64,000 bases of DNA, taken from assembly GCA_963675295.2 (NCBI GenBank), contig CAXXKJ010000002.1, positions 1,216,001 to 1,280,000 on the forward strand, in the 5' to 3' direction. Source of the DNA: a bacterium (GTDB taxonomy: Bacteria > Electryoneota > Electryoneia > Electryoneales > Electryoneaceae). The translations under genes and the position numbers were made by a program. The notes under the pieces were generated by a model. The model ran no database searches. It was not told where the DNA came from and saw only the letters and a program-made list of their open reading frames with translations. Below are positions 1-64,000 of the stretch, one piece after another. Positions within the stretch are counted from its first letter, which is position 1. Every line of letters starts with the position of its first letter.

Positions 1-359
1 CAGTAGCCTGTCAGAACTCCTCATTTTTCTTGTTTTGCCCTTCCGTGCAGCACTCCGTTTTCGCCGTAAAATACTAAATATAACAATAGTAAGTTACTTC
101 TCATCACAAACTCGCGATATAGTGATAATAGTGTGTTTCAGCGTTTCGGCCACCTCAACAAGAAGTTCGGTCATTCAGGCGACCTCTGGCGCACTCCTCT
201 GATGCGGTTTCTCGCCAGTTGTCGATAGCCAGCGACTTCTCAGCGTATGCTGGTGATTTTTGGGAAACGCTTGCTGGAGCGCTCTCAGACGCTGGATGAG
301 CACAACATTTCGGCTGGCAATGCCTACATTCCAGCGACATCAACCAGGTGGATGCCCCC

Positions 360-1229
360 ATGATTCTCGGTCTCGCCGGAAACCGTCACAAGGAAATGCT
401 GCACGTCGTCCTGCCGGAATATTTGCGCTGGCTGGATGAACGTGGCGTGGACTGCGCGATTTCAGACGAGTTGCGCGAGATCGACAACCTCGGCCAGCGC
501 ACGTTTTACCCGCCGGAAGAGTTGGGCAAGCATGTGGACATCGTGCTCAGCTTTGGCGGGGACGGCACGTTGCTCAACACGGTCAACCGGTTGGGCGGAT
601 TGGAAACGCCGGTGCTTGGGGTGAATCTCGGCGGGTTGGGGTATCTCACCGAAGTCGGTTCGCAGGAACTGTTTCAGCGGACCGAACAGCTACTCGCGCG
701 CAAGTGGTCAATCGAACGGCGGATGATTCTTGAGGTGATGGTTGACAGCGGCGATCACGGCGGCCCATGGCGTGCGCTGAACGATGTCGTCGTTGACAAA
801 TCGGATTATGGCCGGCTGATCAAGATCCGCAGCAGCATTGATGAGGAGTATCTCAACACGTTCCGCGCGGACGGCCTGATCCTCGCCACGCCCACCGGTT
901 CCACCGGCTACAGCTTGTCGGCGGGCGGTCCATTGCTTGAGCCGAACATGGCCGGGCTGATCCTGACGCCGTTGAATCCGCATTCGTTGAGCAACCGGCC
1001 GCTGGTGATCAAGGACGACAAGACGGTTCGCATCGAGGCGCATTCGCCGGCGGGGTATTATTCGTTGACGGTTGACGGGCAGAATGTGGCGCGTGTCGGC
1101 AGCGGACGCAGCGTGTCGGTCCGGCGTGCGGACAACGACGCCTGCCTGGTCAACTTCGCGGGACGGTATTTTTACGAGGTCCTGCGGCAGAAGTTGGGCT
1201 GGGGCGACATCACGGTCAACGGGCGGTAG
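360..1229 (+). CDS. nadK: NAD(+) kinase
   Basis: GGDGT motif, LND, and DGLILATPTGSTGYSLSAGGP motifs; ATG at 360 preferred over GTG 348. Confidence 0.95.
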   Translation: MILGLAGNRHKEMLHVVLPEYLRWLDERGVDCAISDELREIDNLGQRTFYPPEELGKHVDIVLSFGGDGTLLNTVNRLGGLETPVLGVNLGGLGYLTEVGSQELFQRTEQLLARKWSIERRMILEVMVDSGDHGGPWRALNDVVVDKSDYGRLIKIRSSIDEEYLNTFRADGLILATPTGSTGYSLSAGGPLLEPNMAGLILTPLNPHSLSNRPLVIKDDKTVRIEAHSPAGYYSLTVDGQNVARVGSGRSVSVRRADNDACLVNFAGRYFYEVLRQKLGWGDITVNGR

Positions 1230-1244
1230 ACTCTCACCTTCCAG

Positions 1245-3242
1245 CTATCTCATCAGCACAACCTTGTAGACCTTATCGAACTGGCCCGGGACGGTCGCAC
1301 GGACGAAGTACAATCCGCTTGTCAGGTGGGTCGCGTCGAAGGTGAAGGTGTGTTCACCGGCAGGCAGTACGCCATCTGCGAGGGTTGCCACCTGCTGGCC
1401 GAGGGTGTTGTACACCACAACTTGTGCCCTACCTGCTGTCGGAAGTACGACTGCTACCGTCGTGATACCATTAAACGGATTAGGGTGAGCGCGGAGATCT
1501 GGTTCGACGATTCCGGTTGACGCTTCGTCGTAAGCTGTCGCCTGATCTGGACCATCCGTGGATGATAGCAGATCAGTCCCGTTCAAGCCGAAGAAGTCCC
1601 AAACGCCTTGGGGAACAGGCCAAACAAAATCATCAGCGGTTCCGGTCCCACCAGAAGCACTGGAATTCCCCGCCTGATCACTCTTGGTGAACGTAAACGA
1701 TCCCAGCCCCATGTCACGGTTACCGCTGGGGCCACCAGGTGGAACAGGTGAGGAATCTCCAATATGAATCTCGTAAGTGTACTCCCCCGGTGGTGCGGTG
1801 GCAGGAATGTCGAGCGGGACAGTGGGCCGGTAGAATGTTCCGCCAGGTTGCAGTGTCACCGTGATTTGCTGTAGCGGGAACCTGTTTCCGGCGGGCGTGG
1901 TGACAGTCGCCCAAACGTCCAGCGGGGTTGGATCGAGGAGGATGTTGCTGACAGCTGCAGCGAAATGAAGTGTCATTCCCTGGGGTGGAATGATCGTCAC
2001 CTCAGGTTCAAGCTGGATTTCTATCTCTGGCTCCCACTTCATCAACGCGAGGTCTTGCGAATCGTGTTCGCCCGGTAGATACGGATACCAGGATGCGACA
2101 ATCGAACCGTCACGGCCCTGATCGGTACAGGATATTTCACCTTCGGTCTGATCGTACAGCCAGTTGATCTCACCATCGGAGGATATCTTCATCAGCCAAA
2201 GATGATATCCGTTTTCAGAACTTTGACTCATTCCACCTGCGACGACATTTCCGTCGGCGAGAATTGTAATGTGATCGACTTTTTCAAAACTCAGGTAGCC
2301 AGCTTCAGGGTTGTTTACAAGATTTGACCAAATGATTGACCCGTCTGGATTTCGTTTCGAGACGTAAAAATCGTAATACGTCGAATCGTTCGGTGCTCGC
2401 ACTGCTCCTCCCGCATACAGGTATCCATCGTGGTCCTCACGGACGCAGAATGCTCTTGCTTCGAGGGGAAGATCCGGCAACGCTTCATCGTTCATCCAAA
2501 GGGTGCTACCTGTAGCGCTTACCTTGTAAAGCGTAAAAACCCGCGTCTGCGCATCTTGATTGAAATGTTCCGTTGGGATGACAAATCCGCCATCAGCTGT
2601 GGGTTCCACCCATTCTGGGGAATACAGTGGATTGGGATGCAGCCATTCCCAGAGGACATTGCCTGAGGCGTCAAACCGGACGATTTTCGAATGGCCGACA
2701 TACCCAACTGCGATGTATCCCCCTGCTGGGACTTCCCGCACGGCATAGAAGAGATCACCGATGGAACCACTGTCGAACACACGAGCCCATTCCTGTTCGC
2801 CATTGGCGTCAAGCTTGCGAATGAAGGCGTCGAACCCGACCCCCGTATGGTATGACCAGGTTTCACCACACTGGATGAATCCGCCATCGCTGGTTGGCTC
2901 GATATAGTGCCCCGCGTCGGTTGATGTTCCACCTTCGATGTTCAACCAGATTTCATAGCCTTCCTGATCCAGACGGGCGGTCCAGACCTGGTAAACAGTC
3001 GACATGTAGCGAGTAAAACCGGTGGCAATATATCCACCTGACGGAATTGCGCGGATGGCGTCCATGTACTCCCTGTTAGAACCATAATGCCACGTTCGAG
3101 TCCACAGGGGGTCGGGAGGTTGGGCGTAGGCGGAGGACGCGATCAGCAGGGGGAGGATGATCAGGAAGAGGACCATAGGGAAACGGGTCAAACGGTCGAA
3201 CGTCAGGAGACGGTGTGTACGGATCGGGAACTGGCGTGTCAT
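1245..3242 (-). CDS. Secreted beta-propeller-like protein with Ig-like domain and T9SS-like C-terminal sorting domain
   Basis: Signal peptide ending SSAYA-Q; repeated DGG(Y/F)I..G / W.R.F blades; C-terminal HPNPFN...VYNTLGQQV...SGLYFVR...KVVLMR; start at 3242 (GAGG upstream) is uncertain. Confidence 0.8.
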   Translation of the reverse strand: MTRQFPIRTHRLLTFDRLTRFPMVLFLIILPLLIASSAYAQPPDPLWTRTWHYGSNREYMDAIRAIPSGGYIATGFTRYMSTVYQVWTARLDQEGYEIWLNIEGGTSTDAGHYIEPTSDGGFIQCGETWSYHTGVGFDAFIRKLDANGEQEWARVFDSGSIGDLFYAVREVPAGGYIAVGYVGHSKIVRFDASGNVLWEWLHPNPLYSPEWVEPTADGGFVIPTEHFNQDAQTRVFTLYKVSATGSTLWMNDEALPDLPLEARAFCVREDHDGYLYAGGAVRAPNDSTYYDFYVSKRNPDGSIIWSNLVNNPEAGYLSFEKVDHITILADGNVVAGGMSQSSENGYHLWLMKISSDGEINWLYDQTEGEISCTDQGRDGSIVASWYPYLPGEHDSQDLALMKWEPEIEIQLEPEVTIIPPQGMTLHFAAAVSNILLDPTPLDVWATVTTPAGNRFPLQQITVTLQPGGTFYRPTVPLDIPATAPPGEYTYEIHIGDSSPVPPGGPSGNRDMGLGSFTFTKSDQAGNSSASGGTGTADDFVWPVPQGVWDFFGLNGTDLLSSTDGPDQATAYDEASTGIVEPDLRAHPNPFNGITTVAVVLPTAGRAQVVVYNTLGQQVATLADGVLPAGEHTFTFDATHLTSGLYFVRATVPGQFDKVYKVVLMR

Positions 3243-3297
3243 TGGGCGCCTCGATGGATTTGTGAGATATGGCAATATACGACGGGCGAGAGTGCGT

Positions 3298-3353
3298 TGG
3301 TGACCGTGATTGTCTGTCACGTCGGTTCGTGACGGCTATCGCGGCTCATCCGA
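3298..3353 (+). repeat. 56-nt dispersed hairpin repeat, copy 1 (others at 18975-19030 and 41347-41400)
   Basis: TGGTGACCGTGATTGTCTGTCACG..CGTGACGGCTATCGCGGCTCATCCGA recurs three times with a preserved stem. Confidence 0.75.
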
Positions 3354-3504
3354 GAGTCGATTAACGTTGATGCCCGCGGAAGGTTTCCTGCCGTGGATTG
3401 ATGGAGGGTAGAAATATTGGGGCAGACGAAGTTATCGAGTGAAAAAGTAACAGACAAATCGCATCGGTCCCTATTTTCATGTCCCCGTCTTCTCAGATAC
3501 CAAG

Positions 3505-4947
3505 TCAGCGGATCAGGATCAGTTTCCTTACCGACCGTTGCGTTCCATTTAGTTCGGCGCTGACGAAGTACACGCCGCTTGCGAGGCTGCTGGCGTCGAT
3601 GAAGTACTGATGCCGTCCGGCGTTCACGTGTCCATTGATCAGGCGCATGGTTTCCCGTCCGAGCAGGTCATAGACGATCACCTTGAGGTGCGCGCGTCCG
3701 GTGAGGTCGATGGTGACGGTCGAGCTGGCGTTGAACGGGTTCGGGTGTGTGCCGAGGGTCAGCGTTTGTGCCACTGGAATGGTGCGATGAGTGTCGCTGA
3801 CCGGCCGGATAGTGCCCCGGAAGAAATCCCACAGCTCAGCATCTCCGCCGGAGGTGGTGCCGGCGACGTGCAGCGTCTGACGGGGCTGATCCCAGGCGAG
3901 CGCGGTGATGGTGTCCCAGCCGTTGGAGCGGTTCCGCAGCTGGTGCAGCAACTCGCCATCGCGGGTTACGTGCAGCACGATCGCGTCATTGCGACTGAAG
4001 GTTTCGCCGCCGAGGAAGATGTCGCCGCGTTCGGTCACCGCGATGGCGTTGATGAACGACGGGTCAGCGTCCTCGATGATGGTCAATGGGCCCGGGTTGC
4101 CGAGCGTGTCGACGGTGACGACGAATGGACGCGGGTGTTCCAGCGACGAGTCGGCGGTGATGTAGGTGTAGCCGGTGACGACGAAGCCGGTGTCCAATGT
4201 TGCGGCGGCGGTGCCGATGGTCGCCAGTTCGGTGCTGATCGACTGGAAGTTGAGCTGCTGGCCCTGGTTGTCGACGAGGATCATCATCAGGTCGGCGCTG
4301 GACGGTTCGTCGACGTGCGTGTAGCCGGTCAGCAGCAGGTTGCCGTTCGGTGCCTGGGCGGCTCCGGTGCAGAGATCGTCCTCGGGGTTGCCGTACAGTT
4401 CGCCCCACAGTTGCTCACCGCTTTCCGAGAAACGGGAGACGAAGGCGTCCGCATAGCCGAACGGTTGCGGGCGGGAGTGCCCAACGACGAGATAGCCGTC
4501 CTCATCCTCGAAAATGCCGGTGCCGAGATCATCCCCGTTCAGACCGAACTCGACGGTCGACAGCAACGCACCGCTCGGAGCGAGGCGCATGATGAAGCCG
4601 CGCGTGTTGCCGTCCGCAGATGAGAAACTGGCGCCGGTGATGAGGAAGTCGCCGCTGCTGGTCTGGATCGCGGCGGTGGAATTGTCGCTGATGAAGTTGT
4701 TCAGGGAACTGGTCCACAGCGTCTCGCCGGACGGCGTGATCCGTTCGGCGTACACATTCGGCCAGCCGGCGACGATATCGGACGAGGTGTTGCCGATCAG
4801 GAGGAAACCGTTGTCCAGCGGTACGATGCCGGTGAACGTGTCGTACTGATCGCCACCGTACCGTTCGAGCTGATAGTCCAGCTCGGCGAACTGCGCAGTG
4901 GTGCAGACCGGGAGCAGGAAAAGCAGGATGTAGAGCAGGCGTTTCAT
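3505..4947 (-). CDS. Secreted beta-propeller-like protein with T9SS-like C-terminal sorting domain
   Basis: Signal peptide MKRLLYILLFLLPVCTTA; repeats such as YGG..D/GFLL.G.T; C-terminal HPNPFN...SGVYFV...RKLILIR. Confidence 0.85.
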   Translation of the reverse strand: MKRLLYILLFLLPVCTTAQFAELDYQLERYGGDQYDTFTGIVPLDNGFLLIGNTSSDIVAGWPNVYAERITPSGETLWTSSLNNFISDNSTAAIQTSSGDFLITGASFSSADGNTRGFIMRLAPSGALLSTVEFGLNGDDLGTGIFEDEDGYLVVGHSRPQPFGYADAFVSRFSESGEQLWGELYGNPEDDLCTGAAQAPNGNLLLTGYTHVDEPSSADLMMILVDNQGQQLNFQSISTELATIGTAAATLDTGFVVTGYTYITADSSLEHPRPFVVTVDTLGNPGPLTIIEDADPSFINAIAVTERGDIFLGGETFSRNDAIVLHVTRDGELLHQLRNRSNGWDTITALAWDQPRQTLHVAGTTSGGDAELWDFFRGTIRPVSDTHRTIPVAQTLTLGTHPNPFNASSTVTIDLTGRAHLKVIVYDLLGRETMRLINGHVNAGRHQYFIDASSLASGVYFVSAELNGTQRSVRKLILIR

Positions 4948-4962
4948 CGTTTCAGTCCATTC

Positions 4963-6342
4963 CTACGGTTCGACATTGACGTCGGGGATCCACGTCAACA
5001 GATCGTTGATCACGTCCTGGTAGGCCGGATCGTCGATCAGGTTGGTGTGTTCGCGCGGATCATTGATGTTGTCGTACAGCTCCATCTGCTGGTTATTGTA
5101 GTAGATCAGACGATATTGATCGTCCTTGATCGCGTGCACTTCGTAGCGCGGCGTGATGATCGCGGGCCGGTTTAACGGCAGGCTCGGATCTTCGAGCTGC
5201 GGACGGATGCTTTGCCCTTCGCAATCCTCGTGGACCGGCATGTCGCAGAGATCGTTGAGCGTCGGGTAGATGTCAAGCACCTCGGTGGCATGGTTGTTAA
5301 CCGCCCCGGACGGCGTGATCCACGGTACCCGCCAGATCAGCGGCACGTGCGAATCTTCCCGCCACGCGCAGTGCTTGCCCCAGTTGTATTTCTCGCCGAG
5401 GTGCAGCGCGTGGTCGCTGGTGAAGACGACGATCGTGTCGTCCGCATGGCCGCTGTCTTCCAGCTCGTTCATCAGCCGTCCGACCTGGTAGTCGACGGCG
5501 GCGATGGTCGCGAGGTAGGCCTGCACCGCTTTGCGCCACTGCTGATGCAATTTGACTTCCCGGAACCAGTACTGCTGCATCATGTAGTTCTGCGGATAGG
5601 GCGGGATATCGTCCAGCTCATCCTCGGGCACATCCGGCAGCTCAATCGAATCGAGCGGGTACTTTTCCGCGAACTCACGCGGGACATACCACGGGTCATG
5701 CGTGCCCTTGTAGCCAACGGCGAGGAAGAACGGTTCCGACGCACCGACATGCAGCTTTTCCGCCGCCCAGTTGGTGAATTTGTGGTCGCGGGTGACGCGC
5801 ACCGGCATATCCACCACACCCCAGTCGAGCCGGGGGAAATACGTCGGACGGATGCTGGCCTTGTTCGCCGGGAAGTTTGGCGGACGCACCTGCGAATCCA
5901 TCATCAACTCATCTTCCCACACCGCGAATTCCTTTGGGTGATGGAATTTTCCGGTGCGGTAAACGTGATAGCCGGCGTTCTGAAACGTCCACGGCATCAT
6001 GATGTTTTCGCTGACCCGGTCCCGCCAGATGCCGGCGTTGTCATAAATCCCGAGGCTGGACGGGCGCATTCCGCTGAACATGCTGGCGCGTGATGGCACG
6101 CAGATCGTGCAGTTGACGTGCGCGTTGCTGAACAGGACGCCGCTGTCCGCGAGAGCGTCGATGTTCGGTGACTCGCCCTGCGGATGGCCACCTAGACAGC
6201 TGATCCAGTCGTTGAGGTCATCGAAGACGATGAACAGCACGTTGGGAACATCAGGCTGGGGCTGTGCGATGATGGCAGGTGCGCCGATCGCCATGGCGGC
6301 CGCTGCCGCGCCGGTTCGCTGGATGAATTCGCGCCGGATCAT
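4963..6342 (-). CDS. Tat-exported sulfatase (iduronate-2-sulfatase-like)
   Basis: RREF Tat signal; PNVLFIVFDDL; formylglycine motif CVPSRASMFSG; GKFHH; SDH. Confidence 0.92.
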   Translation of the reverse strand: MIRREFIQRTGAAAAAMAIGAPAIIAQPQPDVPNVLFIVFDDLNDWISCLGGHPQGESPNIDALADSGVLFSNAHVNCTICVPSRASMFSGMRPSSLGIYDNAGIWRDRVSENIMMPWTFQNAGYHVYRTGKFHHPKEFAVWEDELMMDSQVRPPNFPANKASIRPTYFPRLDWGVVDMPVRVTRDHKFTNWAAEKLHVGASEPFFLAVGYKGTHDPWYVPREFAEKYPLDSIELPDVPEDELDDIPPYPQNYMMQQYWFREVKLHQQWRKAVQAYLATIAAVDYQVGRLMNELEDSGHADDTIVVFTSDHALHLGEKYNWGKHCAWREDSHVPLIWRVPWITPSGAVNNHATEVLDIYPTLNDLCDMPVHEDCEGQSIRPQLEDPSLPLNRPAIITPRYEVHAIKDDQYRLIYYNNQQMELYDNINDPREHTNLIDDPAYQDVINDLLTWIPDVNVEP

Positions 6343-6535
6343 ACGGGCATCTCATTGTTCGTGAACAGGGGGAATCTCGTGCCGGGTGCCGCATCACCCG
6401 GAAAAGCTAGCTGTACGGTGGGATAGATACAATTCCAAGTCGAAGATTTGTACGAAACCGAAAAACTCCGGAAAACTGCGCAACCCGGATATTTCACAAC
6501 AACTTATGAAGTGAGGATAGATCGCAAACGTGCGA

Positions 6536-6568
6536 AAACGCCCCGATCCTGTCCGAACCGGGGCGTCA
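6536..6568 (-). terminator. Probable intrinsic terminator after the MBL-fold gene
   Basis: Minus strand GACGCCCCGGTTC..GATCGGGGCG followed by TTTT. Confidence 0.55.
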
Positions 6569-6585
6569 GATGGCTGGTAAATGAG

Positions 6586-7818
6586 TCAGCGGATGCGTTC
6601 GAGCACCGTCTTCGCATTCTGGTACTCGGGGTCAACCTCGAGCGCCTTCTCGTAATACTCAATCGCTTTTGTGGTGTCGGCGACGAGCAGCAGCATCTCG
6701 CCGTAACTGTCGTACACATTGGCCGATTCCGGGAACATCTCGATGTTCAATTCCAGCACCGCCAACGCTTCGTCCAGACGGTCGCGGTAGCTGAGCTCGT
6801 AGCCGAGCTGGTTCAGGTGGGCTTCACGGAAATCGTAGTCGTCCGGCGCGGTTTCCTTCAGCTCATGGTACTGCGCGATCATCGCGTCAATGCCGTCCGC
6901 TTCCAGGGTGGACGTCAACGGCTCGGTGATCGGCTTCGGTCCCGAGGATTCCCTCACCGGGTGATGGTGGTTGTACACCTGCTGCGCCCAGAATTCGTGT
7001 TTGATGAACACGGACTGCATGTCATCCCAGTTCGCCAGCCGGCCGCTTTCCGCGATTTCCGTCGCGGTCAGCCCTTCATCGAATGCCGCATCAACAATGG
7101 CGACGTTTTCGCGCAGGCTGTGGACGTATGCACGAATTTCGGCGGCGGTATGGTCCTGCCCGTGTGCCAGCGAGAAGGTGACATCCGGAAACTCGTTGGC
7201 CAGCCAGTCCATCCGGGCGAATAGCTTGTCTAGGTCGCCAACCCGCGCGTCGGCGTACGGGTACTCATGCCCGATTACGCTGCTGCCGACGTACAGCACG
7301 TTTGAATCGACGAAATAGACTAGCATTTCATCGTCGGAATGAGCAGGCTTGAGCGGGATGAATTTGATCAGTTCGCCATTGATGCGCATGTTCACCGGCT
7401 TGATCATCTCCACCGTCGGGCCCTCGAAGATGCGGCGGTCGGCGAGGTTGAAGTAGCTGGAAGCAAAGCAGTTGTCGCGGCCGATGATGGTCGCGTCCTC
7501 GCTCAATAGATCCAACCCGCCGATGTGGTCGGTGTGGCTGTGGGACAGGGCGATGAATCGGATCGGTTTGTCGGTAATCTCACGGATCGCGTCCCGCAAT
7601 TCACTGGCGGTGAACTGAAATCCGGTGTCGACGAGGAACGCGCCGTCCTCACCGACAGACAGCAGAACATTGAAGTGATAGCTGCTCTCGACATGGATCT
7701 GATACAGGTGGTCGTTGAGCTGTCGCGTTTCGACAACGGGTTGCGCTTGCGTCAGGCAGGGGAGAACGTATACGAATCCGGCCAGCAGCAGGGGGATAAG
7801 GCGGGTTACGCCACGCAT
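6586..7818 (-). CDS. Secreted MBL-fold metallo-hydrolase with C-terminal TPR
   Basis: Signal peptide; LVDTG; HSHTDH (HxHxDH); C-terminal LNQLGY...N.E.FPESANVYDSYGE TPR; GGAGG before ATG 7818. Confidence 0.88.
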   Translation of the reverse strand: MRGVTRLIPLLLAGFVYVLPCLTQAQPVVETRQLNDHLYQIHVESSYHFNVLLSVGEDGAFLVDTGFQFTASELRDAIREITDKPIRFIALSHSHTDHIGGLDLLSEDATIIGRDNCFASSYFNLADRRIFEGPTVEMIKPVNMRINGELIKFIPLKPAHSDDEMLVYFVDSNVLYVGSSVIGHEYPYADARVGDLDKLFARMDWLANEFPDVTFSLAHGQDHTAAEIRAYVHSLRENVAIVDAAFDEGLTATEIAESGRLANWDDMQSVFIKHEFWAQQVYNHHHPVRESSGPKPITEPLTSTLEADGIDAMIAQYHELKETAPDDYDFREAHLNQLGYELSYRDRLDEALAVLELNIEMFPESANVYDSYGEMLLLVADTTKAIEYYEKALEVDPEYQNAKTVLERIR

Positions 7819-8042
7819 GGGGGGACCTCCCTGAGTTGTGGAAGATGCTGATGAACGGCACCTTGCAAGGTAAAGGTGATGGAGTTGCAGATGGACACCC
7901 GGTTTAGCACGAGACGCCTGAAAGCAAACAGAGGTTTCAGCCGGCTCGGGTGAAGGGTTTCCAATGGTGCGAATGCGGACCACCATGCGTACACTCCACC
8001 GCCCATTGGTTCGCATCCACGAACGGTTGTCCTGAGTCGTCA

Positions 8043-9233
8043 ATGTCCGTCCGAAATCCATTCTGGTGCAAGCTTTCGCTACTGCTCACATCCAGCCTGA
8101 CGATCATGGCTGGGGCGACGATTGCGGCATCTTTGCCCAGCATCCAGCGTGCGTTCACGGATACCCCTCATGTCGAGCTGCTGACCCGGTTGGCGATTAC
8201 CATGCCCGCATTGGCGATTGCGTTATTGTCCCCGGTGTCTGGCTGGTTTGTGGACCGTTTCGGACGAACCCGCTTCCTCTACATCGGTATGGTTCTGTAC
8301 GGTATCGCCGGCGTCGCGGGTGGGTTGGTAAACGACCTGTACCTGTTGCTGGCGTTCCGGCTGCTGCTCGGTGTTGCGGTGTCGATGAGCATGACCAGCG
8401 TGCTGACCTTGATCGGGGACTACTTCGAGGGAGCGGAGCGATCCAGCTTCCTCGGGCTGCAGGCGGCGTTCATGGGCTTCGGCGGGGTGCTGTTTATCAC
8501 GGCCGGCGGCTGGCTGGCGGACATCAGCTGGCGCGGACCGTTCTTCCTCTATGGAGCGGCGTTCCTCTTCCTGCCGCTGACGATGTGGGCGTTGCACGAA
8601 CCGACGCAGGCGGAACGTGAACACCGTCCCGCTCCAGGGCACCAGGCTGTTGCCGATGCTCCAGACAGCCTGAACAAACCATTGGCGATTTTCAACTACG
8701 CGGTGCTCGTGCTGATGTTCGTGGTGATGTATGCCATTCCGACACAGGTCCCGTTCATCGTCGAGAAAAAGTTCGCGGTCAGCAGCACGTGGGTCGGGCT
8801 GGTGGTCGCCGCGTTGCCGCTCAGCTCGGCGTTCAGCTCGCTGATGTACCCGAACGTGAAGCGCCGCAACAGCTACCTTGGCGTGTACGGTATTGTGTTC
8901 TTCTTCGCCGGGATCGGTTACCTCAGTTTCAGCTACGCACCCAGCCCCATATTCGCAATGATTTCGCTGCTGATTGTCGGGCTTGGTATGGGCATGCTGA
9001 TGCCGAACGGGTCGGTATGGCTGATGGACATCTCGCCGATGAACATGCGCGGGCGTGTGATGGGTGGCATGACGACATCCGTCTTCCTCGGCCAGTTCAT
9101 CAGTCCGTTTGTCACCCAGCCGGTGATCAGCGGTCTCGGCCCGGATCGGGCGTTCCAGGTTCTTGGCGCGGCGTTGATTGTCGCCGTCGGGCTGACGTTG
9201 CTCTCCACCGCATTGTTCCGCCGCTGGAGTTAG
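8043..9233 (+). CDS. MFS transporter
   Basis: About 12 hydrophobic segments; motif A GWFVDRFGRTR; RGRVMG in the second half. Confidence 0.9.
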   Translation: MSVRNPFWCKLSLLLTSSLTIMAGATIAASLPSIQRAFTDTPHVELLTRLAITMPALAIALLSPVSGWFVDRFGRTRFLYIGMVLYGIAGVAGGLVNDLYLLLAFRLLLGVAVSMSMTSVLTLIGDYFEGAERSSFLGLQAAFMGFGGVLFITAGGWLADISWRGPFFLYGAAFLFLPLTMWALHEPTQAEREHRPAPGHQAVADAPDSLNKPLAIFNYAVLVLMFVVMYAIPTQVPFIVEKKFAVSSTWVGLVVAALPLSSAFSSLMYPNVKRRNSYLGVYGIVFFFAGIGYLSFSYAPSPIFAMISLLIVGLGMGMLMPNGSVWLMDISPMNMRGRVMGGMTTSVFLGQFISPFVTQPVISGLGPDRAFQVLGAALIVAVGLTLLSTALFRRWS

Positions 9234-9283
9234 AGTTACCTGTCGGGGTATCACTCCGAAAGGAATGCAGGGAACTGAGGAAG

Positions 9284-9310
9284 ATCCCAGACATGAATGT
9301 CTGGGGCATG
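9284..9310 (-). repeat. REP-like palindrome (GCCCCAGACATTCATGTCTGGG family)
   Basis: Reverse-orientation copy of the element found at 17109, 34419, 38951 and 41221. Confidence 0.8.
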
Positions 9311-9362
9311 AGGAGCAACATGTGATTTGAATCCGGCACGATCGTGAAGCTTGAGGGAAACC

Positions 9363-10013
9363 ATGACGTTGCACATGGCGCATGAACTGCTGCTGCTCGC
9401 GTTAAAGGATGACAAGGGGACGTTGGCCGTGGATTCGGACCAGCTCCGGGTCGGGTTGGTCGGTGCATTGCTGGTGGAGTGGCTGCTCGAGGGCCGGCTG
9501 GCGGTTGAGGACAAGAAGGTGGTCGTGCGGAACGAGTCCATGCACCCCGATCCGGTGCAGGAGTCGATCCTGGCTGTCATCCGTGACCGTCAGAAGCCGC
9601 GATCATTGAAGGAGTGGGTGGAACACCTGTCAGAGAAGTTCCCCCGGTTGATCCGCGACCTGGAAAACGATCTCGTCGCCGCCGGAATTCTGCGCCATGA
9701 ATCCGGCAAGGTGCTGTGGGTGTTCCCGCAGCACACGTATCCAACCAGCGATCCGTCACCGGAACTGGCGATTCGCCGCCGGATCGACGACGTCGTGCTC
9801 GCCGGGTCATCGCCTGACGCACGAACGGCGGCGTTGATTTCCATCGCGCTGGCCTGTGACCTCCAGGGCGAACTGTTTGACAAGAGCGTCAAGCGGGAAG
9901 CGGTAAAGCGGGCCAGGGAAGTCGCGAAGTCGAGCGAAGGGTCGGTCGTTGGGCAGGTGATTGAAGAGATGAACGTAGCGCTGGCGATGATCATCGTGGT
10001 CGCGGCGAGCTAG
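9363..10013 (+). CDS. GPP34/GOLPH3-family phosphoprotein
   Basis: L.EELLLLAL.D..G, GA.LVE.LLEGR, LV..GIL, LWVFP..YP, D.RTAALI pattern typical of bacterial GPP34. Confidence 0.8.
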   Translation: MTLHMAHELLLLALKDDKGTLAVDSDQLRVGLVGALLVEWLLEGRLAVEDKKVVVRNESMHPDPVQESILAVIRDRQKPRSLKEWVEHLSEKFPRLIRDLENDLVAAGILRHESGKVLWVFPQHTYPTSDPSPELAIRRRIDDVVLAGSSPDARTAALISIALACDLQGELFDKSVKREAVKRAREVAKSSEGSVVGQVIEEMNVALAMIIVVAAS

Positions 10014-10218
10014 TGTTGGGTTTCAGCCGGTACCGGCAGACCACCCTGTATTCGCTGGACATCGTGCGTCGAAACCGGGCCTCGCGACTGGGCGGTTGAG
10101 CGTGCTCGCCGAAACATTGCCCCTTGCTCAGAGGACTCAAACTCGGCATTTTGCTTTTTCGCCCGGATTTCTCAGTTCCGGGTGCGATGGGTGATACTAT
10201 CCGACCGGGGACGTAGAG

Positions 10219-11304
10219 GTGGACTGGGGCTGGTACGTACTGATCGCGGTACTTGTCCCGCTCGCACTCCCGCTGTTTGTCCCGTTGATTGTGCGTGTAC
10301 GTGCGACCAGCGAGACCCGGGAGTTCGAGTACGCTGTCGCGCTCGGTCCATTTGCGTTGCTGCCCGATCTCGGCGACAACCTTGACCGCTACAAGCGCTC
10401 GGTGGGACGTCCCCTCTACTACATCACCCGTCCGATTGTGTGGCTGTTCAAGCTGATCGTGATCCTGCTGCGCATCCTCACCTGGCCGATCCGGGCGCTG
10501 CTGCGGTTGCGCCGTGGAAAACGAGACGCGACACCCTACGAACCCCCACGCGAGGAACCCGCGCCGAAGCAGATCGCGCACGAGACGAAGCCGCCGTCGG
10601 ACGAACCCGACTCCACTGTCTTCCATTTTGATGGCGAAGAAGGCGGTGACGACTCGACCCGACGCGACGCGGATTCAGCGGAACCGTCTGATCCGGAGGA
10701 ATCACCCGCCAAGCCCGCCGGTCCGTCCGAGACGCCGTCCGATTGGAAACGTGAGGACGATCTGTTTGGCGAGGAAGACACGGGAACGGGCTGGTCCGGC
10801 TCCGGGGATGATGCATCGTCCGGCAAGGACAGCGGCACCGGCAAACAGAAGAAGGGTTGGAGCGGTTTGCCGAAGATCCCGCTGCGGGCGATGATGGCGA
10901 AGGCCAGGGACGGTCTCGCAAAGGCGCGTGAGCTATACACGAAGTATGGCCGCACCGGCAAGCGGATGCTGCGGGCAATCCTGCTGTTCGGGAAGGAATG
11001 CTTGCAGGCGCTGAATTTCCGCACGTTCCAGCTTCACTGGTCAACCGGCGGTGATCCGGCGGCATTGGGGCAGATCCTCGGCTGGCACTATACATTGACC
11101 GGCGTGCTCGATCCGCGCGTGCAGAAGCACGTCCATTTTGACCCGGATTGGAACTCCGAACAGCTCGCACCGAGCGGCACGGCGCATGTGATCCTGTACA
11201 TTTGGCCGTATCGTTTCATTCCGCCCGTCATGCGGCTCCTGTTCCGCATGCCGTGGTGGGGCTTGATCCGCGTGGCGCGAGAGCAGATACTCAAGCGATC
11301 TTGA
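10219..11304 (+). CDS. Membrane protein, DUF2953 (YtfI-like) with acidic/Pro-rich linker
   Basis: N-terminal TM helices; C-terminal GGDPAALGQILGW resembles DUF2953; lies directly upstream of a ytfJ-like gene. Confidence 0.6.
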   Translation: MDWGWYVLIAVLVPLALPLFVPLIVRVRATSETREFEYAVALGPFALLPDLGDNLDRYKRSVGRPLYYITRPIVWLFKLIVILLRILTWPIRALLRLRRGKRDATPYEPPREEPAPKQIAHETKPPSDEPDSTVFHFDGEEGGDDSTRRDADSAEPSDPEESPAKPAGPSETPSDWKREDDLFGEEDTGTGWSGSGDDASSGKDSGTGKQKKGWSGLPKIPLRAMMAKARDGLAKARELYTKYGRTGKRMLRAILLFGKECLQALNFRTFQLHWSTGGDPAALGQILGWHYTLTGVLDPRVQKHVHFDPDWNSEQLAPSGTAHVILYIWPYRFIPPVMRLLFRMPWWGLIRVAREQILKRS

Positions 11305-11323
11305 ATCTCAGGAGATAGCAAGC

Positions 11324-11770
11324 ATGGAAAGCCAGGCGCAGAAATTGATCGAGGGTCTGCTCGACAAGGCCCGTGACATTGCGCGCAGTGAGACAGTCAT
11401 TGGCGAGCCGATCACGTTCCGGAATGTGCTCGTGTTGCCGGTGGTGAAGATTTCCATCGGTTTCGGTGCGGGTGGTGGCCAGGGCGGTGAAGGCGGCAAG
11501 GGAAGTGGTTCCGGCGGTGGTGGCGGCGGTGGTATTCGTGTCGAACCGACTTGCTTCCTCGTGCATGACGGCCACAACGTGCGCGTTCTGCCGGCCACAC
11601 CGGCCAAGGGCAAGGGCGTGGACGCATTGATCGAGAAGCTGCCCGACCTGATGACGTACGCGATGGACAGCTTGCGTGGATCGGGTGACGAAATGGACGA
11701 TGACGGTCCGGCCGAAGCGCCACGCAAAGGTGCCGCGCCGGTGGACAACGCCGCTGACGACAACCGCTAG
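11324..11770 (+). CDS. GerW/YtfJ-family protein
   Basis: TVIGEPI...LPVVKISIGFGAGGG...GGGGGGGIRVEPTCFLV signature. Confidence 0.9.
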   Translation: MESQAQKLIEGLLDKARDIARSETVIGEPITFRNVLVLPVVKISIGFGAGGGQGGEGGKGSGSGGGGGGGIRVEPTCFLVHDGHNVRVLPATPAKGKGVDALIEKLPDLMTYAMDSLRGSGDEMDDDGPAEAPRKGAAPVDNAADDNR

Positions 11771-11784
11771 CCACGGGAGCGCTT

Positions 11785-12891
11785 GTGCCTGACTTCGCCC
11801 CCGGCGTGCTCTCGGACCGGCAGATCAAGCAACTGGTCGCCAGCGAGGCGATCCAGTCACCGGCACCGTTGGAGCCGGGGCAGTACCAACCGAACAGCAT
11901 CGACTTGCGGCTGGGCACGGTGGCGTACCGTGTCCGCTGCAGTTTCCTTCCGCAGGACAGCACCGTCCAGGAACGGCTGCAATCGCTGGAGATGTATAGC
12001 TTCAGCCTTGAGTTTGATGGTGCGGTGCTCGAACGCGGGCAGACGTACCTCATTCCGTTGCAGGAACACCTGCATTTACCACCTGAAATCCGTGCGAAGG
12101 CGAATCCGAAGTCGTCCACCGGGCGGCTCGATGTGTTCACCCGCATGCTCAGCGACCACAGCCACCGGTTTGAAGAGGTGGCGGCGGGGTATTCCGGTCC
12201 GCTGTACCTTGAGGTCTTTCCGCGCACGTTTCCGATCAAAGTCCAGGCGGGGCAATCGCTGAACCAGCTGCGGTTCTTCAACGGGGACGCCGAACTGTCC
12301 GACGCCGAACTGTCCGCGCAGGTCGACACCTATCCGCTGCTCTATACCGACGCTGGCGAAGCCCTGTCGGTGGTGGACCATCACGTTGAAAACGGCCTCT
12401 TCATGGGTATCGATCTGCTCGGCAATGGGGATGGCATCATCGGGTATCGCGCGCAACGTCACAGCGAGGTGATCGACCTCGCCGGAATCGGCCGCTATGA
12501 TATGCGCGACTTCTGGGAGCCGGTCGAGGCGCCGGGCGAACGTCCGCTGATTCTGGAGCCGGAAGAGTTCTATTTGTTCGCTTCGGCGCAACGTGTTGCG
12601 GTGCCTCCGGAGCTGTCTGCGGAGATGGTTCCGTACGATACGGCCAGCGGAGAGCTGCGCACTCATTATGCCGGATTTTTTGACAGTGGGTTTGGCTGGG
12701 CTGAGCCCCGCGGGGCCCGGGTAGTGCTTGAAGTACGAAGCCATGACGTGCCTTTTCAGGTGACTCACGGCCAGCGGTTCTTCCGGCTAAACTTCCAACG
12801 GAACAGCGAAATCCCTGAATCATTGTATGGTGGGGCAGGTTCTCATTATCAGTCTCAGGGGTTGGCGTTGTCGAAGCATTTTCGGGTGTAA
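11785..12891 (+). CDS. dcd: 2'-deoxycytidine 5'-triphosphate deaminase (long, duplicated-domain type)
   Basis: QPNSIDLRLG, ANPKSSTGRLDVFTR, HYAGFFDSGFG, VLEVRSHDVPF, YQSQGL.LSKHF. Confidence 0.92.
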   Translation: MPDFAPGVLSDRQIKQLVASEAIQSPAPLEPGQYQPNSIDLRLGTVAYRVRCSFLPQDSTVQERLQSLEMYSFSLEFDGAVLERGQTYLIPLQEHLHLPPEIRAKANPKSSTGRLDVFTRMLSDHSHRFEEVAAGYSGPLYLEVFPRTFPIKVQAGQSLNQLRFFNGDAELSDAELSAQVDTYPLLYTDAGEALSVVDHHVENGLFMGIDLLGNGDGIIGYRAQRHSEVIDLAGIGRYDMRDFWEPVEAPGERPLILEPEEFYLFASAQRVAVPPELSAEMVPYDTASGELRTHYAGFFDSGFGWAEPRGARVVLEVRSHDVPFQVTHGQRFFRLNFQRNSEIPESLYGGAGSHYQSQGLALSKHFRV

Positions 12892-13048
12892 GGCCCCCCG
12901 AACCGGAGCTGTGGAGTCGGATGAGGCCTCCCCTCCGAACGTCCTCATACTTCTTACTTACGACGGTGCCAGGTTGTGAGGAATTTGGAGTCATCCTCAC
13001 ATCGCTGTAACAGGTTAAAATTACGATCTCCAGATTAATCAAGCAGAT

Positions 13049-13096
13049 ACACAATATCTAGTGCACGTTTCTAATCTGAACCTCACGATCTGGTGC
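13049..13096. promoter_or_regulatory. Tandem NrdR boxes upstream of nrdJ
   Basis: ACACAATATCTAGTGC (13049-13064) closely matches acaCwAtATaTwGtgt; weaker CCTCACGATCTGGTGC lies 32 bp downstream, the canonical spacing. Confidence 0.65.
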
Positions 13097-13127
13097 TTGG
13101 AGAAAATAATTCACCACCAGATCATGC

Positions 13128-13156
13128 TTGACAAGCAAGAAGTGACCGTCTATCTT
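13128..13156 (+). promoter_or_regulatory. sigma70-type promoter, probably for nrdJ
   Basis: TTGACA-17 bp-TATCTT. Confidence 0.6.
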
Positions 13157-13635
13157 GTCGGGCGTCTTCAGGCACGGGACAACGGAATGTGAGGAGAATC
13201 CGGGAAGGGTTCGGCTCATGTTCGCAAGGGGCTCTAGATCGTTGCGAGGGGAGGAGGATTGGGCCGGTTGAATTGCCACCAGCTGCGCCGCGCGGTCCAC
13301 CCACCCAGGAAGATGGTACGATTGGACACGTACCATGTCGTAGTTCCACCTGGTAGCATCTAAAGAGTTGTAACTAAAGAACTTTCAAAAGGATTATATC
13401 CTTTGACGGGGACCTCGCTCTCTCACTTGACGACGCGTTTTCGCGCATGTAGCCAACGCGAAGTCAGTATTTGGCAGGTTCCGGATTTCAGCGTCTAGCG
13501 ACGTCGCTATGGCGCGAAATCGAGTCGTTGTACGTGTGGTCATGAGTAGGATTTCCGGCCAGTCAAACAGAAAAATTTGCACTCGGTCGCATTCAACATA
13601 CAAACGTTTCCACTTCTTGTTGCTGAGGAGGCCCA

Positions 13636-16600
13636 ATGGCGGTTGATACGAACGTCGCAGCGCGTCACAAGGACGCTATAGATGAAGGTAAGTCCTTGAT
13701 CGGGCTAGAGTTTGATCATTTCTTCAGCCGTCCGAACAGCCACCCCTACGATGATATCGAGTGGACGAAGCGCGACGCCTCGATCATCAATGAAAAGGGA
13801 GAGGTGGTTTTCGAGCAGAAGGATCTGGAAATTCCCGAACACTTTTCGCAGCTCGCGACAAACGTTGTAGTGTCCAAATATTTCAAGGGCAAAATGGGCA
13901 GCCCGGAGCGTGAAGCCAGCCTGAAGCAGGTGGTGGGGCGCGTTGCGGACACAATCGCCGACTGGGGTCAAAAGGATAACTATTTTGCATCTGAGGAAGA
14001 CGGAGATGTTTTCCGTAGGGAATTGACAAGTCTTCTTGTCAATCAGGTGATGGCATTTAACAGCCCTGTCTGGTTCAATGTCGGGGTTGAGGATCACCCG
14101 CAGTGCAGTGCGTGCTTCATCAACAGCGTCGAGGATACGATGGAATCAATCCTCGAGCTGGCAAAGACCGAGGGCATGCTGTTCAAGTATGGTTCAGGCG
14201 CGGGCGTGAACCTGAGCCCGTTGCGTGGGTCGAACGAAGGCATGACGCACGGCGGTCAGGCCTCCGGCCCGGTCAGCTTCATGCGCGGCTACGACGCGTT
14301 CGCCGGTGTCATTAAATCGGGTGGCAAGACCCGGCGCGCGGCGAAGATGGTCATGCTCAATATTGACCACCCGGACATTGAGGAGTTCATCGAGTGCAAG
14401 TCGAAGGAGGAGTTGAAGGCGAAGGCGCTGATCGCCCAGGGGTATGATTCCAGCTTCAACGGCGAGGCCTACGGTTCCGTCTTCTTCCAGAATGCGAATC
14501 ACAGCGTTCGCGTCACCGACGAGTTCATGAAGGCGGTGGAGCAGGACGATGTGTTCATGACGCGGTCGGTGCTGGCACCGCATGATCCGGTTGCGACCTA
14601 TCCCGCGCGCGATCTGCTGAACAAGATCGCAGAAAATGCATGGCTCACCGGCGACCCGGGGATTCAGTTCGATTCCACGATCAACGACTGGCACACCTGT
14701 CCGCGAACGGATCGCATTCACGGGAGCAACCCGTGCAGCGAATACATGTTCCTCAACAACAGCGCGTGTAATCTCGCCAGCTTGAACCTGATGAAGTTCC
14801 GGCGGGAAGATGGCAAGTTTGACGTTGAGGCGTATCGAAACGCGGTCCGTGTCACCATAACCGCGATGGAGATTATCGTTGGGAACGCCTCGTACCCGAC
14901 GAAGCAGATCGAGAAAAACAGTCACGATTTTCGTCCCCTCGGTCTCGGCTACGCCAATCTCGGCGCGCTGCTGATGAGCCTTGGGATGCCGTACGACAGC
15001 GACGAAGGCCGTGCGTACGCCGCCAGCGTCACCGCGTTAATGCACGGCGAGGCGTATCGCACCTCCGCCGAACTCGCGGAAGCAAAGGGCCCGTTCAAAG
15101 GCTTCACGAAGAATCGCCGGCCGATGATGCGTGTGATTCGCAAGCACGCGAACGCGGTCGACAAGATCGACTCCAGCCTCGTCCCGCCGTACATGATCGA
15201 CGAAGTCGAGAACGTTTACGACGAAATGATCCAGCTCGGCGAACGTCACGGTTTCCGCAACGCGCAGGCGACAGTACTTGCGCCGACCGGTACGATTTCG
15301 TTCATGATGGACTGCGACACGACCGGCATTGAGCCGGACATCATGCTGGTGAAGACGAAGAAGCTGGTCGGTGGTGGTTCGCTGCAGATTGTCAACCGTA
15401 CCGTTCCGTTGGCGCTGAAGCAGCTCGGCTATTCGGAGAGCCAGGTCAAGAAGATCGTCGAGTATGTCGATGAGCATCACCACATCGGCGGCGCGCCGGG
15501 TCTCAAGGATGAGCATCTGCCGGTATTTGACTGCGCGCTGGATGTCGGAGGCCGCAGCATTCACTACATGGGCCATGTCAAGATGATGGGTGCGGTGCAG
15601 CCGTTCCTCTCCGGCGCCATCAGCAAGACGGTCAACATGCCGCACGAAGCCACAGTCGACGACATCAAGACCGTCTACCGTGAATCGTGGAAGCTGGGCA
15701 TCAAGGCCATTGCGATCTACCGCAACGGTTGCAAGAGCGACGAACCGATCAGCAACGGCAAGCAGGCGAAGGCGGCCGTGGTCGAAGGTCCGGTCGAGAA
15801 AATCGTCTACAAGCCGCACCGGCGGAAGCTGCCGGACGAGCGCCAGGCGATCACGCACAAGTTCAGCATCGGTGGCTATGAAGGCTACATCACAGCCGGT
15901 TTGTATGAGGACGGCCAGCCGGGCGAGATCTTCATCGTCATGTCGAAGGAAGGCTCGTTCATTTCGGGGCTGATGGACTCGTTCGCGACCTCGATCTCGA
16001 TTGCGCTGCAGTACGGCGTGCCGCTGCAGGTGCTGACGCGCAAATTCATCCACACCCGTTTCGAGCCGAACGGCTTCACCGGCAACAAGGAGATTCCCAT
16101 CGCGCACTCGGTGATGGACTATGTCTTCCGCTGGTTGTCGCTGAAGTTCCTCCCGCCGGACAACGCCGGGCAGGAGCAGCTATTCAACGATCCGGACGAT
16201 CCGGAAGGCGACGGCGGCTTCGACGTTGACAACGGTGGCGGCGGCCAGGTCTCCGGCAGCGGATCGGGTGGCTCAAGCGGTGGTTCCGCGGGCAACGGCG
16301 GCCCGACAGCCCGGGCAAACGGCGTCAAGACCAACGGCAACGGCAAGGGTGGACTGTTCAACCTGCACACCAACCGTGACGGCAAAGTCGTGCTCAAGTT
16401 CAATGGCAACGGCAATGGCAAAAAGAAGTCGCTGAATGATGCCCCGCAGAACGGTTTGACCAACGGTCATACCGGCAGCCACGGAAACGGCCACAGCCAT
16501 GGAAACGGCAATGGATTTGGCAGCGCGTTGGAGGAGGATTTCAACCTGCTTCCGCCGACGCCGGACATGAAGGATGATGACGATTGGGCGTCCAACGATC

Positions 16601-16728
16601 TGTTGCAACCGTCCTTCCAGCAGGTGAACGACGACACGCCGATGTGCCCGGAATGTGGCAGCACCACCATTCGGAACGGTTCGTGCCACACCTGCACCAC
16701 CTGCGGCGCGACGACCGGGTGCGGATGA
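13636..16728 (+). CDS. nrdJ: Vitamin B12-dependent (class II) ribonucleotide reductase with TSCPD domain and C-terminal Zn ribbon
   Basis: FNSPVWFN, QCSACFI, GGKTRRAAKM, NPCSEY, CNLASLNL, APTGTIS; C-terminal CPECG...CHTCTTCG. Confidence 0.96.
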   Translation: MAVDTNVAARHKDAIDEGKSLIGLEFDHFFSRPNSHPYDDIEWTKRDASIINEKGEVVFEQKDLEIPEHFSQLATNVVVSKYFKGKMGSPEREASLKQVVGRVADTIADWGQKDNYFASEEDGDVFRRELTSLLVNQVMAFNSPVWFNVGVEDHPQCSACFINSVEDTMESILELAKTEGMLFKYGSGAGVNLSPLRGSNEGMTHGGQASGPVSFMRGYDAFAGVIKSGGKTRRAAKMVMLNIDHPDIEEFIECKSKEELKAKALIAQGYDSSFNGEAYGSVFFQNANHSVRVTDEFMKAVEQDDVFMTRSVLAPHDPVATYPARDLLNKIAENAWLTGDPGIQFDSTINDWHTCPRTDRIHGSNPCSEYMFLNNSACNLASLNLMKFRREDGKFDVEAYRNAVRVTITAMEIIVGNASYPTKQIEKNSHDFRPLGLGYANLGALLMSLGMPYDSDEGRAYAASVTALMHGEAYRTSAELAEAKGPFKGFTKNRRPMMRVIRKHANAVDKIDSSLVPPYMIDEVENVYDEMIQLGERHGFRNAQATVLAPTGTISFMMDCDTTGIEPDIMLVKTKKLVGGGSLQIVNRTVPLALKQLGYSESQVKKIVEYVDEHHHIGGAPGLKDEHLPVFDCALDVGGRSIHYMGHVKMMGAVQPFLSGAISKTVNMPHEATVDDIKTVYRESWKLGIKAIAIYRNGCKSDEPISNGKQAKAAVVEGPVEKIVYKPHRRKLPDERQAITHKFSIGGYEGYITAGLYEDGQPGEIFIVMSKEGSFISGLMDSFATSISIALQYGVPLQVLTRKFIHTRFEPNGFTGNKEIPIAHSVMDYVFRWLSLKFLPPDNAGQEQLFNDPDDPEGDGGFDVDNGGGGQVSGSGSGGSSGGSAGNGGPTARANGVKTNGNGKGGLFNLHTNRDGKVVLKFNGNGNGKKKSLNDAPQNGLTNGHTGSHGNGHSHGNGNGFGSALEEDFNLLPPTPDMKDDDDWASNDLLQPSFQQVNDDTPMCPECGSTTIRNGSCHTCTTCGATTGCG

Positions 16729-16734
16729 TTCGTG

Positions 16735-16772
16735 GAGCTGTGAGTTGCGAGCTCTAAACTGTGAACTGTGAG
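16735..16772. repeat. Degenerate heptamer tandem array (GAGCTGT-like)
   Basis: gagctgt gagttgc gagctct aaactgt gaactgt gagt immediately after the nrdJ stop. Confidence 0.6.
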
Positions 16773-16782
16773 TCTATCCTGA

Positions 16783-16815
16783 TGTGGCCGTGTCTGATAG
16801 CAGACCGGCCACTTT
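16783..16815 (+). terminator. Probable terminator after nrdJ
   Basis: GTGGCCGTGTCTG ATAG CAGACCGGCCAC followed by TTTC. Confidence 0.5.
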
Positions 16816-16970
16816 CATCTCAAGTGGCGACTTTTTAACCTCAATCTGTATGCCCCGACCGCAGAAGAACTAGTCGGGATCACATCACTGTGGCATGCGA
16901 CCGTCAGAGTACATCCGTTTTCCGCATCTTCCGTGTCCGCACCTTTTGCGACACGGCCACACCATTGCGG

Positions 16971-17133
16971 CATGCCCTCGGGCTTCAGCCCGGGATTCGC
17001 TACGGTTCAAGTAATCACCGCACTCACGCCCTCGGACTTCAGTCCGGGGTACGCCGCCTGCGTTTGCAAGCCAACACGGTCACCTTATCTTCCAGTGCCC
17101 AGAGCATGTGCCCCAGACATTCATGTCTGGGAT
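16971..17133 (+). repeat. Cluster of REP-like palindromes
   Basis: CATGCCCTCGGGCTTCAGCCCGGG, CACGCCCTCGGACTTCAGTCCGGG and TGCCCCAGACATTCATGTCTGGG. Confidence 0.8.
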
Positions 17134-17169
17134 TGTCCACAGCCCAAACTTCATAGTCCGAGACCATCC

Positions 17170-18675
17170 ATGACCACCGCAGAAATCCTCATCCTTGTCG
17201 TCGTCATCTTGGCGGCCGTGCCGGGGTGGCTTCTCGTTTTCCGCAAACAGGGCGGCGTCAGCGCGTCCGACCTGGATGCGCGTCTCGCCGACCAGCAGCG
17301 CCAGTTCAACGACGAACTCGGCCGTATCCGTGAGGGCATCGAACGAGTGCAGCGCGAGTTAAACGACGGTCTCAAACTGACGTTTGAAACCCGTGTCGAC
17401 GCGTTAAAATCCTCGATCAGCGACACGTTGACCAAGGGTCGTGAAAGCCAGGATGTCCGTCTCGACAAGGTGGAGACGACGCTTCGTGACCTGATCACGC
17501 AGTTCAAGAACGCGCAGGCCGAACTGCAGCAGAAGTTGTTTGAGACGTTGAAGACGCAGGGCGAGGAAAACAAGAATGTGATCCTCACGTTGCAGGAGCG
17601 TGTCGCGAAGGAGTTGGGCGAGCTGCGCGATCAGCAACGGGAAGCGTCGGAGAAGCTGAACGAAGGTGTTCGGGTCAACCTCGAGAAGGTGAGCCAGGCG
17701 AACGAGGAGAAGCTGGAGAAGATTCGTTTGACAGTGGACGAAAAGCTGCACGAAACGTTGGAGAAGCGGCTCGGCGAATCGTTCAAGCAGGTCAGCGAAC
17801 GGCTGGAGGAAGTCCACAAGGGGCTCGGCGAAATGCAGACCCTCGCCAGCGGGGTGGGCGATCTGAAACGTGTGCTGAGCAACGTTCGCGAGCGGGGCAC
17901 CATCGGTGAAGTGCAGCTGGAGGCGTTGCTCGAGCAAGTGTTCACGCCGTCCCAGTACGAAAAGAACTGTGCGACGATTCCGGGCAGCAGCGAGCGCGTC
18001 GAGTTCGCGTTGAAGCTGCCGAACGGACCGGACGAACAGACGCCACTGCTGCTGCCGATCGACGCCAAGTTCCCGGTCGAGACCCGCGAACGCATGGATC
18101 AAGCCATCGAAGCAGGCGACAAGGAGGCGTATGCGCAGGCGCAGAAGGAGCTGACCCGTGTGCTGCTGGGCGAAGCGAAGAAGATCCGCACGAAGTACAT
18201 CGGGCCGCCGTACACGACGGATATCGCGTTGATGTTCATTCCTACCGAGGGGTTGTACGCTGAGGTGCTGCGCGCGCCGAGCCTGGTGCAGACGATGCAG
18301 AGCGAGCACCACGTGATCCCGGTCGGCCCAACGAATTTGTTCGCGATTTTGAGCAGTTTGCAGATGGGCTTCAAGACGCTCGCGATCGAAAAACGCAGCT
18401 CGGAAGTGTGGGATGTGTTGCGCGCGGTGAAGACCGAGTTCGAAAAGTTCGGCGGCATGCTGGACGGTGTCAGCAAGAAACTCACCGAGGCCCAGAACAA
18501 GATCAGCCAGGCACGTGGCAAGACGACCACCATTCGCCGCAAGATGAAGGGTGTCGAATCGTTACCCGAGCTGGAAGCGTCCAAGCTGCTCGGCGACGAA
18601 GGAGACGACGGTTCCGGCGCCGAAAGTGATCTGAACGAGAAGGGTTCCGGCGCCGAAGGTGCCGAATCTGACTAG
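17170..18675 (+). CDS. rmuC: DNA recombination protein RmuC
   Basis: N-terminal TM, long coiled coil, RGTIGEVQLE, IDAKFP, FIPTEGLYAE, GPTNL. Confidence 0.93.
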   Translation: MTTAEILILVVVILAAVPGWLLVFRKQGGVSASDLDARLADQQRQFNDELGRIREGIERVQRELNDGLKLTFETRVDALKSSISDTLTKGRESQDVRLDKVETTLRDLITQFKNAQAELQQKLFETLKTQGEENKNVILTLQERVAKELGELRDQQREASEKLNEGVRVNLEKVSQANEEKLEKIRLTVDEKLHETLEKRLGESFKQVSERLEEVHKGLGEMQTLASGVGDLKRVLSNVRERGTIGEVQLEALLEQVFTPSQYEKNCATIPGSSERVEFALKLPNGPDEQTPLLLPIDAKFPVETRERMDQAIEAGDKEAYAQAQKELTRVLLGEAKKIRTKYIGPPYTTDIALMFIPTEGLYAEVLRAPSLVQTMQSEHHVIPVGPTNLFAILSSLQMGFKTLAIEKRSSEVWDVLRAVKTEFEKFGGMLDGVSKKLTEAQNKISQARGKTTTIRRKMKGVESLPELEASKLLGDEGDDGSGAESDLNEKGSGAEGAESD

Positions 18676-18730
18676 CTCCGGGTGTCAACCCGGAGAGGGT
18701 GCAGCGCCGTCACGTTCACTGCAGCCCCAT

Positions 18731-18776
18731 CGAGCGATTCGAACATTTCGACGCAATGTTCGAATCGCTCGGTTTT
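18731..18776 (+). terminator. 17-bp perfect hairpin followed by a T run, after rmuC
   Basis: CGAGCGATTCGAACATT-tcgacgc-AATGTTCGAATCGCTCG-GTTTT. Confidence 0.6.
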
Positions 18777-18974
18777 ACGCCGTTTGATTGGATTGGCCGA
18801 CTCGTCATGATGTTGCGCGACATGTGCGCCAGACGTGCCTGCCAGCTGCTTTGTATGGTGATACGGGTGTGCTATGCTAGCAGGGCCAACCCGCGACAGG
18901 CGTCAAAGCCCGATGCCTGCGGGAGCTTCAGTACGCTACCGCGGCTTACCCGCCGTCCGCCGCCCGCACTCATC

Positions 18975-19030
18975 TGGTGCCCGTGATTGTTCGTCACGTC
19001 TGTTTGTGACGGCTATCGCGGCTGATCCGA
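18975..19030 (+). repeat. 56-nt dispersed hairpin repeat, copy 2
   Basis: Near-identical to 3298-3353. Confidence 0.75.
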
Positions 19031-19112
19031 CAGGGTGATCGACCAGTATCAGATCCGCGTCAGCAAGCTGACACGGGCGCATCAACTAATCCCTCCCAGA
19101 CGACCAATTCGG

Positions 19113-19144
19113 ACATGCCCTCGGGCTGAAGCCCGAAGGCATGT
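19113..19144. repeat. REP-like palindrome
   Basis: ACATGCCCTCGGGCTGAAGCCCGAAGGCATGT. Confidence 0.75.
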
Positions 19145-19547
19145 TAGTCGTGAGATGATCGGTTTCGGAAAACAGCTATCAAATAGTCGCGACCGTTCGA
19201 TGGGTGGCTGTGTGAACAACACGAAGGCACGATCAGCCGATTGGGGTCAAATTTCGTAAATCACCCGATACTGCTAACACTGTTACAAACCGAAATATCC
19301 CTCTGTTTTCCCAAACCCCGGGAGCAGTCCGGGGAAACCTTTCGGGCTCTCCGTTTGTGCAAAGTTTGGAGAGTATGAGTTATTCTTCACGCATGATGCT
19401 GGTGAGGCGTCATCAGGCATGAAGGTGCATCGCGTGGAAACAGGGCTGGAGATTCCGGATCCCTGGCGCGGTGTGGCATGGAGTGTGCGGGGGGTAGACA
19501 GGTAGCGTGAGCAGGTGTTTCAATTTGTATGATGTGGAGTGTGCCCC

Positions 19548-20198
19548 ATGAACAGCCGACAGAACATCATTCCGTTGTTTCCCCTGGAAAAGGTGCTGTA
19601 TCCCGGCATGGCGATGCCGTTGCACATTTTCGAGGAACGCTACAAGGAGCTGATCAACCTCTGTGTCAGCGAACGACGCAGCTTTGGCATTCTGCACGGG
19701 CTCGATGTGCAGCAGCCGGTGATCGGCACCACAGCCCGTGTTGAAAAGGTCTTAAACCGGTATGATGACGGCCGGATGGACATCCTCGTGGTTGGCGAGG
19801 AACGGTTCGAAGTCCGTCAGGTGTTCAAGTACAAAGCCTATCTCGAGGCAGAAGTCAGTTACTTTGACGATGCCCCCTCAGTCAAACCTGAAACCACGCA
19901 ATTGGGTGAACTCGTCCGCCTGTATAAGCTTTACATTAAGCGACTGGATCTGGAGAGCGAGAACCAGGTGAAGCTCGACGACCTGATGGAAGAGGTGGAA
20001 CAGGAACGGGAACTGTCGTACATCATCGGCCAGACGATTGGTTTGGATCTGCGCCGCCAGCAGGAGTTGCTGGAGAAGACAGAGCCCATGGCGCGAGTCA
20101 AGCTGTTGACCGCCATTTTGCACCGTCATGATGTGGTGTATGGATTGGCACGCCGTCTGTTCGAAGGCCAGGAAGAGTTCGACCCAACGATGAACTGA
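19548..20198 (+). CDS. LON peptidase substrate-binding domain protein
   Basis: IPLFPL..VLYPG..MPLHIFEERY, DGRMDILVVGEERF, RQQELLE. Confidence 0.9.
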   Translation: MNSRQNIIPLFPLEKVLYPGMAMPLHIFEERYKELINLCVSERRSFGILHGLDVQQPVIGTTARVEKVLNRYDDGRMDILVVGEERFEVRQVFKYKAYLEAEVSYFDDAPSVKPETTQLGELVRLYKLYIKRLDLESENQVKLDDLMEEVEQERELSYIIGQTIGLDLRRQQELLEKTEPMARVKLLTAILHRHDVVYGLARRLFEGQEEFDPTMN

Positions 20199-20202
20199 GG
20201 AC

Positions 20203-21459
20203 ATGTCCCAGACAACCCGCCGTACCCTGCTGACGAACGCCGGCTGGATCGCTACTCCGGACGCTCCCGGCGATGGCCAGGCTCTGTACACGATCACCCG
20301 TCCCGACGCTGATTCCGTGCTGCTCGAAGGAGAACGTATCGCCTGGATCGGCAAGCGGGCGGACTGTCCGCATGATCCCGACGAAACTCTTGATCTCGGT
20401 GGCAAGGGCCTGACGCCGGGCCTGATCGACTTCCACGCGCACCCTGTTTTTGCCGCAACCCGCGAGGCGGAGTTTGACCTCCGTACTCGTGGCGCATCGT
20501 ACACCGAAATCGCCGCCGCCGGTGGCGGGATTCTGAACTCGGTGAAACGGGTCGGGGAAGCGTCCGAGGAAGAATTGGCCGCGTTTTCCCGGCCAAACCT
20601 CGATCGCGCCCTGGCGCACGGTACCACCACACTCGAGGCGAAAAGCGGCTATGGACTGAGCACCGAAAACGAGCTCAAGCTGCTGCGAACGGTGCGGACG
20701 CTGGACGAAACCCACCCGCTCGACCTGATCCCGACGTTTCTCGGCGCGCACGAGTACCCTCTCGAATACAAGCAGGATCACGAGGGCTACATCCGCATCC
20801 TGACCGAAGAGATGATCCCGGCGGTGAGTGAACAGGGCTTGGCGCACGCGGCCGACATTTTCATCGAAACCGGTGTGTTCAGCGTGGAGGAGGGACGGCG
20901 CATCCTCTCTGCGGCGAAGGAACACGGTCTTCAGGTAAAAGTACACGCCGATCAACTCAGCCCGTTGGGCGGCACGAAGCTCGCTGTCGAACTGGACGCG
21001 CTTTCCGCCGACCACATCGAGTTCATCGACGACGAAGCGGTCGAGATGCTGGCGGGGTCGAACACCGTCGCGGGTCTGTTACCGGTGGCGGCGCATTTCC
21101 TGCGGATGCAGGAAGATCCACCGGTGCGCAAGATGATCGACAAGGGCGTCGTCTGCGCCCTGGCGACGGATTTCAACCCGGGTAGCGCGATGAGTCAGAG
21201 CATGGCGATGGCGCTGCACCTGGCGGTGATCCGGTTTCGGGTGAGTGCGGAAGAGGCGTTGTGGATGGCGACCGCCGGTTCCGCGCGGGCGTTGCGGATG
21301 ACGGACCGTGGCGCGATCGCGCCGGGCCTGTTGGCGGACCTGGTCGCCTGGGATGCCGCCGCGCCGGAAATTTTGCCCTACCATTTCGGTGTCAACCTCG
21401 CGTCGCTGGTGATCAAGCGCGGGCAGGTTGTCGCCCGTGACGGCGTGGCTGAACGGTGA
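20203..21459 (+). CDS. hutI: Imidazolonepropionase
   Basis: PGLIDFHAHPVF, GGGILNSV, EAKSGYGL, PTFLGAH, HADQL, SADH, ATDFNPG. Confidence 0.95.
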   Translation: MSQTTRRTLLTNAGWIATPDAPGDGQALYTITRPDADSVLLEGERIAWIGKRADCPHDPDETLDLGGKGLTPGLIDFHAHPVFAATREAEFDLRTRGASYTEIAAAGGGILNSVKRVGEASEEELAAFSRPNLDRALAHGTTTLEAKSGYGLSTENELKLLRTVRTLDETHPLDLIPTFLGAHEYPLEYKQDHEGYIRILTEEMIPAVSEQGLAHAADIFIETGVFSVEEGRRILSAAKEHGLQVKVHADQLSPLGGTKLAVELDALSADHIEFIDDEAVEMLAGSNTVAGLLPVAAHFLRMQEDPPVRKMIDKGVVCALATDFNPGSAMSQSMAMALHLAVIRFRVSAEEALWMATAGSARALRMTDRGAIAPGLLADLVAWDAAAPEILPYHFGVNLASLVIKRGQVVARDGVAER

Positions 21460-22238
21460 TTTACCTCGGTACATCCGGCTACCATTTCCTCGATTGGGCC
21501 GGCCCGTTCTATCCGCCGGACCTGCCGAAGGAGCAATGGCTGCAGTATTATGCACGGCACTTCTCTGTGCTCGAGGTCAACACCACGTATTACGGGTTGC
21601 CGAAATTGGAAACGGTAGCGGGGTGGGCGGATCGCACGCCGGACGGGTTCCAGTTTATCGTCAAGGTGCACAAGGAGACGACGCACGAGCGCAAGAATGA
21701 GGCGCGCGAACTGGCGAACCTGTTGTCACTGCTGGAGCCGTTGCGAGCCTCGGGAAAACTCTCGGGACTTTTAGCCCAATTTCCGGCCTCCTTTCATGCA
21801 ACGGCACAAAATGAGTATTATCTTTATAAACTTACGGAACACTCTCATGAGATTCCGGTATTTGTTGAATTTCGTCATGCCGGTTGGGATACCGACCGTG
21901 CGGTCGAGCTTGTGAAGGAATTGAAGCTGGGTTGGGTCGCGGTGGATTTACCGCGCATTCGTTCCCTGCCGAGCGCTCGCCCCGCCGTAACGTCAGACCG
22001 GGGGTATGTGCGGCTGCATGGCCGCAATTCGAAGACGTGGTACAATCCGGAAGCCGGAGATCGGTACGCCTGGGATTATTCTGAGCGGGAACTGCGGGAA
22101 TGGGTTCCGCGGATTCAGGCGTTGGAAAGCCGTGCCGAACTGTCGTATCTCTTCTTCAACAACTGTCACATGGGCTGGGCCGTGAAAAACGCACTATTGA
22201 TGAAGGACATTCTTCAACGGCAGTTCGAGGTCGCGTAA
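21456..22238 (+). CDS. DUF72 family protein
   Basis: GTSG, EVNTTYY, LAQFPASF, EFRH, YVRLHGRN, FFNN. Confidence 0.92.
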   Translation: MIYLGTSGYHFLDWAGPFYPPDLPKEQWLQYYARHFSVLEVNTTYYGLPKLETVAGWADRTPDGFQFIVKVHKETTHERKNEARELANLLSLLEPLRASGKLSGLLAQFPASFHATAQNEYYLYKLTEHSHEIPVFVEFRHAGWDTDRAVELVKELKLGWVAVDLPRIRSLPSARPAVTSDRGYVRLHGRNSKTWYNPEAGDRYAWDYSERELREWVPRIQALESRAELSYLFFNNCHMGWAVKNALLMKDILQRQFEVA

Positions 22239-23903
22239 ATGCCAGATTCATCCACGCCAGAGTATCTCTCCCCGTTTGAAGCGTTGGAAACCGCCTGGAT
22301 GGCGGAAAACGCGGACGAATGGGAGTACCGCGGCCTGATGCTGCAAACCCTCACCGGTTTCCTGCACTCGGTGTTCGAGGCGGTGAAGGGGACTGACCTG
22401 CAGCATGGTCTGGCGTTCCTGCCGTCGGACCTGGCGGAAGAGGTGAACTGGTGGCCGGTGGATCGTTCCGACGAGATCATCACGTGGGATGCCGGCGAGA
22501 AGAAATGGTCGGTACTGCCGTCCCCGGCGGATGATCCGTGCCTGATGCACGGCGAGTTCTGGATGCTGTGGGTAGGCAAACGTGGCACCGGAATGGTGCT
22601 GGCCCGGCGTGATCAGCCGGCGAACCCGAAGCGCCCGCTCGGGTTGGATATCTGGCACCTGCGCATCTGCTGGTCGCCGTTACCGATTACCGACGCGCTC
22701 GACCCGTTCCGCAGTTGCTTCACCGTCGAGCACCCGGTCATCGCGCGGCTGAACAAGCTGGAGCGCGACATCCCGATCGAATACGGTCCGGAAGCGGAAG
22801 TGATGATTGCCCGGTTGCAGGCTGCGTTGCAGATGGCCGGACACATGGATCCGCAGGGCCGGACGAACACCTCCGAGTACCAGTGGACCGAAATCTTCAA
22901 CAACATTCAGCTCGAAGTCGCGTGGCACCTGTACAGCGACCGGCTGCTGCCCGCGGTCGGACGTGCGCTGCATCGTGGACTCGGGTATGATTTCATCGAC
23001 GTGCACATTTTCAACCGGCTCGGCAGCCGGTTCGAGGAATTCCTCTCGTGGCATGAGAATCTTACCGGTTACGGCAAGGACCTTAACATCTTCATCGACA
23101 AGAATGCGGTGAAGCGTCTGCTCGAGGTCGGGCGTCCGCGCATCATCCAGATGAGCAAGACGCAGGGTGTGCTCAACCCGCATCTCGCGGAGCTGGCTGG
23201 TTTGCAGGAAGGTCTGCTCATTCCCCTCGTGCATGAGAAGAAGGTGCAGGGGATGATCGCAATGTATTACACCCGTCCGAGCGGCTTCCAGGAAGCCGAC
23301 CTCGAACGCATTGGCCGGATCGGTGAAATCATCGCGCGCAGCATTGAGAACAGCAACGCGCACGAAGACATGCGGCTGATGGCCAGTGTGGACGCGTTGA
23401 CTGGTCTCTCCAACCGCCGCAGCTTCAACGAAGTGATCGAGAAGGAATCTCACCGTTCCTTGCGTTATCGCCTGCCGCTGTCGCTGATCCTGATCGACAT
23501 CGACTTTTTCAAGGCGTACAACGATACCAACGGTCACCTCAAGGGTGACTATCTGTTGCGTGACTTCGCCGCCATCTTGCGCAAGATGGTTCGTGAGGAA
23601 GATACCGTGGCGCGGTACGGGGGCGAGGAATTCGCCATCATCCTGCCACACACCACCGCGGACAACGCCTACGCCGCCGCTGAGAAGATTCGCCGCCGGG
23701 TGGAGGAGACGGAATTCCAGGACATGGATTCCCAGCCGAGTGGCCGAATTACGATCAGTCTCGGTGTTGCTGATACGGACGGCAGCATTGAGGATTATCA
23801 GGAATTGATCGAGATGGCGGACAAGGCGCTGTATCGTGCAAAGGAAACGGGCCGCAATCGCAGTGTGATGTACTCACCTGAACTTGCTTCTCAAAGCGCT
23901 TAA
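22239..23903 (+). CDS. Diguanylate cyclase (DICT-like N-terminus, GAF, GGEEF)
   Basis: DALTGLSNRR, DIDFFKAYND, I-site REED, RYGGEEF; preceding GAF; N-terminus resembles DICT (EFWMLWV...LARR). Confidence 0.9.
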   Translation: MPDSSTPEYLSPFEALETAWMAENADEWEYRGLMLQTLTGFLHSVFEAVKGTDLQHGLAFLPSDLAEEVNWWPVDRSDEIITWDAGEKKWSVLPSPADDPCLMHGEFWMLWVGKRGTGMVLARRDQPANPKRPLGLDIWHLRICWSPLPITDALDPFRSCFTVEHPVIARLNKLERDIPIEYGPEAEVMIARLQAALQMAGHMDPQGRTNTSEYQWTEIFNNIQLEVAWHLYSDRLLPAVGRALHRGLGYDFIDVHIFNRLGSRFEEFLSWHENLTGYGKDLNIFIDKNAVKRLLEVGRPRIIQMSKTQGVLNPHLAELAGLQEGLLIPLVHEKKVQGMIAMYYTRPSGFQEADLERIGRIGEIIARSIENSNAHEDMRLMASVDALTGLSNRRSFNEVIEKESHRSLRYRLPLSLILIDIDFFKAYNDTNGHLKGDYLLRDFAAILRKMVREEDTVARYGGEEFAIILPHTTADNAYAAAEKIRRRVEETEFQDMDSQPSGRITISLGVADTDGSIEDYQELIEMADKALYRAKETGRNRSVMYSPELASQSA

Positions 23904-23974
23904 TCGTATTTTTACTTCGTTTCCGTATTCTGCTCAGTTCCCCACGACGGTTCGTTCCGGAGGCTAACCAGCCC

Positions 23975-25453
23975 ATGTCCCAGTTCAATGTCCTCTATCT
24001 GACAAGTGAACTCTACCCCATGGCCAAAGTCGGTGGTTTGGCTGATGTTGCCGGATCTCTACCCAAGGTGTTGAAGGATCTTGAGCACGACGTGCGGGTG
24101 TTCATTCCGAAGTATCGGATCATCCGTGACCGCAAGTACAACCTGCGAGAAGTAATCCGTCTGCGTGACATCGAAGTACCGATGGGTAACGAGACGGTGA
24201 TCGTGTCGGTCAAATCCGGTTTCGTTCCCGACTCCAAGGTGCAGGCATATTTCCTCGAGTATAAACCGTATTACGACCGGGAAGCGATCTACGTTGATCC
24301 GAAGACCGGCAAGGGTTTCGAGGATGACGCGTTTCGCTTCGCCCTGTTCGCGAAGGCGGCGCTCGAGATGCTGAAAGTATTGTACTGGCAACCGGATCTG
24401 GTGCATGTCAATGACTGGCCGAGCGCTTTGGTACCGTACTACCTGAAGAACGACTACAAGGACGATGAGTTCTTCCAGAAGACACACAGCCTGCTGACGA
24501 TTCATAACCTGGCGTATCAGGGTGAGTTTCCGGCGAAGGTAGCCAAGCAGGTGTTTGGCAAGGGCGTCGCGTTTGATGAGAACCACCCGGCGTGGCATAA
24601 CGGCAAGGTCAATTTCCTCAAGGCCGGCCTGCAGACGTCGGACCTGATCACCACCGTTTCGCCGACCTACGCCAACGAGATTCTCACGCCGGAGATGGGC
24701 GCGGGCCTGGATCCGGTTCTTATTGAGAAGAAAGATCGGTTGTTCGGTGTGCTCAACGGGATCGACGAAAACGTCTGGGATCCGGAAACGGACAAGGAAC
24801 TGGCGAAGAACTATTCCATCGAGGAGCCGGAAGACAAGGCGGTCTGTCGCGAAGCGCTGATGGAGGAGTTCGAGCTCGAGAATCCTGACAACATGCTGAT
24901 TGGGGTGATAGCCCGGATGGCGTGGCAGAAGGGATTCGACCTGATTGTCGACACGTTTGAGAAATTCATGGATCTTCCGTTGAATTTCGTCATCCTTGGC
25001 GGTGGTGAAAAGGACCTGGAGAAGCAGGTTTCCGAACTGGTTAAGACGTATCCGGGCCGGCTCGGGGTGAAGATCGGCCATGATGAACCATTGTCACACC
25101 GCATTGAGGCGGGTGCGGACGCGTTCCTGATGCCGTCGAAGTACGAGCCGTGCGGCCTGAACCAGATGTACAGCCTGCGTTACGGGACGGTGCCGATTGT
25201 GCACGCGACCGGCGGCCTGAACGATACGGTGCAGGAATACGAAGGCGACGGCAAGGGTAACGGCTTCCGCTTCGAGGAGTTCAGCGCGGAGGCGATGGTT
25301 GCGGCGGTCGAGCGTGCGGTGAAGCTGTTTGCCGATAAGGCTGCCTGGAAAAAGTTAATTCTGACCGGCATGAAGCAGGACTTCAGTTGGACCGCCTCGG
25401 CGAAGCACCTGATCAAGGTGTACAAGGAAGCGAAAGCGTTAGAAGTCGCCTGA
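23975..25453 (+). CDS. glgA: Glycogen synthase
   Basis: KVGGLADV, HVNDW, TIHNLAYQG, QKGFDL, PSKYEPCGLNQMY. Confidence 0.96.
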   Translation: MSQFNVLYLTSELYPMAKVGGLADVAGSLPKVLKDLEHDVRVFIPKYRIIRDRKYNLREVIRLRDIEVPMGNETVIVSVKSGFVPDSKVQAYFLEYKPYYDREAIYVDPKTGKGFEDDAFRFALFAKAALEMLKVLYWQPDLVHVNDWPSALVPYYLKNDYKDDEFFQKTHSLLTIHNLAYQGEFPAKVAKQVFGKGVAFDENHPAWHNGKVNFLKAGLQTSDLITTVSPTYANEILTPEMGAGLDPVLIEKKDRLFGVLNGIDENVWDPETDKELAKNYSIEEPEDKAVCREALMEEFELENPDNMLIGVIARMAWQKGFDLIVDTFEKFMDLPLNFVILGGGEKDLEKQVSELVKTYPGRLGVKIGHDEPLSHRIEAGADAFLMPSKYEPCGLNQMYSLRYGTVPIVHATGGLNDTVQEYEGDGKGNGFRFEEFSAEAMVAAVERAVKLFADKAAWKKLILTGMKQDFSWTASAKHLIKVYKEAKALEVA

Positions 25454-25655
25454 TTGTTAGCATTTGATAGTTACGTTTTCCGGGCTGGTTCTCATGGGGA
25501 CACGGCCCGTTCCTCTCTCCAGTCGCTTCGTTCTCACCGTATATTCCGGCAACGAAACGATTCGGTGCCGGGCTTTTGGCTCATCCCGACCGGCAAGCAG
25601 GCCGGGTGATACACGAAAGCTTGACCAACCAGCATCAAGTGTCAGGAGGGGAACG

Positions 25656-25874
25656 ATGGGATTGCATACATCGGGTGAAGTAATGGCTGCCGCGCGGGAG
25701 CAGGGCGTGATCGAGGAACGGTTGCCGGAGTTTGTCCGCCGCTTCCACATGAAGCTGCAGTACATGGGGCCGGACGCCGCGTTTAAGCAGTGCCTGCTTG
25801 AAGACAAGAACATCACCTACGGCAACCACTACGGCCAGATTCCGCCGCGCCAGGTGCTCGGTTCCGGCGCTTGA
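25656..25874 (+). CDS. Small hypothetical protein (72 aa)
   Basis: Strong RBS AGGAGG before ATG 25656; codon usage like the neighbouring genes; followed by a hairpin terminator. Confidence 0.6.
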   Translation: MGLHTSGEVMAAAREQGVIEERLPEFVRRFHMKLQYMGPDAAFKQCLLEDKNITYGNHYGQIPPRQVLGSGA

Positions 25875-25893
25875 GTTGTGCGCGAGATTGGAT

Positions 25894-25934
25894 AAGAAAA
25901 CACCCGAACCGCTGTGGTCCGGGTGTTTGTGTTT
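25894..25934. terminator. Bidirectional terminator between convergent genes
   Basis: AAAACACCCGAACC..GGTCCGGGTGTTT. Confidence 0.6.
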
Positions 25935-25949
25935 TCGCTTGGTCGAAGG

Positions 25950-26276
25950 CTAAACCACCCACGACGCCCCGTCGTAGTGGCTGACGTCGAACCGTTGGCC
26001 CAGGTCGCCACGCGGATCGCCCCAGTAGTCAGTCACCTCCTCGACGACGGACCAGCGTGGTCCCCGGCGCAGCATGGCGAGCACGTCCCGCAGTTCGTCC
26101 TCCGGGCCTTCGGCGATGACCTCCACGCGGCCATCGTACAGGTTGCGCACCCGTCCCACCACATGCGGACTCAGCCGTTGCACCTCGGTCAGCACATGGT
26201 AGCGGAACCCGACACCCTGCACCCGTCCCGATACAAATGCGTGCAGCCGCTTCGGTTTGTTTTGCTCAAGGCTCAC
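25950..26276 (-). CDS. acyP: Acylphosphatase
   Basis: VSGRVQGVGFR, GRVRNLYDGRVEVIAEG. Confidence 0.93.
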   Translation of the reverse strand: MSLEQNKPKRLHAFVSGRVQGVGFRYHVLTEVQRLSPHVVGRVRNLYDGRVEVIAEGPEDELRDVLAMLRRGPRWSVVEEVTDYWGDPRGDLGQRFDVSHYDGASWVV

Positions 26277-26299
26277 AGCTCACAACTCATAGCTGTTTT

Positions 26300-27616
26300 T
26301 CAGGGCTTCATCCGGTACATCATCCGCGGGAACGGGATGCATTCACGCAGGTGGTCGCGTCCGGCGATCCACTTGACGGTCCGTTCGAGGCCGAGTCCGA
26401 AGCCGGCGTGCGGCACGCTGCCGTAGCGGCGCAGGTCGAGGTACCATTCAAACGGTTCCATCGGCAAGTCGTGTTCCTTGATCCGAGAGACGAGCTTTTC
26501 GTAATCGTCCTCACGCACCGATCCGCCGATCAACTCGCCGGCATCCTCGGGGCCGATCATGTCAAAGCCGAGGACACGATCCGGTTCGTTTTCGTCCCGC
26601 TTCATGTAGAACGCCTTGAACTCGGCCGGGAAGTGCGTCACCATGATCGGACTGCTACTGTTCTCGGTGAGGATCGACTCGTGCCGCGCACCGAAGTCCT
26701 CGCCATGCGTGAACGGCGCGCCTTCCTCCTCCGGATGCTCAGCGGCGTACTTGAGCAGGATGTCGGCGGCCTTGTCGTAATGTATCCGTGGGAACGGACG
26801 CTTGACCGCTTCGAGCTTGCTGATGTCGCGTTCGAGGTCTTCCAGCTCGGGCCGGCGTTTCTCCAGCACTCGCTCGAGGATGTACATCGTCATATCCTCG
26901 GCGAGTTGCATGTCACCGTCGAGATCGAGGTACGCCACTTCCGGTTCCATCATCCAGAACTCGGTCAGGTGACGCCGCGTCTTGGATTTCTCCGCACGGA
27001 AGGTTGGGCCGAAGGTGTAGATCCGTCCGTGCGCCATCGCCCCGGCCTCGCCGTACAGCTGGCCGGACTGCGACAGGTAGGCGGAGGTATCGAAATAGCT
27101 CACCTCGAACAGGTCCGTCGTCCCTTCGACGGCGTTCGGGGTAAACATCGGCGTATCAAACAGCAGGAAGCCGCGGTTGTTGAAGAAGTCGCGGATCGCC
27201 CAGATGATTTCGTGACGAATGCGCAGCACGGCGTGCTGCTTCTTCGACCGCAGCCACAGGTGGCGGTTGTCGAGCAGGAACGCGTCGCCGTGTTCCTTCG
27301 GCGAGATCGGATAGTCGACCGACTCGCCGACCAGTTCGACGGCCTTGGCGACGATTTCGTGTCCACCCGGCGCGCGCTCGTCAGCGTTCACCGTGCCCCG
27401 CACCTTCAGCGAACACTCCTGCGTCATCCCCTTGGCGAGTTCGAACACCTCTTCGCCGAGGTCGCTTTTGGCGACGATACATTGCACGATCCCGCTGCCA
27501 TCGCGCACCTGCAGAAAACGTAACTTGTTGTTGCCGCGCTGGATGTACAGCCAGCCAGCGATTTCAACGTCTTCACCCACATGACGTGACAGATCTTCCA
27601 CGTACACGCGCATCAT
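26300..27616 (-). CDS. asnS: Asparagine--tRNA ligase
   Basis: OB-fold RDGSG; RHLWLR; LSQSGQLY; FRAEKSKTRRHLTEFWM; PHAGFGLGLER. Confidence 0.96.
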   Translation of the reverse strand: MMRVYVEDLSRHVGEDVEIAGWLYIQRGNNKLRFLQVRDGSGIVQCIVAKSDLGEEVFELAKGMTQECSLKVRGTVNADERAPGGHEIVAKAVELVGESVDYPISPKEHGDAFLLDNRHLWLRSKKQHAVLRIRHEIIWAIRDFFNNRGFLLFDTPMFTPNAVEGTTDLFEVSYFDTSAYLSQSGQLYGEAGAMAHGRIYTFGPTFRAEKSKTRRHLTEFWMMEPEVAYLDLDGDMQLAEDMTMYILERVLEKRRPELEDLERDISKLEAVKRPFPRIHYDKAADILLKYAAEHPEEEGAPFTHGEDFGARHESILTENSSSPIMVTHFPAEFKAFYMKRDENEPDRVLGFDMIGPEDAGELIGGSVREDDYEKLVSRIKEHDLPMEPFEWYLDLRRYGSVPHAGFGLGLERTVKWIAGRDHLRECIPFPRMMYRMKP

Positions 27617-28623
27617 AAGTGCTGCTCCACTTTCAACGAGCGGGTCATCAGTTCGACGACCGCGGTTTTGGCTTCCAGTCCTTCGAAAAGGATCTCATTT
27701 ACCTTATGGACAATCGGGAGTTCGACTCCCAGCTTCTGGCCCAGGTTGTACCCGGCGCGGGTGGTGGTGACACCTTCCGCAACCATGGTCATGTTCTTCA
27801 GGATGTCGTCCAGCGTGCGGCCCTTGCCGAGCTGCTCGCCGACGAAACGGTTTCGGCTGTGCCGGGACGTACACGTGGTAATCATGTCACCCATGCCGGA
27901 CAATCCGGCGAAGGTTTCCCGCTGTCCGCCGAGCGCGACACCGAGCCGGGTGATCTCGTGCAGCCCTCGTGTCATCAACGCGCCGCGCGTGTTGTCACCG
28001 AAGCCGAGACCGTCACACATCCCGGTCGCCAGCGCGATAATGTTCTTCAACGCACCGCCGAGTTCAACACCGACGAGATCATCGCCGGCGTACACGCGGA
28101 AGGTCGGGCAGCTCATCCAATGCTGCACCTTCTCCGCCAGTGCGAGGCTCGGCCCGGCGGTGACCACCGTCGTTGGAATCCCGCGCGACACCTCTTCCGC
28201 GTGACTCGGTCCTGACAGAACCAGGTACCGCTCGAGCACCTCTTCGCCGAGGATCTCCGCCGTGACTTCCGACATCCTCAGCAGTGTGCCTTCCTCGATG
28301 CCCTTCGCCGCGCCGATGATCGTCGTGTTGCGAATCTGATCCGGGTTGATCTGCTTCAACACCTGTCGTACAACCTGCGCCGGCACAACCATTAGCATCA
28401 CTTCGGCCTCGTCCACCGCTTCCGACAAGTCGGACGTGACTTCGAGCGCGTCCGGGAACGGTGGGCCGGGCAGAAATTCCCGGTTTTCCCGGTCCTTCTG
28501 CAACTGCAGGGCGGCGTCCGGCCGGAATTCCCACAGACGGACACGATGCTCACTCTGTTCCGCCAGCATGATCGCCAGCGCGGTACCCCAACTACCGGCC
28601 CCGAGAATACTGAAATTCGCCAT
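27613..28623 (-). CDS. gpsA: NAD(P)H-dependent glycerol-3-phosphate dehydrogenase
   Basis: GAGSWGTALA, KGIE, SGPSHA, GGALKN, GLSGMGD..TC.S.HSRN. Confidence 0.96.
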   Translation of the reverse strand: MANFSILGAGSWGTALAIMLAEQSEHRVRLWEFRPDAALQLQKDRENREFLPGPPFPDALEVTSDLSEAVDEAEVMLMVVPAQVVRQVLKQINPDQIRNTTIIGAAKGIEEGTLLRMSEVTAEILGEEVLERYLVLSGPSHAEEVSRGIPTTVVTAGPSLALAEKVQHWMSCPTFRVYAGDDLVGVELGGALKNIIALATGMCDGLGFGDNTRGALMTRGLHEITRLGVALGGQRETFAGLSGMGDMITTCTSRHSRNRFVGEQLGKGRTLDDILKNMTMVAEGVTTTRAGYNLGQKLGVELPIVHKVNEILFEGLEAKTAVVELMTRSLKVEQHL

Positions 28624-28626
28624 CGT

Positions 28627-29283
28627 CTATCCGTCCTCGTTCGATCCGTCCGCCACGTGCATCGGCAATTCCTCCCGGCGGAGGATACGCATGATGTTTC
28701 GCCGATGTGTCAGCGCCAGTAGTAACGGAACCGTCATGCCCCAAACCAGCGACTGCGGATCCATGTTTCCTTCCCGGAAGTACAACAGCACCGGGAAGAC
28801 CACCGCCGCGGCCAGCGTTCCTGCGGAAAAGCGCTTCCACAGATACAAGGCACCACCGTAGACCAGCAGCGCCAGCGTTGTCGCCTGCGGTGCGAGGGCA
28901 AACATCGCACCCAGCCCGGTCGCCGCGCCCTTGCCACCCTTGAACTTGAGGAACGGGCTGAACACGTGCCCGGCAAACGCCGCCAGTGCAATCCACCCCA
29001 TCACCGCGATTTCGTTCTGCGCGAAATACGGGTTGGTCATAGATCCGGCCACCCGTTTGATCAACCAGACCGGAAAGTACCCCTTGAACACGTCGATCAG
29101 CAGCGTCGCAGTGGCCCATTGCGCACCGAGGATACGGTACACGTTGGACGCGCCCGGATTGCCGCTGCCGTGCTCCAGGATATTGATGCCTTTCACCCTG
29201 CGGGCCACGATCACCGCCGTGGGCAGCGCGCCGGAGAAGTAGGCCGCCAACATGGCAAAAAGCAAGAGGGTGATGGATTCCAC
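28627..29283 (-). CDS. plsY: Glycerol-3-phosphate 1-O-acyltransferase PlsY
   Basis: GSGNPGASN, DVFKG, GHVFSPFLKFKGGKGAAT, HRRNI; GTG start after GGAGG. Confidence 0.93.
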   Translation of the reverse strand: MESITLLLFAMLAAYFSGALPTAVIVARRVKGINILEHGSGNPGASNVYRILGAQWATATLLIDVFKGYFPVWLIKRVAGSMTNPYFAQNEIAVMGWIALAAFAGHVFSPFLKFKGGKGAATGLGAMFALAPQATTLALLVYGGALYLWKRFSAGTLAAAVVFPVLLYFREGNMDPQSLVWGMTVPLLLALTHRRNIMRILRREELPMHVADGSNEDG

Positions 29284-29793
29284 GAGTACTCCTCCGCAAA
29301 GATGATCCAATGTACGCAGGGAGTGCCCGAATCGGAGGGCTGCCGAGGGGTGAAACGATCCTCCAGAATCACCCCGCTTTCACCTCACGGAGGTGTACAA
29401 AGTGGGTGAAGAGCCCATCGAAAAAACTGGCGAAGAGTTATTGAAGCAGACGGATACACGAAGAACAGCCCCGGAATCAATTTCCGAATTCTTATAAATA
29501 GTCTCAAAGTGTAGTGGGTCTGATATAAGAATGAGACGGTTTATAATATACTGATAATACTATGTTTAGAGTTAACTCAATTTGGAGTTTCGGCGAAGAG
29601 AGCCATGAGAGCCCCTCTCGGCGTTGGGTTTTGCAAAAGTTATAATTCTGATGCAATTTATATCCACTTGTTGTAACGTGTTGTAGCGCATAGGGGACAG
29701 TACTTCGATTTACAGTTTTTGGACGGCAGGGTCAGTGCGACGTGCCGCAGCAGCCATTTATGATCTGGCACTCAGGGGATTCTGGCGGAAGCG

Positions 29794-32646
29794 ATGAACG
29801 GAAACGTCTCGTCCAACGGTTGGCATCGGTTGTTGCAGCGTCAATTGCAACACCACTCTCTCAACCTGGCCGTAATCCCTCCTGACGTAATCCAGTTGAT
29901 TGAGACGGTCAACAAAACCTACATGCAGTACGACCTGCAGTTGGATTCCAGCAACGGTGTCCGTGCGGAGGCCCAGCAGGAACTGTTGGCCACCTTGAAC
30001 GGATCCCAGCATACCCTTCCCGAACAGATCGTCGGCCCGGTCGCGTGCATTGGCAACGACTCGTTGGCGACGAAGGGCCACAACGGTGTCAGCGGCCATT
30101 CTGCAAACGATAGCATGGTGGCTCCGCCTTCGAACGGCAATGGGCAGAGTGGCAACGGGCACAAGAGCAACGGGCACAACGGCACCGGCGTCAGCGATGG
30201 CAATGGGAACGGCAGGCATGCGTTGCAGGTTCCTGAGGAAACCGATCCGTGGCTGCGTGCCATCTTTAACTCGCTTGACGAAGCGGTGGTCGTGTTGGAT
30301 CAGAACCTGTTGGTTGCCAATGTCAACGAGGCAGCTGAAAGACTATTCCAGTATTCTCGCGAAGAGCTTTGTGGCAATGATGTATCCCTTGCTTTCCCAT
30401 CAAAGGCTGCTTACGAACAGCTTCGTGATACCCTGCATAACCAGTTGCTGAAGAGTGAATCTGTCACACACCGGATTATGTTCAAACGGCGTGATGGCAG
30501 CGAATTCCCCGCTGAGAATACTGTATCGCGCTTACGGGACCGGGAGGGGAAAGCGCTGGGTGTTGTCTGTGTCATGCATGACCTGACCGAAGCCAGTCGT
30601 CAGGAACGAATCCGCAACATCGCCAGCAACATCTCCGAAGCGGCGTTGCTGCTGGATAGTGTCGAAGAGCTTTGTAAACACATCCACAATCAGATTGGCA
30701 CGTTGCTGGACGCCCGCAACTTCTTCGTCGCACTCTACCATCCGGAACACGGCACCTACACCCTGCCGTACATCGTGGACCAGTTCGACAACGAAGCGTT
30801 CGCCGACGTCGGTGAGATTCGGATGGAACACTCAGTGACGGACTACGTCCGGCGTACGGGTGAACCACAGTTGGTGGATCCGGACCGCTGGGAAGCACTT
30901 GAACAATCGGGCGAGATTCGCTTGATCGGGACGCAATCCTACCACTGGATGGGCGTACCGCTTCGTTCCCGCGAAGGGGTTACCGGTGTTGTCGTGGTGC
31001 AAACGTACGACGAAGCCCAGCGATACACGGACGAACATTTCGATCTGATGATCCGTGTGTCGGAACAGATCGGGCACGCGGTCGAACGGAAGCGCGCGGA
31101 GCAGAACCTCCGCTATAGCGAAGAACGCAACCGAGCGATTCTTAACGCGTTGCCGGACCTGATGTTCGTGTTCGATCGGGATGGAGTTTTCAAGGACTTT
31201 ACGGCGTCAAATCACGATCTGCTGCTGATGCCGCCGGAAGTATTCCTTAACAAGTCAGCGCTTGAGGTGTTGCCGCCCGAGTTAGGGCAGCGGACCATGC
31301 AGGAAATCCAGTCGGTGTTTGAAACCGGAAAGCCGCAGATCTACGAATACTCCTTGGAAATCAAGAATGAGGAGCACTGGTTCGAATGCCGTATGGTGCT
31401 GGCTGCTGAAAACGAAGTGCTGAACATCGTCCGTGACACCACCAGCCAGAAGCGCGCGGAACGTGAGAAGCAGAACATTGAAAACCGGATGCAGCACGCG
31501 CAGAAGCTGGAGAGTCTCGGCGTGTTGGCCGGTGGGATCGCGCACGACTTCAACAACTTGCTGGTCGGCATCATGGGCAACGCGAACCTCGCGTTAACCC
31601 GCATGGCGGAAGAAGACGGCGAACGGCAGCTGGTGGAAAACATTCAGACCGCGGCGATGCGTGCCGCTGACCTGACCCGCCAGATGCTGGCCTACTCGGG
31701 CAAGGGTTCGTTTGTCATCGAACCGCTCGACCTGTCGCAGGCGATCGAGGAAATGGCGCATCTGCTCGAAGTCTCGATCTCGAAGCAGTGCGAGCTGAAG
31801 TATGATTTCGGCGACAACGTTCCGATGGTGCAGGGGGATGCGACGCAGATCCGTCAGGTGGTGATGAACCTGATCACCAACGCCTCCGACGCGATCGGCG
31901 ACAATCCGGGACGGATCATGGTCCGCACCGGCACTACAGTGGTCACCGAGGAATCAGTGCGTGGGATTTACCTCAACAGTGATCTGGAAGTCGGGCCGTA
32001 CTCGTTCGTCGAAATCTCCGACACCGGGGCCGGCATGTCGCAGGAAACGATCAACAAGATGTTCGATCCATTCTTCACGACCAAGTTTACCGGCCGTGGT
32101 CTGGGTCTGGCGGCGGTACTCGGGATCATTCGCAGCCATGGGGGCGCGATCAAGGTCTACAGTGAAGTCGGTAAGGGTACGACCATCCGGGTGCTGCTGC
32201 CAGCCAGTGGTGAGGAGCAGATCGAAGAGTTGAACGACTTGAGCGCTGGTGAGGCTGTGTTTACCGGACCGGCGACGGTGCTGGTTGTGGACGACGACGA
32301 AACCGTCCGTCAGGTCGCGCAGATGATGCTCGAAGGCCAGGGCTTCACCGTGTACACCGCAGAAGACGGGCAAGACGGCATCGACGTTTACCGTGAACAC
32401 AGCGACGAGATCTCACTGGTCATCCTCGACATGACCATGCCGCGGATGGATGGCGAGCAGGCCTTCCAGCATCTGAAGGAACTTGACCCGAACGTACGCG
32501 TGGTTCTGTCGAGTGGGTACAATGAGCAGGAAACGATGTCGCATTTCAACGGCGAAGGCTTGGCTGGATTCATCCAGAAGCCGTATCAGATGCATGAGCT
32601 GATCGGACGTGTCCGGCAGGCCCTGGAGAAGCAGACGGACGGCTAG
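29794..32646 (+). CDS. Hybrid sensor histidine kinase/response regulator (PAS-GAF-PAS-HisKA-HATPase-REC)
   Basis: GGIAHDFNNLL, NLITNASDA, DTGAGM, FDPFFTTK, GRGLGL, VVDDD, LDMTMP, QKPY. Confidence 0.95.
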   Translation: MNGNVSSNGWHRLLQRQLQHHSLNLAVIPPDVIQLIETVNKTYMQYDLQLDSSNGVRAEAQQELLATLNGSQHTLPEQIVGPVACIGNDSLATKGHNGVSGHSANDSMVAPPSNGNGQSGNGHKSNGHNGTGVSDGNGNGRHALQVPEETDPWLRAIFNSLDEAVVVLDQNLLVANVNEAAERLFQYSREELCGNDVSLAFPSKAAYEQLRDTLHNQLLKSESVTHRIMFKRRDGSEFPAENTVSRLRDREGKALGVVCVMHDLTEASRQERIRNIASNISEAALLLDSVEELCKHIHNQIGTLLDARNFFVALYHPEHGTYTLPYIVDQFDNEAFADVGEIRMEHSVTDYVRRTGEPQLVDPDRWEALEQSGEIRLIGTQSYHWMGVPLRSREGVTGVVVVQTYDEAQRYTDEHFDLMIRVSEQIGHAVERKRAEQNLRYSEERNRAILNALPDLMFVFDRDGVFKDFTASNHDLLLMPPEVFLNKSALEVLPPELGQRTMQEIQSVFETGKPQIYEYSLEIKNEEHWFECRMVLAAENEVLNIVRDTTSQKRAEREKQNIENRMQHAQKLESLGVLAGGIAHDFNNLLVGIMGNANLALTRMAEEDGERQLVENIQTAAMRAADLTRQMLAYSGKGSFVIEPLDLSQAIEEMAHLLEVSISKQCELKYDFGDNVPMVQGDATQIRQVVMNLITNASDAIGDNPGRIMVRTGTTVVTEESVRGIYLNSDLEVGPYSFVEISDTGAGMSQETINKMFDPFFTTKFTGRGLGLAAVLGIIRSHGGAIKVYSEVGKGTTIRVLLPASGEEQIEELNDLSAGEAVFTGPATVLVVDDDETVRQVAQMMLEGQGFTVYTAEDGQDGIDVYREHSDEISLVILDMTMPRMDGEQAFQHLKELDPNVRVVLSSGYNEQETMSHFNGEGLAGFIQKPYQMHELIGRVRQALEKQTDG

Positions 32647-32810
32647 GGAACAGGTTTTATCCCATACTTAGCTGGTGTTGGACCCTGTTTGTGCCAGGCT
32701 GAGGGTGGGACGTGACAAGTCAGGATATAGCTGGCAGAGGATTCAGAGCACGCGAAAGCGTCTTCATGCAAGACGCGAAAGTCGCGCTAGCAGCTAACGG
32801 GAAAGCTGCG

Positions 32811-32838
32811 AAGACCCGTCCGCAAGGGCGGGTTTTTC
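32811..32838 (+). terminator. Intrinsic terminator
   Basis: AAGACCCGTCC-GCAA-GGGCGGGTTTTTC. Confidence 0.8.
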
Positions 32839-32864
32839 TGTGTTGGCCGAGGCCGGTTTAGCTT

Positions 32865-32914
32865 CCGCAGCCCGCAGCCCGCAGCCCGCAGCCCACAGCC
32901 CGCAGCCCGCAGCC
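32865..32914. repeat. Heptamer tandem array (CCGCAGC)x7
   Basis: Visible directly; one copy is CCACAGC. Confidence 0.9.
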
Positions 32915-32919
32915 AATTG

Positions 32920-33369
32920 TCACACCAGCCCGATCAGCGTGATGCCGGGGTTGTGGCGTTTGTAATCGTGGTCGGCTTCGAGTTCCGGGTAGCGTTTCAG
33001 GAACCAGCGGCCTTTCTCGCCGTGCAGGTCGAACTCCTCGCCCGCCAGCCAGCCGAGGATCGCGCCCTGTTTCTCCATCTTGCGCAGTGATTGCCGCAGC
33101 TTCGAGCGCAGCACACCGCCCTGTCCGGACGATCCGTACCCGTGGATGACCTTCAGCACACGCGCTTTCGCCTGCCGGGCGGTCTGGATCTCGACACGCA
33201 TTCGTTCGCGCGCGACGTCGGCGGTGGGCATGTCGCCCTTGACGTTCACCTCACGCACCAGCGCCGTGCGCTTCTTGCGTGCGGGACGTGCGCCGCCCAG
33301 CTCCGCGCCGCAGAATTCGCAGCGGGACTTGGAGGAACTGGTCGGATTTCCGCAAACGGGGCAGTCCAT
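32920..33369 (-). CDS. Smr/MutS2-like domain protein with N-terminal zinc ribbon
   Basis: CPVC...CEFC; VLKVIHGYGSSGQGG; NPGIT. Confidence 0.85.
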   Translation of the reverse strand: MDCPVCGNPTSSSKSRCEFCGAELGGARPARKKRTALVREVNVKGDMPTADVARERMRVEIQTARQAKARVLKVIHGYGSSGQGGVLRSKLRQSLRKMEKQGAILGWLAGEEFDLHGEKGRWFLKRYPELEADHDYKRHNPGITLIGLV

Positions 33370-33635
33370 CAAATGCGCTGTGGTTAGATTCGTATTCAGG
33401 CCAGCAAGGCAATCGCCACCCGTTCTCTTCACGACTCGTTCTCTTCACAATACGGGCGACTCTCCCACGACCGCCGTGGAACGGCGGCGCAAGTTAGCGT
33501 GTGGCTTCAGCCACACGGGACTGGGCGACCGCGACCATCTCTTGTAGATGCTACGAGCGTCCTGTAGGGACGCAGCAATTCACGTCCCTTTGACCAATAT
33601 AATGGAAGAATTTCGTCGTGGCGGGATGAAACAAC

Positions 33636-34088
33636 TCAGACGTCAAACTGGCGCAGGTGGTGCTCGAAATGCCGGCCCATGAATTTCGTCCACTGCTGCA
33701 TCGTCAACGGGCCGAACAGGGGGCTGGCGACGGTTCGGTTCGGATTTTCCTTCGCCTCGCGCACGAATTTCTGCATTGTATTCAGCAGCATCCGCCGTTC
33801 CGGTTCGCCCTCATGGGTTTCCGGGAAGAAGTATCCGGGCGATTTCATCCCGCGCGGCCACGGCAACGGCGAGTGCATGATCTTGCCGGACAGCCGTGTG
33901 ATCCACGTACTGCGATCCGGTTCCGGGTAGTCGCCGAGCGCGAGCTCGATGGACCGGCGCAGGTGGGCGAACATCTGGGTCGCGTCCATCCCGCCCCAAA
34001 TCGGGCGACGGTTCAACGGGATCGATTCCACCCGTCGCAGGTAGCGTTCGATGTGATCCACATCCAGCGGTTTGAACCGCACCAGCAT
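33636..34088 (-). CDS. DUF1569 (DinB-like) protein
   Basis: WGGMDATQMFAH, SPLFGPLT..QW, HFEHHLRQF. Confidence 0.85.
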   Translation of the reverse strand: MLVRFKPLDVDHIERYLRRVESIPLNRRPIWGGMDATQMFAHLRRSIELALGDYPEPDRSTWITRLSGKIMHSPLPWPRGMKSPGYFFPETHEGEPERRMLLNTMQKFVREAKENPNRTVASPLFGPLTMQQWTKFMGRHFEHHLRQFDV

Positions 34089-34198
34089 GAAAGGTGTCCT
34101 TCTGCAGTGACCGAATCTCGCCCCGCAATGTACACGCATCACTTTCGCTGACAAAAGTGTTAGGGTTGGCGTAATCGGTCCCCGGCGCCCTCATGGGA

Positions 34199-34443
34199 TG
34201 CCACGACATTCATGTCGTGGAATATCTCACGTCACATGCTGCAGAACCATGTGCCCCTGATGGCTCCGCCAGCAGGGATTGTCCGCCTACAGAAAATCCG
34301 CGTTGTCGGAGCCAAGACGGGCAAGAGTGAACCACTTTTGGATCGTCCGTGTCTGCAAGCGGACACGGGCACTTCCGTCATGTACGACATTCATGTCGTG
34401 GCTACTCAGACTTGGACGTGCCCCAGACATTCATGTCTGGGCC
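34199..34443 (+). repeat. Cluster of REP-like palindromes
   Basis: Three ACATTCATGT-core palindromes plus CCATGTGCCCCTGATGGCTCCGCCAGCAGGG (also at ~41285). Confidence 0.8.
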
Positions 34444-34491
34444 CATCCGTCGACCGTAGCCCTGTGTTCCGCACACCTCACACCTTAACAA

Positions 34492-36354
34492 TCACACCTT
34501 CTTCAGTTCTACCGCAAGTTGCGTCACCAGGTGGTCCAGCCGTCGCACGACCGCCTTGACCGTTTCCGGGTCGTTGAGATCGACGCCGGCGCGTTTCAAG
34601 AGTTCCATCGGGTGGTCGCTGCCGCCGGACTTGAGCAACGTCAGGTAGCGGTCCACGACTTCGGCCTTCTCCGTGTCGCCGGACGCCGACTTCATCGCGT
34701 CGAAGATCGCCGCCGAGGACGCGAAGCTGGTCGCGTACTGGTAGACGTAATACGGGCTGTGGAAGAAATGCGGGATGCGTGCCCAGGTGACGTGATACAA
34801 CTCTTCGTGGTCAATGGCGTCGCCGTACCACTCGGTGAGGATGCCGTGGTAGATGTCGCCTAGTACGTCGCTGGTGATCGGCTGCCCGGCCTCCGCCAGC
34901 TTGTGCGCTTCGAGCTCGTAATTGGCGAACAGAGACTGGGTATAGAACGTTCCGGCGATGGTGTCGATCGCGTGCTGCAGCAGCATGATCCGCTGTTCGG
35001 GTGAGGTAGCGTCCGCCAGCAACTGATCGAGCAGCAAGGCTTCGTTCAATGTGCTCGCGACCTCCGCGACGAAGATCGTGTAGCCGGCGTAGGTGAAGGG
35101 CTGGTTCGCGTCCGACAGCTCGGAGTGCATCGCGTGGCCCATCTCATGGGCGAGGGTGAAGACATCGTCCAGCGTGCCGTTGTAGTTCATCAGGATGTAC
35201 GGGTGCACGCCGTACACACTCGCCATGTACCCGCCGGACCGTTTCCCCTCGGTCTCGTAGACATCCACCCAACGATGCTTGAACGCCTCACGCACATGGT
35301 TCTGGTAGTCCTCGCCGAGATGCGCGACGGAGCTGACAATGTGCTGCGTCGCTTCGTCGAAGGTGTAGCGCGTGTCGTGGTCGATCAGCTGTGCGAAACC
35401 GTCGTAGAGGTAATAGTTGTCGAGGCCGAGGGTCTGCTTGCGCAACTGGTGGTAGCGGCGTAACGGCTTCATCCCGTCTATCGCTGCCTCGACCAGCGTG
35501 TGCACGACTGAGGTCGGGATCGCGTGACGGTGCAATTTGCGTTCGAGCACGCTGCCATACCCACGAGCCCGCGCGTTAAACCAGCCGCGTTGCAGGACGC
35601 CGTTGTAGATCGCGGCGTAGGTGTTGCCGAACTGTTTGTAGAGATTGAAATGAGCCTGGAAGACCGTCTGCCGGTCCTCCTGCTTCGGCAACGTGCGCAG
35701 CAGCGAGGAATAGGTGCCGGGGGTGACACGACGAGTGGACCCGTCCGACAGCTCAACCTCGGGGAAGGTCGCGTCCGCCGTGGTCAGCATGGAATAGGTT
35801 TGCGACGGCGACGCGCCGAATTTCGCCGCCAACGCCAGCAGGTGCTCGCCCTTTTCGTCGAGCACGTGTTCCGCCTGACGGAACAGCTCATCGAGGTGGA
35901 ACTTGTACAACGCGAGGTCGCTGTTTTCCTGCAGCCACTGGTTGACCGTTTCCTGCCCGATCTCGATCAGTTCCGGGTCGAACCACGAGGTCGCCGCCGA
36001 GTACCGCGCGGCGAGGTCTTCGACCTGTTGCCGGCGGGCGTTGATCTCGTTGTTCCGCTGGTCGAGGTCGAACGCCAGCCCCGGGTAGTACCACACCCGG
36101 TCGAACAACCGGCCGGCGTCGTCGGACAGCTTGAGGAATCCAAGCAGTTTCTCGGCGCCCTGGGTGATCGTACCCTGAAACGCGGCCAGCTGGCCGACAA
36201 ATGTCTCCAGCTTTTCCCGGTCCTGCTCCCAACCGGACCAGTCGTCGTAGATGTCGTTCAGGTTCCAGGTGTAACGTGGATCGATCTCACCTCGCGCGCG
36301 TGGACCGCTCTCGATTGCGGGGGACTGGCTGTGGAATGCAACTGGGACTCGCAT
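34492..36354 (-). CDS. pepF: Oligoendopeptidase F (M3B)
   Basis: WNLNDIY, GKRSGGY, HPYILMNY, TLAHEMGHAMHS, FVAEVAS, WARIPHF, YYVYQYAT. Confidence 0.95.
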   Translation of the reverse strand: MRVPVAFHSQSPAIESGPRARGEIDPRYTWNLNDIYDDWSGWEQDREKLETFVGQLAAFQGTITQGAEKLLGFLKLSDDAGRLFDRVWYYPGLAFDLDQRNNEINARRQQVEDLAARYSAATSWFDPELIEIGQETVNQWLQENSDLALYKFHLDELFRQAEHVLDEKGEHLLALAAKFGASPSQTYSMLTTADATFPEVELSDGSTRRVTPGTYSSLLRTLPKQEDRQTVFQAHFNLYKQFGNTYAAIYNGVLQRGWFNARARGYGSVLERKLHRHAIPTSVVHTLVEAAIDGMKPLRRYHQLRKQTLGLDNYYLYDGFAQLIDHDTRYTFDEATQHIVSSVAHLGEDYQNHVREAFKHRWVDVYETEGKRSGGYMASVYGVHPYILMNYNGTLDDVFTLAHEMGHAMHSELSDANQPFTYAGYTIFVAEVASTLNEALLLDQLLADATSPEQRIMLLQHAIDTIAGTFYTQSLFANYELEAHKLAEAGQPITSDVLGDIYHGILTEWYGDAIDHEELYHVTWARIPHFFHSPYYVYQYATSFASSAAIFDAMKSASGDTEKAEVVDRYLTLLKSGGSDHPMELLKRAGVDLNDPETVKAVVRRLDHLVTQLAVELKKV

Positions 36355-36514
36355 GGTCTTTTCCGGTAAGCTGGCTGCCGAATTGTGGCTGTATCTTGTC
36401 GTCACTGCGGTGGCAAGGAGGCTCCCGCGAATCCCGGGAACAAGCCGCCGCCGCGGGAATGCACGGACTCCCGAGGTTTATCGTGCGTCAATCTGACCCT
36501 GACACGAGGCAGCG

Positions 36515-37219
36515 ATGGACTCGTTCCCCTTCACCGTGATCGACCTTACCCACCCGATCGGCCCGGAGACACCCCAGTGGCCGGGCGATCCAGACACCCG
36601 CCGTGAACCGCACGCCGGCCTGCCATCCCACGGCTACGCATTGAACGCGTGGCGGATCGGTGAACACACCGGGACGCATCTCGGCGCGCCGGGGCATCGT
36701 GTCCGGGACGGCGCAACAGTTGACCAGCTGACGGCGGATCAATTGGTCTGTCCGCTGGTGGTGGTCACGGCCGGGTTGCGCGCGGAAGACGGGCTGATGG
36801 TGACGGTCGCGGATCTGCTGGCGTTCGAAACGAAACACGGCGCGATCCCGGCGGGGGCGTGTGTCGCGTTGCATACCGGATGGGACAGGCGTTGGCCGGA
36901 TGCGAACCGGGTGTTCGAGCGCGGTACAGACGGCGGTTTCCTCTGGCCGGGCTGGTCACCGGAGGCGGTGGAGTGGCTGGTGGGTGAACGCAAGGCCGGG
37001 GTGATCGCCACCGACGCGCCCGACATCGGTGCGGGGGATGACAGCGACCTCACGGCCGGGTTGGTCTGCGCCGAACACGGGTTGCTGCATGTGGAAAACC
37101 TGGCGAACCTCGTCCGTGTGTCACCGTGTGGCTCGTTTATCGTCCTCGGCGCTCTGCCGTTTCGAGACGGTTCGGGCAGCCCCGTCCGCGCACTCGGGCT
37201 AACGCCGAACACTCCATAA
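36515..37219 (+). CDS. Cyclase family (kynurenine formamidase-like) protein
   Basis: DLTHPI...WPGDP, EHTGTHLGAPGH, HVENLANL, GSGSPVRA. Confidence 0.88.
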   Translation: MDSFPFTVIDLTHPIGPETPQWPGDPDTRREPHAGLPSHGYALNAWRIGEHTGTHLGAPGHRVRDGATVDQLTADQLVCPLVVVTAGLRAEDGLMVTVADLLAFETKHGAIPAGACVALHTGWDRRWPDANRVFERGTDGGFLWPGWSPEAVEWLVGERKAGVIATDAPDIGAGDDSDLTAGLVCAEHGLLHVENLANLVRVSPCGSFIVLGALPFRDGSGSPVRALGLTPNTP

Positions 37220-37474
37220 ACCACGGAATACACGGAATAAACGGAAAGAAAAACAACATCAAAACCTCTGAGTCCACGAAAGACACGAAAAAAAACGAAA
37301 ATAAAACCTGAAAAAATATTTAAACAAATAATAAGATAGATATAACTGGAAACTAGGTGGTATGGAATTTTAGCATCTAGTAGTTTCTGTTATCTTTTCT
37401 TTCGTCTTTTTTCGTGCCTTTCGCGGTAAGAGAGAGGTGTTTCAGTTTCCGTTTATTCCGTGTATTCCGTGGTT
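37219..37474. mobile_element. AT-rich nested foldback (MITE-like) element with 29-bp perfect terminal inverted repeats
   Basis: AACCACGGAATACACGGAATAAACGGAAA (37219-37247) and its exact reverse complement (37446-37474); inner imperfect IRs; no transposase. Confidence 0.6.
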
Positions 37475-37489
37475 AAGCGTCTGTTGTGT

Positions 37490-37684
37490 AGAGAGAGAAG
37501 CGGCCCGAGGGGGGGACTCGGACCGCGAGGGGATGCCTCATGCGAGGCATATGGCTGGGTTTCCCCAACCAAATCCAGGTACTTGAGTGCCACTTCTGTT
37601 TCATGCATGAGGGGGGACATGCACGAGATGAAGCCAAGAGATTTCAACCATTCTGCGGAGGTCAGGTTGTTCTGAAACACTCAC
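37490..37684 (-). ncRNA. Candidate sigma54-dependent sRNA with C-rich loops
   Basis: Four stable hairpins, loops UCCCCCCU/GAAA/GCAU/UCCCCCC, terminal hairpin followed by a pyrimidine run; sigma54 motif directly upstream. Confidence 0.55.
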
Positions 37685-37694
37685 CCGGATAAGT

Positions 37695-37711
37695 AGCAAC
37701 TAACATGCCAA
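37695..37711 (-). promoter_or_regulatory. sigma54 (-24/-12) promoter
   Basis: TTGGCATGTTAGTTGCT versus consensus YTGGCACG-N4-TTGCW; one mismatch and exact spacing. Confidence 0.7.
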
Positions 37712-37825
37712 AGTTGAGTTTTCGCGTCAATGGTGGGTTCCTGGACCGGGGGGTGGGAAACTTGTCTTGAAAGGATACAATCGCTACGTTTCTCCACCAT
37801 CACAGGGGAGGGGAGGATTCGCGAG

Positions 37826-38890
37826 ATGAAACAGAATCGCAGGGAGTTCATCGGCACCTCTGCCGCGGTTGCGGCGGGGCTGACATTATCGTCCGGCTTG
37901 CCACAGGTTGCGCGGGCGAAAGGCATGACCGAATCCCGCACCGGTCGTGGTCCGATCGCGGTGGCTTCGGGGAACGGGGTCGAGGCGGTGCGTCGCGCGG
38001 TGGAAGGGATGACCTCGGGCGAGGACGCGCTCGACGCTGCCATCGCTGGGGTGAACATCGTCGAAGCTGATCCGGACGACATCACCGTCGGGTACGGCGG
38101 CCTGCCCAATGAACTTGGCGTGGTCGAACTGGACAGCGCGGTGATGCACGGCCCGACGCATCGTGCCGGCGCGGTCGCCAGCATCCGCAACATCATGCAC
38201 CCCTCGAAGGTGGCGAACCTGGTGCGTAAGACCACCGATCACGTGTTGCTGGTTGGCCAGGGCGCGCTCGATTTCGCGAAGATGCACGGCTTCAAGGAAC
38301 AGGATCTGCTCACCGACAAGTCCCGTGAGATCTGGCTGTTGTGGAAGCAGAAGATGTCGGACGCCGACGACTGGCTTCCGCCGCCGAAGGAGGAGGTCGA
38401 TCCGGGCCTGTGGAACATGGTCGAACGTTGGACCGGCACCATCCACCTCAGCGCGCGCGACACCTCGGGCGACATGTCCTGCGTCACCACCACAAGCGGC
38501 CTGTTCTTCAAGATTCCGGGCCGGGTTGGCGACAGCCCGATCATCGGCGCCGGCTTGTACTGCGACAACGACTACGGCACGGCGGGCTCGACCGGACGTG
38601 GCGAGGCCAATCTGCAGAATCTCTGCAGCTACCAGGCGGTGGAGTTCATGCGGCAGGGACTGGGCCCGACCGAAGCCGGGCTCGAGGTGCTGAAACGTGT
38701 CGCGGAAACGACCAAACGCGCCGACCTGCTGGACGAACAGGGCCGGCCCAACTTCGGCCTCAGCTTCTACCTGATCGACAAGCAGGGCCGGTACGGTGCC
38801 GCGACCATGTGGGGACCGTCCGAGTATGCCGTCGCCGACGCCGACGGGGCCCGCAAGGAAGAAGCGGCGTACCTGTTCGAACGCGACTAA
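37826..38890 (+). CDS. Tat-exported N(4)-(beta-N-acetylglucosaminyl)-L-asparaginase-like Ntn hydrolase
   Basis: RREF Tat signal; VGYGGLPN, ELDSAVM, autocleavage G|TI, TTTSG..FKIPGRVGDSPIIGAG, TGRGE. Confidence 0.92.
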   Translation: MKQNRREFIGTSAAVAAGLTLSSGLPQVARAKGMTESRTGRGPIAVASGNGVEAVRRAVEGMTSGEDALDAAIAGVNIVEADPDDITVGYGGLPNELGVVELDSAVMHGPTHRAGAVASIRNIMHPSKVANLVRKTTDHVLLVGQGALDFAKMHGFKEQDLLTDKSREIWLLWKQKMSDADDWLPPPKEEVDPGLWNMVERWTGTIHLSARDTSGDMSCVTTTSGLFFKIPGRVGDSPIIGAGLYCDNDYGTAGSTGRGEANLQNLCSYQAVEFMRQGLGPTEAGLEVLKRVAETTKRADLLDEQGRPNFGLSFYLIDKQGRYGAATMWGPSEYAVADADGARKEEAAYLFERD

Positions 38891-38949
38891 GGGAGGTCTA
38901 GCCGCGATTGACGGAGTGCCAGCGGTACCGTTTGCCCCTGAGACTAGAC

Positions 38950-39323
38950 GTGCCCCAGGCATTCATGTCTGGGGTCATCCGCCAAAATGCTCCGCAACCG
39001 TACGTGCCCCTGTGACCCGCCGGTCAGTTTCGGCGGTTCGCAGGGGTAATTTCATGCTGCACCCCGTTATAAACCAGGGACAGACGGTAGAATTTGTGTG
39101 AAATATGGAACGTAAAAACCACCGTCTGTCCCCGATTAAAACCCCGTTGAGGCGAAGGACGGGTGGTCGATCTGTGGTGATGCCACCCCGTTGGGGTGGG
39201 ACTGGGGCGGAAGGGTTGGGGAACAGGGGGGGGCCGATCCTGTCCCCGGGTTGTCACCCGGAGCTAGTCAGATTCGACCCCTTCGGGGTCTACATCCGAC
39301 ACGTCCTCGGGCTTCAGTCCGGG
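38950..39323. repeat. Cluster of mixed palindromic repeats
   Basis: TGCCCCAGGCATTCATGTCTGGG; GGGACAGACGGT..ACCGTCTGTCCC; CCCCGGGTTGTCACCCGGAGCTAGTCAGATTCGACCCCTTCGGGGTC; CTCGGGCTTCAGTCCGGG. Confidence 0.75.
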
Positions 39324-39427
39324 TTGGTCCACCGCCGGCCAAATCTGAGATAGGCCGGCCTCACACGTTGCGTACCGACCTGCTGTATTGACAGATTATA
39401 ACATGCACCTCAACACGTAACAGGACA

Positions 39428-41197
39428 ATGACACACAACCGTTCATCAACTTTCCCCCGATTCCCTCACCTCGCCGTGTTCACGTTGACACTGATGGCGA
39501 TGTTTTTCTTGCCGTTCCCGACCTCTGCCCAATGGTCTGGGGAGGGTGTTCTGCTGGTAGATCGAGGTCCGTTGTCAACGGACATGTGCCCGGACGGTCA
39601 AGGTGGACTGTGGTATGCTCAGCTTGCTACGGATCCTGTTGTTCAGCAGGTTGTCGTCCAGCATCTCGACAGCGAGGGATACCGGTCCTTTGATTTGCAG
39701 GGGATTCCCGTGGCGCGGGATTCGACGCACTACCTGTGTGGAATTCAGCCTGGTCCGGATGGTGATTGCATTGTTATGTATTCGCGTGGCTACCTCGACA
39801 ACCAGGAAGTGATCTATGATATTTACGCGCAACGGATCACCCAGCAGGGCGAACTCTTGTGGGGTGAGTTGGGCCTGGATATCAGTACCCATAGCCACAC
39901 ACACAAAATACCGTTGAGCTTCCTCGGCCATTGGACACTCTCCGATGGCGCTGGTGGATTGTGGGGGGTCTGGTGCATGGGTGTTGGCTACTACAACGCC
40001 TTCGTGTGTGGTGTCAACGCCGATGGCACACTGAAGTGTCCGGACGGCGATCTCCATGTTGGATTCGCTACTAACAATCTATTAACCTGCGAATTTGTTG
40101 ACGATGGCGCGGGGGGCATGGTCGTCCTTTACGGTACAGATGCTGACGGCTAATGGGGAGTTCGGCACATCTATGCCCAGCGAATCCTTGCTGATGGATC
40201 CACGTTGTATGATGACGCGTTGCTGGTAATGGACAAACCTCTGGGCAATGCTTTTGTTTATGGCACATGGCAAGACATCTATCTTCGCCGTGATCCCCAA
40301 GGTGGGTATGCGATCACCACACCGATCTATTGGCAGCGGCTTTCTGATGATCTCGTTCCGCAATGGGCGATCGAAGGTGTTGAGGTATATAATACCTGGG
40401 AGCCAACCTGGCACTATCGTGGTGATCAATCCAGCCCAGTAATCCTTGCGGATCGCACTGTACAACAACTCTGCCTTGACAGCCGTCATGCCCGCCCTCG
40501 TTTTGAACAACTGCTGCTGGATGGCACACGCCGTCACGGGACAGACTGGGGACCTGCCGCAGGTGACAGTACCGTCGAACAATACTCACCGGGACCGGAT
40601 TTGCTCTCTCCTGATGGTGAATCGGTCATTTGCTATTACAAAGGCGCTATTGGTTTCGAGGATTATCAAGAATTCCTGGTTCAACGGATCACACCGGATG
40701 GTGATAATATCTGGCCCCAAATCACAGTTCTTGGTGTTGATAGTTTTTCTTACGGAGTTAAGGAGTATGCTGGTTTCTATCTCGATGATGAAAGTGTTGC
40801 ATATGTAGCTGGTAGTGTTGATCCCTATCGTAATTTCGCGTTCAAAGTCTATATTGACGATGGTTCCGTAGCTGGTGATAATGATGTAGCATCTTCGCCA
40901 GCAACCGCCATTCTCCCTTCAGATTCACCTGTCCTGATTAGCAATGCCTATCCGAATCCGTTCAACAGCAGCATCGCTCTGACGATCTCGGTTCGCGATC
41001 CGGGTGTTTACGACCTCATCGTCCGCAATGTATTGGGACAGACACTCCACCGTGAAGCAGTGGACAGCCGCACGCCCGGCGAATTCGTTCAGACCCTGAC
41101 CCTGCCGGACGGGTGCGCGTCGGGGATCTACTTCCTCACGTTGCAGCACACGGATGGCCGCAACCTGAGCCAGAAGAAGGTCGTGTATCTGCGGTGA
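39428..41197 (+). pseudogene. Secreted protein with T9SS-like CTD, interrupted by an in-frame TAA (40151-40153)
   Basis: ORFs 39428-40153 and 40205-41197 are in the same frame; the IYAQRI repeat continues right after the stop; signal peptide at the start and YPNPFN...KVVYLR at the end. Confidence 0.7.
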
Positions 41198-41218
41198 TGT
41201 GGATGGTTTTGGCCATCA

Positions 41219-41400
41219 TGTGCCCCAGGCATTCATGTCTGGGATACTCCGCGCCATGTGCCCCTGAACCATGTGACCCATGAGCCATGTGCCCCTGATG
41301 GCTCCGCCAGCAGGGGTCATCAGAGGATCGGATACAATTCGTTGAATGGTGCCTGTGATTGTCCGCCGGTCTGTTTCGGCGGCTATCGCGGGTTATCTGC
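41219..41400 (+). repeat. REP-like palindrome, triplicated 15-mer and hairpin repeat copy 3
   Basis: TGCCCCAGGCATTCATGTCTGGG; (CCATGTGCCCCTGA)x3 degenerate; 41347-41400 homologous to 3298-3353. Confidence 0.7.
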
Positions 41401-41634
41401 ATGGTTCCGTGGGACACCTGTCGGCACAGACCGTGTGGATTCCATCGGAACCTTCTGGGGTTGCCGTTCTACTCACACCAGTCCGCCCGTACCGAGTGCC
41501 GCCAGATGTCCCCCTGCAGAGTTTCCCCGGTATCACCATCGGCGGTACCGGGGGCTGTGCCGGGCGCCTGTCGAAACCCTACCTTACGTGCTTCGTTCAG
41601 CCGAGTTCATCAACCGTTTCAGCGTGATCCACCC

Positions 41635-44352
41635 ATGACCAGAAACTATCGTCAGCCTGTGTTCGCCGTCCTGCTTGCCGTCACGGCGTTTTTGCTCGTG
41701 TTCACCACTTCAGCTTTCGCCGGGGACATGCCCGCGATGGAGGCGGCGGACGCCGCGCATGATTCGTTGCGTCTCCGTTGGGCACGGTCGGACGGGTTCG
41801 AACACGCCGTGATGTCGGAGCAGCTCGGGGTCTGGGCGTACGATCCGGACTATGTGCTGCCGGGCGAGTGGAACGATCGCATCCAGGCGATCTACGAGAT
41901 CGCGATGTTGTCCGGGCGGCGGTTCGAGGTGGAACGACCGGGGTATCTCGCACGTCGTGGCGAGCCGGTGTTGCCGAGTGGGGTCCACTGGAGCAAGGCG
42001 CTCAGCGAACTGCACCGGGTGCTGTTGACGGAACGGTTCGAACGTCTCGACGACGCCTATTTCATGACGTGGACGGTGTTGCCGTCGATTCAGCAGCTGG
42101 CGTATGGCGAGCTGGCGATGCGGCGGCAGGAGGCCGATTCCGCGTTGATCGCCTTTTCGCTGGCGAAATACTACGCGCCGCACCCTCGTGTCGCGGGCGA
42201 GGCGACGGTCGGGATCGCGCGCGCGTTATATCAGAAGCGCGATTTCCAGGCGGCGCTGGACACGTTGCAGACGAACCTCGACCGGGGTGCGTTTGGTGCG
42301 GATGCGTTGCACTGGATGGGCTGGACACTGGTTCGGTTAGGACGTGTACGCGAGGCGACATCGTTGTTCCAGCTCGCGGTGGAAATCAACCCGTTGCACG
42401 AGCGCGCGCACTACATGCTCGGCAATGGCTATGCGCCCTACAACTACAGTCAGCTTGCGTACGAGTACCCGCACATTGTGCCGGAAGGGTCGGCGGCGGA
42501 ACGGTTGGAATCGGCGAAACAGCACCTGCGCGACGGCGAACGTGACCTCGCGCTGGCCACGCTGCAGTCGCTGGCTCTGGCACAACCGGCGCTGGTTGAG
42601 CCACGGGTGATCCTCGCCGAATTGTCGTGGATGCAGGGCAGCTACGACACCTCCGAACGGTTGCTGTTCGAAGCGCTGGAATCGTGTCCGGATTACGGCC
42701 GTGCCCATGCCGTGCTCGCACGGGTGCAGGAGATGCGGCGGTTGCAGCAGTCGGCACGCCGACAGGCGGTGCGTGATTCTATCCTCGCCAAGCCGATGGC
42801 GAAAATTGACGGCATTGAAACGTTCATCAGCAACTGGGACGCGCTCAATCCTGAGCTGAAGAAGATTGTCGCCAGTGCGGTGGAACCGTGGGCGGCGTTT
42901 GTCCCAGCGCTCAACGCCGCCGGGCAGACGCACTACATAAAACCGATGTATCAACTGCTGTCCGAAGCGCCGCACATGGAGTCGCTCAAGGATCAGCGCA
43001 TCAATCTCGATTCGCGCCTCTGGGATGATGTGCGCGGGGTCGGCGGTTTCCACAGCGTCACCGGTGTCGAAGATGTCCGTCGCATGGCGTACGGCGGCTA
43101 CAACACGCTGGTTCACGAGCTGACACACCAGGTTCACGGCATCTTCACCCCGGAGCAGCGGGAAGAGGTGGACGACCTCTACCGCGCCGCGAAGAACCGT
43201 GACGAAGCCGGTGTCGAGACCTTCATGAGCCGCTACCAGGCGTCCACGGTCTGGGAGTATTTCGCGGAAGGGGTGAACGCGTACGTCACGCAACGCATCG
43301 ACGAAAACGACGAACGCGAGATGCTGCATGACCGGCTGCATCGTCTCGATCCACAGCTGGAAAGCCTGGTGATTGATCTGCTGGCGGTGGACGATGTACG
43401 CGAAAATGTCGCCGTCGCACGCACCAATGCCGCGTTGCAGAACCTGGAAACCGGTGATGCCGACTCCTCCTGGGCGGAGCTCGCCCGGATCGACAACGAG
43501 TGGGCGGAGAAGCCGTACGTGCTCAGCGCGCGCGGGTATGTCGCGTCGATTCTGGATCGTGACGCGACCGCCGTCGAGGCCGGTCGGCGATTCGTCTGGC
43601 TGTATCCCCGTGACGGAGACTCGTGGACCACGCTCGCGTCCGCGTTGCAGTTCGCGCCAGGTGCGGGGGACACGTTGCCCGATTCGTTAGCGACGCCGTT
43701 GGCCGTGATGCAAGCCGGAGTGCGCAATGCCGGAAGCAGCGACGCGATCGAGGTACGTTTGGCGTTGGCCCGGTACGCGCATCAGGCGGGTGAGTTTGCC
43801 GAGGCGATTGCCCAGTGTGACACCGTGCTCAGCGACCTGCAGCCGAACCACCCGACGGCCCTGTGGCAACGCGCCAACAGCCGTGCGCGGTCGGCGTGGC
43901 AAACTGGGTCGATGGATTCAGCACGATTCGACGAGGCGGTTGCGGATTACGAAGCGGCGATCATGCAACGTAGCGGCGTGATGGAGTTGCGGTTGGATTA
44001 CGCGCGCGATCTGTTACTGGAGGGCAGCTTCGACGAGGCAGACAAGCAAATCCGTGAGGCGGAAACGTTGCATCCGAACGATCCGTTGCCGATGACCTAC
44101 CGCGCCGTGTGGTTGCGTGCAACGGGCGACGTCGAAGCCAGCGACCATTTGTTCTCGGACGCGCTGGCGATGGAACCCGCCCCGGACGACGCGATCATCT
44201 TCGCCGCGTACTACGGTATCGTCGACGCTCGCACGGTGGCGACCCTGATTAATCAGTGGGAGTCGGACGGCCCGGCGTACGTTTACAACCCACGCCAGTA
44301 CCGCTACGAAGCGCGGCAGGTGGTGCAACCGTGGATGCGAATACTGGATTGA
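41635..44352 (+). CDS. Secreted TPR protein with central zincin metallopeptidase domain
   Basis: Signal peptide ending SAFA; many TPR-like helices; LVHELTHQVH and downstream EYFAEG. Confidence 0.8.
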   Translation: MTRNYRQPVFAVLLAVTAFLLVFTTSAFAGDMPAMEAADAAHDSLRLRWARSDGFEHAVMSEQLGVWAYDPDYVLPGEWNDRIQAIYEIAMLSGRRFEVERPGYLARRGEPVLPSGVHWSKALSELHRVLLTERFERLDDAYFMTWTVLPSIQQLAYGELAMRRQEADSALIAFSLAKYYAPHPRVAGEATVGIARALYQKRDFQAALDTLQTNLDRGAFGADALHWMGWTLVRLGRVREATSLFQLAVEINPLHERAHYMLGNGYAPYNYSQLAYEYPHIVPEGSAAERLESAKQHLRDGERDLALATLQSLALAQPALVEPRVILAELSWMQGSYDTSERLLFEALESCPDYGRAHAVLARVQEMRRLQQSARRQAVRDSILAKPMAKIDGIETFISNWDALNPELKKIVASAVEPWAAFVPALNAAGQTHYIKPMYQLLSEAPHMESLKDQRINLDSRLWDDVRGVGGFHSVTGVEDVRRMAYGGYNTLVHELTHQVHGIFTPEQREEVDDLYRAAKNRDEAGVETFMSRYQASTVWEYFAEGVNAYVTQRIDENDEREMLHDRLHRLDPQLESLVIDLLAVDDVRENVAVARTNAALQNLETGDADSSWAELARIDNEWAEKPYVLSARGYVASILDRDATAVEAGRRFVWLYPRDGDSWTTLASALQFAPGAGDTLPDSLATPLAVMQAGVRNAGSSDAIEVRLALARYAHQAGEFAEAIAQCDTVLSDLQPNHPTALWQRANSRARSAWQTGSMDSARFDEAVADYEAAIMQRSGVMELRLDYARDLLLEGSFDEADKQIREAETLHPNDPLPMTYRAVWLRATGDVEASDHLFSDALAMEPAPDDAIIFAAYYGIVDARTVATLINQWESDGPAYVYNPRQYRYEARQVVQPWMRILD

Positions 44353-44360
44353 GATCAAGC

Positions 44361-44397
44361 TGAAGCCCGGGCTCATCGAACCCGGGCTTCATTTTTT
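44361..44397 (+). terminator. Intrinsic terminator
   Basis: TGAAGCCCGGG..CCCGGGCTTCA-TTTTTT. Confidence 0.8.
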
Positions 44398-44432
44398 AGC
44401 TCACAACTCATGGCTCATCACTCAGAACTGGT

Positions 44433-45140
44433 TTACTGAATCCCCTTCCCGAAGCGCTCCAACCGTGGTCCATCCAGCACATCCGGCCAGTGCCAGGACA
44501 TCGCGACGCCGACCACGCGTCCGATGATCGCATCGTCCTCGACCGGCCCGAAGTAGCGGCTGTCGAGCGAATTGTCACGGTTGTCGCCCATCAGGAAAAC
44601 CATGCCCTCGGGGACGGTGTACGGTCCCCAGTTGTCCCGGTTGCCCAGAGCGCGCGGGATGCCCGGTTGCGGGTAGCCGTCCGGGATGAGACGCTCGTCC
44701 AGATGCACGCCCTGCAGTTCGTCGGGCGCGCGTTCGCCGTCCACATACAGCACCTTGTCTCTGAGCTCGAGGATCTGGCCGGCGGTTGCGGCGACGCGTT
44801 TGACGTATGGCGTCATCTCATCCATCGGCGTCTCGACGACGACCACGTCACCGGATTCGACATCACGCAGCCCCGGCAGCTTCATCGCGGGAACGTGGAA
44901 TCCGAGCTTGGTGTATGGGACGCCGATCCAGTGGGGGGTGCGTGGCCCGAGGCTGACTTTTTCCGCGACGACCATGTCGCCAGGGAGGATGGTGTGTTCC
45001 ATTGAACCAGTCGGAACGTGGTACGCCTGCACCAGCCCGACCTGGATGACGGTGACCATGAGAATAACAAACGCCAGATCCTTCAAGCCCTGGAGGATGC
45101 TGGCGCGCCAGTTGATCGGGGTTTTGTCTGTCTTTGGCAT
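44433..45140 (-). CDS. lepB: Signal peptidase I
   Basis: PTGSME (Ser), YVKR (Lys), MGDNRDNSLDSRYFG. Confidence 0.93.
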   Translation of the reverse strand: MPKTDKTPINWRASILQGLKDLAFVILMVTVIQVGLVQAYHVPTGSMEHTILPGDMVVAEKVSLGPRTPHWIGVPYTKLGFHVPAMKLPGLRDVESGDVVVVETPMDEMTPYVKRVAATAGQILELRDKVLYVDGERAPDELQGVHLDERLIPDGYPQPGIPRALGNRDNWGPYTVPEGMVFLMGDNRDNSLDSRYFGPVEDDAIIGRVVGVAMSWHWPDVLDGPRLERFGKGIQ

Positions 45141-45365
45141 TGCTGCTCCACAAGTGTGGTTGGTCCTGCTTTTCTCCACTCGTTGGAGCGTGATTTGTTC
45201 CTCCGGGTTACAGCTTTTGATAGCCTGGAGAAGTCCCTCATACCTCACACCTCATACCTCACACCCGTCTCTCCCCTTGCCTGCGTGAAACCGTGGGCCT
45301 ACGTTGCGCGTTCGATGTGGGACACCGCGCACGCGGCCAAACGACAACCCGAAAGCCGAACCATC

Positions 45366-46358
45366 ATGCCCGACCGTGACGATCTGCAAACCCTTGAACG
45401 TGTCGCCCAGGCACGTCAGATCCTGAAAGACCAGCTGGCCAATGTCATCATCGGCCAGCATCATGTCATCGATCACCTGCTCGTATCGTTGTTGTGCAAA
45501 GGCCACGTGCTGCTGGTCGGTGTACCGGGGCTGGCGAAAACGTTGCTCATTCGCAGCCTGGCGGACGTGCTCGAGTTGAGCTTCAACCGTATCCAGTTCA
45601 CACCGGACCTGATGCCGACCGACATCACCGGCACCGAGGTGATCGAGGAGAACCGCACCACCGGCCGCAAGGAATTCCGCTTTGTGCAGGGCCCGTTGTT
45701 CGCGCAGGTAGTCCTTGCGGACGAGATCAACCGTACCCCGCCGAAGACGCAGGCGGCATTGCTGCAGGCGATGCAGGAGCATGAGGTCAGCGCGGCGGGG
45801 CAGACGTTCACCCTCGAGGAACCGTTCTTCGTGCTCGCGACGCAGAACCCGATCGAGCAGGAGGGAACCTACCCGTTGCCGGAAGCCCAGCTTGACCGCT
45901 TCATGTTCATGCTGAAGGTGGAATACCCAAGCGCGGCGGAGGAGTTGGAAATCATCACCCGCACCACCGCTGGCGACGCGAAACAGCTGAGCGTGGTGAT
46001 GAAGGGCGACGAGATCCAGGAGCTTCAGGGCCTGGTGCGGCGTGTGCCGGTCGCGGACACGGTGCTGAAGTATGCCGTCGCGTTAACACGGGCCACCCGT
46101 CCCGCCGAGGACGACGCGCCGGACTTCATCAAGAACTGGGTGCGATGGGGCGCGGGTCCGCGTGCCGGGCAGAACCTGATCCTCGGTGCGAAAGCGCGTG
46201 CGGTGCTGGATGGCCGTCCGACTCCGGAAGTCGCGGACGTGCAGGAATTGGCGAAACCGGTGTTGCGTCACCGGATTGTGCGCTCGTTCCGTGCCGAAGC
46301 GGACGCCATCGAGACCGACGACATTATCGAGAAGCTGCTCAAGACGATAAAGGTGTAG
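45366..46358 (+). CDS. MoxR-family AAA+ ATPase
   Basis: GVPGLAKT, RIQFTPDLMPTDITG, DEINR, ATQNPIEQEGTYPLPEAQLDRF. Confidence 0.95.
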   Translation: MPDRDDLQTLERVAQARQILKDQLANVIIGQHHVIDHLLVSLLCKGHVLLVGVPGLAKTLLIRSLADVLELSFNRIQFTPDLMPTDITGTEVIEENRTTGRKEFRFVQGPLFAQVVLADEINRTPPKTQAALLQAMQEHEVSAAGQTFTLEEPFFVLATQNPIEQEGTYPLPEAQLDRFMFMLKVEYPSAAEELEIITRTTAGDAKQLSVVMKGDEIQELQGLVRRVPVADTVLKYAVALTRATRPAEDDAPDFIKNWVRWGAGPRAGQNLILGAKARAVLDGRPTPEVADVQELAKPVLRHRIVRSFRAEADAIETDDIIEKLLKTIKV

Positions 46359-46375
46359 GTATGGGGACAGTCGGA

Positions 46376-46611
46376 AAAGAAGTACTGAGTACAACTGAAG
46401 TACGAAGTGAAAAGAAGTACTGAGTCGAGAAGAAGTCGAAAGTCGCAAAGAAGTACAGAGACTGAGCGAGCATCGGGGACACTTACTCCGCTAAGTGTCC
46501 CCGTTTTATTTGTCTTCAACACGTCCGAGTTCCGACTACCGTTTTTTCACCCATCCACACCCTCCCAGGTTGTTTCTTCTTTTCCTCACACCTCACACCT
46601 CACACCTCACA
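46376..46611. repeat. Intergenic simple repeats and GGGGACAC palindrome
   Basis: AAGAAGTACTGAGT repeats; CGGGGACACTTA..TAAGTGTCCCCG (46474-46503); (CCTCACA)x4 at 46584-46611. Confidence 0.7.
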
Positions 46612-46725
46612 CTTGCCTTTCGAGGCATCAACTTTGCAGTTAGGATAACCGAACTATTCCGCTGCTCCAGCGTGAAACAGGGCAGTGGACGACGGTGAAC
46701 CTTGAGACTGAGAGAGGTTGAGACG

Positions 46726-47517
46726 ATGAAACGGATGATGACTGGACTTACGCTGCTGGCGGCGGTGCTGTTGACCGTGTCGCCGGGGTATGCGTTGAAT
46801 GTCGGCGAGATGGCGCCGGACTTCACGTTGCAGGACACGGACGGCAACTGGCACACCCTGTCCGATTACGAGGGCAAGGTGGTGTTCCTCTTCTTCATGG
46901 GTGCCACGTGAGGCATCTGCCGGTCCCAGGCTGGGGCTGAAGAAGACAATATCTGGCAGGAATACATGGACGATCCGAACTTCGTCATGTTCGGACTGGA
47001 CCGCTGGGATCTGCCCGCGCCGTCGGTTGTCGACTTCGCGGATGATACCGGCTGCACATTCCCGTTCCTGACGATGGCGTACGAAACCGGGCTGGACTAC
47101 GAGAACAATATGAAGTACTGGGTGGTGGATTCGGAAGGGCTGATCGCCTACGAGTCCGGCACTCATGAACAGGACATTCCGGCGCAGCAAACCGCGATCG
47201 AAGCGGCGTTGTCGACGCTCGATGTGGACGAACCCGCGCCACGTGAACAGCCGTCGGAGTTTGTGTTGCTGAACGCCTACCCGAACCCGTTCAACAGCAG
47301 TGTGACAGTCAGCATGGAGCTGCCGGCGAGCGAAACAGTCCGTGTCAGCGTGCTGGACCTGCTCGGCCGTGAGCTGGCGGTGTTGCTGAATAACCGCCGC
47401 AACGCAGGCCAGACCGAGTTGAGCTGGGCACCGATGAATTTGGCGACGGGCGTCTACCTGCTGCGTGTGCAGGGCGAATCCTTCGCGGTGACGCGCAAGC
47501 TGATGTACCTGAAGTAG
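46726..47517 (+). CDS. Secreted thioredoxin-fold (AhpC/TSA-redoxin-like) selenoprotein, UxxC, with T9SS-like CTD
   Basis: Signal peptide; VGEMAPDFTLQDTDG..HTLSDYEGKVVFLFF; in-frame TGA 46909-46911 giving U-G-I-C; frame continues open to YPNPFN...RKLMYLK. Confidence 0.85.
46921..46939 (+). promoter_or_regulatory. Putative bacterial SECIS hairpin
   Basis: CGGUCCC(A-GGC-U)GGGGCUG stem-loop starting 9 nt after the UGA, with G in the apical loop. Confidence 0.6.
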
Positions 47518-47553
47518 CACAGTCGCGGCGATGACCGCGTTGAAAGACATCCC

Positions 47554-47580
47554 AACCCCGTCCATCTGGCCGGGGTTTTC
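47554..47580 (+). terminator. Probable terminator after the selenoprotein gene
   Basis: AACCCCGTCCA-TC-TGGCCGGGGTT-TTC. Confidence 0.55.
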
Positions 47581-47981
47581 TCGTACCCGTTTGAGCAGGT
47601 GGTCCGGTAGCGAACGCTGAAATTGATCCATAACGATACGAGTTAGTGTATCGTATTTAAACGAAAACCACATCATCTCTCCGAAGAGCCCTCCTGAAAC
47701 TGAGTATAACCAAAATTTCCGAAAACCGTCTTTGTTCGTTCAGGGCTTGGTTGTTCATGGGATGGCTTGACAGAATTTCGGATATTTATCGTATTAAAGG
47801 AGTACGAATCAGCAGTCGCTCCGCAAAAACTGGCACGCTGTCTGTACTACACCCACCCGACAAGCAAATCAGGCCTCCGCCGTTCGTGGCGGATGCAGCT
47901 AGACGGCGAATCCGTGAACAATCCTTGTGGGAAGGTTGGGATTCGTCATAAACAGACGGTCAACTTTTTAGGAGGACTGCC

Positions 47982-50900
47982 ATGATGAAGTGGCTGCGTG
48001 ACCTGAACAACACTCGCAAAACGATGTTGTTTATTGTGCCCCTGCTGGCGCTGTTGCTGGTGGTGAGTGGGTGCGATGATGATGACGATGATAACAACAA
48101 CGGCGTAGCGCCGGAGCCGGAAAGCGCTCAGCTGCGTGTGACGCATTTAAGCCCGGATGCTCCCCCGGTGGACATCTACGTTGACGGCGCGATGGTGCTG
48201 AGCAACGTCGACTACCTCGCGGTCAGTGAGTATCTCGAATTGGACGCCGGCATGCACAACGTGCAGGTGTACGCGACCGGCACAACAGACAACGCCGTGA
48301 TTGACGCCGACGTCAGCCTGATGGGTGAGATGGCGTACACCGTCGCCGCGGTTGGAAAGCTGGACAACATCCAGCCGGCGGTTTACGAAGACATGACCGA
48401 ACCCGGCGAAGATGTGATGCTGCGGTTCGTGCACGCCTCCCCGGACGCTCCGGCGGTGGACATCACTGATATGGACGGCAACGTGATCTTCGAGAACGTG
48501 TCGTTCACCGAAGCTGGCAACTACATCACTGTTCCGGAAGCCCAGTACAACCTGCAGGTGCGGGTCGCGGGCACGGAGACGATCGTGCTCACGCTCAGCA
48601 ACGTGATGCTGAACGCTGAGACGAACTACACGGTCTGGGCGGTTGGCCTGGCGGCTGAAGAAGGCGAAATGGGCCTGATGGCGGTCGCGACGGCGGAAAC
48701 CGGATCCGGTTCCACCTCGATGGTGCTGCCGACCGACACCGCGCTGCTGCGTGTCAGCCACCTGAGCCCGGACGCTCCCCCGGTGGACGTCTACGTTGAC
48801 AGCCGTAAGGTGCTGGAAAATGTGGCGTACCTCGGTGTCAGCAACTACCTGACGGTTGGTGCGGGTACGCGCAATGTGCAGGTGTACGCCACCGGTACGA
48901 TGGATAACGCAGTAATCGACGCCGATGTGACCGTGTCTATGGACATGGCGTACACGGTGGCTGCGGTTGGCGAACTGGCCAACATTCAGCCGGCGGTGTA
49001 CATGGATGATCGCACTCCGGCGGGCGACGTAAAGGTGCGCTTCATCCACACCTCCCCGAACGCTCCGGCGGTGGACATCACACTCGCCGACGGCACCCCG
49101 TTGTTTGAGAACGTCAGCTTCCCGGAAGCGGCAGAGTTCATCAACGTTACCGGCGGAACGTATGACCTGCAGGTTCGCGCCGCGGGCACGGACAACGTGG
49201 TCATTGGCTTCAACGGTGTCGGCCTCAGCGACGGTGACGTGGTCACCATCTGGGCGGTTGGCAAGCTGAACGGCGCTGAAGCGGAAATGCTGAAGGCCGT
49301 GGCGACGATTGACGCCCCGGGCAACGGCGCGGACGCGACCGTGATCACGCCGGACATGGCGAGTGTGCGTGTCGCGCACCTCAGCCCGGACGCTCCGGCG
49401 GTGGATGTTTACGTCGATGGCATGATGGTGCTGGAAGGTGTGGGTTACCTCGGCCTCAGCCCGTACCTGATGGTCAACAGCGGTTCGCGTCAGATTCAGG
49501 TCTTCGCGACCGGCACGGACAGCGATCCGGTGATAGATGCCGTGGTCAGCGTCGAAACCGACATGGCGTACACCGTTGCCGCGACCGGTTCGCTGGGCGA
49601 CAATGACCTCGCACCGATCGTGACCATGGACAGCCGTGAGACGGATAGTGGCGTTCAGGTTCGCTTCGCGCACACCTCCCCCGACGCGCCGGAAGTCGAC
49701 ATCACCCTGCCGGACGGCACGGTTCTGTTCGACAACGTCAATTTCCGTGAACTCAGCCCGGCGGACGGTTATGCCAGCCTCGGCGCCGGTACCTACGATC
49801 TGCAGGTTCGCACCAGCGACGGTGAGACCATTGTGCAGACCTTCGAAGATGTTGAACTGAGCAACGAAACCACGATCACCGTCTGGGCGGTGGACTTCCT
49901 CGCCGACGATGGCCTCGTGCGCGCCGTGGTGACGCGGGATGCCTTCGAGGATGGATCGACCGCTGCCGTGCTGACTGGTGTCGAATACGTTCCGCCGATG
50001 GCTGAGGTTCGTGTCAGCCACCTGAGCCCGGATGCACCGAATGTGGACGTCTATGTGGACGGCGCGATGGTGCTGGAGAATGTGGCTTACCTCGGCGTTA
50101 GCCCGTACCTCGAGGTTGAAGCGGGTGACCGCCAGGTGCAGGTGTTCGTGACCGGAACGAACAGCGATCCGGTGATTGACGCGACCCTGTCCTTCGAGAT
50201 GGACATGGCGTACACCGTCGCCGCGATCGGTTCGATTGACCTCGGCAACTTCGGCCCGGCGGTCAGCATGGACCAGCGCGACGGTGACAGCAACGTGCAG
50301 GCTCGTTTCGTGCACGCTTCCCCGGACGCCCCGGAAGTTGACATCACGTTGACTGACGGCACGGTCCTATTTGACAACGTTGACTTCGGTGAATTTTCGC
50401 CGGGTACGGATGCATACGCCGGTCTTGATGGCGGTACCTACGATCTGCAGGTTCGCACCAGTGATGGCATGACCATCGTGCAGCAGATTGACGGCGTCAG
50501 CCTCAGTGACGGCACGGTCTACACCCTGTGGGCGGTGGACTTCCTCAGCGATGATGGCTTGGTTCGCGTTGCCGCGACCGAGGACAACATCGCGGACGGA
50601 AGCAACGTTGGCCTGCTTGAAGGCTATGTCCCGATGGCCGAGCTGCGTGTTGGGCACCTGAGCCCGGACGCGCCGAACGTGGACGTCTATTTCGCTGGTG
50701 AGATGGTGCTTCAGAACGTGCCGTACCTGACCGTCAGCGACTATCTCGAAATCCCGGCTGGTACCAGCCAGGTCCAGGTCTTCGCCACTGGTGACATGGG
50801 CAGCCCGGTCATTGACGAGATGCTCACGTTCAATACCAGCATGGCGTACACCGTTGCCGCGATCGGTTCCATCGGCGAAGGCAACTTCCAGCCGGTGGTG

Positions 50901-51854
50901 ACGAACGATTCGCGCATGGGCAACGGCGAACCGTGGGTGCGTTTCGTGCACGCCTCGCCGGATGCTCCGGCGGTGGATGTCACCACGTTCACCGGTTCGT
51001 TCCTCGCGGACAATCTTGATTTCTCGGATGTGCAGGGCTACAGCGCGTTCAACGACATGGTCTATGACCTGTTCCTGCGTCCCGCCGGGACTGATGATGT
51101 CGCGGCCGGGTTCGCCGGGGTGCCGTTCGTCAGCAATACGAACATCACCATCTGGGTGGTTGGCTTCCTCGGTGGCGAGGGCAACGAGGCGCTGAAGGCA
51201 GTCATCACGGAAGAGACGATGGGCGGCATGTCGCCGATCGTGGCGGATGTGTCGGGCCTGACCGAGGTTCGTGTCGGTCACCTGAGCCCGGATGCTCCGG
51301 CGGTGAACGTCTACATCGACGGCATGATGGCGGTCGGGAATGCGTCCTACAAGGATGTCACTGGCTACCTCACGCTGACCGAAGGCGCGCACATGGTTGA
51401 GATCGAGCTGACCGACGGTACGCCGGTCTTGATGGAAACCGTGATGCCGGAAGCGGGCAACGCGTACACCGTCGCGGCGATTGGTTTCGCCGGTGGTGGC
51501 ATGAACCCGCTGATGCTGAACACGTGGATGGACGACCGGATGACAACCGGCGAGGCGAAGCTGCGGTTCGTGCACACCTCCCCGGACGCTCCGGCGGTGG
51601 ATGTGGGCGTGACCGATGGTCCGATCCTGTTCATGGATACGGCGTATCCGGAAGCGGCGGATGAGGGCTACATCGGAGTCGCCGGCGGCAGCTACAACCT
51701 GTCGGTGTACCTGTCCGGCACGGACACCGAGGTGTTGAGCCTGACCGATGTCGCCGTCATGGGTGGCACCAACTACAGCGTGTTCGCGATTGGCACCGCT
51801 GATGCGGAAGATGAGATTCCGCTGGAAGCGCTGATCGTGATCGATGCTGAGTAA
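47982..51854 (+). CDS. Lipoprotein with six tandem DUF4397 (AlgF-like) units
   Basis: Lipobox VVSG-C then poly-Asp; six HLSPDAP and six RF.H.SP(D/N)AP motifs. Confidence 0.9.
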   Translation: MMKWLRDLNNTRKTMLFIVPLLALLLVVSGCDDDDDDNNNGVAPEPESAQLRVTHLSPDAPPVDIYVDGAMVLSNVDYLAVSEYLELDAGMHNVQVYATGTTDNAVIDADVSLMGEMAYTVAAVGKLDNIQPAVYEDMTEPGEDVMLRFVHASPDAPAVDITDMDGNVIFENVSFTEAGNYITVPEAQYNLQVRVAGTETIVLTLSNVMLNAETNYTVWAVGLAAEEGEMGLMAVATAETGSGSTSMVLPTDTALLRVSHLSPDAPPVDVYVDSRKVLENVAYLGVSNYLTVGAGTRNVQVYATGTMDNAVIDADVTVSMDMAYTVAAVGELANIQPAVYMDDRTPAGDVKVRFIHTSPNAPAVDITLADGTPLFENVSFPEAAEFINVTGGTYDLQVRAAGTDNVVIGFNGVGLSDGDVVTIWAVGKLNGAEAEMLKAVATIDAPGNGADATVITPDMASVRVAHLSPDAPAVDVYVDGMMVLEGVGYLGLSPYLMVNSGSRQIQVFATGTDSDPVIDAVVSVETDMAYTVAATGSLGDNDLAPIVTMDSRETDSGVQVRFAHTSPDAPEVDITLPDGTVLFDNVNFRELSPADGYASLGAGTYDLQVRTSDGETIVQTFEDVELSNETTITVWAVDFLADDGLVRAVVTRDAFEDGSTAAVLTGVEYVPPMAEVRVSHLSPDAPNVDVYVDGAMVLENVAYLGVSPYLEVEAGDRQVQVFVTGTNSDPVIDATLSFEMDMAYTVAAIGSIDLGNFGPAVSMDQRDGDSNVQARFVHASPDAPEVDITLTDGTVLFDNVDFGEFSPGTDAYAGLDGGTYDLQVRTSDGMTIVQQIDGVSLSDGTVYTLWAVDFLSDDGLVRVAATEDNIADGSNVGLLEGYVPMAELRVGHLSPDAPNVDVYFAGEMVLQNVPYLTVSDYLEIPAGTSQVQVFATGDMGSPVIDEMLTFNTSMAYTVAAIGSIGEGNFQPVVTNDSRMGNGEPWVRFVHASPDAPAVDVTTFTGSFLADNLDFSDVQGYSAFNDMVYDLFLRPAGTDDVAAGFAGVPFVSNTNITIWVVGFLGGEGNEALKAVITEETMGGMSPIVADVSGLTEVRVGHLSPDAPAVNVYIDGMMAVGNASYKDVTGYLTLTEGAHMVEIELTDGTPVLMETVMPEAGNAYTVAAIGFAGGGMNPLMLNTWMDDRMTTGEAKLRFVHTSPDAPAVDVGVTDGPILFMDTAYPEAADEGYIGVAGGSYNLSVYLSGTDTEVLSLTDVAVMGGTNYSVFAIGTADAEDEIPLEALIVIDAE

Positions 51855-51861
51855 CACAGAT

Positions 51862-51892
51862 GCGGGGACACATTCTCCGAATGTGTCCCCGC
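51862..51892. repeat. GGGGACAC palindrome or terminator
   Basis: GCGGGGACACATTC-TCC-GAATGTGTCCCCGC; same family as 46474-46503. Confidence 0.6.
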
Positions 51893-52121
51893 GAATTCAA
51901 TCGAATAACTATCCCGGCTGCCAGTCAGCGGGCCGGATTGATGTAGACGTCAGCAAGCCGTGAACTCATGGGAGTGTGCTCCGGCTTGGTTGTCACCAGG
52001 GCTGAAAACTCTTCTCAGCAGATGTAGATCAGCCTCTCCGCAGACGGGTGGCCCAGCAGCGCCCGTCTCTTCCCACGACCACCGGCAGGTTCGCGAGAAC
52101 CTCGCCGGTGTGTCATTTTCG

Positions 52122-52391
52122 TGACCTGAGACGTGTGACCTGAGACCTGAGACCTGAGTCTTGAGACTTGAGTTCTGAGTTATGAAATGGTGATACCGAA
52201 GTGGTGTCATTCTGAACGGAACGAAGAGAAGTGAAGAATCTACCTGAAGATACGGGAGAGGTACACCGTCGATCCGTAGCCGGCGCATCCAGCAGATCCT
52301 TCATCCGATACACCCGGATTCAGGATGACACACCGACTATCGACTACCGACCACCGATTACCGACTACCGATTACCGGCCACCGGCCACCG
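52122..52391. repeat. Heptamer arrays flanking a TGTCATTCTGA...TCAGGATGACA inverted-repeat element
   Basis: (TGAGACC)n 52122-52185; IR element 52205-52330; (ACCGACT/ACCGATT)n 52332-52391. Confidence 0.75.
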
Positions 52392-52393
52392 CC

Positions 52394-52852
52394 TCACTTT
52401 CCCGTGCTGCCGAATCCGCCTGATCCGCGCTTGGTTTCCGGCAACTCGTCCCGCAGCACCCAGTCCGCGCGCACGACCGGCTTGATCACCAGCTGCGCGA
52501 TCCGATCCATGCGTTTGATGACAAACGGTTCGTTGCCCACATTCAGCATCAGCACCTTGACCTCGCCACGGTAGTCGCTGTCGATGGTGCCGGGCGCGTT
52601 GGGGATGATGATGTTGTGTTTCAGTGCGAGACCGGACCGTGACCGCACCTGGGCCTCGTACCCTTCCGGCACGGCAATCGCGAAGCCGGTCGGTACGGCT
52701 TGAGCGACGCCGGGATTGAGCATCAGGTCTTGCTCCACCGCCGCGAACACATCCATACCGGCCGAACCGGAACTCATGTACATCGGCAGCGGGATGTCAC
52801 TGGTTTTCGTCTCGTCCAGGCGGGTAATCGCTATCGTCAAGTCACGCTTCAT
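52394..52852 (-). CDS. dut: dUTP diphosphatase
   Basis: GSAGMD, RSGLA, PGTIDSDYRGE, RIAQL, RGSGGFGSTG. Confidence 0.97.
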   Translation of the reverse strand: MKRDLTIAITRLDETKTSDIPLPMYMSSGSAGMDVFAAVEQDLMLNPGVAQAVPTGFAIAVPEGYEAQVRSRSGLALKHNIIIPNAPGTIDSDYRGEVKVLMLNVGNEPFVIKRMDRIAQLVIKPVVRADWVLRDELPETKRGSGGFGSTGK

Positions 52853-52934
52853 CGCAAGAATCTCCGGTTGTCAGGGCGAGCAATATACGGGTGGGGGGCG
52901 GTGCGGAGAAAGGCCGGGCTGACATGTACCGGCA

Positions 52935-53147
52935 TCACTCATCCTCCTCCTGGTAGTCCAGCAGGTCGCCCGGCTTGCACTCCAGCTCGCGGCATAACGC
53001 GGCCAGGGTGCTGAAACGGATCGCCTTCGCCTTGTTCGTCTTCAGGATCGAAAGGTTGGCGAGAGTGATCCCGACACGGTCGGCGAGCTCGGTAAGCGTC
53101 ATGCCACGTTCGAGCAGCAAACGGTCAAGGTTGACGTAAATCGACAT
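52935..53147 (-). CDS. XRE/Cro HTH transcriptional regulator (YozG-like)
   Basis: MTLTELADRVGITLANLSILKTNKAKAIRFSTL...C.PGDLL. Confidence 0.95.
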   Translation of the reverse strand: MSIYVNLDRLLLERGMTLTELADRVGITLANLSILKTNKAKAIRFSTLAALCRELECKPGDLLDYQEEDE

Positions 53148-53160
53148 GCAGAATCCCTCG

Positions 53161-53820
53161 CTAGACCGTCAGGTCGCTTTCTCGTTGCAAACGTGCGCCG
53201 CGCCGGAAGATTTCGCCGAGCATGAAGAACACCAGCGCATACAGAAACGGCCACAGGGTGAGATAGCCGAACGACGCCTCGATGTCGAAACCGTTTCCGT
53301 TCAAGCCAACAATCTCCGCGACACGAAATTGTGTCCACACATGCGCGCCGAAATCGATCACCACCCGCAGCAGGATGAACCATCCGATCAGGTCGAGCCG
53401 TTTCGCGTTCGCCGGGTCGAACGGGTGATCGCGAACATATGATCTCGCCAGCCGGTGCACCATCAGCAGGATCAACCCCATCAACAGCATCAGCGCAGTG
53501 TACCGCAGCGTGCTCAGGTAGACGATACCACGCGGCGGATCGTACAGGATCAGACGGCCCTTGTCACCATACAGATTCCCGAACGCTGGCGGATCGTTAT
53601 CCCAGTCAACCGTTGACGGTTGCGGTTCGCCGTGAAGCAGATAGCCGCTCACATAATACTGCACGGTAACCGGAAAGCTGCGTTTGAAGTAGTCCGGGTT
53701 GAACACGTACACCACCGAACCATAGAGGAAGCCAACCGCTCCAAGGCCGAACAGAATCCACATCAGCCGCATCAACCACGGCAGAACTTTCGCCAGCGGA
53801 CGTTGAGGAAGTGAGATCAT
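53161..53820 (-). CDS. DUF2975 membrane protein
   Basis: PFDPANAKRL..IGW, EIFRRGARLQRESDLTV; canonical partner of the YozG-like HTH gene. Confidence 0.9.
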   Translation of the reverse strand: MISLPQRPLAKVLPWLMRLMWILFGLGAVGFLYGSVVYVFNPDYFKRSFPVTVQYYVSGYLLHGEPQPSTVDWDNDPPAFGNLYGDKGRLILYDPPRGIVYLSTLRYTALMLLMGLILLMVHRLARSYVRDHPFDPANAKRLDLIGWFILLRVVIDFGAHVWTQFRVAEIVGLNGNGFDIEASFGYLTLWPFLYALVFFMLGEIFRRGARLQRESDLTV

Positions 53821-53859
53821 TTTGCGTTCCCCCTCAGTATATCGCATTCCCTCGGCATC

Positions 53860-53916
53860 CATCGATTATCGATAAATCTATATTGAATATCAATAAAATC
53901 TTATCGAAAAACAATA
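53860..53916 (-). promoter_or_regulatory. Three phased palindromic operators overlapping a sigma70 promoter
   Basis: TATYG-N5-CRATA-like sites at 53860, 53881 and 53902 (21-bp period); minus strand TTGATA-17-GATAAT. Confidence 0.7.
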
Positions 53917-54007
53917 TGCCTCTCGAGCTGGAATATCGACTCATCGGAGTTCGAACGAAGTCACTCAGTAACTGCCGTTTGGGTGTCGGAAGCTTGGTAC
54001 GAAAGGT

Positions 54008-54754
54008 TTAGAACCGGTAGCCAAGCCCGGCGAAGATGAAGGCGTACAGCTCACTTCCGTTGTTGTGAAATTCTAAGGGTTGTTGTACCGTGGGAAGGTC
54101 GGTGGGCACGACGCTGCGATCTTCTTTGGGCTCGTTCACCACTCCTTGAACGGACAGCAGCAGATGCTCCGTCAGCGCGATATCGACAAAAGCCCGGCCC
54201 TGGAAACAGATCGTGTCCATGGCCCGGCCAAATGCCAGTTCCACGCGCGCATCACTGCGTTCGGCGAGTGCAAACACCAGGTGAACGCCGAACATGGCGT
54301 GGATGAAATCCTTGTCATCGCTCCGTGTTTCCTGCGTGTACTCGACAGGATCGCCTGTCTCGAGCCAGGCCTCGTACTCACGTGCCACACGACTCACACC
54401 CAGATCCGCCTGAACGCCGAATCCGAGGGCATGGTTCGCCGACGACATGTCGTTCGAGATGGAAAACGTGCTGACCAACGATTCAAGTCCATACCCATTC
54501 AATGCTGGAGAGTACTTGTCAGCATGGATGGCTAGCACGCGAAAATCGAACAGGTTGAATGTTCCAGGCACAGTGGTCAACAGGAACTGCAGATCGCCGG
54601 TCAGAGAGAACGCAGGACCTCGCGCGTCCGGATCAAGCGCACGTCCGGCACAGGCGGAGAGCTGGGTTCGGTGATACGAAAAGGCGTGGCTGGTTGCTGG
54701 AATGAGTAAAAGGATAGAGAGCAAGGCTGGAACGACGATAAATGTAGCACGCAT
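54008..54754 (-). CDS. Outer-membrane beta-barrel-like protein, paralog 1
   Basis: Signal peptide; amphipathic strands; C-terminal FAGLGYRF beta-signal. Confidence 0.7.
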   Translation of the reverse strand: MRATFIVVPALLSILLLIPATSHAFSYHRTQLSACAGRALDPDARGPAFSLTGDLQFLLTTVPGTFNLFDFRVLAIHADKYSPALNGYGLESLVSTFSISNDMSSANHALGFGVQADLGVSRVAREYEAWLETGDPVEYTQETRSDDKDFIHAMFGVHLVFALAERSDARVELAFGRAMDTICFQGRAFVDIALTEHLLLSVQGVVNEPKEDRSVVPTDLPTVQQPLEFHNNGSELYAFIFAGLGYRF

Positions 54755-54793
54755 GATTCCCCCGTATCAAAGCAGTGCAGGTGCGGGGATGAT

Positions 54794-55513
54794 TCAGAAC
54801 TGGTAGCCGACCCCCGCAAAGACAAACAGATACTGGCGGCTGTTTTCAAACATAATGTTGTTGACCGGCTCGACGCCACCGGAAAGACCATTTTCGAACA
54901 CGTGATTCGCGACGCCGTTGACATTCAACGAGATACCATCGCGCAGCGGAACATCCAGCATCAACCGCTGCTGCACACCGAACTCACCCATCACGATGCC
55001 AACCATCGTTTTCGAACGCAGCGAAAACAAACCGCTGGCATCCCAGTCCATCGCCATTCCGGTGAGTACGACGGGGAAGGTGGTCTGATCCTGCACGGTC
55101 TCCACGGCATTCTCGACGCTCGCACTCGGGGCGGCGCGTTCCACGTACGTCAATCCGACCTCGACCGCCGGCATGAAATGCAGGTTGCTGTGCCGCGGGT
55201 CGGTCATCAGGTGCCAGGTGAAATCGCCGGTGACGGAACTGAGGCTGTAGTTGCCATACGTTTGCGAGCTGTAGTAACGGTCGGCGTGGATCAGGTGCAG
55301 CTGGGCGCTGACGAACTCGGCTTCGGGCACATACTTGCCGACACGCAGGCGCGCGGACGCATCCATGGCGTACACACCATCTTCGACACCCGCCATGTAG
55401 GATTGTCCCACCATCGGGGTAACGTGGACGTTGTCCATTTCGATCGCCGCGGCGGGGCTCAGGAACGCAGCTGCCAGCAGCAGGGCGCAGGTAAGACCGA
55501 TTCGAGTAGCCAT
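54794..55513 (-). CDS. Outer-membrane beta-barrel-like protein, paralog 2
   Basis: Signal peptide; C-terminal FAGVGYQF. Confidence 0.7.
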   Translation of the reverse strand: MATRIGLTCALLLAAAFLSPAAAIEMDNVHVTPMVGQSYMAGVEDGVYAMDASARLRVGKYVPEAEFVSAQLHLIHADRYYSSQTYGNYSLSSVTGDFTWHLMTDPRHSNLHFMPAVEVGLTYVERAAPSASVENAVETVQDQTTFPVVLTGMAMDWDASGLFSLRSKTMVGIVMGEFGVQQRLMLDVPLRDGISLNVNGVANHVFENGLSGGVEPVNNIMFENSRQYLFVFAGVGYQF

Positions 55514-55837
55514 GTTCGTCACCATCATTAGTCCGTGAAACCAAGATAACACCAAAGACAACTTCCGTCTCGACTTTTTTCCCGCCCCACTCAATTTTTC
55601 GAATTCGCCGTTTCCCGTCCGCTTGTTCAAACATACGAAATACTTTTACAAAAAAGACGAAATACCGAGAACTGATTATAAATAAGTTGATTTTATGCTC
55701 AACCTCCCGGAGGCTGACAGGAGAGCCAGGGAGAAATCAAACAGCGGGCCGGGCGAGGGTGTTGTGGAAACATGTGGTGGAGCTGCCAGAAAGCGGGTGC
55801 GATTGGCAGGGTCAAACGGCCCGGTTACCCGAGATGA

Positions 55838-56578
55838 TCAGAAGACGAGCTGCAACCCGGCGAAGAGAAAGCCCCAGCCTTCCCAGCCACCGGTGGAAAA
55901 GACCGAGGTACCGAGGTACTTGCTGTCATAATTCGGGTAATTTCCTTCCTTGATGTTGCAGAACTGGCCGCTGACAATGGCTGACCACCATTCGTTGAGT
56001 TGCACATCAACCGCAGCTTCAGCCAGCAGAGCTGTATTTTTGATCACGCCGCCGTAGGCTTCGATACGGATACTTGTTCGCGGGAACAAAGGGCCTTGCA
56101 ACCGCAACCCACCCATCAACGCGCCGGTAAAATCCTCGGCATCGGGGTAGTATGAGATCGTTTCATCCGGAAGACGTCGATAATTGGGGATTCCGGTGTA
56201 TTCTCGCGTGAGTTTGTACGCGCCGAATAGAACGGAAGGTAAAACACCGAATTCACCACGCCGCAAATTGCCGCTAATGTCAATGCTTGCCCCGGCGAGA
56301 ACGCCGGTCATGCCGTATTGGTAGTCCGTGATACTCTGGTAGGCGTTCGCGGTCAGGAAGCGGACGTGGAACAGTTGGAATGCGCGGTCATGCCGCAGGT
56401 TGTGCGTATCATTCAGCCCGAATTGGAATTGCCCGATAATCCCGTACTCCGCGCCGGAGTCCAGCATCGCCGGTCCGGCCTGCACGTCGAGCCGTGCATG
56501 GCTGAACTCAAGCTTTGCCCAGGCCTGTGAGACCGACAAGCAGATAAGTGTGAGGATGACCCAGAACCGAGCGTGCAT
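55838..56578 (-). CDS. Outer-membrane beta-barrel-like protein, paralog 3
   Basis: Signal peptide; C-terminal FAGLQLVF. Confidence 0.7.
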   Translation of the reverse strand: MHARFWVILTLICLSVSQAWAKLEFSHARLDVQAGPAMLDSGAEYGIIGQFQFGLNDTHNLRHDRAFQLFHVRFLTANAYQSITDYQYGMTGVLAGASIDISGNLRRGEFGVLPSVLFGAYKLTREYTGIPNYRRLPDETISYYPDAEDFTGALMGGLRLQGPLFPRTSIRIEAYGGVIKNTALLAEAAVDVQLNEWWSAIVSGQFCNIKEGNYPNYDSKYLGTSVFSTGGWEGWGFLFAGLQLVF

Positions 56579-56703
56579 AAGGCTTCCCGTCAGTTGGTCC
56601 CTGTAATCTATATGCACAAAAAGGGGACGGCAAATCGGGACACCGTTTCCGGTCATCCCGTGCCATCCCCTCTCGTAGCTCAGTAGTTGCGGTCCCGCTA
56701 CGT

Positions 56704-58515
56704 TTACCTCACAAGCATCACCTTGCGCACGGCGTTCAGCTCACCTGGCACCGTGGCGCGGACGAAATACAGACCGCTGGCGAGGGTGGACGCATCAAAC
56801 GTCAGACGGTGTTCGCCGGCGTTATACGTACTGTTCGCCACTGTCGCCACCTGCTGGCCGGTGATGTTGTAAACGGTCACCTTCAGCTCGGCCATTTCCG
56901 GCAGCGTCACGTGGATTGTCGTCGCGGCGTTGAACGGGTTCGGATACACAGCTGTCAAGGCGTACTCGCCCGGGAGGGCCGCATCCGCGATAATCGGCTC
57001 AGGCTGGTCGCCGAGCAGCGTGCCGCTAAGCTCTGCCGGTCCATCGGTTGCGCCGGTTTTGGTAAACGTCATGATTGAACGTCCGCGCGGCACATCTCCG
57101 GATCGCAGGGTCAGCTCCAGCGCGTATTCACCTGCGGGAGCTCCACCTGGAACTTGCACCGAACACGACTGGAGGCGTACCGGCTCCCCGGGTTGAAACG
57201 TCCTGGTAACCTGGTCGATCAGCATGGGATCGCCGTCAGGCATTATGGCATCGAGCCTGATCGTGTAATTCATGGGCGTAGCGAGACCATTTCGCACCAG
57301 CACATTAAAACTGACCTGTCCGCCCTGCGGGGTGAAATCATAGCGGTCTTTCAGATGTGCCAACAGCTCAAGTTGTGGGACGCCAATTCCCGGTTCCAGC
57401 TTGATCAGCCACGGTTCGTTCTCCGGCGTCATGCCGAGGCAGATGAAGCCGCCGTCAATCGTGCGCTTAATGCTGGTTAACACCCCGTCTCCGGGAAACA
57501 GTTCCCAGCTCTGGTTGCTGGTTGTGGTGAATTCGGTGATATAGGCGTGCTGGGTTGGAGAATCGACCGGAGTGTTTTCACCGACGACAAACGCTGAGTA
57601 TTCATCGCCATAATAGGACTCAATAGCAACGTCATGTCCTCGGCGAATATGGTCATCCTGCCAGTTGCCGACGGTCTGCGCCCACAGGATATCGCCTTCC
57701 TGTGTCGTCCGCATGACATACAGTCCATAGTCGGTCGGATCGTTGAATCCACCTTCGATGTAGGTATCCCCGACCGTAATCAACGTGCCGTCTTGCAGCT
57801 GCTCGGTGGCATAGCTGCGATAATCTGCAGCGGTGACGTGCGCATCATAATCCAGCTGCGTGCCGTCCTCGAGGAACCAGACGTAATAAACCGCCCAGTT
57901 CATGTCGTTTGTGTACCAACCGGCGGTGAGATACGATCCATCGTTCAATTGTTCGATGTCTTCCGCGTGCGCGACGTGCCCGCCAGGCTCGTAGGCATAC
58001 TCAATCGTCTCCGGATTCAAACCGAATCGATCCAGCCGGTTCAGGAACATTGATCCCATGGAATGCAGCAGGAAGTTGCCCCTGGCTGTTTGGTGCAGGT
58101 CACGCGGATAAACTGCACCCGCGAAATTGAAGTTTGGCCGGACCCAGATTGGGTTCGGATTTCCCGGCTGGAACTTGACGTCGAACGCGTCGTGCCCGCC
58201 GGTGAAGGTTCCGGCGACGAAGTAGTTGCCGTCAAAAGTCGGCGTGCAGATGGCGTTGGCGATGTCATTGCCCCAACTGATCGTTTCGATCTCGTTGCCG
58301 TCCATGTCAAAGCGATGGAGACGCAGCTGGCTACCGTCCGCGCTGGAGGTCGCGTAAGCGAGCAGGATGTCGCCATTGTGACAGATTTCCACCGACAACG
58401 GAGTCTGGTAAGGATCTGCTGGCACGGGAATAATCGTTTCCCACTCAATGTCGGGCTGGGCGTTGACGGTGATGGCGAGGAAAAGTGCTGCGATACAGAC
58501 GAGAATAGTCTTCAT
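56704..58515 (-). CDS. Secreted beta-propeller-like protein with Ig-like domain and T9SS-like CTD
   Basis: Signal peptide; DG.Y..AG blades; YPNPFN...SGLYFVR...KVMLVR. Confidence 0.85.
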   Translation of the reverse strand: MKTILVCIAALFLAITVNAQPDIEWETIIPVPADPYQTPLSVEICHNGDILLAYATSSADGSQLRLHRFDMDGNEIETISWGNDIANAICTPTFDGNYFVAGTFTGGHDAFDVKFQPGNPNPIWVRPNFNFAGAVYPRDLHQTARGNFLLHSMGSMFLNRLDRFGLNPETIEYAYEPGGHVAHAEDIEQLNDGSYLTAGWYTNDMNWAVYYVWFLEDGTQLDYDAHVTAADYRSYATEQLQDGTLITVGDTYIEGGFNDPTDYGLYVMRTTQEGDILWAQTVGNWQDDHIRRGHDVAIESYYGDEYSAFVVGENTPVDSPTQHAYITEFTTTSNQSWELFPGDGVLTSIKRTIDGGFICLGMTPENEPWLIKLEPGIGVPQLELLAHLKDRYDFTPQGGQVSFNVLVRNGLATPMNYTIRLDAIMPDGDPMLIDQVTRTFQPGEPVRLQSCSVQVPGGAPAGEYALELTLRSGDVPRGRSIMTFTKTGATDGPAELSGTLLGDQPEPIIADAALPGEYALTAVYPNPFNAATTIHVTLPEMAELKVTVYNITGQQVATVANSTYNAGEHRLTFDASTLASGLYFVRATVPGELNAVRKVMLVR

Positions 58516-58651
58516 GGTACGCTCCGGTTATTCGGTAAAGTTTTTATCCACTGGAAAATAGGTCGTTTCAGATCTCCGGACAATTGGATTTGGGGTTTTG
58601 TTTCATTTCATGCAAGCTCCCGGAGATCGCTTCGAACCGCGTGCAATCACT

Positions 58652-58686
58652 CAAAACAGCCCGGTGTCAATCTGACACCGGGCTGT
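58652..58686 (-). terminator. Intrinsic terminator
   Basis: Minus strand ACAGCCCGGTGTCA-GAT-TGACACCGGGCTGT-TTT. Confidence 0.7.
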
Positions 58687-58740
58687 GGATCGACTACGTA
58701 TCGGACCAGTAACCGATTACCGACGACCGATTTTTCCCGC

Positions 58741-61200
58741 TTACCGCACGAGCATCACCTTCTGCACGGCGTTCAGTTCGCACGGCACCTCGGCGCGGAC
58801 GAAATACAGCCCGCTGGCGAGAGTGGACGCATCAAACGTTAGCCGGTGTTCGCCGGCGTTGAACGTACTGTTCGCAACCGTCGCCACCTGCTGGCCGGTG
58901 ATGTTGAAGACGGACACATTTAGCTCAGCCGTTTCCGGCAGAGTGATGTGAATCGTCGTCGCGGCGTTGAACGGGTTCGGGTAGACACCCACCAGCTCAT
59001 ACGCGGACGGCAGATCAACACCCTCGGTTTCAGCAGCCATGAGGTCCGGCCATGGCGTGCTGGATTTCCAGTCCACCGGATCGAACTCGTAGTCTTCCCC
59101 GCCAACGCCGGTCGCGAGCTTGTTGAACGGGAACGAGTCGTGAATGATGCTGTTCGGGTAGTAACCGAGGTGGCCGTAGAAGGTGTAGTTCCCGGCCGGA
59201 GCCATCGCGGGTACTGACAGCGACATCTGCGGAACAGTGATGTTCGCCATCGCCGGAATGTTGACCGAGATCTGCGACACCGGGCCGTAATCCGAACCGT
59301 TCGGCAGCGTAACCATGGTCCAGTAGTTCACGTTCTGGAACGACTGGTTGACGTAGGTTTCGAGGTGTGCGCTGTAGGTGACGTTGCCACCATTGGCGCC
59401 GACCGTGGTGTTGATGCCGGTCAGCTCGAGGTCGGCGTACGGGTTGCCGCCACCGTCCGGGTTCCAGAAGCCGTTCCATTCCCAATCGTCCGCGGACTGG
59501 AAGAAGCCGCTGCTGTCCACGTGCATCGGGTAGTTGACCAGCCACTCGGCGTTGGATTCGAACAGATCGATCAGTTCCTGCTTGCCGATACGGTGGTAGA
59601 TGACTTCGTTGTCGGTCGCATCACCGATTGGGTCTGTACCGCCCGGGCAGGCAACGCCGGGGTCGAAATCGTTGGTGTAGGTCAGGTGCAGGAAATCGCC
59701 GCCCTCGTCCGGTGCGAGGCTCATCTCCCGTTCGCTCTGGGTCGCATAGGGCAACAGGTTGGTTCCCATGTTACGGGTGTTGGTAATGTTCACGCCCTTG
59801 GTCCAGTGCTTTCCGTTGTTCGGTGAGGCGGAGATGTAAATGTCGGACGCAGCATAGCCTTCATCCGAACAGTCATAGCCATACTGGCCGTTGTTGTCGC
59901 CTTCCTCGCCGTACTGCACCCAGGCGACCCAGAGCAGATCGTTTTCCATGTCCCACGTGATCGACGGGTTGCAGACAATCCGTTCCCACACCGCCGGGTA
60001 GGCGAAGTTGAAGAAGTTGCCGTCCGCGACCAATGTCACGTACTGGTCCACACTGTTCCAGTAATAGATCCGCGAGGTGTACGTGATCGTGCCTTCGTAG
60101 AAGAAGTAACCGGCGACGGTGAAGACAACGTGCAGCGTGTTGTCGGCGTCATACACCATGTCGGTTTCGCAGTAGGCACGCATCGTGTCCTGGTTGGCGG
60201 TGGTAGTATCCGGCAAAGCGTTCGGATCCGGCGGGAGGAAATCGGTCACATTAAACGCGTTGTTCACACCCCAGTTCCAGTTGTCGCCTCCGTCGGTGCT
60301 TTCCCAGATGTAGACGTCATTGTTGAACTGTGTTGACTGGTCGCCTTCACCGAGAGTGTTGAAGCGGCCGATGGTCTGCGCGATGGCGACATGTTCACCG
60401 TTCGGCGAAACCGCGACGCTTCCCGACAGGTTCATCGCGATGTCGGTGATCAGCGCCTGGTCGGAACCGCCCGGGGTGGTGGTAGTGAAGATTGCGCCGG
60501 TATCTTCGTACGTCGCCCGGTGGTAGTAGAGGCCGTCTTCCAGCAGGTTGTCCGGGTCGTACTCGTTGAGGATCGTGTGCAGTTGATAATCCGAGTTGTA
60601 CATCCCGCCCGCGCCATGTGGCCACATGGTGACGACGGCAACTTCCGGGATCGCATACTGGTTGAACAGGTTTGGCACGAACGGATTCGGTGCCGCGTGA
60701 TATGAAGTGTAGTCGTCATTGCCGTGATAGGTCATCAGGACATCTTCATTCGTCGCGCTCATCTCGACGACGGTGTACGCGCTCCACCAGGACGTGGAAA
60801 CCTGGGTTGGATTCGTTGACCAGGTCATCGTGCCGTCGTAGGCCATGTAGCCTTCGCGGGTGTAGACATACGAGGTCGCGGTCGGTGTTGCCCGGTAGGT
60901 ATAGGCAAACTGGACGAGCTGCGAACCGCCATTCTCCGGATCGTCAACTGCGATCATGCGACCCACCGCAGAGTTGTGCTGCATGTCGCGCCAGGTCATC
61001 CCGACCACGAGCGTATCGCCGACGATTTCCTCCAGCTGGTTGGTTGGACGCTGCCCGTAGACGGCGGCACCGTTGAGTCCGTCATCCGTGGCGATCTTCT
61101 GGTACAGTGTGTTGGCCGGCAGTTCAGGTGATGGTGTTGCGAATGCGACTCCAGCGAGCAGTAACAACAGTGCAGAAAGTAGAATGGATGTGGCTTTCAT
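58741..61200 (-). CDS. Secreted protein (BNR/Asp-box-like propeller) with Ig-like domain and T9SS-like CTD
   Basis: Signal peptide; Asp-boxes STDGGDNW and SPNNGKHW; YPNPFN...KVMLVR. Confidence 0.85.
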   Translation of the reverse strand: MKATSILLSALLLLLAGVAFATPSPELPANTLYQKIATDDGLNGAAVYGQRPTNQLEEIVGDTLVVGMTWRDMQHNSAVGRMIAVDDPENGGSQLVQFAYTYRATPTATSYVYTREGYMAYDGTMTWSTNPTQVSTSWWSAYTVVEMSATNEDVLMTYHGNDDYTSYHAAPNPFVPNLFNQYAIPEVAVVTMWPHGAGGMYNSDYQLHTILNEYDPDNLLEDGLYYHRATYEDTGAIFTTTTPGGSDQALITDIAMNLSGSVAVSPNGEHVAIAQTIGRFNTLGEGDQSTQFNNDVYIWESTDGGDNWNWGVNNAFNVTDFLPPDPNALPDTTTANQDTMRAYCETDMVYDADNTLHVVFTVAGYFFYEGTITYTSRIYYWNSVDQYVTLVADGNFFNFAYPAVWERIVCNPSITWDMENDLLWVAWVQYGEEGDNNGQYGYDCSDEGYAASDIYISASPNNGKHWTKGVNITNTRNMGTNLLPYATQSEREMSLAPDEGGDFLHLTYTNDFDPGVACPGGTDPIGDATDNEVIYHRIGKQELIDLFESNAEWLVNYPMHVDSSGFFQSADDWEWNGFWNPDGGGNPYADLELTGINTTVGANGGNVTYSAHLETYVNQSFQNVNYWTMVTLPNGSDYGPVSQISVNIPAMANITVPQMSLSVPAMAPAGNYTFYGHLGYYPNSIIHDSFPFNKLATGVGGEDYEFDPVDWKSSTPWPDLMAAETEGVDLPSAYELVGVYPNPFNAATTIHITLPETAELNVSVFNITGQQVATVANSTFNAGEHRLTFDASTLASGLYFVRAEVPCELNAVQKVMLVR

Positions 61201-61436
61201 CAGAACCCCCTCTTTGTAGAAAAGTGATTGGTTACCGACAAGACACTCAATTGTGTCTGCGCAATGCTATCATTTAACATAACACAGTAGAGCGTGAATA
61301 CCATGAATATTCCGACATTTTTGTCAGTATTTCATCTTGTACGACGAAGATTTTCCTCTCCTAACTTGGAAGTCGTTCGCATTTGTACATCTGCGGTTAC
61401 TCGGCGAGATACAGATTCAGCGAGGCAGGTGAGCGC

Positions 61437-61467
61437 AAAACGAGTCCTCCCGGAAGGAGGAACCCGG
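61437..61467 (-). terminator. Probable terminator after the FG-GAP gene
   Basis: Minus strand CGGGTTCCTCC-TTCC-GGGAGGACTCG-TTTT. Confidence 0.55.
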
Positions 61468-61541
61468 CATTGTCGTTGAATCGGCAGGTGGGGTTCTAAT
61501 GTTGAGGCAGTCGGAATCAGATTCCAATGTCGGCAGCGGTG

Positions 61542-63011
61542 CTAGTGCTTTCCTGAGGTGTTTCCCGCGACAACCTCAAACGGGAAGTCATCCTCACCCA
61601 GCACGACAGTCGAATTGAACCCCGCTTTCATGCGGAAAGTGTAGTGTCCGACGGGTGCGAATCCGGGTACCGCCTGCACAATGGCCGGCACCGTGATCGC
61701 GGTGTTGGGCGTGAACGGCAGCGGCGGAGTCTGAACGATGGGACTGAACACGGTGCCATTCGGAAGCACGGCTTCTGTCCAGATAATTACACCGGCCGGT
61801 TCCGGCAAATGGCTGACCAGCGTGGCTGAATAGGTGAAGCTGCTGGACGGTGTGACGATGACCGGGTCGGTCGCGGGTAGCAGCGTGATGGTAATATCGT
61901 CCGAGGAAACGACCTGAAACCAGATTGCAATGGTGTTGGACGCATTGGAAGCGCCGACCACATCCAATCTGCCGTCGCTGTTAAAATCAGCTGGAAAGAT
62001 CCCGTTGAACTCATCCAGCGAGTCATCGATAATCCAGCTCTCCCAGGTCAGACCATCGCCCGACGCATTTTCCCACCACGTGAATCCGCGTCCCCACTGG
62101 CTGCCAAGGATGTCAAGATCGTTGTCGCCATCCAAGTCAATGATGGACAGCTCATACGCAAACCATGTCTCAGCGACAACATGTGGGACCATGTTCAAGC
62201 CGGATCCGTATACGTTTGCATACCAGGTCAGATCTTCATTTTCGCCAGAACTGATTAGATCTATCGTTCCGTTTGCATCAATATCGCCGGATCGGACTTG
62301 GATAATATCATACATGACGCCAGAGGCAGTGTGCTGTTGCCAATAGGTTTCGTTGATATTCTCCCACCAGAACACATAGGTGTGACCGGCATCGCTTCCC
62401 GCAACATCGACATCACCATCGCTATCGATGTCAGCAGCATCCACGGTATTGATATGCCAATGCAGACCATTTATCAGATGAGTTGTCCAGACTGAACCAT
62501 CTCCATTCTCATTCTCCCACCAGCAAACTTCCCATCCACCAGCGCCGAGAACATCCATGTCGCCGTCACTGTCAATGTCGGAAACGGCGATTTCCCGGAC
62601 ATTGTAGAAATTGTCAACAAGGTGGGGTATCCACGTTGAACCACCATCGGCGACTTCCCACCAGACAATCGTCTCGGTGTCGAGCTTCCAGGTCAGCAGA
62701 TCAGGATCACCGTCGGAATCCATATCGGCGGGAAGCAGATCGGAAGAGGTGACGAAGCTTTCAAGGGTTGCGCGCAAGGTCCAGGATTGGCCTTGACCAT
62801 CTGTGTTTTCCCAATACCTCAGGCCGGCGGTGGTTGATCCACCGACGATGTCGGCATCGCCGTCGCCATCAAAATCGGCGGCGCAGACCCCTGTCGCATC
62901 CGGAAAATTCCCGGTGAGCAGTACTTGTGACCATTGGATCTGTGCGTAGGTGACGCTTGCGTGGCAACAAACGGCAACGACAAACAGGGTCATCATCCTC
63001 GTCGATTTCAT
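61542..63011 (-). CDS. Secreted FG-GAP/VCBS repeat protein with terminal Ig-like domain
   Basis: Seven D.D.DGD.D repeats with WWEN motifs; GGAGG before ATG 63011; no PNPFN domain. Confidence 0.88.
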   Translation of the reverse strand: MKSTRMMTLFVVAVCCHASVTYAQIQWSQVLLTGNFPDATGVCAADFDGDGDADIVGGSTTAGLRYWENTDGQGQSWTLRATLESFVTSSDLLPADMDSDGDPDLLTWKLDTETIVWWEVADGGSTWIPHLVDNFYNVREIAVSDIDSDGDMDVLGAGGWEVCWWENENGDGSVWTTHLINGLHWHINTVDAADIDSDGDVDVAGSDAGHTYVFWWENINETYWQQHTASGVMYDIIQVRSGDIDANGTIDLISSGENEDLTWYANVYGSGLNMVPHVVAETWFAYELSIIDLDGDNDLDILGSQWGRGFTWWENASGDGLTWESWIIDDSLDEFNGIFPADFNSDGRLDVVGASNASNTIAIWFQVVSSDDITITLLPATDPVIVTPSSSFTYSATLVSHLPEPAGVIIWTEAVLPNGTVFSPIVQTPPLPFTPNTAITVPAIVQAVPGFAPVGHYTFRMKAGFNSTVVLGEDDFPFEVVAGNTSGKH

Positions 63012-63170
63012 TGTAGCCTCCATTCTCAGGATCATCCCATCAGGGACACACCATTGGATCCAAACTAAGGGTACGATGAAAAACACGAAAAAAGTACTCA
63101 CAACGAATAAAAAGTCCCGACGATTTCGCCGGGACTTGAGTTTGCTGAGACTCGCTGTATAAACCAGAGC

Positions 63171-64000
63171 CTACCCATTCCATTTGACCATGAACTCGCC
63201 GATCTGGTCGTAGGCTTTCGCCAGCACATCTTCCGGCGGCAGGAACACGATCCGGAAGTGGCTGGTGCCGGGTACTTGCCCAAAGCCCATGCCGGGCACG
63301 ATCACGACACCGGTTTCGCGGATCAGTGCTTTCGTCCACTCCTCGTCATTCCCCTCGATCTCGAGCTTCGGGTAGGCGTAGAACGCGCCGCCTGGTTTGA
63401 CGCAGGAGATGCCCGGGATCTCGTTCATGCGCTGGTACGTCAGATCACGGCGGCGGTGCAGCTTTTCCATCACGCCGGGCAGGTGGCTCTGGTCGCCGTC
63501 GAGGGCGGCGGGGATGGCGTACTGCAACGGGTGGTTCGCACACAACCGCGCGCGCAGCAGCTTATTGACCGCTTCCACAAACGGTCGCAAAACGTCTTCC
63601 GGGCCGCTGACAATGCCCCACCCGATCCGCCAGCCGGGGCTGATGTAGTTTTTCGCGAGACCGTTGAACGTGACCATCGGCGCGTCCGGATCGAGCGACG
63701 CGATGCTGACGTGCTCGTTGCCATCGAACAGCAGCCGGTCGTAGATCTCGTCCGCGAGGATGATGATGTTGCGTTCCTTCGCGATCTCGATCAACCCTTG
63801 CAGCGTTTCACGCGAACAGTTCGACCCGGTCGGGTTGTTCGGATTGATGATCACGATCGCCTTGGTGCGGTCGTTGATCTTCTCTTTGATGTCCTCAAGG
63901 TGCGGCTGCCAGCCATTTTCCTCGTCGAGGAAGTACGGGTTCTCCTCCGCTTCCAGCTTCGCCATCACGGCGGTGTAGAGCGGATAGCCAGGGGACGGCA
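63171..64000 (-). CDS. PLP-dependent class I/II aminotransferase (AlaA-like), 5' end outside the window
   Basis: INPNNPTG, ADEIY, GLAKNY..PGWRIGW, PGGAFY. Confidence 0.9.
   Translation of the reverse strand, partial: PSPGYPLYTAVMAKLEAEENPYFLDEENGWQPHLEDIKEKINDRTKAIVIINPNNPTGSNCSRETLQGLIEIAKERNIIILADEIYDRLLFDGNEHVSIASLDPDAPMVTFNGLAKNYISPGWRIGWGIVSGPEDVLRPFVEAVNKLLRARLCANHPLQYAIPAALDGDQSHLPGVMEKLHRRRDLTYQRMNEIPGISCVKPGGAFYAYPKLEIEGNDEEWTKALIRETGVVIVPGMGFGQVPGTSHFRIVFLPPEDVLAKAYDQIGEFMVKWNG

Follow-up and report, generated by a model that had tools for sequence, protein, structure and literature searches.

A conserved, structured non-coding RNA gene with unpaired C-rich stretches and a predicted sigma-54 promoter in the Electryoneaceae

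The minus strand of the 64,000-nucleotide window (the whole stretch of DNA analysed here) carries a conserved, structured RNA gene that does not encode a protein and whose RNA is present in RNA libraries, and that the locus is a genuine gene of this kind is held with high confidence. The gene was previously uncatalogued. Judged from its upstream sequence the RNA is very probably sigma-54-dependent, and the best reading, which I favour with somewhat better than even confidence, is that of a chaperone-independent sRNA, controlled by sigma-54 and an enhancer-binding protein (EBP), that would pair with G-rich Shine-Dalgarno (SD) regions. All motifs described in an initial annotation of this DNA were present on the minus strand between 37490 and 37711, and Pfam agreed with its account of the surroundings, which had placed a divergent asparaginase-family gene beside the RNA and pepF nearby. 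The features of the locus, in window coordinates, are:

37490..37684, minus strand: predicted sRNA transcript of ~195 nt, the promoter geometry setting its presumed 5' end and the terminator its 3' end
37695..37711, minus strand: predicted sigma-54 (-24/-12) promoter TTGGCATGTTAGTTGCT, from sequence, with GG at 37709/37708 and GC at 37697/37696
37585..37682, minus strand: 5' domain closed by helix P1 and enclosing the unpaired ACCUCC and hairpin P2, from minimum free energy (MFE) folds
37657..37662, minus strand: unpaired ACCUCC, from alignments and the unpaired-probability profile
37601..37626, minus strand: hairpin P2, 9-bp stem (37626-37618/37609-37601) with loop UCCCCCCU (37617-37610), from ViennaRNA
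37552..37571, minus strand: hairpin P3, 8-bp stem with a GAAA loop, from ViennaRNA
37533..37550, minus strand: hairpin P4, 7-bp stem, AUGCCUC[GCAU]GAGGCAU, from ViennaRNA
37527..37532, minus strand: C-rich single-stranded linker CCCCUC, from alignments and the unpaired-probability profile
37490..37526, minus strand: intrinsic terminator with a 10-bp GC-rich stem (37526-37500), loop UCCCCCC (37516-37510) and tail UUCUCUCUCU (37499-37490), from the terminator scan
37826..38890, plus strand: Asparaginase_2 family gene, the divergent neighbour (Pfam, 1.8e-57; start and upstream sequence)
34492..36405, minus strand, as the RNA: pepF-type oligoendopeptidase (Peptidase_M3), from Pfam
36515..37219, plus strand: putative cyclase, convergent, between pepF and the RNA gene, from neighbour annotation
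37221..37472, no strand assigned: AT-rich hairpin repeat of ~250 bp, MITE-like, just past the terminator and outside the RNA, from inverted repeats

Folding with ViennaRNA gave an MFE of -83.1 kcal/mol for the RNA, compared with -60.8±4.4 in 200 dinucleotide shuffles (z -5.08), none of which equalled it. The hairpins proposed initially were reproduced exactly, and the fold contained an additional closing helix, P1, formed by GAGUGUU (37682-37676) and GGCACUC (37591-37585), which had not been described. The terminal hairpin was also detected by a terminator scan; its U-tract is weak in the genome studied (G000) and poor in three of the four homologues, while in another homologue, G007, the tail is a clean U6. 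This architecture leaves four C-rich stretches unpaired: the 5' domain contributes CUCC, the P2 loop UCCCCCCU, the linker UCCCCUC and the terminator loop UCCCCCC. Pairs of intergenic runs of six or more C on the same strand and no more than 150 nt apart number nine genome-wide, two of which are at the RNA locus.

Homologues were compared from G001 and G003, which belong to the same genus as G000, and from G007, which belongs to another genus of the same family. Across the four sequences the promoter element, all five helices and the four unpaired C-runs are kept while the flanks diverge, and the copies in G003 and G007, folded independently (fold z -5.29 and -5.80), gave MFE architectures that match that of G000. 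Standard pairs fill 93.9% of the cells of the four-sequence alignment, against 32-48% with slid partners, and 8 of 41 pairs have changed on both sides, compared with 2.8±1.4 in shuffles (none of 500 reached 8); these covariation statistics are thin, because there are only four homologues, two of them 94% identical, which leaves effectively three independent sequences, and because the alignment had itself been adjusted to the model. The relatives thus show compensatory changes, in line with the structured RNA that the initial annotation had proposed.

The compensatory changes are concentrated in P2 and P3. In P2, three of nine pairs change on both sides and the loop stays C-rich (UUCCCCCUUU in G003, UCUCCC/CCCC in G007); G001 has A-U replaced by G-C at 37608/37619, and the same swap recurs in the environmental contigs of X16 and X5. 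The stem sequence of P3 has been replaced in both G003 and G007 with pairing retained, four of its eight pairs changing on both sides. P1 is paired in all four sequences, with five invariant pairs and two U-A/U-G changes, and the same helix appears in the MFE folds of three diverged homologues. P4 has a GCCUC/GAGGC core that is invariant throughout, with a CCCC-containing loop in G007, and the terminator helix is paired in all four with one compensatory pair. The C-rich stretches behave differently from the stems: all four remain single-stranded in the folds and are kept in 4/4 homologues while stems mutate, the CUCC core of ACCUCC being invariant in every copy, as are the linker UCCCC and the opening bases of the transcript, GAGUGUUUCA.

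Two metatranscriptome runs from two different studies yielded contigs that lie wholly inside the predicted RNA, one spanning 37517-37665 (151 nt) and the other 37504-37672 (169 nt). Neither has loose ends, and besides the MITE-like repeat no other contigs from these libraries fell on the 1401 bases considered. For one of the two metatranscriptomes, DNA sequenced from its sample gave a contig that extends from 37446 to 38400 and thus runs through the asparaginase gene. This pattern hints at a much higher abundance of the RNA than of its neighbours. The evidence from RNA libraries consists of assembled contigs, from which strand, ends and level are not readable, and the small shares of the stretch seen in runs X6-X14 and X17-X19 were left out of it. 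Of the minus-strand transcript starting at ~37684 that had been predicted initially, the part concerning its existence is thus backed, as a hint and not as proof, by contigs confined to the RNA body in two studies.

The RNA is rare. Among 79 genomes of the phylum four (G000 included) have it, and these fall into two genera of one family. A BLAST-type DNA search of 41 relatives was positive in three genomes, G000 among them, with G001 at 94% identity and only 57 nt aligned in G003; full alignment showed that the G003 copy is diverged but colinear and sited between the asparaginase and cyclase genes. A covariance model built from these three sequences (R1) was positive at E<=0.01 in four of the 16 genomes of the family, which here equals the order, the fourth being G007, where the RNA lies between pepF and asparaginase. 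A second covariance model (R2), run on all 79 phylum genomes, returned the same four and no more. Four further R1 matches at E<=0.1 were rejected on inspection: the one in G006 was a terminator-like hairpin within a coding frame, the one in G008 covered little beyond the promoter, and both in G012 were short partial alignments with neither C-rich hairpins nor terminator. A pattern scan of GTDB contigs, with one genome per species, gave 27 loci, of which three were true and came from the same three genomes already found. In metagenome contigs the RNA-body pattern gave no locus, and the promoter-plus-5' pattern gave 45 loci with no true homologue among them, the best being a partial match of 17.8 bits.

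Of the 16 family genomes, 15 possess the asparaginase gene, and the promoter and RNA stand upstream of it only in the four genomes known to carry them. In the same-genus genome G002 the RNA is missing and another gene takes its place. A possible RNA relic there (GAGTGT...ACACTC) was rejected, as local alignment beyond the asparaginase-proximal block scored 23-26 compared with 23-25±4-5 in shuffles. Since the RNA is absent from G002 and from 12/16 genomes of the family altogether it is dispensable, and its occurrence in 4/79 genomes marks the gene as young or patchy and lineage-specific. In G000 it is present as a single copy in a 4.8-Mb genome. Rfam 15 at gathering thresholds has no family at the RNA, the sole match in the window being Acido-Lenti-1, elsewhere; at E up to 10, positions 37000-38000 gave only spurious sub-threshold matches to the AT-rich hairpin repeat and noise. 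The initial claim that this RNA is undescribed thus agrees with the Rfam search.

As to what the RNA does, transcription would start at ~37684 on the minus strand from the sigma-54 (-24/-12) promoter and would stop at the GC-rich terminator hairpin at 37526-37500. A sigma-54 promoter implies that activation needs an EBP answering some signal. The scaffold of closed 5' domain, two short hairpins and terminator is predicted to keep the four C-rich stretches single-stranded, and these mimic an anti-SD sequence and would most likely pair with the G-rich ribosome binding sites (RBSs; GGGGG/GGAGG) of several mRNAs, presumably blocking translation initiation. The RNA is accordingly modelled as what is probably an anti-SD base-pairing regulator. 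No member of the Hfq or CsrA families was found in the genome (92.8% complete), and Hfq may well be unneeded, since G-C-rich seeds pair strongly. Ahead of called starts GGAGG, GGGGG and GGGGA rank high among the pentamers, although this ranking is biased by the start caller I used.

Targets were sought with the unpaired loop windows of the RNA, using gene and start calls from my own crude caller. The accessibility-weighted scan of 3223 start regions had its best sites at -16 to -7, on SDs with GGGGGG or GGAGG; such predictions are weak evidence, because any C-run matches SD-like G-runs. No functional class was prominent among the predicted targets and no conserved target emerged. Two other procedures were discarded: plain duplexfold prediction gave long meaningless duplexes (background -57±8), and a subopt-plus-accessibility variant missed short loop duplexes. 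Of the top 60 predictions 24 fell on C-run sites; 20 of these were scanned with Pfam, and five of the 20 carried Por_Secre_tail, the mark of proteins secreted by the type IX system (T9SS). Enrichment cannot be claimed, because proteins of this kind number at least 150 genome-wide (421 candidates, 150 scored).

An extension of the anti-SD reading, which I consider unlikely, is that the RNA is not directed at one target and instead serves as a multi-site 'Shine-Dalgarno sponge' that, triggered through sigma-54, transiently masks mRNAs with extra-strong G-run RBSs. This assumes that each molecule offers four or five anti-SD mimics and that the RNA abounds in sediment metatranscriptomes. Were it true, the masked mRNAs might include the very large set of T9SS-secreted proteins, and the RNA would be the post-transcriptional output of an orphan EBP pathway in a phylum without Hfq and CsrA.

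The C-rich motifs could alternatively be read by a protein and not by mRNAs. CsrB/RsmZ sequester CsrA, and CrcZ sequesters Hfq/Crc; an RNA-binding protein, for example of KH or RRM type, might likewise be sequestered here on sigma-54 induction. The design would suit this, as a rigid scaffold presents one short motif repeatedly, in its loops and linkers, and this motif is conserved while stems vary, and sigma-54 control is reminiscent of CrcZ; the search for a convincing conserved mRNA target, as described above, also came back empty. However, CsrA and Hfq, two such proteins, are among those not found in the genome, the motifs are exact anti-SD mimics in a genome whose SDs are G-rich, and I know of no bacterial protein that reads UCCCC motifs. 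Titration of a protein is therefore an improbable explanation, and pairing with SD regions is the one retained.

Dependence on sigma-54 was assessed separately. The near-consensus motif TTGGCATGTTAGTTGCT that the initial annotation had reported on the minus strand at 37711-37695 is indeed there: it reads TGGCAT-N5-TTGCT (37710-37695) with GG and GC exactly 10 bp apart, and the positions of these two dinucleotides put +1 at ~37684. rpoN, whose presence had been named as something to check, was found as a Sigma54_DBD match of 177.3 bits in a 491-aa open frame (C2:3489852-3490325), and the genome has 25 Sigma54_activat matches, ~20 of them above 200 bits. In all four homologues TGGCA-N6-TTGC is invariant and in register, with the full TGGCAC-N5-TTGC in G007, while its surroundings diverge, namely the spacer, the 12-13 nt that separate it from the RNA, and the upstream DNA.

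These observations have to be weighed against the possibility that the sRNA is real and is transcribed from another type of promoter, GG-N10-GC being kept for another reason or as regulatory DNA of the RNA itself or of the neighbour. Strict matches to TGGCA[CT]-N5-TTGC number 17 over the whole 4.8 Mb, no more than the 14-48 expected when a Markov model is scaled, so that presence of the motif proves nothing by itself. Neither an upstream activator site nor a nearby EBP was identified: no conserved activator site was found upstream of the promoter, and there is no EBP gene within ~45 kb of the RNA locus. A repeated 14-mer, GTTCAGGATGACAC, upstream of the G007 promoter was considered as an activator site and rejected as a dispersed REP-like repeat, which fills the upstream DNA there; G007 has 712 copies of it, G003 104 and G000 69. 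Promoters of this phylum are moreover uncharacterised, and the RNA-library contigs end 12-19 nt short of the predicted +1.

Against this stands first the conservation of the motif, which in 4/4 homologues is held invariant at a fixed distance from a conserved 5' end amid diverging bases. Second, intergenic DNA, which makes up 18.9% of the genome by my own crude gene calls, holds 15 of the 17 strict sites and 27 of the 38 sites within one mismatch of TGGCAC-N5-TTGCA, an enrichment which argues that sigma-54-like motifs in intergenic DNA are mostly real promoters. Third, no sigma-70-like promoter was found in 36400-38000. A promoter of another type is thus quite unlikely, and the sigma-54 promoter is preferred. 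Sigma-54-like intergenic sites mostly lie 30-200 nt ahead of a gene, whereas the one at the RNA locus has no same-strand gene downstream for 1340 nt on the minus strand.

The neighbourhood raises the further possibility of a cis-acting element, either a leader that contains a terminator and controls how far transcription runs on into pepF, or a regulator specific to the asparaginase mRNA that pairs with its SD and start codon. The asparaginase gene adjoins the RNA gene divergently in 4/4 RNA-bearing genomes. Its ORF could open at 37730; the real start is 37826, where the Asparaginase_2 protein begins with a twin-arginine-like signal (MKQNRREF...) and is preceded by the G-rich SD GGGGAGGGGAGG. 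In G000 the RNA forms an 11-bp duplex across this AUG together with C-run/G-run pairing, at -76.6 compared with -57.9±8.0 at other start regions and with no equal among 100 shuffles. As a conserved target the asparaginase start nevertheless had to be rejected: the extended pairing exists in G000 and G001 only and does not rise above controls elsewhere, being worse than 75% of background in G003 and equalled by 77 of 100 shuffles in G007, and once accessibility counts the site ranks 1105th of 3223. For the pepF leader, the arrangement in G007 is suggestive, as pepF follows the RNA directly on the same strand after ~290 nt. In G000, G001 and G003, however, the convergent cyclase stands between the two, accompanied by the MITE-like repeat in G000 and G001, so that the RNA cannot be a pepF leader in these three genomes. 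Altogether a cis element is very unlikely. The RNA may conceivably act in nitrogen or peptide use, as the initial annotation had put forward, a suggestion drawn solely from its conserved linkage to these two genes.

A small protein gene, either the 75-aa ORF at 37453-37680 that the initial annotation had noted as overlapping or a shorter peptide, can be dismissed, since the ORF, open in G000 and G001, meets stops in all three frames of G003, encodes unrelated amino acids in G007, where the frame is open at 69% G+C, is crossed between homologues by indels that are not multiples of three, and has no Pfam match.

Small RNAs with C-rich loops are known from Gram-positive bacteria: from S. aureus, namely RsaE/RoxS and the UCCC-motif Rsa RNAs (PMC2790875), and from Actinobacteria, namely the 6C sRNA (PMC6486639). 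The RNA described here shares with all of these several unpaired C-rich motifs in hairpin loops and linkers, and also the presumed direct pairing to G-rich RBSs without Hfq; it differs from them in belonging to another phylum, in its greater length (~195 nt), in its closed multi-helix 5' domain and in having no Rfam match. A sigma-54 promoter of the kind predicted here is, to my knowledge, not a feature of RsaE/RoxS, the UCCC-motif RNAs or 6C. Cuckoo or CcsR-type RNAs of Alphaproteobacteria carry CCUCC-like anti-SD motifs in hairpin loops and come as repeated tandem copies of a two-hairpin unit. The anti-SD motifs in loops are a common trait, whereas the present gene is single-copy, has a different architecture and is without an Rfam match. 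CsrB/RsmZ and CrcZ, the last also sigma-54-dependent, display motifs that are GGA or A-rich; exposure of a short repeated motif on a structured scaffold is what the RNA has in common with them, while its motif is C-rich and CsrA and Hfq were not found.

Among the sRNAs that depend on sigma-54 and an EBP are NrsZ, CrcZ and Pxr. GlmY (PMC3045617), NcS25 of Burkholderia (PMC10117139) and Qrr1-5 (PMC3730234) belong to the same class. Like all of these, the present RNA would be a short, terminator-ended non-coding transcript from an orphan -24/-12 promoter, in a genome with rpoN and many EBPs. It is homologous to none of them, and those RNAs work with Hfq, RapZ or Crc, of which Hfq was not found in this genome. 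Multiple anti-SD C-runs are a trait of this RNA and no hallmark of known sigma-54-dependent sRNAs. As it has no Rfam match, the RNA stands outside the families of all sRNAs compared.

No report on sRNAs of this phylum was found in the literature searched, and Table 1 of a 2022 survey holds a single annotated sRNA for the Calditrichaeota, the phylum ascribed to one of the homologues (PMC9029176). RNA regulators of the phylum are almost unknown, and the locus offers a first tractable riboregulator there. It would be a concrete and testable one, with sigma-54 and an activator as input and masking of G-rich RBSs as predicted output, in a genome where Hfq and CsrA were not found. No new category is opened by it; it would add one more independent lineage to the recurrent control of translation by C-rich loops. 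As the RNA was seen in sediment metatranscriptomes, it may also serve as an in situ marker of physiological state. The MITE-like repeat that borders the terminator has 42 matches in its own genome; it stands beside the RNA in G001 as well and is absent from that place in G003.

The DNA upstream of the asparaginase gene (window 37826-38890, plus strand), which is divergent from the predicted RNA, contains a conserved block that was common to the source genome (G000), to G003, a congener carrying the RNA, and to G002, a congener without it. This block is probably the promoter or leader of the asparaginase gene itself. A palindrome, CAAGACA-N5-TGTCTTG, comes after the block in G002.

Sequence features in the window and in loci of relatives (window coordinates unless stated otherwise)
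33472-33517, minus strand: Acido-Lenti-1 RNA motif (RF01687; Rfam, 40.5 bits vs a gathering threshold of 37)
37221-37472: MITE-like AT-rich hairpin element, ~250 bp, 35% G+C, 48-nt terminal inverted repeats
37758-37825: conserved block 5' of the asparaginase start, also in relatives' loci L049 and L050; reads GAGAAACGTA.CGATTGTATCC...CAAGACAAG on the minus strand
near 52204 and 52318 (C2:1268204 and 1268318), and 1750-2101 of L015 (the RNA locus of G007, from another genus of the family): REP-like 14-mer GTTCAGGATGACAC

An 11-nt stretch of the RNA, AUGAAACAGAA (37594-37604), exactly matches the 11 nt with which the asparaginase coding sequence opens (37826-37836), and the pair forms a perfect inverted repeat at the DNA level. 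The identity was absent from G003, and is therefore probably due to chance.

The MITE-like element lies immediately 3' of the terminator of the RNA. It had 42 matches, full and partial and on both strands, in a search of its own genome, was found next to the RNA in G001 (same genus) and not in G003, and is included in an RNA-library contig. It also drew spurious sub-threshold matches to plant miRNA precursors in Rfam; the Acido-Lenti-1 motif was the sole Rfam match above the gathering threshold in the whole 64-kb window.

Allowing at most one mismatch, I counted 712 copies of the REP-like 14-mer in G007, 104 in G003, and 69 in G000, while the reversed 14-mer, used as a control, gave 0 copies. 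The copies often form tandem arrays with a spacing of 19-21 bp or ~80 bp, and in G007 they fill the spacer between the RNA promoter and the asparaginase gene.

Outside the window, the palindromic TGGCACATATCTGGCA occurred three times within 14 kb of G000, in intergenic positions (e.g. C2:1686111, 1697207, and 1699573), with similar sites at C2:651478 and C2:633957. These look like a family of binding sites rather than sigma-54 promoters.

The predicted T9SS cargo set of G000 is very large: 150 Por_Secre_tail matches were scored from 421 first-look candidates across the whole genome, and several such proteins are encoded inside the window (e.g. C2:1263278, 1272746, and 1274789).
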